Source: a virus
Taxonomy: Duplodnaviria; Caudoviricetes
Strand: one strand, 5' to 3'
DNA length: 48,694 nt
IMG/VR virus record: IMGVR_UViG_3300030523_000008
Coordinates: 1 to 48,694 of that record
A program made the translations under genes and the position numbers. The first letter of the stretch is position 1, and every line of letters starts with the position of its first letter. Of this stretch, positions 1 through 48,694 are shown in pieces. Below the pieces are notes generated by a model. That model searched no databases. It saw only the letters and a list, made by a program, of their open reading frames with translations, and was not told where the DNA came from.

Positions 1-1779
1 TCCGCTTCCGCCGCCTCCTTCCGGAGCGCGTCGACCATAGCGCAGGTTCGGCGCGCCCCGGCCGATATTGGCACCGCCGCTCGCGTTGACCGTGACATTA
101 CCACCGCCGCCTCCACCCCCGCGCTCGGCCAGTTCCTTCAGCCTCTTCGTGTCTTCGGCAGTGGAGAGGACGGCGTCGCGGACGCGGGTGTCGTCCGAAC
201 CGAAACCGACTTTGCCCTTGAGCCAGGACCAGAAGCCGCCGGAGGATTTGGCGTCGGCAGCAGACGAGCCCTGCTTATTCCACTGGTCCCGCTCTTCTTT
301 TGTCCATTCACCCGCAGGCAAGGTGTTGTTCGCTTTTTTCGTCGCTCGCTCGGCGGGGTCAGTCGTCACCGGAGCGGCCGGTGTGCTCTCTGCGGAAGCA
401 CCCACCGCGACCGAACCAACGACGCCCAGCACACCGGCCACAGTCACACCCGCGCCCGTCGCAGCGCTAGGTCCGCCACCGCCCAAGCCCATTACCCGCG
501 CGAGCCCACCCGCTCCCGAACTGAGCGCCCCCAGCAGAGCCACGGCAGATCGGAGAGGCCCCAGCACCGCGTTCGTGATCGCGAGGCCGAACAGCCCGAT
601 GGCCACCGTGGCACCGGTCCCACTCGTCAAAGCAGTGGCGAGGGTCGCGAACTTGTCGGCTAAGGTGCCGATGTCCTTCAGGATCGTATCACAATCGGCG
701 TCCGCAAGCTTCTTGATGCCCTCCTCGGCGAAAGCGATCAGGGCCTTGGCAATTCGATCGGCGATGCTCGCAATCTTGTCGCCGTGCTCGGAAAACCACT
801 TCTGAAGGGTGTCAAGCTCCGGCTGAAGCTTCTTGAACAGCCCCGTCTCGACGCGCGTCGCGATGGCGTCCAGCGTCTCTTTGAGCCGCCGCATCGACTG
901 CTCAAAGGCGGTGCCGGATTTGGCGGCGTCCTCCTGGTCGGCGCCGACCTTCTTGTCTATCTCCTTGCGCTCCGCAAATCGTGGTCCGAAGCTCGAGTCC
1001 ATCATGGACATCGCGGTGTCGTCGCTGAACCCGAAGGCATTGGCCCGGACCAGCGCGTTCTTGCTCGCGTAGGGGTCGTTCGGGTGCGTCTCGACGCGCT
1101 TGCGAAGTGCCTCACCGAGTTGCGCTGCGGCCTCGCCCGCGTCCCGCGTGGTGATGCCGTATTCGCGCTTTAGCTGTTCCCGGTAGGCCGGGAAGAACTT
1201 CAGCTTCCGGCCGAATGCCGCGAGTTCCGCATCGGCCTGATCCGCCGAACCGCCAGTTTGTGCCGCCGCGTAGCCGAATGCCGTGGTGGACGACGCGCTG
1301 GAGCCCGAACGCTTGGCCGCGTAATTCAGCCGCTCGTAGGACTGTGCCGCCTTGTCGACAGCATAGACCACACCGAGCGCCGTCGCTTCGACGGCGGCCA
1401 CGGCTTTAATCGAGAAGGCCGCCAGCTTGACGGCGCCGACCTGCATGGCTTTTAGGCCGGCTTCGCGGCGTTCCATTGCCTTCTTGGCGATCTCCTGTTG
1501 GCGCTTCTCGTCTTTCTCGGTCTCGCCCTTGCGGGCCTTCTCCCGCGCGTCGCTGAGCTTCTGTTCCTCGACCGACAGCAGGCGCGTCAGGGCTTCCGCC
1601 AGCGTGAGGCGCGCTTCTCCGGTCTTGGCCTCAGTCCCCTGCCGCTTTGCCGCCTCGGCGGTCGCGGTCGCAGTGATCTTCTGCTCGGTCTTGGCGATGG
1701 TCGCCTCGACCTTGGCGGCCTCGGCGGCGTCAGCGGAAAATCCTATGCTTACAAGAAATTCGCGAAGTATATCAGACAA
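1..1779 (-). CDS. Tail tape measure protein, N-terminal part (runs off window)
   Basis: Manually read open frame from TTG 1779: MSDILREFLVSIGFSADAAEAAKV..., long Ala/Glu/Lys-rich helical protein with no stop before position 1; absent from the ORF track because it is unterminated. Confidence 0.85.
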   Translation of the reverse strand, partial: MSDILREFLVSIGFSADAAEAAKVEATIAKTEQKITATATAEAAKRQGTEAKTGEARLTLAEALTRLLSVEEQKLSDAREKARKGETEKDEKRQQEIAKKAMERREAGLKAMQVGAVKLAAFSIKAVAAVEATALGVVYAVDKAAQSYERLNYAAKRSGSSASSTTAFGYAAAQTGGSADQADAELAAFGRKLKFFPAYREQLKREYGITTRDAGEAAAQLGEALRKRVETHPNDPYASKNALVRANAFGFSDDTAMSMMDSSFGPRFAERKEIDKKVGADQEDAAKSGTAFEQSMRRLKETLDAIATRVETGLFKKLQPELDTLQKWFSEHGDKIASIADRIAKALIAFAEEGIKKLADADCDTILKDIGTLADKFATLATALTSGTGATVAIGLFGLAITNAVLGPLRSAVALLGALSSGAGGLARVMGLGGGGPSAATGAGVTVAGVLGVVGSVAVGASAESTPAAPVTTDPAERATKKANNTLPAGEWTKEERDQWNKQGSSAADAKSSGGFWSWLKGKVGFGSDDTRVRDAVLSTAEDTKRLKELAERGGGGGGGNVTVNASGGANIGRGAPNLRYGRRAPEGGGGSG

Positions 1780-1899
1780 TGGCCATCTATCCTATGCAAA
1801 TCGGCCGCCCCGAAGGACGGCCGATGCTTGCCAGACCGCAAAGGCAAACGGCGCACGCCGGAAGAAAGGGTTGCCGATCATGTAGCTTGGTCAACAGCG

Positions 1900-2142
1900 A
1901 TGATAAGGCAAAACCGCATGAGGTTCAGCTTTGAGCGAGACCGCGCTGAAGCCATCGGTGTCACCCGCTATCGGTGGCGCACGTCTAAGGATGGCGACGT
2001 GTGCAAGACGTGTCGATCTCGAAACGGCAAGCGATTCTCACTGCGGGCTGAGCCGGATTTCCAGCACCCTGGCTTCATGGAGTGCTGCGGGGAAAGCAGC
2101 GATCCGTGCCGCTGCTATTGCGAGATGATCGTGCCGAAATGA
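1900..2142 (+). CDS. Small protein consisting of a MuF/gpF-like C-terminal domain (start may be TTG 1828)
   Basis: AEAIGVTRYRWRTSKDGDVCKTC...HPG...CRCYCE aligns by eye with the C-terminus of 16744-17511. Confidence 0.6.
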   Translation: MIRQNRMRFSFERDRAEAIGVTRYRWRTSKDGDVCKTCRSRNGKRFSLRAEPDFQHPGFMECCGESSDPCRCYCEMIVPK

Positions 2143-2216
2143 GCGGCGTCGACCCATCCCTAGACACCTTCCGCGACCCGTGGTGATCTCGGGTCTTTCG
2201 TACCGGGAGATCCGCC

Positions 2217-2612
2217 ATGGTGATCGTGCTGCTCGTCTTAATCCTATTTGCCCTGCTGTTCCCCGGCCTGCTCCGGGCGCTCGTGGTGCTGGCGCTGTTG
2301 GCGGGTGGGGGCGTGGTATATGGAGCGGCACAGGCAGCGCCGTCACTTGCTGATATTGAGGTAACTCCCGGAATTGTAAGCCCTTCACCAATCGCCACCT
2401 CGGCTACCTTCTCAGCACGCAACAAGGGCACTACTCCCGTGAAGTGGCTCTATGTGCAATGCGCCATTTTAAATGAATCTGGTGTTCCCAAGGCCGCAGA
2501 AGAGAATTCGATGCAGAACATCGAACCGGGGCAGACGGCCTATGGAAGTATGAACTTTTTGCACACCAAAGAAGGTGGTATGCTTGTTTGCAGACCGTCG
2601 GAAGTCAAGTAG
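2217..2612 (+). CDS. Membrane-anchored/exported protein, FxLYD-like Ig-fold (moron)
   Basis: Two hydrophobic N-terminal segments, then ARNKGTTPVKWLYVQCAILNESG...NIEPGQTAYG; GGGAG RBS; opposite strand to tail genes. Confidence 0.7.
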   Translation: MVIVLLVLILFALLFPGLLRALVVLALLAGGGVVYGAAQAAPSLADIEVTPGIVSPSPIATSATFSARNKGTTPVKWLYVQCAILNESGVPKAAEENSMQNIEPGQTAYGSMNFLHTKEGGMLVCRPSEVK

Positions 2613-2624
2613 CGCATCATCTCC

Positions 2625-3578
2625 CTACTGAGATCCTAGCGTGTACCCCGAATCTTTCTGGATCGTAGGCAAGTTCCCGCCCTGCCCGATGCACAGGCTC
2701 TCATCGTACCAGTCCTGCCCGCGGCTGTCCCCGAACCGATCCATGTGAAAGATGACGTAAGTTCCAGCGCGTAAACCCATCTGATTCAAAGACGCGTTCC
2801 CAGTCGATCCAGGACCGGTCACAGGATTGTTATCTTGCTGCGCCGCGATCACCTGCGACGGGTCGAGCGTGATCTTCATCAGCGGCTGCAGCTGGGGGTT
2901 GATGAGGCTCCGCACCACGATGCCGTCTTGCGTTTGCTGCGGCCAGCCGATGAGCCCCGTCGCGGCCGTGAGCTTCACGGCGCTGCTCGACCCGGTATCG
3001 AGCGATTTCGGCGTGATCTTGACGACGCCGTTCTGGATCGACCACAGACCACCGGCCGACAGCGTCACCTGCCGCAGGAGATCGCGCGCCATGCCGATGA
3101 AAGGGCGGCCGCGGGGGTATTTCGGTTGGCTGAGATCGAGCGTGTTGGTGCCGAGGGTGATCCCGAACGGCGCCAGCGCGTCGAGCGCCACCTGAGCCTT
3201 GTCCTTCGGCGTCCATCCGGCCGCCAGCGTCTTGCCGACACGCGCGCCTTGGTAGCCGTTCTGGCCATCGGCCGCGAAAATGTCGAGGTAGGTGTCGACC
3301 GCCGTCTCGTGCCCGAAGATCGATTGTACGATGTTGCCTTTGAACAGGACACCGATGTTGTCCCGGTATCCGGCCGAGAACGAGACGCTCTTGAACTCCT
3401 TGTTCTGGAACCGCGCGCGGGTGTCTGGCGACACGTTGTAGATCCGGAACGACGCCATGTTGGGCGATTGGATGTGCCATTGCTTGATCGAGAACACGAT
3501 CCGTAGGTCGACGAAGGTCTTAGACCCCTTGTCGCCCTCGACGGTGAGCGACCAGTCCCTGATCCAGTTCCGACCCAT
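2625..3578 (-). CDS. Baseplate hub protein
   Basis: MGRNWIRDWSLTV...DLRIVFSI..PN.A.FRIYN..LFKGNI..GLIGWPQQT.DG..VRSLINP..GDSRGQDWY; TGATG coupling to upstream gene. Confidence 0.85.
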   Translation of the reverse strand: MGRNWIRDWSLTVEGDKGSKTFVDLRIVFSIKQWHIQSPNMASFRIYNVSPDTRARFQNKEFKSVSFSAGYRDNIGVLFKGNIVQSIFGHETAVDTYLDIFAADGQNGYQGARVGKTLAAGWTPKDKAQVALDALAPFGITLGTNTLDLSQPKYPRGRPFIGMARDLLRQVTLSAGGLWSIQNGVVKITPKSLDTGSSSAVKLTAATGLIGWPQQTQDGIVVRSLINPQLQPLMKITLDPSQVIAAQQDNNPVTGPGSTGNASLNQMGLRAGTYVIFHMDRFGDSRGQDWYDESLCIGQGGNLPTIQKDSGYTLGSQ

Positions 3579-4336
3579 CAGACACCGACCTTGCCCTGCG
3601 GCGCCGTCATGGTCTGGGCCGTGATGGCCTGAGCGACGGTAAGGTTCCCGCCCTGGCCGTTCAGGCTGCTGATCGTGAGATTGCCGCCCTGTCCGGTCTT
3701 CGGGTCCGGGGACAACGTCAGATTGCCGACGTGGTTGAGCGAGGGCGCGTGCATCGTGACCGCCACCTTCGACGTGTGCGTGATGCCGTTCTGTGGATGG
3801 ACATTGACCGTGTGGTCGCCGCCCTTGACCGAGAGCGTCAGCCCGTTCGTCTGGTGGAGGTCGACGAAGTGCTGGCCGTCGTCGGTACGGACTTGGCTCG
3901 AGGCCTGACTCACGTTCGACAGCTTGCGCGGCGTCGAGCGCACACCGGGGATGTAGAGCACGTCGCCGAGATCGTTGAGGCTGTCGTCCATGGGTTGTTG
4001 CGTGCCGCCGGACTGGTGCCAAGCGTCGATGTGGCGCGACGCATAGATGGCGATGCCCTCGTCGTCTTTCTTCGTCGGATGCGTGACCGTGAAGCCGCCG
4101 CCGCTCATATGGTGAATCGGCACATCGACATGGACCGGATGATCCTCGTAGGACCGCTCCCCGGTCTTCGGATCGGTCACGCCGCGCTTGATCGTCGGCT
4201 GGACCGAGCAGACGTGCCCATCCTTCGAGTCCTCGGTCACGCGGCACGGCAGCGCGAACATCATGCCGGACATCATCGCCGCATGGGCGACGCGATGCAT
4301 CTCCTCCGGATCGTCGATATATTCGCGCAGGTCCAA
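3578..4336 (-). CDS. Baseplate puncturing spike (gp138/gpV-like)
   Basis: ALPCRV..SVQPTI..DVPI..GGGFTVTHP..DEG..RHIDAW.QSGG followed by beta-helix-like repeats. Confidence 0.85.
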   Translation of the reverse strand: MDLREYIDDPEEMHRVAHAAMMSGMMFALPCRVTEDSKDGHVCSVQPTIKRGVTDPKTGERSYEDHPVHVDVPIHHMSGGGFTVTHPTKKDDEGIAIYASRHIDAWHQSGGTQQPMDDSLNDLGDVLYIPGVRSTPRKLSNVSQASSQVRTDDGQHFVDLHQTNGLTLSVKGGDHTVNVHPQNGITHTSKVAVTMHAPSLNHVGNLTLSPDPKTGQGGNLTISSLNGQGGNLTVAQAITAQTMTAPQGKVGV

Positions 4337-4340
4337 AACT

Positions 4341-4907
4341 TCACCTCGCCTTGTCGAGCGACCGCCGCATCCGGATGGCGTTCTCGGCTTCCACGTCGAG
4401 CAGATGGTTCGCCTTGGCGAAATGCTCGATGCGCGCGGATCCGTCGAAAGCCGCCATGAACGGGATCAGGGGCGCTTCGCCGCGGCACGGCCGCCAGAAC
4501 CAATCCTCGCCATCCGGCATCCGCACCGGATCGAACTCAATCGGATCGGGTGGGATCGGCATAAAGGTCGGCGGGTGAAGCGCGAAATACGCCGTGAAAT
4601 GATGACACACGATGGTCAGCACGAGGTCGAGCATGGCCGCCACCGGAAGCGCCTTGCTGGCGGGTTCCCAGGCGCCCCCATCACTCAACTTCTCGCAGGC
4701 TTCCGCAGCGGCTGCGAAGATGGCAGCAAGGTCCAGGCCTTGCATCGACGCCAGCACGGCCAGACCGTTGCCTGGATCCATGCGTCCGGCCGGATCGATA
4801 ACACCGAGCGCCGGCAGAAGCGGCGTGATGGTGCGTAGCAGGCGGAACTGCTCATAGGCGTTGAGCGGCCTCGCGCGGTGCCGTAGGCCGCCGACGTCGA
4901 ACTCCAT
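4341..4907 (-). CDS. Tail assembly chaperone paralog fused to a G-T type C-terminal domain (DUF6889-like)
   Basis: MEFDVGGLRHRARPL.. resembles the upstream chaperone; C-terminus MPDGEDWFWRP..DGS..AKANHLLDVEAEN. Confidence 0.75.
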   Translation of the reverse strand: MEFDVGGLRHRARPLNAYEQFRLLRTITPLLPALGVIDPAGRMDPGNGLAVLASMQGLDLAAIFAAAAEACEKLSDGGAWEPASKALPVAAMLDLVLTIVCHHFTAYFALHPPTFMPIPPDPIEFDPVRMPDGEDWFWRPCRGEAPLIPFMAAFDGSARIEHFAKANHLLDVEAENAIRMRRSLDKAR

Positions 4908-4911
4908 GGCG

Positions 4912-5394
4912 TCAAGCGCCGGAGACGGTCCCGAAGATCGCGTCGACATCGACGCCGAAGCCCGCGACCATTGAGCCGAAGTTGGCCTTCAAGACCGCGA
5001 AGGTGATCTGGAGCTTGGCCGCGTAGCCGGCGTTGTCGCGATTGGAGATAGCCCCGCCGGGCGTTCGCACCTTGAACCACTTGCCATCCGCGAGTTGCTC
5101 CGTCGCATCGAGGCACGCGTCGATGACGGACTTGGCGTCACCCGTGCGGTCGAGCGCCGCGATCTCGCGCGATACCGGCATGACGGCTGAGCCGAGCTGG
5201 CCGAGCGCATCGGTGCCGATGCTCGCTGCCCCACCTTCTCCGCCGCCACGTTTGGCCAGCACTGCCATGATTTCGGGCGCGGCCGAGCCCAGCGCCGTGA
5301 ACACCGGAGCGAGCTTGAGCATGAGGCCGATATGCACGTCGGCGTCGAAGGGCTTGGCGCGAAAGGTGTTCTCACCGATGGTAAATTCGGTCAC
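4912..5394 (-). CDS. Tail assembly chaperone
   Basis: Directly downstream of the tube gene; MTEFTIGENTFRAKPF. Confidence 0.8.
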   Translation of the reverse strand: MTEFTIGENTFRAKPFDADVHIGLMLKLAPVFTALGSAAPEIMAVLAKRGGGEGGAASIGTDALGQLGSAVMPVSREIAALDRTGDAKSVIDACLDATEQLADGKWFKVRTPGGAISNRDNAGYAAKLQITFAVLKANFGSMVAGFGVDVDAIFGTVSGA

Positions 5395-5402
5395 GCGCTA
5401 CC

Positions 5403-5885
5403 TCACTGCGTCGCCACGATGAGCGCCTGATCGACGCCGGCACCGAGGCGCGGGCTGATGTAGCCGCAATTGAACGTCCATTCCTGCGTGCCACCCTGGA
5501 TGCCGAAGTTGATGTTCGGGTGCCGGACGAAGGCCGCCGCGAAACACTCGATGCGGTCGCCGCGCACGAAATCGTCGATGATGATGACCATGCGCCCGTG
5601 CGTGGCGGCCGATGCCGTCTGATAGTTGTAGGCGTCCCCCACGATCTTGTTGAACGCGGACGTCTTCCACAGCCGCAGCATCAGCCTTCCGGGCTGCGCG
5701 ACACGAAGCGAATGCATGACGGCGCCGCCGGCTCCGGCCACCATCGTGTCTTTGTCGCCCTCGAACTCGATCGAGTAGCCTTCCTCGGCTTCGCCCGTCG
5801 TGGACGCATTGAGGTTACCCGGCCCCTTGATCGAGCAGTTGCAGTCGGCGAACGAATAGGCGCCGGCGGAGATGAAGCGTGCCAT
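5403..5885 (-). CDS. Tail tube protein (DUF3277-like)
   Basis: YSFADCNCSIKGPG..AEEGYSIE..DKDTM.AGA.G.VMHSL..EWTFNCG; follows the sheath. Confidence 0.88.
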   Translation of the reverse strand: MARFISAGAYSFADCNCSIKGPGNLNASTTGEAEEGYSIEFEGDKDTMVAGAGGAVMHSLRVAQPGRLMLRLWKTSAFNKIVGDAYNYQTASAATHGRMVIIIDDFVRGDRIECFAAAFVRHPNINFGIQGGTQEWTFNCGYISPRLGAGVDQALIVATQ

Positions 5886-5933
5886 GGACGGGCCTCGTCA
5901 GGATGATGCAGGAGCGCGGCGGGGCCGGGCCGA

Positions 5934-7451
5934 TTACGGATTCACATTGATCAGGATGTTGGACGAGTGGACCGCGCCGGCCTCCTTCGCGGCCACCTGG
6001 AACACCACCGACTGGCGCTGGGCGCGGAGCGTCTGAGACTGGAGGACGACGGCCGGGATGTAGACGTAGTAGCCGAGCGGCAGGAAATCGCCCTGGCTCA
6101 GGGTGCCGAAACCATTCGCGTTCCACACGCCGGGCGCGAGGTACTGATTGGTCACGGCCTGCTGGAGCGCGGCCGAAACCGTCGCACCGATGATCGACAT
6201 GCCCTTGTCGGTCTGCGGGAGCTTTGTATTCGATCCCCGCAAGAGGTTGTAGACGTCCGTCTGGACGCGGTTCGCCAGCCAGTCGGCGTTGATGCGCGAG
6301 TCGATGAAGGTGCCGTCCGACATCACGGCTTCCTGCGTGATGGCCGTGTTGTTCTGGTACTGCGCGTAGATGTTGTAACTCTTGGCCGCGAGCGCGTTGG
6401 CCATCGAGGCCGACAGGAACTCGGGAACGACGCCGGGCTGCAGCTTGAACTTGCCCGTGATGGTGGTGTTCGATCCGTCGTAGTTCACGGTGGCGAAGCG
6501 ACCGAACAGCGACGCCGCCGCATAGGGGTTCGTGGACGAGAACTCGACGAGGGTGCGGCCGTAGCCCGCCGCCGTGAGCAGCGAACCGAGATCGTCGGAG
6601 CGGGTCGAGTCCCACGCGGCCGTGTTCATGGTCGTCAGGGCCTGGACGCGGGCCTGTCCGGCAGCCTGGATGAAGCCCGCGACCGCGAGCGCGTCACTGT
6701 CGGCGAGCGGCGTCATGGGCGCCCAGCCGAGGCAGTACCAGTCGCCGAAGCGGTCGCCCATGAGGTTGGCGCAGGCGAGAGCGGTTTCCGCCACGACGCC
6801 GTTGACCGGCGGATTGGCGCTACCGCCAGCCGAGTTCGGCGTAGCCGACAGGCCAAGCAGTACCGACACGTCCACGCCGGTAGCGGGCGCCGTCGCGTAG
6901 GACATGGTGGACGTCGCGCCGGTCATGCCGGAGGTCACGTCGAAGCGGTATCGGGTGCCGTTCCACACGACGGTGGCGCCGGTCGCACCTGCGGTCACGA
7001 GCGCCGTCTGGATGATGGACGCGACGCCGTTGAGGTTGGTGGCGGTGGCGAAGTTGAGGCCGGTGAGCGCGCGGACCGTGCCGTCGACCGTGACCGACAG
7101 GCCGCCTGCCGTCACGGCGTTGAACGCCGCCATCAGGCGCTGCGCCGGGGTCAGTCCCGCGCCGTGAAGCACCGCGGACGTCGCCGTCTGCGCCCAGCGC
7201 CCGACCGACAGGCCTTGGGGCTGCGGCGACTGGCCGAAGAAGTTGAGCGCGAACTGATACTCGGGCGACGTGGTCGGGAAGTCGGAGCCGACGCCGTTGA
7301 TGTCGTTGTAGTCGCGCTTGCGCTCCAACACGTCGATGATCGGCGACGATCCGATCACCAGCATCGAACCGAAGTTGCGATAGGCGGCCGGGGGCGCCGT
7401 CAAGGAGATCGAGACGGAGACGACGCGGCTGACGGCAAGGGCCTGGGGCAT
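5934..7451 (-). CDS. Contractile tail sheath (DUF3383-like)
   Basis: LAVSRVVSVSI..RNFG..SPEYQ.A..FFGQSPQP..VGRW..KFKLQPGV..PQTDKG..GAVH. Confidence 0.92.
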   Translation of the reverse strand: MPQALAVSRVVSVSISLTAPPAAYRNFGSMLVIGSSPIIDVLERKRDYNDINGVGSDFPTTSPEYQFALNFFGQSPQPQGLSVGRWAQTATSAVLHGAGLTPAQRLMAAFNAVTAGGLSVTVDGTVRALTGLNFATATNLNGVASIIQTALVTAGATGATVVWNGTRYRFDVTSGMTGATSTMSYATAPATGVDVSVLLGLSATPNSAGGSANPPVNGVVAETALACANLMGDRFGDWYCLGWAPMTPLADSDALAVAGFIQAAGQARVQALTTMNTAAWDSTRSDDLGSLLTAAGYGRTLVEFSSTNPYAAASLFGRFATVNYDGSNTTITGKFKLQPGVVPEFLSASMANALAAKSYNIYAQYQNNTAITQEAVMSDGTFIDSRINADWLANRVQTDVYNLLRGSNTKLPQTDKGMSIIGATVSAALQQAVTNQYLAPGVWNANGFGTLSQGDFLPLGYYVYIPAVVLQSQTLRAQRQSVVFQVAAKEAGAVHSSNILINVNP

Positions 7452-7454
7452 GGT

Positions 7455-8063
7455 TCAACTCGTCTTCATGAAGGCCCCGACCGCGCGCGGGCCGGTGACG
7501 GATTGGGCGGCGGCCGTGACCGTTCCCTGGAATGTGAGGATGTTGCGGATCGCGTAGGTGCGCCACGACACACGCCGTAGCGTGAAGGCCACGTCGACGC
7601 GCCGGATCCACTGCTCATTCGTTAGTTCGGGCACTGAGGTGATCCGGTCGGTCGACACGAATGCGAGCCCGAGTGCACGCATGGCCTCGCGATTTTGCGC
7701 AATGGCGAGGCCGTCGCGGAGCTGCGTAGCGAGCGCGCGGCATCCGGGACCGTAGAATGAGGCGAGGACCGCGATCTCCTCGGTACGATATTCGCGACTC
7801 AGCCCTTGCCCGCCATCCGCGGATCCATCGTGAACCTCGCTCGGATTGACCTCGGCTCGCTCCTCCGTGATGCCGAACGCGCACCACGACACGGTGCGGG
7901 CGGGTTGGGCCGGAGGAGTTTCCTGCCAGCGCGGACGGACGAGCGTCGGATCGAGGCCCGTGATGCCCACGATGGTGGGCTGGATCTGGTCGTCGAGGTT
8001 GGCGTCGTCGGTTTCGGCGGCTTCGAGTGGCGCGAGGAAACCGCCAGTGGACGAGTCGGTCAC
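7455..8063 (-). CDS. Tail completion/neck protein
   Basis: GTG start coupled to upstream stop; DSSTGGFL..IVGITGL..LVRPRWQ..SFYGP..RDGL.I.QNR..WIRRVD. Confidence 0.8.
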   Translation of the reverse strand: MTDSSTGGFLAPLEAAETDDANLDDQIQPTIVGITGLDPTLVRPRWQETPPAQPARTVSWCAFGITEERAEVNPSEVHDGSADGGQGLSREYRTEEIAVLASFYGPGCRALATQLRDGLAIAQNREAMRALGLAFVSTDRITSVPELTNEQWIRRVDVAFTLRRVSWRTYAIRNILTFQGTVTAAAQSVTGPRAVGAFMKTS

Positions 8064-8458
8064 TCCAGGCTCGTGTGGCGGCAGGTGGCCTTGACGAAGC
8101 CCGCGCCGAAGCGGGTCCAGTCGTCGAGAAGGTCGACCGTGTAGAGTTCGGCGCCGACGGGGGCGGGCCACACGCCGCGCGCCGGCCATATCACCTGGTC
8201 GGCCGTGAAACCCGGTGCGAGATCGGTCAGTCGGAATGTCGTGATGACCTGGATGGCGCCGGAGGTGCGCTCCATGTCGGGCAGACGCTGAAGGTCGAGG
8301 GAGTTGGCCGGCGTCACGACGGCCGAGACGCCGAAGAAGGTCTGGACGGTCGGCGTGTTGCGCCCAAGAATTCCGACCACCATGGCGGTGCGGATCACAT
8401 CGATGGTGTCGGCGAAGTCTTCATCCAGTAAAACGTCTGTCACATCCAGAGTCGGCAT
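8060..8458 (-). CDS. Head-tail joining (head closure) protein
   Basis: MPTLDVTDVLLDEDFAD..DW.RFGAGF; position in neck module. Confidence 0.8.
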   Translation of the reverse strand: MPTLDVTDVLLDEDFADTIDVIRTAMVVGILGRNTPTVQTFFGVSAVVTPANSLDLQRLPDMERTSGAIQVITTFRLTDLAPGFTADQVIWPARGVWPAPVGAELYTVDLLDDWTRFGAGFVKATCRHTSLE

Positions 8459-9209
8459 GCTTCTTCCTCAAAACATGCCCGCGCCACCACCCTTCTACGA
8501 CGATGGTGTCGGGTCGAACTCGCTTATTCTGCTTACCATCTGTTATCCAAATCAGCCCTTTGGTAAGGCCGATCTTACTTGCGCTCATTCTCGCGCGCTG
8601 TTCTATATTATAAGTTTTGCCTCGCTTGGCGGCAGCCATCTTCTCTCGAGTTACCTCTGAGACAGGGCCGCGCAACGCTCTTGCAGATCGCATTCGAGCA
8701 CGCGTTTCCGCTGTATGCTTTCTTCCCACAAGACGTTTATGTCCCTTAGACGCTAAACTCTGACGCGCTCGGGTCTCAGAAGTTAAGGTGTGACAATTGC
8801 CTTTAGCGTGTTGATTTCCGATAAGGTGTGGCTGCGACCTACCCTTCAACACAGCACGCTTCTTTGCGCATGTCTCTTCGGTTTGTTTGTGGCCAGAAGA
8901 TCCTTCACCACCATCAGTCACATTGACTAATGGTCCATCTGGATGCCTGCTTATCGCGCCAATGAAAGCCGCCTCTAATTTGAAAGCTTCTGCTTCCGTC
9001 AAGTTCGCAGCTATCTTGACTTTTGGTATTGATCGTCCTTCTCGCTTGGCTTTTTGCGCGATGTTATGCTTGTAGGGGTTACTTCCATCAAAGGGGCTTA
9101 TCCTTATTCGCCGCCCACACCCCTTTCCCACATAGAAGGGCTGGCCCGTATCTGGTCGAAACAGGACATAGACGTAGAAGTCTGAACGCACTACGTTCTC
9201 GTCAGCCAT
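8421..9209 (-). CDS. GIY-YIG homing endonuclease with NUMOD3 repeats
   Basis: FYVYVLFRP..PFYVGKG, LVNVTDGGEG, repeated H(T/S)xETRxKMS motifs; visibly lower GC. Confidence 0.88.
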   Translation of the reverse strand: MADENVVRSDFYVYVLFRPDTGQPFYVGKGCGRRIRISPFDGSNPYKHNIAQKAKREGRSIPKVKIAANLTEAEAFKLEAAFIGAISRHPDGPLVNVTDGGEGSSGHKQTEETCAKKRAVLKGRSQPHLIGNQHAKGNCHTLTSETRARQSLASKGHKRLVGRKHTAETRARMRSARALRGPVSEVTREKMAAAKRGKTYNIEQRARMSASKIGLTKGLIWITDGKQNKRVRPDTIVVEGWWRGHVLRKKHADSGCDRRFTG

Positions 9210-9300
9210 CTTGCACCTCCATGCAGGCTGGTTAGGGCCGCATGAGCGTTACGAGCGCTTCATGCGGCCTGTTTGTTATAGAGTAGTAGCACAATAGATC
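9192..9300. promoter_or_regulatory. Structured leader, promoter and putative antisense RNA of the GIY-YIG gene
   Basis: TATAAC -10 (- strand), hairpin 9236-9269, CTAACC, RBS in a small hairpin; antisense -10 TACGTT at 9192; same layout at 16637-16725. Confidence 0.65.
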
Positions 9301-9339
9301 AAAGACAAAATGTCGGATACGTCGAGAAGGGGCACGGGG

Positions 9340-9597
9340 TCAGAACCGTTCCTGGCGCTTAGCTCCGCCCTCATTCGAGGGTTGCCGGAAGACTCCAGGG
9401 ATATCGTCGTGGAAGACAAAGTCCCGGATCACAGCTACCTCGGTCGGAGACATACGACCGCTCCGCACAGCATCATCCACGACACGGACCACGGCCCATG
9501 CGAGCGATCCGGGATAGTTGCACGTCCAGGTCACATGACCCGCACTGTCAGTTTCTGGAAGCGTGCTCTGGGGATTGGCGAAAGGGTCCATCGTCAC
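9340..9597 (-). CDS. Hypothetical protein
   Basis: Start overlaps the neck gene stop; no motif recognised. Confidence 0.4.
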   Translation of the reverse strand: MTMDPFANPQSTLPETDSAGHVTWTCNYPGSLAWAVVRVVDDAVRSGRMSPTEVAVIRDFVFHDDIPGVFRQPSNEGGAKRQERF

Positions 9598-10202
9598 TTG
9601 TCCCGGATCACGAAGGTGATGGCGCGCCGGAGCTGCCCGGTATCCACGAGCGGAACCACCAGCCCGGCGCCCTGCAGGATGTCATCGGGCGTACCCTGCG
9701 CCTGAAGATCCAGGTACTGGCGCGCGCGTTTGGATACAGCCGCTTGACTGAGCTTCCCAGAGTCCGGGTTACGGCGACGAGCCCGCGCCTCGATGGTGCG
9801 CTGGCTCAGGGGGACGAACGACCCGTCCGTGATCTTCGCCTGGACGCTGCTCACCGCGACTAGGCCAGCCTTAGCGAAGCCCCGCGCTGCGGCACCAGCA
9901 TCGCCCGTCAGCACCTCGGCTCCGGCCGTCTTCAGCGTGTCCGCGATCTTGTCGCGCACAGCGTCGATGCCGGGAGTGAGGAACGGCCTGGCCGGGATGT
10001 TCCTGTCAGGGTCGCCGAACTCCATCGTGTAGCCGATCACGGCGTTAGATGGTGGCGTGCCTTTCTCGTCTGGCTCCGGCTTGCGCTCGGCCGTGGTGTC
10101 CGGGATGCCGACAAGGAGTCGCTGCCGGACGAGGTCGCGCGTTGCGGCGCCAAGCGAAGCGAACTTGCCTGGCCTGGACGAAACGGTCGACCGGGCCGGC
10201 AT
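9594..10202 (-). CDS. Neck/tail-completion protein
   Basis: LLVGIP..NAVIGYTMEFGDP..NIPARPFL..PLVDTGQLRRAIT. Confidence 0.85.
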   Translation of the reverse strand: MPARSTVSSRPGKFASLGAATRDLVRQRLLVGIPDTTAERKPEPDEKGTPPSNAVIGYTMEFGDPDRNIPARPFLTPGIDAVRDKIADTLKTAGAEVLTGDAGAAARGFAKAGLVAVSSVQAKITDGSFVPLSQRTIEARARRRNPDSGKLSQAAVSKRARQYLDLQAQGTPDDILQGAGLVVPLVDTGQLRRAITFVIRDK

Positions 10203-10549
10203 CAGGTCGACTTGGCCGCGACCGGCGTGACCGTGACGGTTGCAGGCGCGATGGTGATGGGCGCTGCGGGCGCATGGGCCGACGGGGCAGGAACTGGCCG
10301 TTCCACGGGCTGTGCCGCGGGTTGTGTCTCGCGCTCGGCGCGCGCCTTCATCCACGACTCTTTGTCGAGCGCCATCGCGGCCCACTCGTCATCGGTCATC
10401 TCCTCCACCGGCTTGATACCGAGACCGTTTCCATCGGCATGGTTCGCCAGTTCGTCCGGGACCGCGTGGATGCCGCGGAACAACATGATCTCCCGACCCG
10501 AGGATGGGAGCGTCGTCCGCGTGAAGGTGGGGATGTAGAACTCGGTCAT
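10202..10549 (-). CDS. Phage hypothetical protein (STY1053-like)
   Basis: F.GIH.VPDELANH motif, Pro/Ala-rich tail, coupled to neighbours. Confidence 0.65.
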   Translation of the reverse strand: MTEFYIPTFTRTTLPSSGREIMLFRGIHAVPDELANHADGNGLGIKPVEEMTDDEWAAMALDKESWMKARAERETQPAAQPVERPVPAPSAHAPAAPITIAPATVTVTPVAAKST

Positions 10550-10556
10550 GGAAGCC

Positions 10557-10979
10557 TCAGAACCACTGAAAAGGGTAGGAAGGCCGGCGCGAAGGGCCAG
10601 GAATGTAGACCGGGCCGAGCCGAGCCTTCATCATCGCGAGCAGGCGTTGGCCATAAGTGGTGGCGTTCCACGATCCGGCCCCGGCCGTGGCCGTCAATGT
10701 CGTGTCATAGGACTTCGACACTGGTCCGACCGACTTTGACGCCACTGTGCCGACCGCACCGACGCTTGCGATCCCGGCTCGTGCGGCCTGCGCCGACAGA
10801 GCGAGGTTATGGGCGACGAACAGCATCACCGCGAGGGTGTAGGACGTCCCGAAACGGGCCGCATCGAGTTGCGCCTCGCCCAGCGTCTCCCAGAAGGTGA
10901 ACTGGCCGGGAGGAAACGCCGTCGCGTCCGCGAACTCTGGAAAAGCAGCGACGAAGTCCGGTTGAGCAACGACGCCCAT
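10557..10979 (-). CDS. Head-tail adaptor (DUF4054-like)
   Basis: F.AAFPEFAD..LFVAHNL..SKSVGPVSKSYD..WNATTYG. Confidence 0.88.
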   Translation of the reverse strand: MGVVAQPDFVAAFPEFADATAFPPGQFTFWETLGEAQLDAARFGTSYTLAVMLFVAHNLALSAQAARAGIASVGAVGTVASKSVGPVSKSYDTTLTATAGAGSWNATTYGQRLLAMMKARLGPVYIPGPSRRPSYPFQWF

Positions 10980-10981
10980 GT

Positions 10982-11056
10982 TTAAAACCCATGCCCCGGC
11001 GACGGTCGTGAGCGTGATGCGAATGTCGGGAAGGAAAACGTCGCTACAGCGCCCAT
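10982..11056 (-). pseudogene. 24-codon remnant resembling a DUF4054 N-terminus
   Basis: MGAVATFSFPTFASR.. with GAGG RBS, ending 2 nt before the intact adaptor gene. Confidence 0.4.
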
Positions 11057-11067
11057 AGTCGCAAGCC

Positions 11068-11913
11068 TCAATTCATCGCGTTCGCTTCCCAGAAGCACAG
11101 CCCGGCATCGCTAGCGACGGTTGTGTTATTGATGGTCGCGGCCACGAGGATCGGCCCACTCTCGACGGCCGTCGAGTCGACAGATTGCGTCATGCCGGCA
11201 TGAGATGAACCCGAGATCGCACCGTTCGATGTCACGGTCTGAGTGTTCGACCCTGCGGCGCCGCGCTTGAACACGTTGCCTGACACCTGCCAGGACCCGC
11301 CGTTGGTGGTCTGCGCCCCAGTATCGGCCATAAGGACACCGCCCGTACCGATCACCTGTCCGACGACAGCAGTCGCAGGCGTCCACCATAAGCGGACGCG
11401 CTTGCTGTTGGCGGTGGCGGCGTAGTTTCCGTTCGCTACCACCATGAGACCGCGGTTAGTCCCAACGAAGCCGTCGAGCGCGTTGGCGGGCAGCGTGTAG
11501 ATCGCCACCACGTAGTCAGCCCCGATGCCGGCCGGCACCACCATGCCGGCGACGCCGGGGACTTGGCGGTTGATATTGCCCTCTTCGGCGAAGAAGCCGG
11601 AAGACGCGCCGAACTGCGTCACCTCGTTCGGCGGATTGGTGCCACCATTGGCGTAGTCGGCACCGTCGAACACCCATCTGGCATTGCCGGGTGTTGCGTC
11701 GCGGCAAAACCAAAAGCGCAGTGCGCCGGGAGTCGCGTTGAACAGCAGGGACCCGACAACGTAACCCTGCGTCGCGTCCTGGCTCGAACCAGGATCGGAC
11801 GCGGCGGTGAGAGTCGCGATGCCGACCGATTGCAGTACGCCGCCCCCGATCGGGGCTGGCATTTGCATGTCGCGCTCGCCGGTCGCGACGTCGAAAATAC
11901 GGAGGAGACCCAT
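11068..11913 (-). CDS. Putative virion accessory/decoration protein, beta-rich
   Basis: Gly/Ala/Thr-rich 281 aa, GAGG RBS, in head module. Confidence 0.7.
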   Translation of the reverse strand: MGLLRIFDVATGERDMQMPAPIGGGVLQSVGIATLTAASDPGSSQDATQGYVVGSLLFNATPGALRFWFCRDATPGNARWVFDGADYANGGTNPPNEVTQFGASSGFFAEEGNINRQVPGVAGMVVPAGIGADYVVAIYTLPANALDGFVGTNRGLMVVANGNYAATANSKRVRLWWTPATAVVGQVIGTGGVLMADTGAQTTNGGSWQVSGNVFKRGAAGSNTQTVTSNGAISGSSHAGMTQSVDSTAVESGPILVAATINNTTVASDAGLCFWEANAMN

Positions 11914-11921
11914 AACCTACC

Positions 11922-12398
11922 TCACTTCGTGCCCGCGCCGACCGGAGGCTTGATCGGCGCTGTGGCCGCCATGGCGGGCGCCGCCATCTTCGGGGGTTCC
12001 TGACCAGGCGCATCTGCGGACACCGGCTGCGGGCCGGCCTCGCCGAACCGCATGGCTTCCGCCTTCACCGGGCCGGCATCCTTGAGGGTCGAACCCTCGG
12101 AAGCGGATTTCCCCATCTCGCTTGAAACCATGGCCTTCAGTGCCGGCTCGAACCCGAACTCCTGGTCCGGCTCGTCACCCTTCATCTCGGTGACATAACC
12201 GTCCGTGATGAGACTCGGCTTGGTGTCGGCCCATGCCTTGTAGACCTTGGCGTCATCGCCCGAAAACGAGTTGACGCCGGAGGCGATGACGCCCTGCTTC
12301 AACACGGGGCTGTCGCCCGGCTTCTCGGGATCGGGATGCGGTTCGGAGATGCGGATCGCGAGCGGCAGGGTAGACTTGATGCGAAGCGTGTCGGCCAT
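11922..12398 (-). CDS. Phage hypothetical protein
   Basis: GAGGA RBS; weak resemblance to the neighbour 12432-12902. Confidence 0.75.
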   Translation of the reverse strand: MADTLRIKSTLPLAIRISEPHPDPEKPGDSPVLKQGVIASGVNSFSGDDAKVYKAWADTKPSLITDGYVTEMKGDEPDQEFGFEPALKAMVSSEMGKSASEGSTLKDAGPVKAEAMRFGEAGPQPVSADAPGQEPPKMAAPAMAATAPIKPPVGAGTK

Positions 12399-12431
12399 TG
12401 TAGTGTCCTCAAAGCGGCAAGCCGCTTGGTG

Positions 12432-12902
12432 TCAGGTGGCGTCCGCCTTGGTAATCCTGCGAGCGAATTCGGAAGGAGGCCTGTCGATATTGAACGGTTC
12501 CATACCGCTCATGACATCGACCTTCTCTTTCGCGATCCCCTCGACGGTGTCGAGCTTCTCGAACGCGATAAGGAAACCGTTCTTCAACGGCGGGAAATCT
12601 CTGTTCTGCGCAGCCCACTTGTCCCAGAATTCTTTCGGAACGTAGGTCAAGGCATAGCCGCCAATGGTGCCACCATCCACAGCACGGCGTGCGCCGACAA
12701 TGCGCGCGTCGGACACCCGAGCATGATGGCGGGAGAAACCCTTGACGATGTGCGTCTCAGCATCGGGGGATGGATCGAAGACGCGAAGCTTCTCTTCGTG
12801 AACCGCGCCTCCAACGTTAGCGCGAACTACGTGATCGACCTGAAGTTTCAGGGCGATCGGCATGGCAGTCTTGTTGCCCACGACGACCGTCGTTCCTGCC
12901 AT
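12432..12902 (-). CDS. Conserved post-capsid hypothetical protein
   Basis: TVVVGNK..GGYALTYVPKEFWDKW..NGFLIA..SGMEP. Confidence 0.8.
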   Translation of the reverse strand: MAGTTVVVGNKTAMPIALKLQVDHVVRANVGGAVHEEKLRVFDPSPDAETHIVKGFSRHHARVSDARIVGARRAVDGGTIGGYALTYVPKEFWDKWAAQNRDFPPLKNGFLIAFEKLDTVEGIAKEKVDVMSGMEPFNIDRPPSEFARRITKADAT

Positions 12903-12904
12903 CG

Positions 12905-13963
12905 TCAGACTCCGAGCATCTGGGCCGCCGCGAGCGGATACTTGATGATAGCGCCGAACGTGGTGCCAGCGACTTTCTGCTTCGAAGCAGAAAGCTCACG
13001 CACCACCGGGAATTCACGCATTTTCTCGCCGAAGCCGCAGAACCCGACATCGTGCCCATCGTAGCTCTTGGCCCAGAGCTGGATCAGATTACCAGCCGGA
13101 GTCGCGTAGCGCGGGTCGGTGATGACTGTCAGCTTGAACACCTTGTCAAGCATCGCCTGAGCGGTGAGACCAAAAGAGTTGGTCGAACCGAGGGCCAGCG
13201 CAATGATCGGCGGACCGACCATAACTACTTCCTCGGCTGGGTTGACATAGCCCGGCGACTGACTAAGTAGGGTCCCTACCATCGCTTGCACATCCACCGT
13301 GATCTCGTTCGGCGAGGCCACGACGATACCGTTGTTCACCCACTTGGTGCCGCCAGCCGCTTTGGTGGACGGCGTGATGGCAGGCGAGAGGTTCGGATCG
13401 TTGATGATCCCATAGTTCTGCTCACCAGCGATACCGAAGTGATAGCTGTAATCAGCGAACTTATCCATGACCTTCGCGGCAGAGATCTTCATCTCCGACA
13501 CGTAGTTGAGCTTGGCGAGGCCGGCGAGTTCGGTGGCCTTGTCGCCGTACTCGATGATGGTCTGGTACGAGAACGACTGGCGAAAGGCGAAGTCAGTGTT
13601 GACGTTCGTGTTGCCGTCATCATTAAAGTCACCGTAGCCGACGACGCGGCCGGTGTTCTCGATGATCTGGAACTGAGCGGTCTGGGTGAGCCAGTCGCCG
13701 AGCTTTTTCTCTCCCAAGATATCCGCTCCCTTGTTCGGGGTTTGGAGTACTCGGATCACCTCGGGATCAACGTAGATACCGGCGAAGAATGGGATACCGG
13801 CAGACGGCGTCGTGACGAGCGACGGCTGGGCATCGAGTGCCATCATGATCTTCTGCGAGAGGGTGTAGTTCTTGCGGAACTCCTCGGGCATGAAATCTTG
13901 AGCGAGGGGCACGATGCCCCAATCGTCTTTAAGACTGGCGGGAATAGGAGCGTGATAAGACAT
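12905..13963 (-). CDS. Major capsid protein (DUF2184-like)
   Basis: DAQPSLVT..GIP..YVDP..KKLGDW..YGDF..RQSF.YQT..YGIINDPNL..QK..GTTFGAIIKYP. Confidence 0.92.
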   Translation of the reverse strand: MSYHAPIPASLKDDWGIVPLAQDFMPEEFRKNYTLSQKIMMALDAQPSLVTTPSAGIPFFAGIYVDPEVIRVLQTPNKGADILGEKKLGDWLTQTAQFQIIENTGRVVGYGDFNDDGNTNVNTDFAFRQSFSYQTIIEYGDKATELAGLAKLNYVSEMKISAAKVMDKFADYSYHFGIAGEQNYGIINDPNLSPAITPSTKAAGGTKWVNNGIVVASPNEITVDVQAMVGTLLSQSPGYVNPAEEVVMVGPPIIALALGSTNSFGLTAQAMLDKVFKLTVITDPRYATPAGNLIQLWAKSYDGHDVGFCGFGEKMREFPVVRELSASKQKVAGTTFGAIIKYPLAAAQMLGV

Positions 13964-13985
13964 GATGTCAGGAGCCTTTCGCCGC

Positions 13986-14489
13986 TCAGCCCGGCAGGAG
14001 CTTGTTGATGAAGGTCACTTCGCCAGCTGCGCAGGCGAGCTTCGCGTACCACCCCGTCTCGGTGCTGCCCGAAACAGTGGCTCCAGGCGCGGCGAAGCTC
14101 CACGTTCCGTTGGTGTTGTTCGCAAAAGCCTTCATGCCGACCGCAACTGCGGATACGCCGAAGTTCTTGACGATGAAGTCGGCATTATCGAACAGCTCGC
14201 CAACGGCAAAACCGGCCGGCACGCTGTAACCGTAGGTGACGAGATAAGCCTGAATGAGCGCCTGCATGTTGCGATGCAGGATACCCATAGGCAGGCCAGT
14301 GCCGGCGTTCGACAGGATTGAGCCCGTGGCGGTATCGGCCCAGCATGCCAAGCCGATAGTCAGCCCGTTCGATCCGGCCGAGAATCCACCGGGAGGCGCC
14401 AGGACGGAATGGCGCGGGTTGGCGGACGCAAAGTCGCCGGGAAGACCGATTGCGGGGTTGACGTTGACGGAAACGGGGAAGTCGGCCAT
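13986..14489 (-). CDS. Head decoration/cement protein
   Basis: FP.SVN..PA.G.PGDFASANPR; lies between scaffold and capsid. Confidence 0.82.
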   Translation of the reverse strand: MADFPVSVNVNPAIGLPGDFASANPRHSVLAPPGGFSAGSNGLTIGLACWADTATGSILSNAGTGLPMGILHRNMQALIQAYLVTYGYSVPAGFAVGELFDNADFIVKNFGVSAVAVGMKAFANNTNGTWSFAAPGATVSGSTETGWYAKLACAAGEVTFINKLLPG

Positions 14490-14496
14490 GTCGCCC

Positions 14497-15918
14497 TCAG
14501 TTCTTCAGACGGCTGGAGTTCGGGAACGCCTTGGTGTCGTAGGTGACGCCTGTGGGCGCAGCGTCCTGCGCGAAGCGACGCGGCTCGGACTTCACTTGGC
14601 TGGCGTGCCCATGGACCTCGACAAGGTCGGCAAGAGCATCGGGGTGCTTGCCCTCATGCTTGACCTTGAGGATATCAAGCGCGGCCCGATGCACGGCTTC
14701 GGCGCTGTCACACGCCATGGCGATCTCACCGACGTACGGGCGGACGAAACGCTCAGCCTCGCGGATAGCGTTCATCTCGACGCGGACGTCGGCGGCGGCA
14801 TCCTTGCGGGTCTGGACCATGGCCGCGTCCATGGCAGTCTTGCTGACCATGTCGGGCTTGCCCTTGTCCTGCGCGCTCGGGGCGGCAAGCGTGCCGCGCT
14901 TGCGACGATCCTCGGCGTCGCCCGAGCCCAGCATGTCCTTCAGCTTCGCCATGTCCTCGTCGGAAATTTTGCCGTCGAGGAACGACAGGATAGCTTCCGC
15001 ATCAGGCGCGTCGGTACCATCGGGCTTGACGGTCGGATCGGGGTCTGTCACCGCCGCGGCGATGTTGTCCGACTCGTTTTTCATCACCTCGGCGATCTCT
15101 TCGACGATGCCCTGGACGTCGGCCTGATCCATATCGGCATCGGCAGCGAGCTTCGGCCGTACCGCGGCGTCGAACGCCTTGGCGATGACCGGCGCCTTGG
15201 CCAGGATGGTCTTCGACGTCACGCCCTTCAGCATGGGCAGGAGGTCGATCTTGGCGTCCTGCGCAAGCCGGGGCTTCGCATAGGCCATGAGGGCGCCACG
15301 GGCCACGTCGGCCGTGCGGGATAGGACAGCCGACTTAGGCATGGGGAACACCTCTTTCAGGGATCGGGGTTTGGCGTCGTGGACCAGGACGTCCGGACCG
15401 GCGCGGCCTTCTTTGACCAGCGCAACATGATTGGCCCTCAGGTTCCGCATAACGCCGTCGTATTTTTCACCTTCAGGTGAAGTCCCGGAAGTCATATCCG
15501 GGTCGTAAGCGTAACCGCACGACAGTTGCTGCCGTTCTTCGGACTCGATCCCATCAATGGCTTGCTTAGTCCAGATGTTTAGCCCGGCCATCAAGAAGGG
15601 AGGCTTCCATACCGGATTAGCTACATTACCAGCTACCTCTTCGTGAGGATGGTCGGTGGCATGGACCGGTTTATGGATGATGAGGAGAGGCTTGCCATCG
15701 AATGTATCGGCTGCCTTTTCAAGCTCACCAGGGTCTCGGTATAGCCGATAGATCTTGTCTGATGCGAGCCCGAGCTTCTGCCAGCCGGGGATCTCGCGCC
15801 CGAGATAGCTGTTCACGCATGCCTTGCTGATGGGCGTCAGGCTGACGTGAAGGTGACCGGTGTCCTCATCCTTGGTGCGAACGGAGGCGCGGTCGAGCGC
15901 GAGGCGGAGTTCGGTCAT
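14497..15918 (-). CDS. Prohead protease/scaffold (DUF2213-like)
   Basis: DRASVR..ISKACV..YLGREIP..QLSCGY.YD..NHVALV.EGRAGPDV; AMD/AQD repeats. Confidence 0.92.
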   Translation of the reverse strand: MTELRLALDRASVRTKDEDTGHLHVSLTPISKACVNSYLGREIPGWQKLGLASDKIYRLYRDPGELEKAADTFDGKPLLIIHKPVHATDHPHEEVAGNVANPVWKPPFLMAGLNIWTKQAIDGIESEERQQLSCGYAYDPDMTSGTSPEGEKYDGVMRNLRANHVALVKEGRAGPDVLVHDAKPRSLKEVFPMPKSAVLSRTADVARGALMAYAKPRLAQDAKIDLLPMLKGVTSKTILAKAPVIAKAFDAAVRPKLAADADMDQADVQGIVEEIAEVMKNESDNIAAAVTDPDPTVKPDGTDAPDAEAILSFLDGKISDEDMAKLKDMLGSGDAEDRRKRGTLAAPSAQDKGKPDMVSKTAMDAAMVQTRKDAAADVRVEMNAIREAERFVRPYVGEIAMACDSAEAVHRAALDILKVKHEGKHPDALADLVEVHGHASQVKSEPRRFAQDAAPTGVTYDTKAFPNSSRLKN

Positions 15919-15932
15919 CGGCTCAACGCCTC

Positions 15933-15976
15933 AAAAAGTGCGGGCTCACGCGGCGGAGAGGGACCGCGCGCCCGCT
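15933..15976 (-). terminator. Terminator-like hairpin upstream of the scaffold gene
   Basis: GCGGGC..GCCCGC stem followed by ACTTTTT on - strand. Confidence 0.45.
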
Positions 15977-16027
15977 GCCGGTGTTTTCGCCCACCGCCGG
16001 CCGGGGCGAGCCGTTCGTTAGATCAGG

Positions 16028-16654
16028 CTAAAGCAGCCGGCCATTGCTTTGCGCCCACTCTATCGGGTCACGTGCGTGCTTGCTGTGGTTGCAAGGAGGA
16101 CAGAGTAATTGAAGATTGGATCGATCGTTAGAACCACCTCGCGCCAGAGGCATGATATGGTCGACGTCGTATCGCTTCCGAATATCAGATCTGCAGTTCA
16201 CACATCGACCACGCTGAATGGCCAATAGTTTCCTGATGTCATCTTTGGTATGGACACCTGAAGCGTTCCGTCTCCGAGCCTTGTGAGCGCGAGCGCGACA
16301 AAGAGCATCTTCTGGATTCAGCCGCCCACGCTCACGGTTTCTAGCGTCGCATACCTCTTTGTTTTCCCAATAGTAAAACTTTGACTTTGCGGCAAGCGAT
16401 CCTCGATTACGAGCTTTCCACCTTGCGTCCAAGATCCGACGTTTGGCCAGAAATTCTTCGCGAGTCATACTTGTACGAGGACTGACACCTCGCGCTCGGC
16501 GCTTTCTTTCTAGACCTTCCCGGCTGCACTCACAACAAGATCCCCCACTGGTCTGGCGTTGAGCAATATGCCCGCGCCTGCAAGCTGTGCCAGTAAAGTA
16601 CCGCCTCAACCCATTTGCCTTGGCATCGGCACGAGTTATGATCTTATCAGCCAT
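16028..16654 (-). CDS. HNH homing endonuclease
   Basis: YFTGTACRRGH N-domain; RCVNC..VDHIMPLARGGSN..NLQLLCPPCN.SK. Confidence 0.9.
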   Translation of the reverse strand: MADKIITRADAKANGLRRYFTGTACRRGHIAQRQTSGGSCCECSREGLERKRRARGVSPRTSMTREEFLAKRRILDARWKARNRGSLAAKSKFYYWENKEVCDARNRERGRLNPEDALCRARAHKARRRNASGVHTKDDIRKLLAIQRGRCVNCRSDIRKRYDVDHIMPLARGGSNDRSNLQLLCPPCNHSKHARDPIEWAQSNGRLL

Positions 16655-16725
16655 GCTGCGCTCCTACGCGGCTGGTTAGGGCCGGCAGGAGTGTTGACGC
16701 ACCCTGTCGGCCCGTCAGTTATACC
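16637..16725. promoter_or_regulatory. Structured leader, promoter and putative antisense RNA of the HNH gene
   Basis: TGGTATAAC (- strand), hairpin 16679-16713, CTAACC, RBS hairpin; antisense -10 TATGAT at 16637. Confidence 0.65.
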
Positions 16726-16743
16726 AGACTATTTGATCTAGAC

Positions 16744-17511
16744 CTACTCAAGATTGATGAGTGGCTCGGCATAACATCTGCAATTCCAGATACATCCGGG
16801 CAAGTTCCTATGTCCTGGATCACACTCTGGCGGGTCATCCCATCGAAACGTAAGGCCATCCAGCTTTCGGTGGCTTTCCCGGACATCGCCGTCCCGACTG
16901 GTTCTCCAGATGAAATGCGTAGAACCGACATGCACGGCCCTGGCCTGCGTCAAGGCCGTGGCGGCACGCCCGACCTCGGTGCGGGCGATCAGATCAGCGC
17001 GGGACCGCGTAACTTCGCCCGTCCGTAAGATCTCGGCCGCCAATTCCGGCGCCCGCATCCCCTTGGCCAGGCCCTCGGTCGCTATCCGATGCACCCGCTC
17101 GGCCGCCTCGCGAGGAAGCGAGGTGATCAACTCTACCTGATCCTGCATCAGCCGATGCATGACGGTGCCGGTCGGAGCGGTCTCGATCTCACGATGGACT
17201 GCACGTCCGATCTCGGCCGACAGCTTCCGCCACGACCGCGCGTCGGACTGTGCCACTTCCGTCACGACACGATCGGCCTCAGCCTCAGCCCACGGCCGAA
17301 TAGCCTCGCCGTAGCGCAGCATGGCGGCCTGCATCGTAGCTTGCCCCGCCGCCGACGCAGGGTTGAAGCCTCGTGCGATGTCATCGACGTGGCGCGCGAT
17401 CTTACGAAGCTGCGCGGTGTACCGTTTCACGAGCTTCTTTGCCCGGATAAAGGCCGAGCGAAGAGACGCCCTATCCTGGGCAATGCCAAGCGCCGCGAGG
17501 TTGCGACCCAT
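16744..17511 (-). CDS. Minor head protein (Mu gpF/SPP1 gp7-like)
   Basis: RADLIARTEV..WRTSRDGDVRESH..PGCIWNCRCYAEP. Confidence 0.92.
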   Translation of the reverse strand: MGRNLAALGIAQDRASLRSAFIRAKKLVKRYTAQLRKIARHVDDIARGFNPASAAGQATMQAAMLRYGEAIRPWAEAEADRVVTEVAQSDARSWRKLSAEIGRAVHREIETAPTGTVMHRLMQDQVELITSLPREAAERVHRIATEGLAKGMRAPELAAEILRTGEVTRSRADLIARTEVGRAATALTQARAVHVGSTHFIWRTSRDGDVRESHRKLDGLTFRWDDPPECDPGHRNLPGCIWNCRCYAEPLINLE

Positions 17512-19247
17512 CAGGCGAGATCGGGCTCGCGTTCCGCCGCCTTCACGCCCAGGCCTGGATCGGGAACCGGAGATCCGGTTTCCTGATTAGGTGCCGGGGG
17601 GTCGGTTTCGGCTGCGGCGATAATGATCGGCGTGATTTCCGGGAACACTCCAGTCTCGACCAGACCCTTGAGCGTGGCTTGATCGCCCAGCACACCGGCC
17701 TCGTTCGCGGCGAGTTTCAGGGTCGCGAGTTTCGATGCCACATCAGTCGCATCGACTTCCGACATGGGCACATCGAGTTCGACGTCGAGGCCCTGATAGG
17801 GCGCATCCACATCCGTCGCGACACGCCGCCGAGACTCGGATCTCGTGATGGTGCGGGCGCGGATCAACGTCTCGTCCGTGCGCGCCTCGATTTCCTGGAC
17901 TTCGGCCCTTTCCTTCTCGTCCATCGTCCACAGCGGCTCGAAACCGAAGCGGATGGATGGGTCGATGTCACCGCACTCGCTCAACTGGACGATGTCGATC
18001 ACGGTCTGCAGCGGATCGCGAAGGTGATCCTCTTGCGCGGCGTGGATGGTGTCGTAGAAAACCCGGATCTCGCCGTCGCTGGATGCATTGAGCCCGGACG
18101 GCGTGACACCCAAGAGCTTCACCAGCGGGATCGACGCGACCGAAGCCATCTGTTCCTGCGCCTGGGCTTGCAGCTTGTCGAGCGTACCGAGATTGGCCGA
18201 CACGTTGGCGAAGTCCTCTGCGTCCTTGTCGATCGCCATGACGCCGAGGTTGTCGCGAAGCATATTGAACAGCGTCAGGCGAGCATCGAGGCCGCCCCCA
18301 TCGCTCATCCCCCCGGAAGCAGCCGCACCGCCCATCAAGCCGGTTTGCAGATTGGTCTTCAGCACCCACACCGTGAATGCGTGAACAATGTTAGAGACGC
18401 TCTGTCGGGTCCTCACCCAATTATCCACGTAGGGCTGCGCCATCTGGGTCAGAGACAGCCCACCGAAGCTGTAGGCCGACTTCAGGATGTCCGGCACCTC
18501 GCGCGCCACGATGGTGAGCAACCGGCTCGCATGAACCGCGCCGCCCATCACGTACCACGACTGAGGCTCGTACCAGTCGGGCGCGAGCGGGTCATTAGTG
18601 TTGTAGCTCTGCGGATAGACCCACAGCGGATCGACGGATCGAATACCTTTCAGCGACCCGCGTTTGATCTTCTGCAACGTGGCAGCGTCGCTACCATTGC
18701 CGATCGGCTTCGTCTTCTCGTCACCTTGCGCGCCGAGGTCGATGTAGACGTGACCGCGGCCCATCAGGCCATCGTAGCGGATGGCGTCGCGGAAAGCGTC
18801 GCGGACCTTGAACTTGACGAGCCCGGCTTCGATCGCTTGGATGCGGTCGGTCTTGTCGTCGTCCTGGTCGATGGACGTGATCTTGATCCACCGCCGCGTC
18901 ATCTCGGTGGCGGGGACATCGGCGATCTTGCGGTACTCGGGTCGCTGGGCATACAGCGCCAGTACCGTCATCGGGATGGCGGCACCGAAGCCACCGAGCG
19001 ATGATCCATAAGCCTGTCCTGCCCATCCGCCTGCGCCAGAGAGCGCGTCGTCCATGGCAAGGCCAGCTCCATCCGGTACGACACCAGGAGGCGGCACGGC
19101 AGACTTGAAGATGTCCTCGGCCGGCGGCGTACGGTTCTTACGGCTCAACAACGCCACGGCTTCGTCCGACATGAACGGACGAGGGCGTGACGGCTGCTGA
19201 ACGAGTTGCGGCGCGGCGACATGCGCCTTGCGCCGCTTCTTACTCAA
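17511..19247 (-). CDS. Portal protein (DUF1073-like)
   Basis: QRPEYR..EMTRRWI..VHASRL..YSFGG.S..IPLVKLLG.TPSGLNASSDGE; follows terL. Confidence 0.92.
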   Translation of the reverse strand: MSKKRRKAHVAAPQLVQQPSRPRPFMSDEAVALLSRKNRTPPAEDIFKSAVPPPGVVPDGAGLAMDDALSGAGGWAGQAYGSSLGGFGAAIPMTVLALYAQRPEYRKIADVPATEMTRRWIKITSIDQDDDKTDRIQAIEAGLVKFKVRDAFRDAIRYDGLMGRGHVYIDLGAQGDEKTKPIGNGSDAATLQKIKRGSLKGIRSVDPLWVYPQSYNTNDPLAPDWYEPQSWYVMGGAVHASRLLTIVAREVPDILKSAYSFGGLSLTQMAQPYVDNWVRTRQSVSNIVHAFTVWVLKTNLQTGLMGGAAASGGMSDGGGLDARLTLFNMLRDNLGVMAIDKDAEDFANVSANLGTLDKLQAQAQEQMASVASIPLVKLLGVTPSGLNASSDGEIRVFYDTIHAAQEDHLRDPLQTVIDIVQLSECGDIDPSIRFGFEPLWTMDEKERAEVQEIEARTDETLIRARTITRSESRRRVATDVDAPYQGLDVELDVPMSEVDATDVASKLATLKLAANEAGVLGDQATLKGLVETGVFPEITPIIIAAAETDPPAPNQETGSPVPDPGLGVKAAEREPDLA

Positions 19248-20500
19248 TAGGAGCGCCTCGGTTGAGAGAACCGCGCCAGCATGGCGGGGGTGACGACAAG
19301 AGGACGGCGACCTTTGATATAGCCGTCGAGCGCGTAGCGAAGCGCATCGATGGCGTGATTGTGCTTATCGACGATCACGGGCAGCACGAGCGGTTGCAGG
19401 GTCTTCGGGTCGACCTGGTTGCGGTCCACCTTGTACGAATAGAGCCTGAACTCTTCGGCCGTCTTCTTACAGCGCTCGTGAACCACGATACGCTTGAAGC
19501 CCCTGAGGTGCTCGACCCCGTCCTCAACGGAACCCGGCCACTTGTCGGCGGCCGACACCCGGAAGCCTTGCCGGGCCATGTAAGAAATCGTTTCGGGCCG
19601 GGCACCGTCGGCCTTGATGGGCCAGGATCGCGCCGTTTCGATCATCTCGAACAAGGCCGGCGTGTTGTCGATCTCGGTACCGAAGCCAAACACCTCGCGG
19701 TCGATCATCAGGTTTTCGCCGTCGAGCCAGCACCGCACGAGCACGGTTGGGTCGTTGGCAAAGCCCCAGTCGGCGCCGTGGAAGAAGCGTGCGTCGGTCG
19801 GGGTTTCGAACGCCTCGACGCTGACCCGGTGGCGGAAGATGATGGCGTCGCTGATATGGCGACAGTGCCCACCCCACACCCACTCATAGGCATCGGGGTC
19901 GGTCGCCAACATGTGCCGGCGCTGTGCCTCAAGCCCCTCGGGAAACCATGGATTGTCTTCCCAGCCGACATGGCGGACAACGGCACTCGGTGGCGGGTTG
20001 ACGACGAAATGCTGATAGGTGGCGTCGCGTTCCTGGTCCGGGTTGAAGGAGACGATCAGCTCGCACCCCTTGACGCGAAACAGCGAGGGAAGAAGCACGG
20101 CCCAACTTTCAGCGGAGACGACCTGCGCTTCCTCGACCCAACAGCGGTCCACGGCCTCGACGGAACGGATCGCGTTCGGATTGATCCGGATGCCTTTGAA
20201 GATGAACTCTGATCCGACCTTCGACACGATCCGCTTATCGGTCACGTCGAAATAAGCCGAAAACCCCATCTCCTCGATCTGGTCAGACAACAGCTTATGG
20301 ACGCTGTCCATCATGCTGGTCTGAAACTCACGAGCACAAAGCACCCGGAGCTTCGATTGCGCCGCTTCGACTAGAAGACGGCGAGCGATGGACCATGACT
20401 TGCCCGAGCCGCGACCACCGTAGAAAACCTTATAGGGCGCGGGACTAAACAGATCCTGAAACGCCGCAGGAAAGGTGAAATCAGCCGCCGTCCCTGTCAT
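19244..20500 (-). CDS. terL: Terminase large subunit (PBSX type)
   Basis: YGGRGSGKS Walker A, WVEEA Walker B, GADWGF, NHAIDALRYA. Confidence 0.95.
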   Translation of the reverse strand: MTGTAADFTFPAAFQDLFSPAPYKVFYGGRGSGKSWSIARRLLVEAAQSKLRVLCAREFQTSMMDSVHKLLSDQIEEMGFSAYFDVTDKRIVSKVGSEFIFKGIRINPNAIRSVEAVDRCWVEEAQVVSAESWAVLLPSLFRVKGCELIVSFNPDQERDATYQHFVVNPPPSAVVRHVGWEDNPWFPEGLEAQRRHMLATDPDAYEWVWGGHCRHISDAIIFRHRVSVEAFETPTDARFFHGADWGFANDPTVLVRCWLDGENLMIDREVFGFGTEIDNTPALFEMIETARSWPIKADGARPETISYMARQGFRVSAADKWPGSVEDGVEHLRGFKRIVVHERCKKTAEEFRLYSYKVDRNQVDPKTLQPLVLPVIVDKHNHAIDALRYALDGYIKGRRPLVVTPAMLARFSQPRRSY

Positions 20501-20897
20501 CGGGCTTGATGAAACTCACATTGATGACGGGAGGCGCCAAGGGCACACCACCAGGGCCGGAATGCTCGACGTCCTGCTTGTCGCGGAAGTCCTCAGGCGC
20601 AGCGTTCTTGATGCCGAAGATCGCGGCAGTGGCGGCGCCCGGCCCTCCGCCGTTCCGGGCAATGCCTAGCAAGGTGGTTTCCCACCATCTGGCCTTCTTG
20701 GCTTGCGCCTTGTGTACGGCTTCCGAAAACTCGGGAAACTGCGCGATCCATTCGTTGATGGTGGACCGGGCAACGTCGCATTCAGCAGCGAAGGACGTCA
20801 GGGAATAGCCCTGATCAAGATAGAGGCCGACCGCGGTGCAGAACTCGGGACGGTATTTCGTCGGCCGCCCGCCGGGGTGCCGATCACCTTCCGCCAC
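20481..20897 (-). CDS. terS: Terminase small subunit
   Basis: GRPTKYRPEF..T.NEW..PEF..IFG.KN; directly precedes terL. Confidence 0.88.
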   Translation of the reverse strand: MAEGDRHPGGRPTKYRPEFCTAVGLYLDQGYSLTSFAAECDVARSTINEWIAQFPEFSEAVHKAQAKKARWWETTLLGIARNGGGPGAATAAIFGIKNAAPEDFRDKQDVEHSGPGGVPLAPPVINVSFIKPDDRDGG

Positions 20898-20956
20898 GGT
20901 TCGCTCCTAGAACTGGATTTGCTGATTGCCCATCGGGCGAATTTGGAAGCGGGAAT

Positions 20957-21004
20957 TGGAGCCCGAGGCCAGAATCGAACTGACGTCCTGACGATTACGA
21001 GTCG
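20957..21004 (-). pseudogene. 3' half of a tRNA-Thr(CGT)-like sequence
   Basis: CGA-CT CGT AA-TCG, variable loop AGGAC, T-arm GTCAG TTCGATT CTGGC, CTCGGGC-T-CCA; no canonical D-arm. Confidence 0.7.
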
Positions 21005-21170
21005 GGTCGGTTTGGGAGAATTACGGACCACGGATCGTGCGCCTATGGGACTGCGCAGACCTCGTTGAGGCGGCGTCCCGAGCAGGCTTGATGGCCCGGC
21101 ACCTTTCGGATGCACCACTGGCGTCATGGTCTGACCAAGACCTGCCACATCTCCCAATCGATTGCAAGCG

Positions 21171-21998
21171 CTAATTCTGCGCAAGCGAATCGATACTTAC
21201 ATCTACATCCGCACCACCGAACAGAGCGTCGATGATGATCTTGACGCAATCGCCCTTGGCCCTTTTGACCCGGCCGACGAAGCCGGCGAAGGGGCCGTCA
21301 ACCACGCGAACCGAATCGCCCGGCGAAAACGTGACCTCGGGCTTCTCCTTGGCTTCGTCGAACTCGCCAGCCGCTTCCGCCGCCATGATGGCATGAAGTT
21401 TGAGGGTACGGCGAATGGGTTGCGGCGTACCGGCATACCCCACAATATCGACAACTCCATCTCGACTTCGGATGGTGCGCCAGTCGGGCGTCATCGACGG
21501 CAGACCAAGAAACGCATAGCCGGTACAGAGCGGAACCTCGACACGACGTTTCACCTGCTTACCGTTCATAACTCGCTTGCCGAACCGCCAATATGCCCGC
21601 ATCGGAACGTAGCAGTGGTAGCCAAGTGCCTCGATCGCAGTCTTTGCCTTAACTTCCATCGAAGGTGCCGTCTGCGCTGCGAACCACAGTGCCACGGGCT
21701 GTTCGTCAACGACACGACGCGTCCCGACGCGGTAGGCGCCTTCGACGATCGGGACCGAGATCAATCCGGCCTCGGCCATGGCGGAGGCGATGGCCTCGGA
21801 CCTGCCCTCATGGACAGCCTGCTTGCGTTGCTCGGCCGCGAGCGCCTTCAATGCCTGCTCACCGTCCGTGATAGGCTCCCGCGCGCCATCCCTTACCGCC
21901 CGGCCGATCCGCTCGGCGAAGGCACCGTCTGGCATGCTGTGATGATTGAGCCTGTGTGGGGCCGACCTGTCGTCTTCGTCTGGAATTGAAGAGATCAT
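21171..21998 (-). CDS. NusG-family (NGN+KOW) late antiterminator
   Basis: WFAAQTAP..CYVP..PL..GYAF; PGDSVRVVDGPFAGF KOW motif; Q-like position before terS. Confidence 0.88.
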   Translation of the reverse strand: MISSIPDEDDRSAPHRLNHHSMPDGAFAERIGRAVRDGAREPITDGEQALKALAAEQRKQAVHEGRSEAIASAMAEAGLISVPIVEGAYRVGTRRVVDEQPVALWFAAQTAPSMEVKAKTAIEALGYHCYVPMRAYWRFGKRVMNGKQVKRRVEVPLCTGYAFLGLPSMTPDWRTIRSRDGVVDIVGYAGTPQPIRRTLKLHAIMAAEAAGEFDEAKEKPEVTFSPGDSVRVVDGPFAGFVGRVKRAKGDCVKIIIDALFGGADVDVSIDSLAQN

Positions 21999-22147
21999 CG
22001 TGATCCTCTATGTCTCGCTTTCGGAATGGCCCGGCTAGAGCTTTCCTTTGCGAGACGCCCGTCCGGTGAGAGCCGGGCGGGTTGTTCATAAACGGGAAGC
22101 GCACGTCGCTCGGTGAGTGGCTTTGCGCTTGCGGCCAGGTTTAGACA

Positions 22148-22798
22148 TCAAGCTCCCTCCTCGTCGTCTTCGAAATCGTCTTCGTCATCCACGGGTGGAC
22201 GTCCGTTCAATCTGCTCATTGCGTACTCACTCCTCCACCCGCACGAGCCGAGCGCGGAGAAGGCCGGCATGTCGACATCGGAACCGCCGCAACAGTTCGG
22301 TACGGGCCACCAGAACCCGCGTTCCCCTGCGTTGATACGATTTCGAAGGTGCGTGTCGCTCTCGACCCACGGTTCCGAACTCACCAGCGGCATGGGCGAC
22401 TCGGCACGCACGATCGCCAGGGCTGCGTCATAGACGGCAGCGACGTTGGCGGTCGCGATGCTTTCCATGTAGCCGGGTTGCCCCGGCCGCACACGCCCGA
22501 TTCCGGTCGTGGCCGGCACATCGGATGCCGAACCGCTTGAACTGCCGTCCACGGTACTCCGCAGGCTCAGCAAATGGCCGTTCGAAGCCCCAACGACCGG
22601 GATATTCGGGAACGGACCGTCCGTGCTGTGCTCGACGACACGGCCGGTCGCTGCGTCGAGCTTCCACCAGTTCCCGTTCAACGGATGCTTCATCTGGACG
22701 AAACGGGACGGCTCGGGAACAGCCCAGACGTCGGGCCTCGTGAGGTCGGCCAGCATGGCGCGACCGTAGGCGGCATGGGATTCGGTGAGGTCACGCAT
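22148..22798 (-). CDS. Hypothetical protein
   Basis: GGAG RBS, in operon, acidic tail. Confidence 0.6.
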   Translation of the reverse strand: MRDLTESHAAYGRAMLADLTRPDVWAVPEPSRFVQMKHPLNGNWWKLDAATGRVVEHSTDGPFPNIPVVGASNGHLLSLRSTVDGSSSGSASDVPATTGIGRVRPGQPGYMESIATANVAAVYDAALAIVRAESPMPLVSSEPWVESDTHLRNRINAGERGFWWPVPNCCGGSDVDMPAFSALGSCGWRSEYAMSRLNGRPPVDDEDDFEDDEEGA

Positions 22799-22810
22799 GG
22801 GGAGGTCTCC

Positions 22811-23134
22811 TTAGATTTCCATTTCAGCCAGATGGCTTCGGTCGATTGCCTTGACCCGGACCGTCAACACTTCGGACGGCTTCAGGAACGCCCTGAGTCG
22901 CTTGTCGCCGAATTCCTTCCGCACCGCCTTCGTGTCCAGTTTCAAGCTTTCGACCCGGCTGATGCTGGCCTCGAACTCTTCCCCGTCCAGGTTGCAACCT
23001 TCGGACAGGATCAGATCGCGCAACTCGGCTTCCCTGGCCTGCAGGCTTTTGATTTCGGCCCGGACATCGGCGAGTTCGTCGACCGGGTGGCGGTTGCGGC
23101 GGACAGGTCCGATCGGGATAATTGTGGCAGACAT
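22811..23134 (-). CDS. Phage hypothetical coiled-coil protein
   Basis: HPVDELADVRAEIKSL...; AAAGG RBS. Confidence 0.75.
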   Translation of the reverse strand: MSATIIPIGPVRRNRHPVDELADVRAEIKSLQAREAELRDLILSEGCNLDGEEFEASISRVESLKLDTKAVRKEFGDKRLRAFLKPSEVLTVRVKAIDRSHLAEMEI

Positions 23135-23170
23135 GCCTTTTTCTGGTTGTCTCATTTCGCAGGTCCATTT

Positions 23171-23275
23171 GGTTTCACCTGCTTGGTTTCATTTTGGTGG
23201 GGGGTTATACCCCAACCAAAAGTGCAACCTAGTTGCAGGCGGTTTCAAAATAGGTTGCATGAAACCATGCAACCT
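23171..23275. repeat. Iteron/palindrome cluster, putative replication origin
   Basis: GGTTTCA x3 plus one inverted copy; TGCAACCT x2 plus inverted copies; 10-bp IR 23252-23275; hairpin 23192-23221; just downstream of the primase-helicase. Confidence 0.65.
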
Positions 23276-23282
23276 GAACGGA

Positions 23283-25298
23283 TCAGGTACAGATTACGGC
23301 ATACCAAAGGCGGGAATTTCCCACTTGGCCGGTATCAACAGCGACAAGCTTCTGTTCGTTGAGGTTGCTGAGGGAGCGACTGACGGTGCCTTTATTGCTT
23401 CCGATAGCGGCCATGATGGCTGTGAAGCCCATCGGCCGGCCGGCCTTGATCAACAGGTCAAGGATGGCTTGTTCGTTCTTTCCGAGCCTCTGATCGACAA
23501 CTTCAGGTCCTCTGACCGGGCCGCCTTCATCGAGGTTCAGGATGAGTGTCGTGTGCTCTGCTTCGGCTTGGCTGTAGCTGACTTTCTGGGTTCGGAGCAT
23601 GATCGTGGCGAACTCCTCGGCGTCCTTCTGCTTGCCCTCTGGCGCGAGATTGACGAGTTCAATCCGATCTCCGTCGCGCTTGACCTGGATCACGGTATCC
23701 GCGGCTCCTCTGAGCACATTGGACCCCCGTTCTCGCTTGGTCTCGCCCACCCCGGAATGATGGACGATCATCACGTTGGCGCCGGTGGCTTCTCTAAGCC
23801 GGTCGGCGGCGCTGACGTAGGCGTTCATATCCGCTTGCTTGTTTTCGTCACCGATCCCAAAGGTGCGGGCCATGGTATCGATCACGATCAGGGCGGGTTT
23901 CTCGTTCAATGCGCTAAGCGCGGAAATGAGAGCATTCGTGTCATCCGGCATCGGCAAGCTGACGCTATGCGGAATGAGTTTGAACTTAGGCTTCGGACCG
24001 TCCTTGCCACGGCTCTTGCGCCAGCCCACAGCGCGTTTGGCGAGCCCGTAGGAGCCTTCCGCCGCGATATAGATCACAAGGCCGATCTTCACGACTTTGC
24101 CGTGCCAGGCGAGCCCTGTAGCGATACACAAAGCTATGTCGACTGCGGCGAAGGACTTGAGGGCACCTGAAGCCCCCCACAGCACGCTTAAGCCGTTAAC
24201 GGTCAGAATGCCGTCGATGAGCCAAGCCGGAGGTGGCAGGCTTTCAAGCTCGTCGATGTCGACGATGCGGATCCTGGACCGGACGGTCGCCACGAGCGAC
24301 ACCGCATCGGCAATGATGACGTGAGGATCGACGCCTTCGGCCACACAGTCGACAGCATCCCACTTCGGAGGTTTTCCAACCGGAATGTTGACGAGGAGCA
24401 CCTCACAGCCGATCGCAGATAGATGCTCGGCGGCCTTGCGTCCGTAGTCGAAGCCAGGCTGATCGTTGTCGGGCCATACCACGATCTTCTTACCGTTCAG
24501 CGGGCTCCAGTCCGTTTTCTCGATGGGCGCCTTCGCGCCACCCATTGCCGAGGTCGCGGCAATGCCGAGCCCAGCGAGAGCCAAAGCCTTGCCTTCCCCC
24601 TCCGTGAGAACCACGACGGGTTCTGCAATGATATCGGGGATACGGAACAACGGTCGAAGGTCTGGCATTCCGGCGACCCATCGGCGCTGACCATCGACCA
24701 CCTTGAAGCACCACGGCCGAAACGTCTTGCTGTCGCGGGTACCGTCGGGCTCGTAGCGTATCACAGAGGCCAGAATCTCGCCGCGCACGTCGAAGAAGCG
24801 ATAGGTGGTGACCGGTATGCCGATCTCCGTCAGATCGGCGCGGGGCGCCGTGCCGAGCTTTTCCTTCTTTTCCGCGATGCGGTAAGTCGCCGTCTGCGCC
24901 ATGGGAGCACGGTCGACCTGAACCGGATCTCCTAGGAATTCGGATGCGATCTCTTTGATGGCGAGCTGGAAATTTCGACCTTGTTCGTAACCCATGTAGG
25001 CCATGTAGAGGCCGATGAGATCGCCTTTTTCCTCCGTGGAATGGTCAAACCATTGTCCTGCATCCGGGCCATTCAGCGCGATCGACAAAGAGGCACCGAG
25101 ATTTCCCTGAACGTCACCGATACGGGCTTCACGCTTGGTGCAGAATGCCCGGCCGGAGAAAAGCCAATCGACGAAGGCGCGCGGGTTTGCGTTCAATCGA
25201 GCTTTGATGTCCTCGACGTCAACGATCGAGCGAGCGCGTTGCTCGGTCTCGATCTGCGACATGGTTTTCGCGGTGTTGAAGTCGAGGATCTGGCTCAC
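23283..25298 (-). CDS. Primase-helicase (Toprim + AAA_25/RepA-like + C-terminal HTH)
   Basis: TEGE, WPDND, WDAVD; GASGALKS; IVIDT; HHSG..RGS; C-terminal wHTH. Confidence 0.92.
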   Translation of the reverse strand: MSQILDFNTAKTMSQIETEQRARSIVDVEDIKARLNANPRAFVDWLFSGRAFCTKREARIGDVQGNLGASLSIALNGPDAGQWFDHSTEEKGDLIGLYMAYMGYEQGRNFQLAIKEIASEFLGDPVQVDRAPMAQTATYRIAEKKEKLGTAPRADLTEIGIPVTTYRFFDVRGEILASVIRYEPDGTRDSKTFRPWCFKVVDGQRRWVAGMPDLRPLFRIPDIIAEPVVVLTEGEGKALALAGLGIAATSAMGGAKAPIEKTDWSPLNGKKIVVWPDNDQPGFDYGRKAAEHLSAIGCEVLLVNIPVGKPPKWDAVDCVAEGVDPHVIIADAVSLVATVRSRIRIVDIDELESLPPPAWLIDGILTVNGLSVLWGASGALKSFAAVDIALCIATGLAWHGKVVKIGLVIYIAAEGSYGLAKRAVGWRKSRGKDGPKPKFKLIPHSVSLPMPDDTNALISALSALNEKPALIVIDTMARTFGIGDENKQADMNAYVSAADRLREATGANVMIVHHSGVGETKRERGSNVLRGAADTVIQVKRDGDRIELVNLAPEGKQKDAEEFATIMLRTQKVSYSQAEAEHTTLILNLDEGGPVRGPEVVDQRLGKNEQAILDLLIKAGRPMGFTAIMAAIGSNKGTVSRSLSNLNEQKLVAVDTGQVGNSRLWYAVICT

Positions 25299-26029
25299 GT
25301 CGGGCTCACTCCCCAACATGTCTCACGATGAGAACACATCTTGCAGCGCCAGTCGTCGCGGTCTGTGGCGACTTTCGGCAAATCTTCTCCAACCTCTTGC
25401 GCCCGCACGATTGTCACCGCCTTGTCGGACCACGCCTGCGCCACTTCTGGGTTGAATTTTATCAGCAGGTAAAGAACATGCATCGTATCCATGTTGACAG
25501 CGGTGAATAGCGTTGGATGATCGGTTAGATCGAAATATGCCATATATTGTTGGCACTGAACGTAATACTTTGGGTAGGATTTCTTCAATCCTTCCTTCTG
25601 CAGTTTTGTCCAACCCTTAGATCCGAGCCCTTTATTCTCCCAGAGGCAGGGAAAACCCAAGCCATCGACGGCAGGGCCGAGGATCGGCATTCCGTCGCCG
25701 TGGCCCTTAAAGCGCCCATCGAGCTGACTGAAAGCAATGCGGTCGGAATTGCGAACGAGGCGAAAGCCAGCCCGCGTCAACAGGCCCGCCATATAATCTT
25801 CGACCCAATGGCCTCGGTCGAAGATACGTTTGATGCGCGGCTCTGGCCGCTTTGGTGTGCTCCAGTCGAGTTGCATTTTGCGCAGGCAATCGTCACCGAG
25901 CGAGGAAGCGCCGAGATAGTCACGCTTCTTCTCGGTGCCGATCTCAGCATCGATCGTCGCGTCGATCACGGCGTTCAACGCTTCGTTGGCGCTTTGCTCC
26001 TTATGTACAGTCCGGTTCAAATCAAGCAT
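25295..26029 (-). CDS. Cas4-like PD-(D/E)xK exonuclease
   Basis: YLGASSLG..CLR..GH.DG..WENK..QQYM..CKMCSHRETCW (1+3 Cys). Confidence 0.85.
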   Translation of the reverse strand: MLDLNRTVHKEQSANEALNAVIDATIDAEIGTEKKRDYLGASSLGDDCLRKMQLDWSTPKRPEPRIKRIFDRGHWVEDYMAGLLTRAGFRLVRNSDRIAFSQLDGRFKGHGDGMPILGPAVDGLGFPCLWENKGLGSKGWTKLQKEGLKKSYPKYYVQCQQYMAYFDLTDHPTLFTAVNMDTMHVLYLLIKFNPEVAQAWSDKAVTIVRAQEVGEDLPKVATDRDDWRCKMCSHRETCWGVSPT

Positions 26030-26514
26030 CAGCCAGCCCTCATCATGAGGACTTCTTCCTCGACGGGAGATGGGCCCGGCCGCTCGTCTCGGATCGTGTG
26101 AGCCCGCTGAACGAGGTCCCACGCCGTCCAAACGAAAATCAATATATCGTCCTTACACCACGTCCCGATCGGCTTATCGGTGAGGCCCATCTTCTCGACG
26201 AGGTCACCGAGGCCATTGAGTGCGAACGAGCATGGCCCGAGTTCGAACGGCTCGGGGATTTCTCCCGTCGCTGCGAACTCCGCTTCGTCGAAGATCCGAT
26301 CCTCGACGAGTTGCCGGGACCGCTCCACCTGCCATCCCGAGACCGCGGCTTGCGCGATCTTCGCGATCTCATGTTCCGACATGTTGCCGAGCCCGACGCG
26401 CGGGTTGATGTACCCGGCCTCGTAGCCCAGCATGGCCCGCATGGACTTGACCGCCGCTTCCTCGGCCAAATCCCGCTCACGTGGTTCGATCTTTTGACGA
26501 TCGCCCTTTTTCAT
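26029..26514 (-). CDS. Phage hypothetical protein
   Basis: Coupled to both neighbours. Confidence 0.75.
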   Translation of the reverse strand: MKKGDRQKIEPRERDLAEEAAVKSMRAMLGYEAGYINPRVGLGNMSEHEIAKIAQAAVSGWQVERSRQLVEDRIFDEAEFAATGEIPEPFELGPCSFALNGLGDLVEKMGLTDKPIGTWCKDDILIFVWTAWDLVQRAHTIRDERPGPSPVEEEVLMMRAG

Positions 26515-27086
26515 GACCAGCCAGGCCGCGAAGACGATGCCTTTGGAGCGGTCGCAGCTGCGGCAACCACGCCTGCAGGAGCACGATGTTGCTGTGGCAC
26601 CTGTTCGATCTTGGTCCAGTCGCGCTTGTCCGGCGTGACGGCGCCGATCAGGACATTCTTGTCCTTGTATCCGTCTTTGCCCTTCTCCTCGCCGACGATG
26701 GCGACGAAACGGATCCCGTCGAAGTCCTGGTATCCGTCGACCTGTCTGGCCTTGATGCCGTCCTGGCTTTCGTCGCTCGGCAGGATGCCGCGCGCGCTCT
26801 CCAGCATGGCGCGAAGACGGCTGAAGCTGATGCTTACCGCCTGCTTCTGACCGTCCGTCTCACCCTCTACGGTGAGAAGAGCCCAGAACTTCCGGCGAGC
26901 GAACGGACCGTCGATGACAGTGAATTCACAGTCCATCATCAGGCATTCGCCGCTCTTGCTGCGCTTGAGCCAACCTCCGTCCCCGGCCCCACCCGGACGC
27001 ATTGTCAGATGGACGGGACAAGTCGTACCCTGGGGAATGAGACCAGGAACCTGCTGCTTTTCAGCGGTAGAGAAATCGAGTGCCAT
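26511..27086 (-). CDS. Putative ssDNA-binding protein (DUF669-like)
   Basis: LDF..LIPQGT..EFTV.DGPFARRKFW..DKN; follows the Sak4-like ATPase. Confidence 0.75.
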   Translation of the reverse strand: MALDFSTAEKQQVPGLIPQGTTCPVHLTMRPGGAGDGGWLKRSKSGECLMMDCEFTVIDGPFARRKFWALLTVEGETDGQKQAVSISFSRLRAMLESARGILPSDESQDGIKARQVDGYQDFDGIRFVAIVGEEKGKDGYKDKNVLIGAVTPDKRDWTKIEQVPQQHRAPAGVVAAAATAPKASSSRPGWS

Positions 27087-27099
27087 GGTAACTTTCCTT

Positions 27100-27921
27100 T
27101 CAGGCTGCTTGCTTGGGGGATGTGATCTTTTGGATCAAAGCACCGAGATCTGGTTTTTCAAACAGGTCGAGACGACCCGATCGATCCTTGGCCGGATAGC
27201 CGAATTCGTTAGGTTGCTGACAGATGAGGGCGCGGATTGGTGGCTTATCGTCTTCGAACGCAACAAGCTGCATTGTGATGATCTGATCGACGATACCCGG
27301 CAATTCACGCCCGGTCTTTGAACCCTCGATTTGAAGCTGCCACGTCTGTCGCTTGAACTCGTCCGTCACGAGTTCGAGAATGCCGACGAAGATGACGTTC
27401 TTTGCTCGCGCGTGCTGAAGTTGCGTGATCCACGCTATCATTTCTCGCCCGAGAATCCCGTAGGCGCCGCGTGTATCGGGCTTGCCGTTCGCCGCAAGCG
27501 CATCGGGTTGCTGTTGAGACCATCGAAAACAAAGACGGGCCGCCACTGTGATGGAGTCGATGAAATAGGTGGCGTAACGGTCCAGGCTTGGATCGACGTC
27601 GCCATCAGCGCAATCCTTTTCATGATCTTTCAGCGCCTTCTCATAATGTGCGGTGCTGTAGCAGGCCTCGGGTGGAAACGAAGGATTAGGACCGCCCAGC
27701 AGCACTGCGATATCGCGGCACTCGGGCCAAGTCTTCGGTCGCCATGTATCGACGGGAACATCTTGAACGCTGAGGTCGCCGGCCTCTAGGTCGACAAACA
27801 ATGTCGTCTTCGGATCGATTGTCTTGAGCAGGGATGTTTTGCCGACCCCGTAAGGTCCCGTAATGAGGGCCTTGACGCCACGCCCTCCCGCGGCTCTTTC
27901 ATCGGCGGTGATTATGCGCAT
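27100..27921 (-). CDS. AAA_24/Sak4-like ATPase
   Basis: GPYGVGKT, DLEAGD, FIDSIT, PGIVD, AKDRSG. Confidence 0.9.
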   Translation of the reverse strand: MRIITADERAAGGRGVKALITGPYGVGKTSLLKTIDPKTTLFVDLEAGDLSVQDVPVDTWRPKTWPECRDIAVLLGGPNPSFPPEACYSTAHYEKALKDHEKDCADGDVDPSLDRYATYFIDSITVAARLCFRWSQQQPDALAANGKPDTRGAYGILGREMIAWITQLQHARAKNVIFVGILELVTDEFKRQTWQLQIEGSKTGRELPGIVDQIITMQLVAFEDDKPPIRALICQQPNEFGYPAKDRSGRLDLFEKPDLGALIQKITSPKQAA

Positions 27922-27994
27922 GTTGTTGATGCTTTCTGCTGACTTTGCCCATTTTGGAGCGCCGCAGACCGGGCCAGCCGGCGACGAAACTGGT

Positions 27995-28495
27995 TCAGGT
28001 GACCACCACCTCACGTCCGATCCGCTCAGCCCCATAGCGGGCCAGGAGCGCGGCTTCGGCGCGGTTGTGATCCTTCTTCCGAGCGAACTGGTTGGCCACG
28101 GCCGGAAAGATCCTGTTCGCCATGGCGCGGGCCGCTTCCTTGCCCTCTTTGCCGCCATGCAGGCTCAGGTCCCGCTTCCATTTCGACGGCGTGACAAGGT
28201 GCATGGGAACACCGCAGGCGGTCACAGCCGCCTTCGCCGCGGAATAGGCGGCACCGAACCGAAAGGCCTGCATGACACCATCGGTCGGCATGGGGCCAAC
28301 CTGTTCGATCAGCGCGGCTGTCGGCCTCATCTGCCGAATACGGTCGATGAGCGCCGAAACGTTCACTTCGCCGCCAATCACCGGCATATCCTCGACTGCC
28401 ACTCGCTCGGGATTGGACGGAAAATAGAAAGCGATACCGCCTGTGAGGCCAGGATCTATAGCCATGAAGCAGGCTGCGATTGGCGCGGTATTCAT
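27995..28495 (-). CDS. RuvC-like Holliday junction resolvase
   Basis: AIDPGLTG, IEQV, VTP..WK, DHNRAEA.L. Confidence 0.88.
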   Translation of the reverse strand: MNTAPIAACFMAIDPGLTGGIAFYFPSNPERVAVEDMPVIGGEVNVSALIDRIRQMRPTAALIEQVGPMPTDGVMQAFRFGAAYSAAKAAVTACGVPMHLVTPSKWKRDLSLHGGKEGKEAARAMANRIFPAVANQFARKKDHNRAEAALLARYGAERIGREVVVT

Positions 28496-28791
28496 GCCGC
28501 CACCCCGTCGAGGAACCGCACCCGCGCCAGCGACACCGTCATGCCGCCGACCACGCGCTCGACCGCCGTGACGCCGAAGCTCGCCGCGAGCGGAACTGAC
28601 CGCGCGGGTGTGCTCAAGTCGCTGCCCTCGTTATTCCGAGGCCGCGCGGGGATGAGCCCGCGGTGTCGTTCCCAGATCTTCCAGACTTGGGGCTTCGTGA
28701 GGCCGTAGTGGGCTGCCACAGTCGCGGACGGCGCGGACCAGCGGGCCGAGCACACGGCCGCAATGAGGGCCGGTGGGAACATGGCGCTCAT
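28492..28791 (-). CDS. Hypothetical HTH-like protein
   Basis: VAAHYGLTKPQVWKIW; coupled. Confidence 0.6.
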   Translation of the reverse strand: MSAMFPPALIAAVCSARWSAPSATVAAHYGLTKPQVWKIWERHRGLIPARPRNNEGSDLSTPARSVPLAASFGVTAVERVVGGMTVSLARVRFLDGVAA

Positions 28792-29300
28792 GGCCTTGCC
28801 TCCCCGTCCGCCATCCGCATCTCCAGGCTGTAGAGCCTGCAGCGACCGTCGCGGCCCTGGCGTACACGCCCGGCCGATAGAAGCCGCAGGGCCGCGCTGA
28901 GGACGGCGCCCCGAGAGGCGCTTGGCATTCGGGACAACAACTCGTCCACGGTCCAGATGTGCTCCGGCCGCGTCTGCAGGACCGCCAACAGCTCAGTCTG
29001 CCGCGGGCTCGATCCCGTCGTTCCGCTCGCTGGGTAGCGGCCCTGCGGCACCGCAAGCCCATTCCGCGCGGCATGGACGCGGACGCCATGCAAGACGGTT
29101 GCGTGATCCCGCCCGCCGATCCGCCGCGCGATGTCCGAATAGCTTGCGCCGGTCTCGGCCCGTGCCCGGTACATGGCTTCTTGTCGTGCCTGTATCTGCG
29201 GCAGGAAGCGGCTCGGCCCCACGATGCTGGCGACCGACAAATCGTGCGCCGCCGCCACCTCGCGCAGGATCGTCGTGATAGGGTGCCAGGCGAAGGTCAT
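28788..29300 (-). CDS. DnaA C-terminal-like HTH protein with a second wHTH
   Basis: ARQEAMYRAR..SYSDIARRIGGRDHATVLHGV. Confidence 0.85.
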   Translation of the reverse strand: MTFAWHPITTILREVAAAHDLSVASIVGPSRFLPQIQARQEAMYRARAETGASYSDIARRIGGRDHATVLHGVRVHAARNGLAVPQGRYPASGTTGSSPRQTELLAVLQTRPEHIWTVDELLSRMPSASRGAVLSAALRLLSAGRVRQGRDGRCRLYSLEMRMADGEARP

Positions 29301-29716
29301 GCGGCCCTCGCGCATAGCTCGCGCACCCGCGCCTTGTCCTCGACCGAGAGGCGGTAGCCGATGAAGCGCTCGGTCGTGATCGTGATGCCGTGCGGCTTGA
29401 GCGCCACGCGAAGGTGACAGATCGCATTCTCGACAGCCGTGCGGTCCCGGCCATCGTCGATTGGCGCCTCGGCGTCCATCGCCCCCAGACATTGTCGCAC
29501 CGTCGCAACCGCGAACCGCATCAGCGTCGCCAGCACGATGCGCTGCAGGCGAGGCAACCCGAGCGCCGCGATGTCCGGCACGCCGGCCCGCAACGCCTCA
29601 CGCAGGGCGTCGTTCTCGGCTTGGAGCCGGTCGTTCTCGACGCGCAGTCGGCGCAGCTCCGGATCGACCGGTGCGGAGCGCGGCGCTGGCGCGGGCAACT
29701 GATGAACGAATGTCAT
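29297..29716 (-). CDS. Coiled-coil plus winged-helix (OmpR-C-like) protein
   Basis: ICHLRVALKPHGITITT..IGYRL. Confidence 0.8.
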   Translation of the reverse strand: MTFVHQLPAPAPRSAPVDPELRRLRVENDRLQAENDALREALRAGVPDIAALGLPRLQRIVLATLMRFAVATVRQCLGAMDAEAPIDDGRDRTAVENAICHLRVALKPHGITITTERFIGYRLSVEDKARVRELCARAA

Positions 29717-30090
29717 GCGGCCCTCACTTCGCGATGCGAGACGCCGGCGGCGTCAAGCGCGGCGCGCGCATCCTCGACGGATCGAACGACAGCGACGGTG
29801 TGGCCCAAGCCACGCCAGCGCGCGTGTAGCGCTCGCTGCTCTGGCGTCGGATAGGTGCCGGTGCGCTTCACCTCAAGCCAGACCGTGCGGCCCTCGGGCA
29901 GGATCACCACAAGATCCGGCACGCCCGGCACGACACCGAGCCATTTCAGCTTCGCGGCCTCCCGCTTGCCTCGCAGCCCGCCGTTCGGCACGTGAGTGAC
30001 GTCGGCATCTGGTAGGACGAGTCGCAGCCATTGCAGGATCGCGGCTTGCACCACGTCTTCGCGAGGACCGGGAAGGCGCGCGGCGGTCAT
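29713..30090 (-). CDS. VRR-NUC nuclease
   Basis: HVPNGG..GV.PGVPDL..LEVK..TPEQ. Confidence 0.9.
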   Translation of the reverse strand: MTAARLPGPREDVVQAAILQWLRLVLPDADVTHVPNGGLRGKREAAKLKWLGVVPGVPDLVVILPEGRTVWLEVKRTGTYPTPEQRALHARWRGLGHTVAVVRSVEDARAALDAAGVSHREVRAA

Positions 30091-30094
30091 TCAG

Positions 30095-30523
30095 TCACGC
30101 CGCCTCGGTTTCGACCACCGAAAGTGCCGGTGCCGCCGTTCGCCCGAGCCCGATGGACTTCGCCAGTTCCGTGCGCTTGACGGAGTAGTTCGGTGCCACC
30201 ATTGGGTAGTCGCTCGGCAACCCCCACTTGGCCCGATAGTCCGCGGGCGTCATGCCGAGCTTGGCGAGATGCCGTTTCAGCGACTTGAACCGCAGTCCAT
30301 CGTCGAGGCAGACGAGATAGTCCGGCGTCACCGAGGCCTTGATCGACACGGCCGGCTTCGGCCAGACGGTCGCGGGCTCGGGACGTCCGATGTCCACGAT
30401 GGCGTGATAGACGCTGCGGATGAGTCCCGGAAGGGCATCGGCCGGCACGCTGTTGTTGCCGACGTAGCCGATCACGATTTCCGTGGTGAAAGATAGGTTT
30501 TCGTTATACTTTAGCGGGTCCAT
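30095..30523 (-). CDS. mucR: MucR/Ros family regulator (H-NS-like)
   Basis: IV..YV.NN.V..LP.LI.SV; PAVSIKASVTPDYLVCLDDG..FKSLKRHL..YRAKWGLP.DYPMVAPNYS..R..LAK..GLG. Confidence 0.93.
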   Translation of the reverse strand: MDPLKYNENLSFTTEIVIGYVGNNSVPADALPGLIRSVYHAIVDIGRPEPATVWPKPAVSIKASVTPDYLVCLDDGLRFKSLKRHLAKLGMTPADYRAKWGLPSDYPMVAPNYSVKRTELAKSIGLGRTAAPALSVVETEAA

Positions 30524-30561
30524 TTGTTGTTCTCCTGTCGGAAGGTTGAGGATGGCGTCGA

Positions 30562-30771
30562 TCACGGCTCCGCCAGCGGTTTCAGCAAATCCTGGTGGAC
30601 CCACTTGCGGATTTCGGTCCCGTCCCGGCGGATGCCGATGTGGTCGCCGTCCCGTGCGATGACGGTCCAGGGATGGCCCGCGAAGGTGATGGTCTCCGGT
30701 CGCGCCCCGACCTCGACGGAATGGCCGTTGGCACGGAGAGGTGCGCTGAAGGCGGTGCGGCCGGTGCTCAT
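30562..30771 (-). CDS. Small hypothetical protein (SH3-like)
   Basis: In operon; short beta-rich sequence. Confidence 0.45.
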   Translation of the reverse strand: MSTGRTAFSAPLRANGHSVEVGARPETITFAGHPWTVIARDGDHIGIRRDGTEIRKWVHQDLLKPLAEP

Positions 30772-30898
30772 GAGCGGGCCTCGAATTCCTTGGCGCGCCG
30801 CATCCAAGCCTCGTAGGCCCTCACATGCGCGTCAGCTCGCTTCAGCCTAACCCCGGCCCGCCAAGCACATAACAGCCCCATGATGCGGTTTGCGCTCT

Positions 30899-31243
30899 TC
30901 ATGGGCGGCACTCCGAGATCCTGGCCTTGATGCGTTTGGCCTCGGCTTCAAGTTTTGCCTGTTGCTCGACGAGGGCGGCACGCTCCAACGATGGGCATGG
31001 GAATGCCGCTGCGAAGAAGTCGATGCCATAGGCGAAATAGAGCCGCCCCATATGCACGCAGCTCGGCGCGGAGTTGCGCTCAAGCCACTTGCTCACGGTC
31101 GCGGGGGAGATGCCGGTCTTCGCCGAAACCTGTTTGCTGGTGAAATAGGGGTGCTGATGACGCAGAAAGGCGTTGATGCGGTCCGCGACAATTGTCGCAT
31201 CACGCGCCCCAACTAGGCGTTTCTGTAGCCCGGACTGTCGCAT
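30899..31243 (-). CDS. HTH regulator (CII-like position)
   Basis: KQVSAKTGISPATVSKWL..SAPS. Confidence 0.8.
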   Translation of the reverse strand: MRQSGLQKRLVGARDATIVADRINAFLRHQHPYFTSKQVSAKTGISPATVSKWLERNSAPSCVHMGRLYFAYGIDFFAAAFPCPSLERAALVEQQAKLEAEAKRIKARISECRP

Positions 31244-31536
31244 GTCATTCCCCGATGCTTGTGACATTGGGAATGGACTTGAGGAGGTAGTGCTGGAAGC
31301 AAAACGGATCATTCATTGCGCTCCTGCAACGGAGGACGCGCAACTCGATTTGTGGGAACTGCTAGGATCAACTCGCGTCGTGACGGACGCGCTAGGACAT
31401 CGGCTGGTGCCCGCCAAGGCATCAAGCTGCGAAGAGAAGGACCGGAGCGCGGTTGCGCTCGACGGCCAAGTTGCTGATCGCCGGGAGAAGGTAGCGACCG
31501 GATCAGGGAGGCCGCAGGACGCGGCAAAGGCGGGGT

Positions 31537-31680
31537 TCACAGCGCGTCCTCGGGTGGATACCGCAGGAACACGGCCGCGAGGAGAGAGCCGGCGACGATA
31601 ACGAGGCCACATACGGCTGCCTCGACGAGACGGGGCTCAAGCCAAGCTGACAAGATATAGAGGGCGATGGTGTCCATCAT
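31537..31680 (-). CDS. Small membrane peptide (47 aa)
   Basis: MMDTIALYILSAW..VCGLVIVAGSLLAAVFLRY; ATGA coupling. Confidence 0.5.
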   Translation of the reverse strand: MMDTIALYILSAWLEPRLVEAAVCGLVIVAGSLLAAVFLRYPPEDAL

Positions 31681-31844
31681 TCCTGGCCAAGCCTCGTGAC
31701 GGCTTCGTCGTTGCCGAATCGCTCGGTCAGGATCGTCCAGTAGAGCTTGGACAGTCGGTCGTACTGGCGGTTACTATCCCACCAGCCGAGGAGAGCGATC
31801 GCGGCAAGCAGCGACATGGCAATGGCGTAGATCTGCAGCATCAT
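31677..31844 (-). CDS. Small membrane peptide (55 aa)
   Basis: MMLQIYAIAMSLLAAIALLGWW; ATGA coupling. Confidence 0.55.
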   Translation of the reverse strand: MMLQIYAIAMSLLAAIALLGWWDSNRQYDRLSKLYWTILTERFGNDEAVTRLGQE

Positions 31845-31936
31845 CTGCGGTGCCTCGCCATCGCGAGCATCCAGAGGCAGAGCAGGATGCCGTCCAGGAG
31901 CCACCACGCCAGCATGAAGCGCGCGACGGACATCAT
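31841..31936 (-). CDS. Small membrane peptide (31 aa)
   Basis: MMSVARFMLAWWLLDGILLCLWMLAMARHRR; ATGA coupling. Confidence 0.45.
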   Translation of the reverse strand: MMSVARFMLAWWLLDGILLCLWMLAMARHRR

Positions 31937-32136
31937 GGCTCGCGCGCCCCGGGCTGGAGCCGCCAGACCCACACGGAAGAGTCGGCCGCAAGGATAACGA
32001 CGACGCCGGGCTCGGTTTCCCGCAACGCAGCGGCGACGATCCCAGGCGCGCCGCCGTGATGGTGGTAGCGCTTCTCCGTGCCGAGCATGCGGGCCGTCGT
32101 CGGGCTGCAGCCCATGGGCAAGAGCGGCACAATCAT
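31933..32136 (-). CDS. Hypothetical protein
   Basis: Coupled small ORF. Confidence 0.4.
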   Translation of the reverse strand: MIVPLLPMGCSPTTARMLGTEKRYHHHGGAPGIVAAALRETEPGVVVILAADSSVWVWRLQPGAREP

Positions 32137-32360
32137 CGGCGTGTCCCCGCATGCACCGTCATGGCCGGCCCGCTTTCGATCCGGGCATGGCTCGCGATCG
32201 ACGGCGTGGCGGGCTCGATCCGGTGGCCGTCCTCGGTGCCGCAGTCCACGCAGCGGGGGAACGACGTGCCGGGGCGATCGTGGCACGGGGGCAGGACATG
32301 CAACACCATCGGGGAGCTGCAGGACGGGCAGGATTGCAGGGTGGTGAAGGTGGGGATCAT
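32133..32360 (-). CDS. Small zinc-ribbon protein
   Basis: CPSC..CVDC. Confidence 0.6.
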   Translation of the reverse strand: MIPTFTTLQSCPSCSSPMVLHVLPPCHDRPGTSFPRCVDCGTEDGHRIEPATPSIASHARIESGPAMTVHAGTRR

Positions 32361-32827
32361 GCGGCGCCCCGTTGCTCAGCATAGGCGTGGCAGCATTGAT
32401 CGAAAGTCCAGTCCGGGTTGCTGTCCCAGAACGGAGAAACAGTCGTGTATGCCTCTCGCAAAGCTCTCAGGTGCGCTGCATCATCGTCGATCTGCTTTTC
32501 GCGGATCGCCATAACCCGCTTGAACTCGACGCGGGACAGGTTGCCGGTTAGCCGAATGGCCTGCCCTTCGGCATCGATCGCGTATCCTCGGTGCAATTCC
32601 GGGAAGAGGTCTGACTGGCCGAGCATGGACGATGCACGACTGGCAGCGGGTCCTTGGCTCTGCGCCGTCTTTTTGCACATGCGCCGCGCCGCATCGAAGG
32701 CCAATGCCCGCAGTTCTTCTTCGTCTGCCCGTTCGACAACAAGCGTTGCCGCTTCGGACACTCGGCACGAGCCGTCCCTCTCGGTCTCGGTTACGGCTTG
32801 CGCCACGAGGTCACTCAGCCGCGACAT
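32357..32827 (-). CDS. Hypothetical protein
   Basis: GGGAGG RBS before MSRLSDLV. Confidence 0.7.
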   Translation of the reverse strand: MSRLSDLVAQAVTETERDGSCRVSEAATLVVERADEEELRALAFDAARRMCKKTAQSQGPAASRASSMLGQSDLFPELHRGYAIDAEGQAIRLTGNLSRVEFKRVMAIREKQIDDDAAHLRALREAYTTVSPFWDSNPDWTFDQCCHAYAEQRGAA

Positions 32828-33617
32828 GCTCGCCTCCCGTGATGACGCGCCATTCGGCGGCGGCGGTGGCGAACCACTCTGCCAAGGTGTCCAGAATTTC
32901 GGCCGATACGGCGTGGCGGAGCTGCGGAGAGAATCGGCGCATGGCCGTGGCCGCATCGCCGAGCGGCTCAATGGCCCGCCGCACATCTTCGATGGCGTGG
33001 AACACAGCCGGATCACCCGTGATGGCGGGGGCCTGCCGTGGCGCCTGAATGTCCTCGGGCGACCACGCCTCACCCGTCGGGGTCGGACGGTCGGACGACA
33101 GACGCTCCCGCACGGCTTCGCGGACGGCGGCCTTTGTGGGCTCGGCACCGGAGCGGAGCCGGTCCTCCACTGCGCGCCTCACCACACCAGGATCGGCGGT
33201 TTCCGCATCGCGAATTTGGCGAGCCTCGTGGATGTCCTTACGGGTCAAGCCAATGTCTTCGGCGGTCGCCGGCTTATCGTTCCCTTCTGGAACGATACTT
33301 GGTTGTCCAACCGAAGCGACTTCGCCCCGTCCCTGTGCGGCGTCGTACTCATCTGCCAGTCGCATCTTGGCTTGGCTCTCGATCAGAAGAGCGTCGCCCT
33401 GAGCCCGATAAGCGGCCCCTACCAATTCGTCATGGGCTTGTTTCGCCTTGAGAAGGCGGCCGGTGCGCTTGGCAAGGTCATAGACAACCCCGGCGGTATC
33501 GCGGGCCTCTAAGACTTCCGCTGAAGTGCGCGCATTCGTTAGCGCCAAAGCCGCGCGGTCGATCAGCGCCGGAAGCGTTTCGACTTGAGGTTCTAAGGTG
33601 GCGGCATAGTTGATCAT
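32811..33617 (-). CDS. Phage coiled-coil/HTH hypothetical protein
   Basis: RLADEYDAAQ.RGEV..DIGLTRKDIHEARQIRDAE. Confidence 0.8.
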   Translation of the reverse strand: MINYAATLEPQVETLPALIDRAALALTNARTSAEVLEARDTAGVVYDLAKRTGRLLKAKQAHDELVGAAYRAQGDALLIESQAKMRLADEYDAAQGRGEVASVGQPSIVPEGNDKPATAEDIGLTRKDIHEARQIRDAETADPGVVRRAVEDRLRSGAEPTKAAVREAVRERLSSDRPTPTGEAWSPEDIQAPRQAPAITGDPAVFHAIEDVRRAIEPLGDAATAMRRFSPQLRHAVSAEILDTLAEWFATAAAEWRVITGGEHVAAE

Positions 33618-34012
33618 GCCGGCGCTCCCGCGGGCTCGGGAGCGGGCTGGGCGGGGTCGGCGTTACGGAAAATCCTCTTGGTTTTTCGGATACTCCCAAA
33701 GCGAGCCGTCAGATCGATAGCGATCTCAACTGGAACGCCACTCTGCATCTCTGCTATCGCTTTCAGAAGTTCTGGAGTGGCGAAAAACCATTCACCGTGT
33801 GAGTGCGCGCTGGCAAAAACTTGGTGGATATTGGTCTCAAGAGGCCAGCCACCTGGAATTGTCAGAAGCAACTCTAGCGGAAATGGGGAGCAAGTGTTGT
33901 ACGACTGCAATCGCTTTTGCGGTTCGCAAGATGCTCCGATCCTAATCGGGCCAACCATACCCTTTGGGCGAAGAAAGTAGACTTGATCCGGCTTACGAAA
34001 CCAGTCGACCAT
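33614..34012 (-). CDS. GIY-YIG nuclease, T5orf172-like
   Basis: VYFL..IRIG.S..P.KRL..SPFPL..E..IH..F..GEWF. Confidence 0.85.
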   Translation of the reverse strand: MVDWFRKPDQVYFLRPKGMVGPIRIGASCEPQKRLQSYNTCSPFPLELLLTIPGGWPLETNIHQVFASAHSHGEWFFATPELLKAIAEMQSGVPVEIAIDLTARFGSIRKTKRIFRNADPAQPAPEPAGAPA

Positions 34013-34266
34013 CACGCCACCTGCTCGATGATAGCGGGGCGCGGCACATCGGTGGGCCATTGCGCGTCGGCGGGCCACCTGTCCGACATCCATCCGATCA
34101 GGCGGTCATAGGTGCGCACGTTGAATGAGCTGTCGCGTTCGGCCAGCCGGCCGAAAACCGTGTTGTCGTTGATGGCGCGCTTGCCTACCGTGGCCGGCGT
34201 GATGCCGGTCGCGGCCCTAAATGCCTCGGATAGGTTCAAGAGGTGGATGCGGAGCGTCTCTTCCAT
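34012..34266 (-). CDS. Cro-like repressor
   Basis: Divergent from cI; TPATVGKRA.ND..F.RL..RTYD..W...WP...WP..VPRP. Confidence 0.85.
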   Translation of the reverse strand: MEETLRIHLLNLSEAFRAATGITPATVGKRAINDNTVFGRLAERDSSFNVRTYDRLIGWMSDRWPADAQWPTDVPRPAIIEQVA

Positions 34267-34272
34267 CCCGAG

Positions 34273-34351
34273 ATCATATACGGAAAAATCCGCATGGCGC
34301 AAGCGGGAAAATCCGCATCGCTTCCGAAGCCGGAAAGGCGGATAAAACCGC
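34273..34351. promoter_or_regulatory. OR operator region (three GCGGA-N4-TCCGC-like palindromes) and PR promoter
   Basis: acGGAAAAATCCGC 34280, GCGGGAAAATCCGC 34303, GCGGATAAAACCGC 34338; TTGCGC-N18-TATGAT on - strand. Confidence 0.8.
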
Positions 34352-34352
34352 C

Positions 34353-35003
34353 ATGGCTGACAACGACGAACTTCGCGACCGGATTAGGTTCGCCATGGCA
34401 ACGCTGGACGTGGACGCCACCGGCTTGGCCCGCATCCTTGGCCGAGGAAAGGACTACGTGCGCGACTTCATGGAGGGCCGGAAACGGTCGATCGACGCCA
34501 CGTCCCTTCAAATCATCGACCGCGAGATTCGGGATCGTTCCAGTTCCGGGGCGGTTCCGGTGGCGGTCGGCTTCCGCCCGCCACCGGATTTCTTCGGGGA
34601 CCGCGACTTGCCGGTCTACTCCGCTGCCGAGGGCGGGCCTGGCGAGATGGTGGTGTCGACCGAGGCGATCGAATGGGTGCCCCGCCCATGGTTCATGAAA
34701 GAGGTGAAGGAGGGGTTCGCCATCTTGATCGTCGGGGAGTCGATGGAACCGGCTTATGAGCCGGGCGACATGGCAATCGTCAATCCTCGGCTCTCGCCTC
34801 TGCGGAACAAGGACGCCATCTTCACAACTGGCGAACACGGAGGTGTCGCTGGCGGCGAGTTCAAGGCCACCATCAAGCGCCTCGTGCGATCCGATGCAAA
34901 ATCCTGGCACGTCCGGCAGTTCAATGAGCCGAGGGAGTTCGTCCTAGAGCGGAAGGACTGGCCTAAGGCTCTCCGGGTGGTCGGCAAGCTCTCAGGCGGG
35001 TAG
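34353..35003 (+). CDS. CI-like repressor, HTH + S24 peptidase
   Basis: N-terminal HTH; LPVYSAAEGG; GESMEP (Ser) and IKRL (Lys). Confidence 0.92.
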   Translation: MADNDELRDRIRFAMATLDVDATGLARILGRGKDYVRDFMEGRKRSIDATSLQIIDREIRDRSSSGAVPVAVGFRPPPDFFGDRDLPVYSAAEGGPGEMVVSTEAIEWVPRPWFMKEVKEGFAILIVGESMEPAYEPGDMAIVNPRLSPLRNKDAIFTTGEHGGVAGGEFKATIKRLVRSDAKSWHVRQFNEPREFVLERKDWPKALRVVGKLSGG

Positions 35004-35070
35004 CTGCTTTGAATTGACGGCGGTGCCCGTGGCGGGCGGTGGCAAACCGGACTATATAAAGGGAGCACTC

Positions 35071-35229
35071 GTGACACAGGTCGAGCCATGGTCAGCTGCG
35101 AAGGAACCGTCCAAACCGCCGCCGAAGCCACCGCCGAAGCCGCTACCGGAAAGGAAATCGGATCCTCGGCCGGGGCAGGCGAACGACAGTCGGCCGCCGG
35201 ATCCGAAGCCGCCGAGCGACAAGCGATGA
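35071..35229 (+). CDS. Pro/Lys-rich small peptide (52 aa)
   Basis: GGGAG RBS with GTG start; ATGA overlap with next gene. Confidence 0.55.
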   Translation: MTQVEPWSAAKEPSKPPPKPPPKPLPERKSDPRPGQANDSRPPDPKPPSDKR

Positions 35230-35735
35230 CGCCGGAACTGGCGTTGGAAATGAGGCTCCTCCGCAACCTCCGCTACCACGAGGATCGGCAAGGGCACTTC
35301 GACGCCTGGAACCGATGGGCCAACTTTGCCGTGTTGGTGCTTGGCAGCGGGGCGGCGGTGTCTGCGCTCTCGACGCATCCTCACTTTGCAGCCTATGGCG
35401 GTGCTTTCGCCGCTGCGGCTGGCGCGGCGCAGCTCGTCTTCGACTTCGGCGGCAAGGCCCGAACCCATCTGGAACTGCGAAAGTCGTTTGCCCGTCTTTA
35501 CGCCAAATCCGTCCAGGCGGGCGCCGACGTCGAGGCACTGCATGCCGAGATGACGGGCCTCTATGCCGACGAGCCGGAGCTGTTCCACGCCGTCAATGCC
35601 ATGGCCTACAACGCGGCCGAACTCTCCTACGGACGATCGCCGGATGATCTCTTGAAGGTCGCACCCTGGCGCGCCGCGCTGCGCCATTATCTCCGATTCG
35701 ATCCCGCCAACTTCCCAGACGTAAAGCCCGCGTAG
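35226..35735 (+). CDS. Two-TM SLATT-like membrane protein
   Basis: RNLRYH..helix, two hydrophobic segments, ARTH.ELR..F..L. Confidence 0.7.
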   Translation: MTPELALEMRLLRNLRYHEDRQGHFDAWNRWANFAVLVLGSGAAVSALSTHPHFAAYGGAFAAAAGAAQLVFDFGGKARTHLELRKSFARLYAKSVQAGADVEALHAEMTGLYADEPELFHAVNAMAYNAAELSYGRSPDDLLKVAPWRAALRHYLRFDPANFPDVKPA

Positions 35736-35745
35736 CGGGGCCGTC

Positions 35746-36249
35746 ATGAGATATGAGTACAGCCCTTTCGAAGTCGTGGGCAGGTATACCGGCCGTGCTC
35801 CGGTGAACCTTGAGGCGATTGCCCGCGATCTCAACCTTCCCGTTGATTACACTGATCTTGGAGAGGGGATTGCCGGTCATATCCTCAAGGATCGACAGCG
35901 AAGCCCTCGCTCCGGCTTCTTCATCCGCATCAATTCCACGCAACACAGCAACCGTCAGCGGTTCACGCTGGCCCACGAAATCGCGCATTTCATTCTGCAC
36001 CGCGATTTGATCGAGTCTGGCTTGGTGGACGATACGATGTACCGCAGCGAGATCAGTGGCCATTACGAAACGCAGGCGAACCGCATGGCTGTCGATATTA
36101 TTATGCCGAGAGCCTTGGTCAAGCAGGAAGCCCGGAAAGGTCATTCGGACGAGGTGTTGGCACGGATGTTTGGGGTATCCCTTGCGGCCATGAGCATCCG
36201 GCTAGAGGGCATCAAGGCCACCGGCGACCAAGCCGAGCTGCAGATCTAG
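35746..36249 (+). CDS. ImmA/IrrE-family metallopeptidase
   Basis: RQRFTLAHEIAHFILH (HExxH), E.QAN..A..IIMP, LARMFGVS..AM.IRL. Confidence 0.92.
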   Translation: MRYEYSPFEVVGRYTGRAPVNLEAIARDLNLPVDYTDLGEGIAGHILKDRQRSPRSGFFIRINSTQHSNRQRFTLAHEIAHFILHRDLIESGLVDDTMYRSEISGHYETQANRMAVDIIMPRALVKQEARKGHSDEVLARMFGVSLAAMSIRLEGIKATGDQAELQI

Positions 36250-36280
36250 GACGCCATCCTTCCCCATCTCGGCATCCCAG

Positions 36281-36303
36281 CCCGGTTCTAGCCCGGGATT
36301 TTT
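36281..36303 (+). terminator. Probable intrinsic terminator
   Basis: CCCGG-TTCTAGC-CCGGG-ATTTTT. Confidence 0.55.
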
Positions 36304-36331
36304 GCTGTGCGGAAGGCGCTCGGAAAATAGA

Positions 36332-36375
36332 TGCGGAACCATCCGCTTTTCCGCTTGTGATGCGGATAAATCCGC
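36332..36375. promoter_or_regulatory. OL operators
   Basis: GCGGAACCATCCGC (36333) and GCGGATAAATCCGC (36362) match the OR consensus. Confidence 0.8.
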
Positions 36376-36434
36376 GCTAGGTTCTCCCCATCACCCCGGC
36401 AGCACCCTTGCTCCGGCCTGGATGGGAAGCCCCG

Positions 36435-36734
36435 ATGCCCCGCGCAATCACCCTAACCGCCTCGCTGGCCCGCGCCTCCGGCCTAGACGCCGGCAACATG
36501 CAGATGCGCAAGGCGGGCCGCACCAAGTGGAACCTCGCCGATCGCAACCGCGCGGCCGAAGTCACGAACCGCCTCATGCTCTCGGTGCCGTTCGAACAGG
36601 GTGGCCTGAGCGGTCTCGAATTCACGCATACGATGCTGGATCACCTCGGGGTCACGGCCGCGCAAGTCATCGCCTCCGGTAACAGTCTCTTCGGCCACAA
36701 CGGCGGCCCGGCGCTCATGAACGAGGCCGCCTGA
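36435..36734 (+). CDS. Hypothetical protein, first gene of the + strand early operon
   Basis: GGGAAG RBS; C-terminal GHNGGP motif. Confidence 0.7.
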   Translation: MPRAITLTASLARASGLDAGNMQMRKAGRTKWNLADRNRAAEVTNRLMLSVPFEQGGLSGLEFTHTMLDHLGVTAAQVIASGNSLFGHNGGPALMNEAA

Positions 36735-37228
36735 TGCCCCGCACCGCAGCCGAGACCGAGACTTTCACCGCCGCAGAGCTTGCCGCGGTCGGCGCCGCCA
36801 TGGATGCATCGATAGCCCATGGCCTAGAGGCCGCAGCTGCGAATCAAGCCAAGTCTGAGCGGAAGCAATTCAGGATCAACATCGCTGCGATGCGCACTGT
36901 TCTCTCCAGGCGCTTCCCGAAAGCATTCCTGAGCAAGGGATCAGTTAAGCGCCCTTTGGCGCTCGGCATTGACAAAGCCATTATCGAAGCATGGCCAGAT
37001 GTTGATCCGGTCCTCTTGAAAGAAGCCCTTTGGGACTACACGCGAGGGATGAAATATCTCGTGTCCTGCATCGAAGGAGCCGAACGCGTCGGGCTTGATG
37101 GTTCGCCGGCCGGTTTGATCACTGCGGATCAGGCCGGCTTCGCCAAAGGATTGCTGAAAAAGCTCACAAAGAAATTTGGCGGCACGCCGAAGCGCAACAA
37201 CGCCGGCCCGGCGATGGAGGCCGCGTAA
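36734..37228 (+). CDS. ProQ/FinO-domain RNA-binding protein
   Basis: L..RFPKAF..RPLALGI..L.EAL..YTR...YL...EGAERVGLDG.P.G.IT. Confidence 0.88.
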   Translation: MPRTAAETETFTAAELAAVGAAMDASIAHGLEAAAANQAKSERKQFRINIAAMRTVLSRRFPKAFLSKGSVKRPLALGIDKAIIEAWPDVDPVLLKEALWDYTRGMKYLVSCIEGAERVGLDGSPAGLITADQAGFAKGLLKKLTKKFGGTPKRNNAGPAMEAA

Positions 37229-37380
37229 TGCCCGCCCCGATCAACCTCGGTTTCCTGCCGCCCGAACCCGATCCCGTCTCCCGCATGATCGTCCAGTCCG
37301 TCGTGGCCTTCGTCGACGCGCTTGCCGCGATCGGGATCGTGGTGGCCGTGCTGGCCATGTGCATCGCAAGGGGAGCGTGA
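37228..37380 (+). CDS. Small membrane protein
   Basis: 50 aa, one hydrophobic helix, TAATG coupling. Confidence 0.55.
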   Translation: MPAPINLGFLPPEPDPVSRMIVQSVVAFVDALAAIGIVVAVLAMCIARGA

Positions 37381-37381
37381 C

Positions 37382-37747
37382 ATGGCCGTAACCTACCTTC
37401 TCATGTCCGACGCCACCATCCATGAGTCCGAGGAGGGCTTCGCTTGGTCCGACTCGCTCAATCTCCTCTGGAACGGCGATTACTGCGGCACGCCCCGGCT
37501 CCTCGTCATGGACCTTCGAGCCGGCACGGTCACGGATTGCACGAACGCGGCGCTGATCGAACTCGCGGACCGGGCGGAGCGTGAAGGCGAGACGCCGCGC
37601 CATCTCATGGCGCCGTTCGACGCGGCTGGGCTCGCATATCCGACTGAGCGGCAGTTCCGGCGCCACGAGCCATGCGCCGGGATGGGCCGGCTGGTGATGG
37701 CGGGGTTCGGTGATGACGAAGCGCAGCGTGAGGGTGTCGGCCGGTGA
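37382..37747 (+). CDS. Hypothetical protein
   Basis: GGGAG RBS. Confidence 0.65.
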   Translation: MAVTYLLMSDATIHESEEGFAWSDSLNLLWNGDYCGTPRLLVMDLRAGTVTDCTNAALIELADRAEREGETPRHLMAPFDAAGLAYPTERQFRRHEPCAGMGRLVMAGFGDDEAQREGVGR

Positions 37748-37979
37748 TCTCTCATGGGCGGCCGAATGGATCAAAGCCTATGAGGTGGATCCTGTTACCC
37801 CCCATGACGTCGAGCGGCACCGGAGGGTGCTCGACTGGCTCAACGCCGAGGTTGCTCGGCGGATCAATGATGCCGTGTACCGGGGCGCCGCGAAGCTACT
37901 CGGCACGACGCCCGCGAAAGTACGATCCGCCGCGAAGCGCAGGGCCGAACGCGAGCTGGCCAGGATGGGAGCACACTGA
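37713..37979 (+). CDS. Hypothetical protein
   Basis: In operon; HTH-like AAKLLGTTPAKV. Confidence 0.55.
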   Translation: MTKRSVRVSAGDLSWAAEWIKAYEVDPVTPHDVERHRRVLDWLNAEVARRINDAVYRGAAKLLGTTPAKVRSAAKRRAERELARMGAH

Positions 37980-38275
37980 TGTCCGACCACGCCACCCACG
38001 AGCCGCCACACCTCGCGGTCGTCGCCTCCACCGAGTTCCGCCGCTTCCACAACGCGCTGCGCACCCTGGTGAACCTCGACGCCAGCGAGTTGATCGCGGC
38101 CGGCGTTATCGACGAACCCACCGGGTTCCGGCGTTTCGAAGACGACCCCTATCGCTGGTTCATCCGCGCCAATGACGCCCGTGCCGCTGCGCTCTGGGCC
38201 TTGATCCAGTCGCGACAGCCCGAGGCGCTGCGGACCGACCCGCCGCTGTCCCGATACGCGCTTGCCGCAGAATAG
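37979..38275 (+). CDS. Hypothetical protein
   Basis: TGATG coupling, GGGAG RBS. Confidence 0.7.
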   Translation: MSDHATHEPPHLAVVASTEFRRFHNALRTLVNLDASELIAAGVIDEPTGFRRFEDDPYRWFIRANDARAAALWALIQSRQPEALRTDPPLSRYALAAE

Positions 38276-38284
38276 GAGACCGCC

Positions 38285-38383
38285 ATGCCCATCCCCGATT
38301 TTCTCCACGCCACGATAAACGGCCTCGTGGCTTTCGCGGCCGTCGGCGCCGTTCTCGCACTGTGCCTGCGGAGGGCGGGGTGA
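38285..38383 (+). CDS. Small membrane peptide (32 aa)
   Basis: AGGAG RBS; hydrophobic helix. Confidence 0.5.
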   Translation: MPIPDFLHATINGLVAFAAVGAVLALCLRRAG

Positions 38384-38829
38384 TGGGCGACCTGACCTTG
38401 GACGAGAAAATCAACTTTGCTGAGATGCACGCTCGCGAGTTGGAAGCTGAGAAGCATTTCTTCGATGCCGCTCAGCCGCATCATCCGCTCGGCTTCTCCA
38501 TCGGCTACCGGAACCCATGGCATTGGGACATCATCGCGCGCGAGTGTCCCGGCAAGGCCTCGGCATGGCGTCGCGCGCACCCTAACGGCTCCACAACCGC
38601 GCAGGACGGCGAGCGTGCCCGAGCATTCCGCATTCGAGGTGAACCCGGCAACGTGGTGGTGTTCGACGAACGGTGGAACCCGCATCGGCCGTATCCTCGC
38701 GAGACAACGAAGTTTCGCAGTGTCATGGCCGCCATGGTCTGGATTTGCGAGGAGCTCATGCAGGAACCCGCACCCAAGCTCTCCACCACCGACCCCCGCG
38801 CGGTCGCACAGGGAGGGTCGAGCCGATGA
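38383..38829 (+). CDS. Hypothetical protein
   Basis: TGATG coupling. Confidence 0.7.
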   Translation: MGDLTLDEKINFAEMHARELEAEKHFFDAAQPHHPLGFSIGYRNPWHWDIIARECPGKASAWRRAHPNGSTTAQDGERARAFRIRGEPGNVVVFDERWNPHRPYPRETTKFRSVMAAMVWICEELMQEPAPKLSTTDPRAVAQGGSSR

Positions 38830-39125
38830 AAATACGAACCGTAGAAGTTCGCGAAGGCGAGAACATGGGGCCGGTTGATTGGTCTCATCCCGCGGCAAAG
38901 GACATGTCGGGGATTTGGCGCGAAGTCGAAAAGCAGCCAGAGGGCTTCTTGTTCAACGGTCGGCAGATAGTCTCTATCTGCATGTATGATGGGTGGCCGT
39001 ATTGGACACCAACGCCAGCGGTCTGCTTCATCGGACCTATGAACTCCTCCGAATGGAATTTCTTCAATAGCTACGGCGTGAATTCCCGTAGCATAACAAG
39101 ACGCACGGTCGCACAGGGAGGGTCG
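38801..39125 (+). repeat. 20-bp direct repeat CGGTCGCACAGGGAGGGTCG (38801, 39106)
   Basis: Exact copies, each containing the RBS of the next gene. Confidence 0.9.
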
Positions 39126-39140
39126 GCGGCATGTCGGTGA
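38826..39140 (+). CDS. Hypothetical protein (repeat-flanked cassette)
   Basis: ATG after first repeat; lower GC. Confidence 0.7.
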   Translation: MKIRTVEVREGENMGPVDWSHPAAKDMSGIWREVEKQPEGFLFNGRQIVSICMYDGWPYWTPTPAVCFIGPMNSSEWNFFNSYGVNSRSITRRTVAQGGSAACR

Positions 39141-39370
39141 TGCAGCCGCCTAACCCACCGCCCTCGACGACCGTCATCCTGGAGATCCCCCGGCACGAGG
39201 CCGAGGAGATCAGCGAAGGGTTTGCGGACCTGCTGTGCTGGTGCTGCGGCTTCGTCGCCGCGCTCCCGGAAGAGCTCTCACGACACCCTCTGAACTGGGA
39301 AGTCGCGCGTGAGATCCGTCTCAAACTCATGGCCGCCCTCGGCAATAAAGGAAGGGAGATCCCGTTTTGA
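39131..39370 (+). CDS. Hypothetical protein
   Basis: ATG after second repeat; ends EIPF. Confidence 0.65.
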
Positions 39371-40521
39371 GCCTCACCACGCACGAGCCCCGCGACGTCG
39401 TGGCGCAACCCGAGCGCATGCCGGTCCGTCGATCATTTACTCAGCAGGAAATCGACACGGCTGTTGACGGATATGTCTCGGGGCTGACGCTTGAAGCCGC
39501 AGCCCACCTTGTAGGCATGGGGCGCTCCGAAACACTGCGGTACCATCTCGTCAAGAGAGGTATACCGCGCCGTTCAGAGCATTCTTACCGCCCAAACCCG
39601 TCCGAATATTTTGAGGCGAACGTTCAGCCTGAACCCAATTCAGGCTGCTGGATTTGGATCGGGCATTGGGATCCTGCTGGTTATGGCATCGCCACCAGCG
39701 GACGCAAAATCATGAAGGCTCACCGCTTCTCATGGTCGATCAACAGAGGCGACATCGGGCAGTCCAAGGTTTGCCACAAGTGCGATGTCCGGTGTTGCGT
39801 CAACCCTGACCACCTCTTCCTCGGCACGCAGGCCGAGAATGTCGCCGACATGGTCGCCAAGGGTAGGCAACGCGCGCCGCAAGGGAGAGCGGCGATGATC
39901 CAGGGGACAGCCGATTGGTTCGCCGCGCGCTGCGGCAAGATCACGGCATCGCGGGTCGGCGAGGCCACCAAGCGCACGCAGAAAGGTGCATGGGGTGCGG
40001 AGCGCCGCACCGTCATGACCGAGTTGGTAGCCGAGCGCCTGACCGGGCAGGCCGCGCAGCACTTCGTTTCGGCTGCCATGCGCTGGGGAACCGAGCAGCA
40101 GGCCGCGGCCGCGCAGGCCTACACGTTCCTGACGGGGCGCGAGGTCAGCGACGTCGGCCTCATCAACCATCCGCGCATCAAGGATAGCGGGGCGAGTCCC
40201 GACGGTTTGATCGGCGACGATGGCGGGATCGAGATAAAATGCCCGATCACGGAAAACCACATCGCGACCTTGCTAGCGAGTGAAGTCCCAGCCGAGCACC
40301 TTCCGCAAATCCACTGGGGCATCGCTTGCAGCGGCCGGGCCTATTGGGATTTCGTGTCCTATGACCCGCGCATGCCGGCGCACCTCCAATGCTTCATCGC
40401 CCGCGTCGAGCGGGACGACGTCGCGATCGCGGCCTTGGAGACTGACGTCGTCACGTTCCTCGACGAGCTTGGGGCCAAGGTCGAGCGGCTTCACACCCTT
40501 TACGATCGGGTGGCAGCGTGA
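39367..40521 (+). CDS. HNH endonuclease fused in frame to a YqaJ/lambda-exonuclease domain (internal start 39895)
   Basis: SGCWIW.G..AHRFSW..CHKCD..CVNPDHL..GT..ENV.DM; then [26 protein letters not shown]. Confidence 0.88.
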
Positions 40522-41006
40522 CCGCCCTCCCCGGACCGCAGGCCGGCGCGAGCGCGAGGCCGTGCCCGGTGCTGACCGATCTTGCGCGGTCGGATTGTCC
40601 CGTCGCTTGGATGCGGGCTCGGCTTCCCGACAATGCGATCCCGACCGGGCAGGATCTTCCGCCCCTACGCGAAAAGGCGATCGGCTGGCTTTCCGACCCT
40701 GGGGTCTGCATTTGGTTTATCCCGGCCATCGTGTGGCGGACGCCGTCTAGTCCGGGCGTGGACGACGAATGGTGGTCTGGCCTGCCCGGACATTACCTCG
40801 ACCTCCGCCGCGACCGCTGGCACCTAAGCCATTGGCTTCCGCTGTCCGGCGTCAACTCGCACGACGCCATCCTGGCGGCCCTTCGCCTCGCTCTCCCGAT
40901 CATCGAGGAAGACGAAGCGGACACGCGCACCGGCGTCACGCCCGCCGGGGAAGCGGTTCGCGACGCCCTCTGTCTCGCGGCTCCGGCACGGGAGGAAGGG
41001 CGATGA
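40518..41006 (+). CDS. Hypothetical protein
   Basis: Coupled ORF. Confidence 0.5.
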
Positions 41007-41413
41007 ACCCGGTGCCGGTACGATTGCGCCTCTCGCGAGCGCGCGGCTTCAACCTGCAGGCCCACAGCCTCGCGACGAACGGCTTGCCGGCCGTCGTGGT
41101 GGCGCGACCGACGAAGTGGGGCAATTCCCACGACTGGCGCGAGTGGCGCGAGAGCTTCCCGCGCGACATGCTCGTGCAAGAGGGGCCATGTTTTCGCGAC
41201 AACTGGTGCCGCGAGCGTGCCGCCGAAGAGTATGAACTGGACTGGCGCGATGGCCGGATGGAGCATCTGCGGCCGCATCTTGCCGAGTTACAGGGTCGAA
41301 ATTTGGGTTGCTGGTGTGTCGGTCGCGGTTGCCACGCGGATACTTTGCTCAAGCTCGCCGCCGCCCCGCACCCCGCTCCCACACCGGGCGCGGCCCCTGC
41401 CGAGGTGGCGTAA
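41003..41413 (+). CDS. DUF4326-domain protein
   Basis: RPTKWGN..EL.GRNLGCWC..CHADTLL. Confidence 0.85.
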   Translation: MNPVPVRLRLSRARGFNLQAHSLATNGLPAVVVARPTKWGNSHDWREWRESFPRDMLVQEGPCFRDNWCRERAAEEYELDWRDGRMEHLRPHLAELQGRNLGCWCVGRGCHADTLLKLAAAPHPAPTPGAAPAEVA

Positions 41414-41586
41414 TGGCGGACGATCCGAAACAGCCCGATCCGTACGACGTGGGAGACGATGATGGCCCGCCCGAGGACGAGTACGACCCCGGCGAGGACT
41501 GCGGCCGGTGGATCAACAGCAGGCTCACGCGCCACTGCAGCTTAGCCGGGACCGAGTTCTGCGATTTCGAATGCCCTTACAGATAG
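41413..41586 (+). CDS. Small acidic Cys-rich protein
   Basis: CG...CSLAGTEFCDFECPY. Confidence 0.7.
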   Translation: MADDPKQPDPYDVGDDDGPPEDEYDPGEDCGRWINSRLTRHCSLAGTEFCDFECPYR

Positions 41587-41597
41587 GATTGCCTCAA

Positions 41598-41945
41598 ATG
41601 AGCCATCACAGCCACGACAAGTCTCTCGCCGCCGTCATGGCGATCTTCGGCAACAAGCCGGAAGTCGCGAAGGACTTCGCCCAACAGACGAAGCGCATGG
41701 ACGTGATCAAAGACCAGCTGAAGGACACACTCGGTCCGACGAACGACTTTCCGCACGGCCGTCTCGTACCCCACGACGAAGGTGGCCTGATGTTCGGCGT
41801 CACCGTCTTCAACGGGCGGGTGATCTTCGATTTCGGCAAACCGATCCGGTCCATCGGCTTCACGCGGGAGGGCGCCCTGGAACTCGCCGAACTCATCAAG
41901 CAGCGGGCGATGGATTGCCCGGCCATCCTCTTCCCCAAAGGGTGA
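41598..41945 (+). CDS. Hypothetical protein
   Basis: LGPT..FP.G.L...DEGGL.FG..VI.DFGKP. Confidence 0.75.
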   Translation: MSHHSHDKSLAAVMAIFGNKPEVAKDFAQQTKRMDVIKDQLKDTLGPTNDFPHGRLVPHDEGGLMFGVTVFNGRVIFDFGKPIRSIGFTREGALELAELIKQRAMDCPAILFPKG

Positions 41946-41949
41946 CGCC

Positions 41950-43497
41950 ATGACGATCCCGACCGCCGCCGAACCCGCCGAGCCCCGCTATTCCGAAAGG
42001 ATTACTTGCGATCGTGACGCCATCATATGCGACGGCCGTGTGCTCACGGTGTCCGAGGTGGTGGACCGGCTGAACGCCGCAATAGCACCACCCGCCCCGG
42101 ACGACATCGTGGCGCTGGTGGATGCCTACAGCGAGGCCGAATGGCAGGCCGGCAACAGCAATGGCCGTGGAGAACTCTTAGCCAATGTCAGAAAGGCTGA
42201 AGAGAACAGCACCGCTGCCCGCGTTGCGTTGCTCGCCGTCATCGGCCGCATGGGGCGGGGGACGCCGATCGAGCTAACTAACCAAGACGTGTTCAACGGA
42301 CTGCATATCGAGAGGCTCGTTCGCGAGTGGTTCTCGACACCTCTAGCCGCCAGCGTCGATCCTCGTCTGGTAGATGGATTGATCGACGTGCTGCGCATGC
42401 GGCTCAGGCGCGCCGCCCCACCACCTCCGCCGGCCAGGGATCTGACCTTGGAGGAGTGGTGGCAAGATCATCTGGATAAGAATGATCGAAATTCTCCCGA
42501 AGAATACCCCGATATGGTGCTCGTCACCTTTGAGGAAATGGCTGATGCCCTAGCGACATGCTCGGCTCGGTCGAGTCGCCAGTCGGCCTCCCCGGCCCCG
42601 GCGCATGTCCCCGAGAGCGAGGGCCACCCGGCCCCCGAGTGCCAGGACAGCCGGGATACTTTGGGACGAGTGGTTCGAACCGCGTGGGTTAAGTGGGCCA
42701 ACACGCAGCCGAACCCAAAGCCGACGTGGCTCACGTCGTTCGACGATTTGAGCGAGCCTGACAAGGAGGCCGACCGCCAGATTGGTGAGGCCGTGCAATA
42801 TGCCATCCTGACTACCACCCCTACCGAGCCTAGCCCCGAAGCGTCGGCCCAGCCCCGCGGGCTTGACCCCGTTGTTCCGCTCGCGGATGCGATGTGGCAA
42901 CTACTCGACGATATGGGCGCCGATGGTCTGTCCGTGTGTCCGGCAGCCAAAGCCGCTGCGCGATTGGCGTACGAGCCGTTTGCCGACGTTGACGCCCCTC
43001 TGGCGTACACGGTAGCCGACGCTAGGGCCGTCGCTCTGTCATCCACCGCCACCGAGCCCAGCCCCGACGCGCTGCTGGGCTTCCCCTGCAAGGGCGGCGG
43101 CGTAAACGACCTTATCTACTGCAAGAAATGCGGTCTCGAATGGGAGTACGCCAAGACGGACAGGCCGGCGTGCCCGAAGGTCGACGCGAGCCGGGATGCC
43201 GCGAAGGCTCTTGCGGCCACTAACCCGGATGCGCCGCAGGAGAACACCCGCGACAAAGACCTTTGGGAGATCGAGCGTGTCATTCACCTTCTGGGGTTTC
43301 GGCTTGTGCCGTTCGCGTCAGCCCAGCCGAACACCGAGATCGCAAAGACTGTCGTAACCGGTGTGATGCGGCAAGTTGGACTAGAGGCACTTCGCACCGA
43401 CAACGTAAGGGACAGCAGCGAGGAAGGACGTTGCGAGCGGATCTTTCGAGCTATGCTTGCGGTCGCGCCCGCCCCGTCCAGCGAGGGGAGCGTATGA
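41950..43497 (+). CDS. Mosaic multidomain phage protein
   Basis: Short domains joined by Pro/Ala linkers; RyR-like and CxxC segments. Confidence 0.75.
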   Translation: MTIPTAAEPAEPRYSERITCDRDAIICDGRVLTVSEVVDRLNAAIAPPAPDDIVALVDAYSEAEWQAGNSNGRGELLANVRKAEENSTAARVALLAVIGRMGRGTPIELTNQDVFNGLHIERLVREWFSTPLAASVDPRLVDGLIDVLRMRLRRAAPPPPPARDLTLEEWWQDHLDKNDRNSPEEYPDMVLVTFEEMADALATCSARSSRQSASPAPAHVPESEGHPAPECQDSRDTLGRVVRTAWVKWANTQPNPKPTWLTSFDDLSEPDKEADRQIGEAVQYAILTTTPTEPSPEASAQPRGLDPVVPLADAMWQLLDDMGADGLSVCPAAKAAARLAYEPFADVDAPLAYTVADARAVALSSTATEPSPDALLGFPCKGGGVNDLIYCKKCGLEWEYAKTDRPACPKVDASRDAAKALAATNPDAPQENTRDKDLWEIERVIHLLGFRLVPFASAQPNTEIAKTVVTGVMRQVGLEALRTDNVRDSSEEGRCERIFRAMLAVAPAPSSEGSV

Positions 43498-43973
43498 TGA
43501 AGACCCAGATCACTCACGCAATCGAGCGGACCAGCCCTAAAGGACTCGGGCAAGAGTTCATCGGTACGTGCCGCCTCTGCGGTACGCCAAACCTTCGTGC
43601 TGGAGACGCCCTTAAGCCGTGTCCAAATCAGCGTGGGCTCTCCTCCGACGATGCGTTGATCGAAGCCATTGCCGGAGATGCGGACCTCGATACAGAAGGT
43701 GATGCGAGCAACATCCAGTTTGTTAGCCGTTACGATGCAATCGGAGGCCCGCCTGATCCAGCAACGATGGGCGAAGACCAGTGCGAGGGCATGGGGTTTG
43801 TTCCTATCAGCGAAAACGAAGACGAAGAGCCATGGGCTTCTCTGTGGAAAGAAGCTGAGGCCAAGTCCCGAAGTGATGATGGCTACCACTTCGTAAGGTG
43901 CCCATCCTGCAACGGAACCGGAAAGAAAGTTCCACCCGCACCCGAAACCAAGACTGAGGAGCCGGGACGATGA
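43494..43973 (+). CDS. Hypothetical Cys-containing protein
   Basis: H.IERTSPKG..F.GTC.LCG; CPSCNGTG. Confidence 0.7.
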   Translation: MMKTQITHAIERTSPKGLGQEFIGTCRLCGTPNLRAGDALKPCPNQRGLSSDDALIEAIAGDADLDTEGDASNIQFVSRYDAIGGPPDPATMGEDQCEGMGFVPISENEDEEPWASLWKEAEAKSRSDDGYHFVRCPSCNGTGKKVPPAPETKTEEPGR

Positions 43974-44389
43974 ACGAGCGTTTCTGCTATCTCAGCCCGG
44001 CGAAGCTGCATCTCTTGCGCCGCTCCGTCGAACCCATAGACGAGGCGTTCGATGCGGTAGGAACTGTCCTTGTCGGGTCCGTTCTGACACGATCAAGCTA
44101 CCGTGATGTCGACGTTCGGCTAATCTTATCCGACAACGATTTCCAACGCTTGTTTGGTGCCGAACTGGATCAATACCACGGGCTGGCGACAGCACTCTGG
44201 ACCTCGCTGGCGGTCACCTACTCGCACTACCTTTCCAGCGTAACCGGCCTCGACGTCGACTTCCAAATTCAGGCTATGTCCGTCGCCAATGACGGTAGTG
44301 AGCGACATACAGGCATCAGAGACGCGTTGATTGTTCCTCCGCCTCTGGATCCGGTCGCCCCACCCCACGCCGACGAGCCCCGCTCATGA
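43970..44389 (+). CDS. Minimal nucleotidyltransferase-like protein (Pol-beta fold)
   Basis: VLVGS..YRDVDVRLIL..VDFQIQ: GS, DxD and third Asp. Confidence 0.7.
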   Translation: MNERFCYLSPAKLHLLRRSVEPIDEAFDAVGTVLVGSVLTRSSYRDVDVRLILSDNDFQRLFGAELDQYHGLATALWTSLAVTYSHYLSSVTGLDVDFQIQAMSVANDGSERHTGIRDALIVPPPLDPVAPPHADEPRS

Positions 44390-44904
44390 CCGCGACCGAC
44401 CCCGCCACCGTCCGCCGGGAGGCGATGGAAGAGGCTTCCCGGATCGCCGACAAGCGTCAGACGATGCTTGAGGCCAAGGGACGTAGGCACCCCGACAACA
44501 GCCCGTCTCGCGAGGCGTGCGCCCAGGCAGCATACGAGGCCATGTGGCTCGCCTCCGCCATCCGCGGAGCCGCCACCCGTCCGGCCGAAGCGACGGGCGA
44601 TGTGAAGCTGGTCGAGACGCGCCAACGGTTGCGCGAAATCATCCTCGGCTGGTCCGGCTTGGACGAGTCGGATCTTGAGCCGATCGTCGACGCGATCATG
44701 CGGGAGGTTATCGTCCCTGTAGACAGGGGTTACGCCATACTAGGCAGAACTTATGATGGCGTCGATGTACTTCAGCCTAAGACGCCTCCGAGTGCCTTTT
44801 TGCTTGGTTTGGTTGGCAAGCCTGACGAGTATGCAGTCTATGTCGAAGAATGGAAGAGGCGGGAAAAAGAAGCCGCCCTCGCGGCAGAACGGAGCGAGCT
44901 ATGA
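44386..44904 (+). CDS. Hypothetical protein
   Basis: ATGA coupling. Confidence 0.65.
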   Translation: MTATDPATVRREAMEEASRIADKRQTMLEAKGRRHPDNSPSREACAQAAYEAMWLASAIRGAATRPAEATGDVKLVETRQRLREIILGWSGLDESDLEPIVDAIMREVIVPVDRGYAILGRTYDGVDVLQPKTPPSAFLLGLVGKPDEYAVYVEEWKRREKEAALAAERSEL

Positions 44905-45104
44905 CCGAAGCAGAAAAGATTAATACCGCAATTGGCATCGCCGTTCAGTACGGCGGGATCGATGGAGAACACCACAAAACGTGGGTCATTGACCAGATGG
45001 TTCGTATTCTTGCAGGTGACCAATACGACACAATCGTGCGGGAAGCCTGCGCTGGCAAGGATGGTCCAGATACATACGGATGGGATGATGGAATAGCGCC
45101 ATGA
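44901..45104 (+). CDS. Small conserved phage protein
   Basis: YGGIDGEHHK.WVIDQMVR.L..WDDGIAP. Confidence 0.75.
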   Translation: MTEAEKINTAIGIAVQYGGIDGEHHKTWVIDQMVRILAGDQYDTIVREACAGKDGPDTYGWDDGIAP

Positions 45105-45823
45105 CTCCTCTTGAAACCGTCAAGGCCGCGATAGCGGAGACGCCCGATCCCGAGAACCGCGAAGCGACCCTCCGCGAAGCCCTGGCCTCGACACGCTATC
45201 CCGTGGATGGACCGGCATCCGACGAAGAGCGCGATGGCTGGCAGAGCATGGCCCGCGCCGACCGCATCCTCACCGAAGCCGCCCGGCGCGCGATCGAGGC
45301 CATACCGAAGATCGCCCGCCTCACCCGCGACCTTGTCGAAGCTCGCGCCGAGCGCGACGCGGCGCGAGCGGTGCTCAAGAGCGTCGAGTGGGCCGCCGTA
45401 GGGTACGTCGGGTATTATGTGCCATGTCCGGCATGCCCTAGCTGTCGCAGGAAGACAGGCTACGCCAATTGCTACTACAGCGAACCTATGGGCCACGCCC
45501 CCGATTGCGCGCTCGCTGCCGCCCTCGCGCCATCCACGCCGCCCGGCACCCCGATCGCGGCGGGACAGGCCGGGGAGCCCATGCATCATAATCAGGTTGC
45601 AACTGACTTGGTGCGGAACGCCGCCTTGGAGGAAGCGGCGCGGGTGGCGGATGCCCAAGTCGAACAGAATCGAGCGATGCTGACCGAGGACCGCCCCATC
45701 GCCGTGATGGCGATGCTGGCCGGCCGGGAAATCGCGAAGGCCATCCGATCTCTCGCCACCCGAGACACCGCGAGCGCGCCCGCCGAGCCTGCGGCCGACC
45801 GGGATGGGGGAGGAGGGACATGA
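45101..45823 (+). CDS. Mosaic hypothetical protein
   Basis: CPSC..H..DC, RNAALEEAA motif. Confidence 0.65.
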   Translation: MTPLETVKAAIAETPDPENREATLREALASTRYPVDGPASDEERDGWQSMARADRILTEAARRAIEAIPKIARLTRDLVEARAERDAARAVLKSVEWAAVGYVGYYVPCPACPSCRRKTGYANCYYSEPMGHAPDCALAAALAPSTPPGTPIAAGQAGEPMHHNQVATDLVRNAALEEAARVADAQVEQNRAMLTEDRPIAVMAMLAGREIAKAIRSLATRDTASAPAEPAADRDGGGGT

Positions 45824-46197
45824 TCCGGAACCGCGCGACCCCGGACGGCCATGCGCTTGGGCGTGAGATCGCCCGGCTATGCGACGAGGCCGAACCGCGT
45901 GCCAGGCTGAAACTGCCGGAGCTTCCGCCGCGCTGTGCCTCATGCGCTTTCCGGGAGGGTCCGCATCTGGCGAGCGGATCGCCCGAGACGCTGATGGACG
46001 CCCTGAAGTGCGCGATGGAAGGCGTCGAGTTTGGTTGTCACGACGTCCACCGGCTGGATCATCCGTGCTCGGGATGGCTGATGCTGACGCTCGGTGGGGA
46101 CGGGAAGCCCATCGACGCGCCGTGGAACTTCACGGGCGGGTCCGACACCCCCGCACGGCCCACGCCGGCAGAGACGGAGGGGCGGGATGATGGTTGA
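45820..46197 (+). CDS. Cys-rich hypothetical protein
   Basis: CASCAFR..F.CH..C.GW. Confidence 0.7.
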   Translation: MIRNRATPDGHALGREIARLCDEAEPRARLKLPELPPRCASCAFREGPHLASGSPETLMDALKCAMEGVEFGCHDVHRLDHPCSGWLMLTLGGDGKPIDAPWNFTGGSDTPARPTPAETEGRDDG

Positions 46198-46468
46198 CGA
46201 CCACCAAATCAACATCACAAACGGCTCCGATGACAGGCTGCGCCTGCGCGCGTCCGAAGCGCTGTTGGAGTTCCAAGCCGCCAACCGAGGCGAGCTCGGT
46301 GTGGCCGACCTTGCACACTGCGCGGCGGTCCATCTTGTCGATGCGGTCTGGCACGTGTTCCGGGGCTCTTATGAGGGGCTTGCGCCGGAGGCATTTGCAA
46401 AGACGATGGAAGCCTACGGCGGCTTCGTCGCCCGCGGCGAGCATCGCGTGGAGAAGTCCTATGGCTGA
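46187..46468 (+). CDS. Hypothetical protein
   Basis: GGAGG RBS. Confidence 0.55.
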   Translation: MMVDDHQINITNGSDDRLRLRASEALLEFQAANRGELGVADLAHCAAVHLVDAVWHVFRGSYEGLAPEAFAKTMEAYGGFVARGEHRVEKSYG

Positions 46469-47054
46469 CGCACCAACGGCGTTCCCGCTGGCATGGCCGC
46501 CGATGTTCCCGCGTGCCCCGCGTCGCGAGACAGGGGCGTTCCGCACCGCGCTCAATGCCGCGCTCTCCAATGTCCAAGGGAACCTTCATGCTTTCGGACG
46601 GGACAGCGGCAAGGCCATCAACAGCGTCGTCATGTCGAGCAACGTCACGCTCGGCAGCGCCAAGCCGGCCGATCCCGGTGTTGCTGTTTGGTTCACATGG
46701 GACGGGCTCTCGGTCTGCATCCCGGTCGACCGCTACACGACTGTGGAAGCCAATCTACAGGCGATCCATCATGTCCTCGAGGCGAGGCGCGTCGAGCTAC
46801 GGCACGGCACCTTAGCGCTTGTGCGCGCCACTATGACAGGCTTCGCGGCGCTGCCTGGCCCGGCACCCCGTCCATGGTGGAAGGTGCTCGGGTGCGAACA
46901 CGGCGCGGCGCGACAGGAGATCGAGGCTGCCTATCGCGCAGCTGCGATGCGGGCTCATCCCGACAAGGGCGGCAGCAACGCCGCCATGGCTGAGATCAAT
47001 GCCGCCCGAGACGAGGGCCTGAGGGCGAAGGGAGGCGAGGGTGGCGCGAGTTGA
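46461..47054 (+). CDS. J-domain (DnaJ-like) protein
   Basis: AFPLAWP..DPGVAVWF..; WW.VLG..AYR..AHPDKGGS..EINAA. Confidence 0.9.
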   Translation: MADAPTAFPLAWPPMFPRAPRRETGAFRTALNAALSNVQGNLHAFGRDSGKAINSVVMSSNVTLGSAKPADPGVAVWFTWDGLSVCIPVDRYTTVEANLQAIHHVLEARRVELRHGTLALVRATMTGFAALPGPAPRPWWKVLGCEHGAARQEIEAAYRAAAMRAHPDKGGSNAAMAEINAARDEGLRAKGGEGGAS

Positions 47055-47325
47055 CCCCCTCGAGCCCATCTTCCTGCCGGACGCCGAAATCGCCAAGCGG
47101 GTGTCGATGACGTCGCTCGAATGGGATGCCGCAGCCCAGGTGCTTGAGCGGAGCGGATTGCCGCGCCAGGACCCGCTCTTCAAAAATCAGCGGTGCTGGC
47201 CTCGCGTAAGGGACTTCCTCTACCGTCGGGCCGGTGGCGCTTTGCCTGAAGAGAACGACGAAACCGGGATCGTGGAGAACCTCGATGCGCTCAGGTCGGC
47301 CGGAAAGCGACACACCAGGTCGTAG
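47041..47325 (+). CDS. Putative excisionase/wHTH
   Basis: D.EIA..LE..GLP..DPLF...WP.V..FL; immediately before the integrase. Confidence 0.65.
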   Translation: MARVDPLEPIFLPDAEIAKRVSMTSLEWDAAAQVLERSGLPRQDPLFKNQRCWPRVRDFLYRRAGGALPEENDETGIVENLDALRSAGKRHTRS

Positions 47326-48523
47326 CAGTCGTCCGAACAAGGACGGCTCGCGCCGGGTCTATTGGGTTGCTCCGAAGGATGCGCGTGCCGCTGGCTTCAA
47401 GCCCGAGACGGTCCGCATCCACGACGCCGACGAAGCCGCGATCGGAGCGCGGTGCCGGGCCCTGCAAGCCGAGATGACGCAATGGCTGGCCGAACGGGCC
47501 GGCCTCAAGTCACCGAAGGATCAACCGACCGTGAACGATCTCATCCGGGCTTACCGCACGCGCGAGGAGAGCGCCTACCGCGGCGTCAAATGGAACACCC
47601 GACGCACCTACGACAAGGTGCTCGATACCATGGAGCGGGCGTTCGGCGGGACGGCGCTCTATGCGATCAAGCTTGTCAACATCAAGCGATGGTACGACGC
47701 CACCCGCTACCCCGAAGGGCGCGGCCCCGGGCAGCCGGATCGCGCCAGGACGGCGCAAGGGCTCGTCGCCATGCTCCGCCGCATCACGAGGTTCGGGGCC
47801 GCGATTGAGATGCGGGATTGCGCCAGGATCGCGACCATCCTCGAGACCACGAAATGGCAGGGCGCCCCGAAGCGGTCGGCGACCCTGGAACTTCACCACG
47901 TCGAGGCGTTCTGTGCCGCCGCGCACGAGATGGGCCGGCCGTCGCTCGCGCTCGGCACCGCCCTGCAATGGGAGACCATGCTGCGGCAGCGCGACGTCAT
48001 CGGAGAATGGGAGCCGTTCGACACCGCCCGAACGCCCCCTCCGGGGCCGACCATCAACGGCCGGGTTTGGGCCAACGGGCTGACCTGGTCCAACATCAGC
48101 GACGCCTGGATCCTGACCAAACGCACCACGAAGACGGGATCCGTCGTCTCGTTCGACATCATGCTTCTGCCGATGGCGATGGCGGAACTGCAGCACGTCG
48201 CGCCGGAAGACCGGGTCGGCCCCATCATCGTCGACGAGGTCGCGCGCCGGCCCTATGCCGAGAACCGCTATCAGCAGGAATGGCGCAAGGTCGCCGACCG
48301 GGCCGGCATACCGCGGGGCGTCTTCAACATGGACGCGCGCTCGGGAGGCGCCACGGAGGCCAACGATGCCGGCGCGTCGATCTCGGACACCCGCCCCGTC
48401 ATGGGCCATGCGGACGCCCGCACGACGGCGCGCTACGTCCGTGGCGACGCCTTGGCGCCTGCCCGGCGCGTGGCGAACCTGAGAGCGGTCCATCGGGGCA
48501 AGACGACCCCGGAACAGCGTTAG
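47285..48523 (+). CDS. int: Tyrosine recombinase integrase
   Basis: LRQRD (R), TKTG (K), MDARSG (xxxR), MGHAD, TARY (Y); adjacent to tRNA. Confidence 0.92.
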   Translation: MRSGRPESDTPGRSSRPNKDGSRRVYWVAPKDARAAGFKPETVRIHDADEAAIGARCRALQAEMTQWLAERAGLKSPKDQPTVNDLIRAYRTREESAYRGVKWNTRRTYDKVLDTMERAFGGTALYAIKLVNIKRWYDATRYPEGRGPGQPDRARTAQGLVAMLRRITRFGAAIEMRDCARIATILETTKWQGAPKRSATLELHHVEAFCAAAHEMGRPSLALGTALQWETMLRQRDVIGEWEPFDTARTPPPGPTINGRVWANGLTWSNISDAWILTKRTTKTGSVVSFDIMLLPMAMAELQHVAPEDRVGPIIVDEVARRPYAENRYQQEWRKVADRAGIPRGVFNMDARSGGATEANDAGASISDTRPVMGHADARTTARYVRGDALAPARRVANLRAVHRGKTTPEQR

Positions 48524-48533
48524 AACGGACTTG

Positions 48534-48552
48534 TCCAACGCGATTTCCAACG
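48534..48552 (+). repeat. Possible integrase arm-type sites (TCCAACG x2)
   Basis: Direct repeat between the int stop and the tRNA 3' end. Confidence 0.45.
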
Positions 48553-48567
48553 TGAGGAGCTAAGTGA

Positions 48568-48641
48568 TGGAGCGGGCGAAGGGAATCGAACCCTCGTATG
48601 CAGCTTGGGAAGCTGCCGTTCTACCATTGAACTACGCCCGC
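48568..48641 (-). tRNA. tRNA-Gly(CCC), prophage attachment site
   Basis: GCGGGCGTAGTTCAATGGTAGAACGGCAGCTTCCCAAGCTGCATACGAGGGTTCGATTCCCTTCGCCCGCTCCA: complete cloverleaf with CCA. Confidence 0.97.
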
Positions 48642-48694
48642 AGCATTTCCGCTGATATCGGCAAACACGCCGATCCGCAAGCGACGAACTTCGC

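Follow-up and report, generated by a model that had tools for sequence, protein, structure and literature searches.

A predicted antisense RNA cassette related to SymR and RepX heads two unrelated nuclease genes of a phage

Introduction

Why should two unrelated nuclease genes of one phage share a leader, and what does that leader do? The question is raised by IMG/VR record IMGVR_UViG_3300030523_000008 (Duplodnaviria; Caudoviricetes), the whole 48,694 nucleotides of which are called the window here. The original prediction, made from sequence alone, was that both leaders belong to a SymE/SymR-like expression-and-silencing cassette for toxic nucleases. What is known of how hosts are spared by free-standing phage nucleases comes, to our knowledge, mostly from T-even phages, which use cis hairpins and late promoters. 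A literature search found no paper linking SymR with RepX or with ptaRNA1, and none placing SymR/RepX-type RNAs on phage nucleases.

Results

First, the genes behind the leaders and their insertion sites were examined. Gene A (8421..9209, minus strand) encodes a 262-aa GIY-YIG-type endonuclease with NUMOD3 repeats (NUMOD3 in Pfam; PHROG 314 'homing endonuclease', E 3e-12), which is 34% identical to a LEM-3-like GIY-YIG protein. Gene B (16028..16654, minus strand) encodes a 208-aa HNH endonuclease (PF01844, E 7e-13) and sits between the MuF head morphogenesis gene and the head protease gene. Both inserts are absent from related phages, which carry empty sites, and the GC3 of genes A and B is 0.47 and 0.48, compared with 0.71-0.91 in four neighbours. 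The 3' end of gene A overlaps the start of the head gene at 8060-8458; the working start of this split gene (MPTLDVTDVL) lies at 8458, and comparison with an empty site identified a relic of the head-gene 5' end (VPLLDVSDIL; 9306..9335, minus strand) upstream of the insertion. The boundary of insert A is about 25 nt upstream of the TATAAC motif of the leader, not at the hairpin. The HNH gene is followed, immediately ahead of the protease RBS, by a terminator-like hairpin and TTTTT (15933..15975, minus strand), which a simple scan had missed and which is absent from the four empty MuF-protease junctions compared. The data showed that cassette and gene were inserted together as a unit. With a nuclease domain and an insert absent from related alleles, both genes fit candidate free-standing homing endonucleases.

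The leaders were then aligned with each other. They are identical at 66 of 94 aligned positions and score 89, whereas the best of 1983 random windows scored 49; the 60-nt flanks on either side align at the background level. All of the motifs in the original prediction were found where it had placed them: the 15-mer GGCTGGTTAGGGCCG at 9226 and 16670, TATAAC, hairpins of 34-35 nt (9236-9269 in leader A and 16679-16713 in leader B), an RBS in the loop of a short stem, the ATGGCTGA starts at 9209 and 16654, and the plus-strand hexamers TACGTT (9192-9197) and TATGAT (16637-16642). The spacing of these hexamers is indeed the same, at offset 13 from the A of the ATG in both leaders, but they cover offsets 13-18, that is, codons 5-6 and not 5-7. 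The window has 22 repeated 15-mers, overlapping and palindromic ones included, so GGCTGGTTAGGGCCG alone is within chance; it is the whole leader unit that exceeds it. The mRNA strand can form both hairpins as well (-37 kcal/mol).

On the plus strand, promoter A (9169..9197), predicted from sequence and family conservation, comprises TAGACG (9169-9174), 17 nt and TACGTT, and lies inside the coding sequence of gene A. The predicted antisense RNA A of about 74 nt (9204..9277, plus strand) is based on its fold and on a score of 58.8 bits with model R1 (below), its ends being placed by analogy with SymR. A predicted 5' helix of AGCCA (9204-9208) with UGGUU (9229-9233) would close a hairpin holding the anti-RBS (9212-9225) in its loop, and the 3' part would consist of the hairpin at 9236-9269 and a U-rich tail. 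Promoter B (16615..16642, plus strand; TTGCCT, 16 nt, TATGAT), predicted with the help of family conservation, was the only promoter-like site called within 8200-17000; shuffled sequences give 2.4, so the call is not significant by itself. The predicted antisense RNA B of about 72 nt (16649..16720, plus strand; 61.9 bits with R1) folds as RNA A does, with an RBS hairpin at 16655-16672 and the 3' hairpin at 16679-16713. On the minus strand, TATAAC may be the -10 of the nuclease A mRNA (9275..9280), where it overlaps the antisense U-rich tail and has weaker support than the antisense promoter; its counterpart at 16718..16723, preceded by TG-n in the manner of an extended -10, is a possible mRNA promoter of gene B. 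The predicted cofold gain was -78 and -82 kcal/mol for the cognate pairs and -12 and -16 kcal/mol for the cross pairs, and the two copies are predicted to act independently.

To place the leaders in a family, viral sequences were searched with a single pattern, which returned 118 loci; these reduced to 102 unique and 83 dereplicated sequences, 77 of them with the hairpin. The cassette is thus widespread, and 15 of 38 phage contigs carry at least two full matches. Searching cultured phages with leader A by BLASTN produced six short matches at chance level; one cultured carrier, phage Ssp-JY40, contains two copies of the cassette. Among the 77 members, TAnnnT stands at offset 13/14 in 39 and in 0-2 at any other offset; control ORFs have it in 4 of 63 across offsets 10-18. 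The 'TA' of the -10 falls at codons 5-7 in 64 of the 77, and 14 of these 64 have TTG at a 17-nt spacer (0-4 at other spacers). Both signatures lie outside the query pattern, and the antisense promoter of the original prediction is conserved across the family. TA is missing in 13 of the 77 members and promoter A matches the consensus poorly, so some copies of the cassette may be silent. A signal for an mRNA promoter occurs in 42 of 67 members (7-8 in other windows), a figure confounded with the A-rich complement of the antisense tail.

The strand on which the structure forms was also analyzed, in 124 members. Mismatches within the stems read A-C on the mRNA strand and G·U on the antisense strand by 122:24 and 56:5, and the antisense fold has the lower energy in 74 of 77 members. 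The long-range pairing of CTAA[C/T]CA with ATG[G/A]CT covaries (C-G 104, T-A 10, C-A 6, T-G 2; Fisher p 3e-9), and its predicted pair probability exceeds 0.5 in 115 of 124 antisense folds versus 44 of 124 sense folds. RNAalifold gave no consensus structure on the sense-strand MAFFT alignment, and for this reason an alignment by arms with a hand-drawn structure was used; with this structure, which was drawn from the same sequences, 89% of the cells in a MAFFT alignment are paired and two-sided changes occur at 17 of 23 pairs. In 83 of the 124 members the loop contains all or part of the RBS. The 3' hairpin was rejected as an mRNA-strand terminator, since the next 8 nt hold a median of one U, compared with four on the antisense strand. 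The folds point to a 70-77 nt RNA of two stem-loops, complementary to the RBS and start codon, with the antisense strand favoured. The features outside the query (promoter signature, strand-biased mismatches and covariation) indicate an antisense RNA.

As the original prediction had proposed, covariance models were built and searched. Model R1 has 80 phage rows, with the window copies excluded and three rows taken from a pattern written after symE had been seen; the stricter R2 has 52 rows from the first pattern alone. R1 scored the window copies at 61.9 and 58.8 bits and recovered the known RNAs RepX and SymR full length at 46.2 and 43.4 bits. Over the 4.6-Mb K-12 chromosome, SymR was its sole match at E ≤ 0.01. 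With filters off, R2 gave SymR 35.0 bits and RepX 35.3 bits; a filtered whole-chromosome search with R2 missed SymR. There was no third copy in the window, where the next-best full-length match scored 8.8 bits. At gathering threshold, Rfam reported only a tRNA in the window. RF01809 (threshold 61) did not match the window copies at gathering or at E ≤ 10, and RF00043 (threshold 55) gave copy B 19.1 bits, below threshold, with copy A not listed. These model scores argue that the phage cassette is homologous to E. coli symE/SymR and IncQ repA/RepX, beyond mere likeness, and the SymE/SymR-like geometry first noted is best taken as kinship.

Next, we investigated the cargo of the cassette. ORFs of at least 30 aa were present in 74 of the 77 viral members and were scanned; three of the 74, under 30 bits, were dropped, and among the Pfam-blank viral proteins 31 were searched against PHROGs. 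Nucleases account for 44 of the remaining 71 copies. The predicted portability across unrelated genes extends beyond GIY-YIG and HNH to antirepressors, a Rep protein, RadC, resolvase, HTH genes and SymE; of 48 bacterial copies scanned, 8 have SymE behind the cassette. The ProQ/FinO gene of the window was tried as a conserved partner and rejected, being found in 0 of 38 cassette-bearing contigs and 1 of 23 comparison contigs.

Discussion

We consider it quite probable that each nuclease gene is headed by a SymR/RepX-homologous cassette of about 90 bp, which likely makes an antisense RNA of about 72-77 nt that represses translation. The host sigma-70 polymerase would make this RNA from the promoter inside the first codons, starting at about nt 6 of the ORF (AGCCAU); the RNA would display CUCC in the loop of its 5' stem-loop, followed by the 3' hairpin with its U-rich tail, and translation would be repressed as the RNA covers the ribosome site and start codon by pairing. 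Little nuclease might then be made in the lysogen or at the start of infection, and late read-through of the head operon could out-titrate the RNA, giving a late burst suited to homing. Since RBS, start and first codons all come from the cassette, new cargo would join behind it by in-frame fusion.

A leader acting only in cis, with mRNA hairpins limiting ribosome access and an antisense hexamer that is vestigial here, has a precedent in T-even phages, where hairpins are established regulators of homing endonuclease translation (T4 I-TevI, segB, Aeh1 mobE), as described in PMC2988022, and both window hairpins can form in the mRNA. We find it improbable, because the RBS tends to the loop and not the stem, the mismatches favour the antisense strand, the antisense -10/-35 are conserved and the cassette is homologous to two proven antisense RNAs. 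The T-even hairpins, which sequester the RBS, likewise restrain phage homing endonucleases; they act in cis and are relieved by a late promoter, and the account in PMC2988022 describes no dedicated antisense RNA gene. The G·T bias cannot distinguish DNA from RNA, so the strand asymmetry could also reflect a single-stranded DNA structure for mobilisation of the insert; the position of the cassette at the left end of both inserts and the recurrence of multiple copies would suit this. Such a structure would need no promoter signature at fixed spacing, SymR and RepX are demonstrated RNAs, and the boundary of copy A lies away from the hairpin, which together make it the most remote of the readings weighed here.

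Type I toxin-antitoxin addiction, in which the antisense RNA would decay while a stable nuclease message persisted and killed cells that lose the prophage, agrees with the prevalence of nuclease cargo and with the SymE genes behind bacterial copies. We judge it very unlikely. SymR RNA is stable and SymE, a Lon target, is the labile partner (reported in PMC1891008), whereas an addiction module has it the other way round; exceptional stability is also described for RepX, which regulates a replication protein (PMC8136791); and the inserts lie in an operon that is presumably silent in the lysogen. The idea of a type I-like cassette for toxic nucleases is thus unsupported, because the cassette also controls IncQ repA and heads non-nuclease genes. 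A portable translational silencer, rather than an addiction pair, is the best reading.

The SymR/symE locus (RF01809) resembles the cassette in its GUGUUG-GCAC-type loop in the 3' hairpin, UGAUUAG linker, RBS hairpin, ATGACTGA, -10 at offset 14 and RNA start at nt 6, and the layout agrees base by base. This hexamer at offset 14 is the symR -10 that Kawano et al. altered by silent mutation (PMC1891008). The window cargo differs: in place of SymE (PF08845) it consists of nucleases, HNH or GIY-YIG, encoded in the head operon of a phage. A LexA-type box is not evident in the window copies. SOS control was rejected for the bacterial copies scanned: CTG-N10-CAG was upstream in 2 of 56, and none had the alphaproteobacterial type. 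The IncQ countertranscript RepX/R1162 (RF00043) shares CTAACCA, the RBS hairpin, ATGGCT and a -10 at offset 14, where repA carries AGCCTA, and also the GUUA spacer that separates two stem-loops, described for RepX in PMC8136791; unlike the window copies, it controls RepA, a replication protein of plasmids. The strand matched by RF00043 is that of the repA mRNA, opposite to the RepX RNA, and neither RF00043 nor RF01809 is assigned to a clan in Rfam. RepX/Plasmid_R1162, an equally close known member, had been overlooked in the original prediction.

P22 sar/ant (RF00262) appears to work like the cassette in geometry, with an antisense RNA over the ant RBS, a promoter in the first codons and an end at a hairpin with a similar loop, but its -10 is at offset 7 and it is without the CTAACCA/ATGGCT helix. 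Its membership was not supported, R1 and R2 giving only partial matches of 7-8 bits and none at E ≤ 0.01 in the genome, and the window copies showed no sequence/structure match to RF00262. FinP/traJ (RF00107) and PtaRNA1 (RF01811) are also two-hairpin antisense RNAs over a 5' end, and there are hints only of kinship. R2 matched the FinP of pSLT over its whole length and in the correct orientation (12.9 bits, E 0.009), and R1 found nothing over pSLT; RF01811 overlaps RepX (28.9 bits, E 0.1), and no PtaRNA1 copy was found in the 20 genomes searched.

Tentatively, SymR and RepX, perhaps with FinP and PtaRNA1, may be the few members with names in a large superfamily of antisense 'start cassettes' that has gone unrecognised. 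Such portable cassettes would be acquired, by in-frame fusion, by selfish genes in the phages and plasmids of proteobacteria (HNH, GIY-YIG and EndoVII-like nucleases, antirepressors, Rep and SymE). Diverged loops would permit independent copies in one genome, and the RNA of a resident prophage might silence the cognate nuclease that an incoming phage carries, an RNA-based immunity to homing. If so, an antisense-RNA route to nuclease restraint would be common in temperate phages, and the 'antitoxin' SymR and the plasmid copy-number RNA RepX, filed apart today, would join in one family, with SymR seen anew as a means of general dosage control instead of a dedicated antitoxin. Silencer/target pairs predicted to be independent, in their hundreds, would form a natural set that may serve as parts.

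The shared leader and its insertion in the window

Every leader feature of the original prediction was verified in its place at both loci, the start of the GIY-YIG-type nuclease gene (8421-9209, -; copy A) and that of the HNH gene (16028-16654, -; copy B). The two leaders were identical at 66 of 94 positions, with a score of 89 versus a maximum of 49 among 1983 random windows, and their flanks showed similarity at background. The likeness exceeds chance for the whole 90-bp unit and not for the common 15-mer alone, as 22 repeated 15-mers occur within the window.

The window is a complete 48.7-kb virus record (GC 62.7%) with terminase, portal, head, sheath, NusG-type antiterminator, integrase and tRNA genes, the gene set of a temperate myovirus. 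Both nuclease genes lie inside the head operon, co-directional with it, and their GC3 was 0.47-0.48 versus 0.71-0.91 in four neighbour genes. In L132, a relative with an empty site, the head gene follows directly after its upstream neighbour, and in the window 9306-9335 (-) is a relic of the first ten codons of the head gene, a fresh start of which was recoded within the 3' end of the GIY-YIG gene. Phage Ssp-JY40 carries a homologue of the window HNH preceded by the cassette, which scored 52 bits; in Rhizobium phage 16-3 such a homologue lacks it. The HNH match was absent in all 24 other phages carrying a related MuF gene, 8 of which (several near-identical) have the protease within about 55 nt after MuF. 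The empty junctions in relatives and the head-gene relic thus show that cassette and nuclease were inserted jointly. The head-gene N-terminus is duplicated around the GIY-YIG insert, at 9306-9335 (-) and 8429-8458 (-).

The HNH insert is moron-like, since a terminator-like hairpin with T5 (15933-15975, -) separates it from the head protease; the phage-encoded NusG-type antiterminator (21171-21998) might read through this hairpin. Another prophage (L131) has its own cassette copy at the same MuF-protease junction (11441-11534, 48 bits), before an unrelated short ORF. The ORF at 39367-40521 (+), in which the domain search found an HNH_3 domain and then a YqaJ-like exonuclease, may be a third nuclease-like insert or fusion, and the model search gave no cassette match for it. 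A repeated word of about 20 nt around CCCTCCCTGTGCGACC (38801-38822 and 39106-39125), near the early-region divergence point, marks possible operators.

The cassette family and its antisense strand

The first pattern, derived from the window leaders (CCCTAACCA, GGAG, ATGGCTG), matched at least 118 IMG/VR loci (about 130 estimated), which gave 102 unique and 83 dereplicated sequences; 77 had the upstream hairpin, which is no part of the query pattern. Looser patterns matched at least 121 viral loci (about 370 estimated) and at least 120 in GTDB (about 580 estimated), with the hairpin in 56 of 72 dereplicated members of the latter. Most named hosts were proteobacteria. Among 38 phage contigs of at least 30 kb, selected as carrying one copy, 15 had two to five full matches; in one further contig the second match was a partial reverse hairpin. 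The family is widespread.

Strand preference was determined in 124 viral members from internal oppositions flanked by Watson-Crick pairs. A-C on the mRNA, which is G·U on the other strand, outnumbered G-T by 122 to 24 in the large hairpin and by 56 to 5 in the RBS hairpin. The antisense strand had the lower-energy fold in 74 of 77 members, to which base composition contributes (shuffles, with a looser count, gave 2:1). The conserved words CTAACCA and ATGGCT are two arms of a single helix (AGCCA/UGGUU). One G·U pair in this helix is invariant, and its variable pair covaried (C-G 104, T-A 10, C-A 6, T-G 2; p 3e-9, in related, not independent, sequences). RNAalifold found no structure in the sense alignment; with a MAFFT alignment and a hand-drawn structure, 89% of cells paired, versus 30-46% in slid controls, and 17 of 23 pairs had two-sided changes. 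The RNAs predicted from 9204 and 16649 (72-77 nt) would take a SymR-like fold. The predicted structure thus belongs to the antisense strand.

An opposite-strand TAnnnT started at offset 13 or 14 from the A of the ATG in 39 of 77 members, with 0-2 at every other offset, while control ORFs had it in 4 of 63 across offsets 10-18. TA alone occupied this -10 place in 64 of the 77 members. Since it falls into two different reading frames, it is not accounted for by codon use. In 14 of these 64, TTG lay upstream at a 17-nt spacer (other spacers, 0-4). The predicted promoter of copy B is TTGCCT-16-TATGAT and that of copy A, a poorer match, TAGACG-17-TACGTT. The predicted antisense promoter is under selection.

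Relation to SymR and RepX

The E. coli symE and IncQ repA genes have the layout of the window cassette, with the -10 at offset 14. A silent mutation in the symE hexamer abolished SymR, according to PMC1891008; PMC8136791 describes RepX as very stable, covering the repA RBS and start, with two stem-loops and a GUUA spacer. The check proposed with the original prediction, a covariance model and an Rfam scan, gave matches to SymR and RepX from phage-copy models and nothing for the cassette in Rfam at threshold, RF00043 matching copy B weakly (19.1 bits).

Model R1 (80 phage rows, window copies left out) scored the window copies at 61.9 and 58.8 bits, RepX at 46.2 and SymR at 43.4, and SymR was its sole match on the K-12 chromosome. 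Three rows of R1 derive from a pattern drawn up with knowledge of symE; model R2 was therefore built from the first pattern alone (52 rows; E-values of both models are rough). With filters off, R2 scored SymR at 35.0, RepX at 35.3, FinP at 12.9 and sar at 7.3 (partial), and under stricter whole-chromosome filters it lost SymR. The predicted SymE/SymR likeness was borne out by R1 and, with filters off, by R2. P22 sar has the same geometry, yet the phage-copy models did not match it.

Rfam has no clan for symR, Plasmid_R1162, PtaRNA1 or sar. In searches of the open literature, we found no publication linking SymR with RepX or placing such an antisense RNA on phage nucleases, though the first descriptions of ptaRNA1, R1162 and sar, or a 2012 SymR review, may mention the likeness. 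From its sequence, the cassette appears to be a real, unnamed, widespread variant of known cis-antisense control; its cargo is new, as is the link between two named RNAs. At an IncQ repA locus (L389, 2820-2894), RF00043 matched the repA mRNA strand, opposite the RepX RNA, and RF01811 (PtaRNA1) weakly matched the RepX strand.

RepX binds FinO, which made the phage-encoded ProQ/FinO-family gene at 36734-37228 (+; PF04352, E 3e-19) a tempting partner. Its protein could bind cassette RNAs. As a conserved partner it was rejected, being encoded by none of the 38 other carriers. L140, a related prophage that lacks the cassette, likewise encodes a ProQ/FinO protein.

Mechanism and cargo

We consider it likely that host polymerase makes an antisense RNA over the RBS and AUG that would hold down nuclease translation. 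Predicted pairing gain was about -80 kcal/mol for cognate and -12 to -16 for cross-pairing, so copies A and B should act separately. Late read-through transcription would release the nuclease, and the antisense RNA may silence an incoming cognate gene; SymR acts in trans, as PMC1891008 reports. A cis hairpin, for which T-even phages are the comparison case (PMC2988022), fits more poorly than an antisense RNA and is unlikely. The type I toxin-antitoxin-like reading originally proposed was not supported, and addiction is unlikely: SymR is the stable and SymE the labile partner (PMC1891008), and non-toxin genes make up much of the cargo.

This cargo, in a sample biased by ATGGCTG in the query, was surveyed behind cassettes scoring at least 37 bits in 71 of 74 scanned viral ORFs. 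Nuclease types made up 44 of the 71 (30 by Pfam, 13 more by PHROGs and one identical to the window GIY-YIG); the remainder comprised two Rha/ANT antirepressors, RadC, an HTH protein, an acyltransferase and unknowns, many ORFs being limited to 102 aa. The 48 bacterial ORFs included 8 SymE and one each of Rep, antirepressor, HNH and resolvase, and 36 had no Pfam match.

The cassette also stood before a mere short peptide (17-44 aa) in phage Ssp-JY40 (L390, 1501-1589) and at L002, L008 and L032. In Ssp-JY40 the peptide stop overlaps the start of the next ORF, antirepressor-like by eye, and control is possibly exerted through translational coupling. In PP438430.1 (L147, 1291-2109) the HNH gene is annotated from a start that takes in the cassette, and translation probably begins instead at the ATG right behind the RBS hairpin, near 1462. 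One Thalassomonas genome had seven pattern matches (L276, L290, L306, L307, L319, L335 and L348), and the single one scanned heads a SymE gene.
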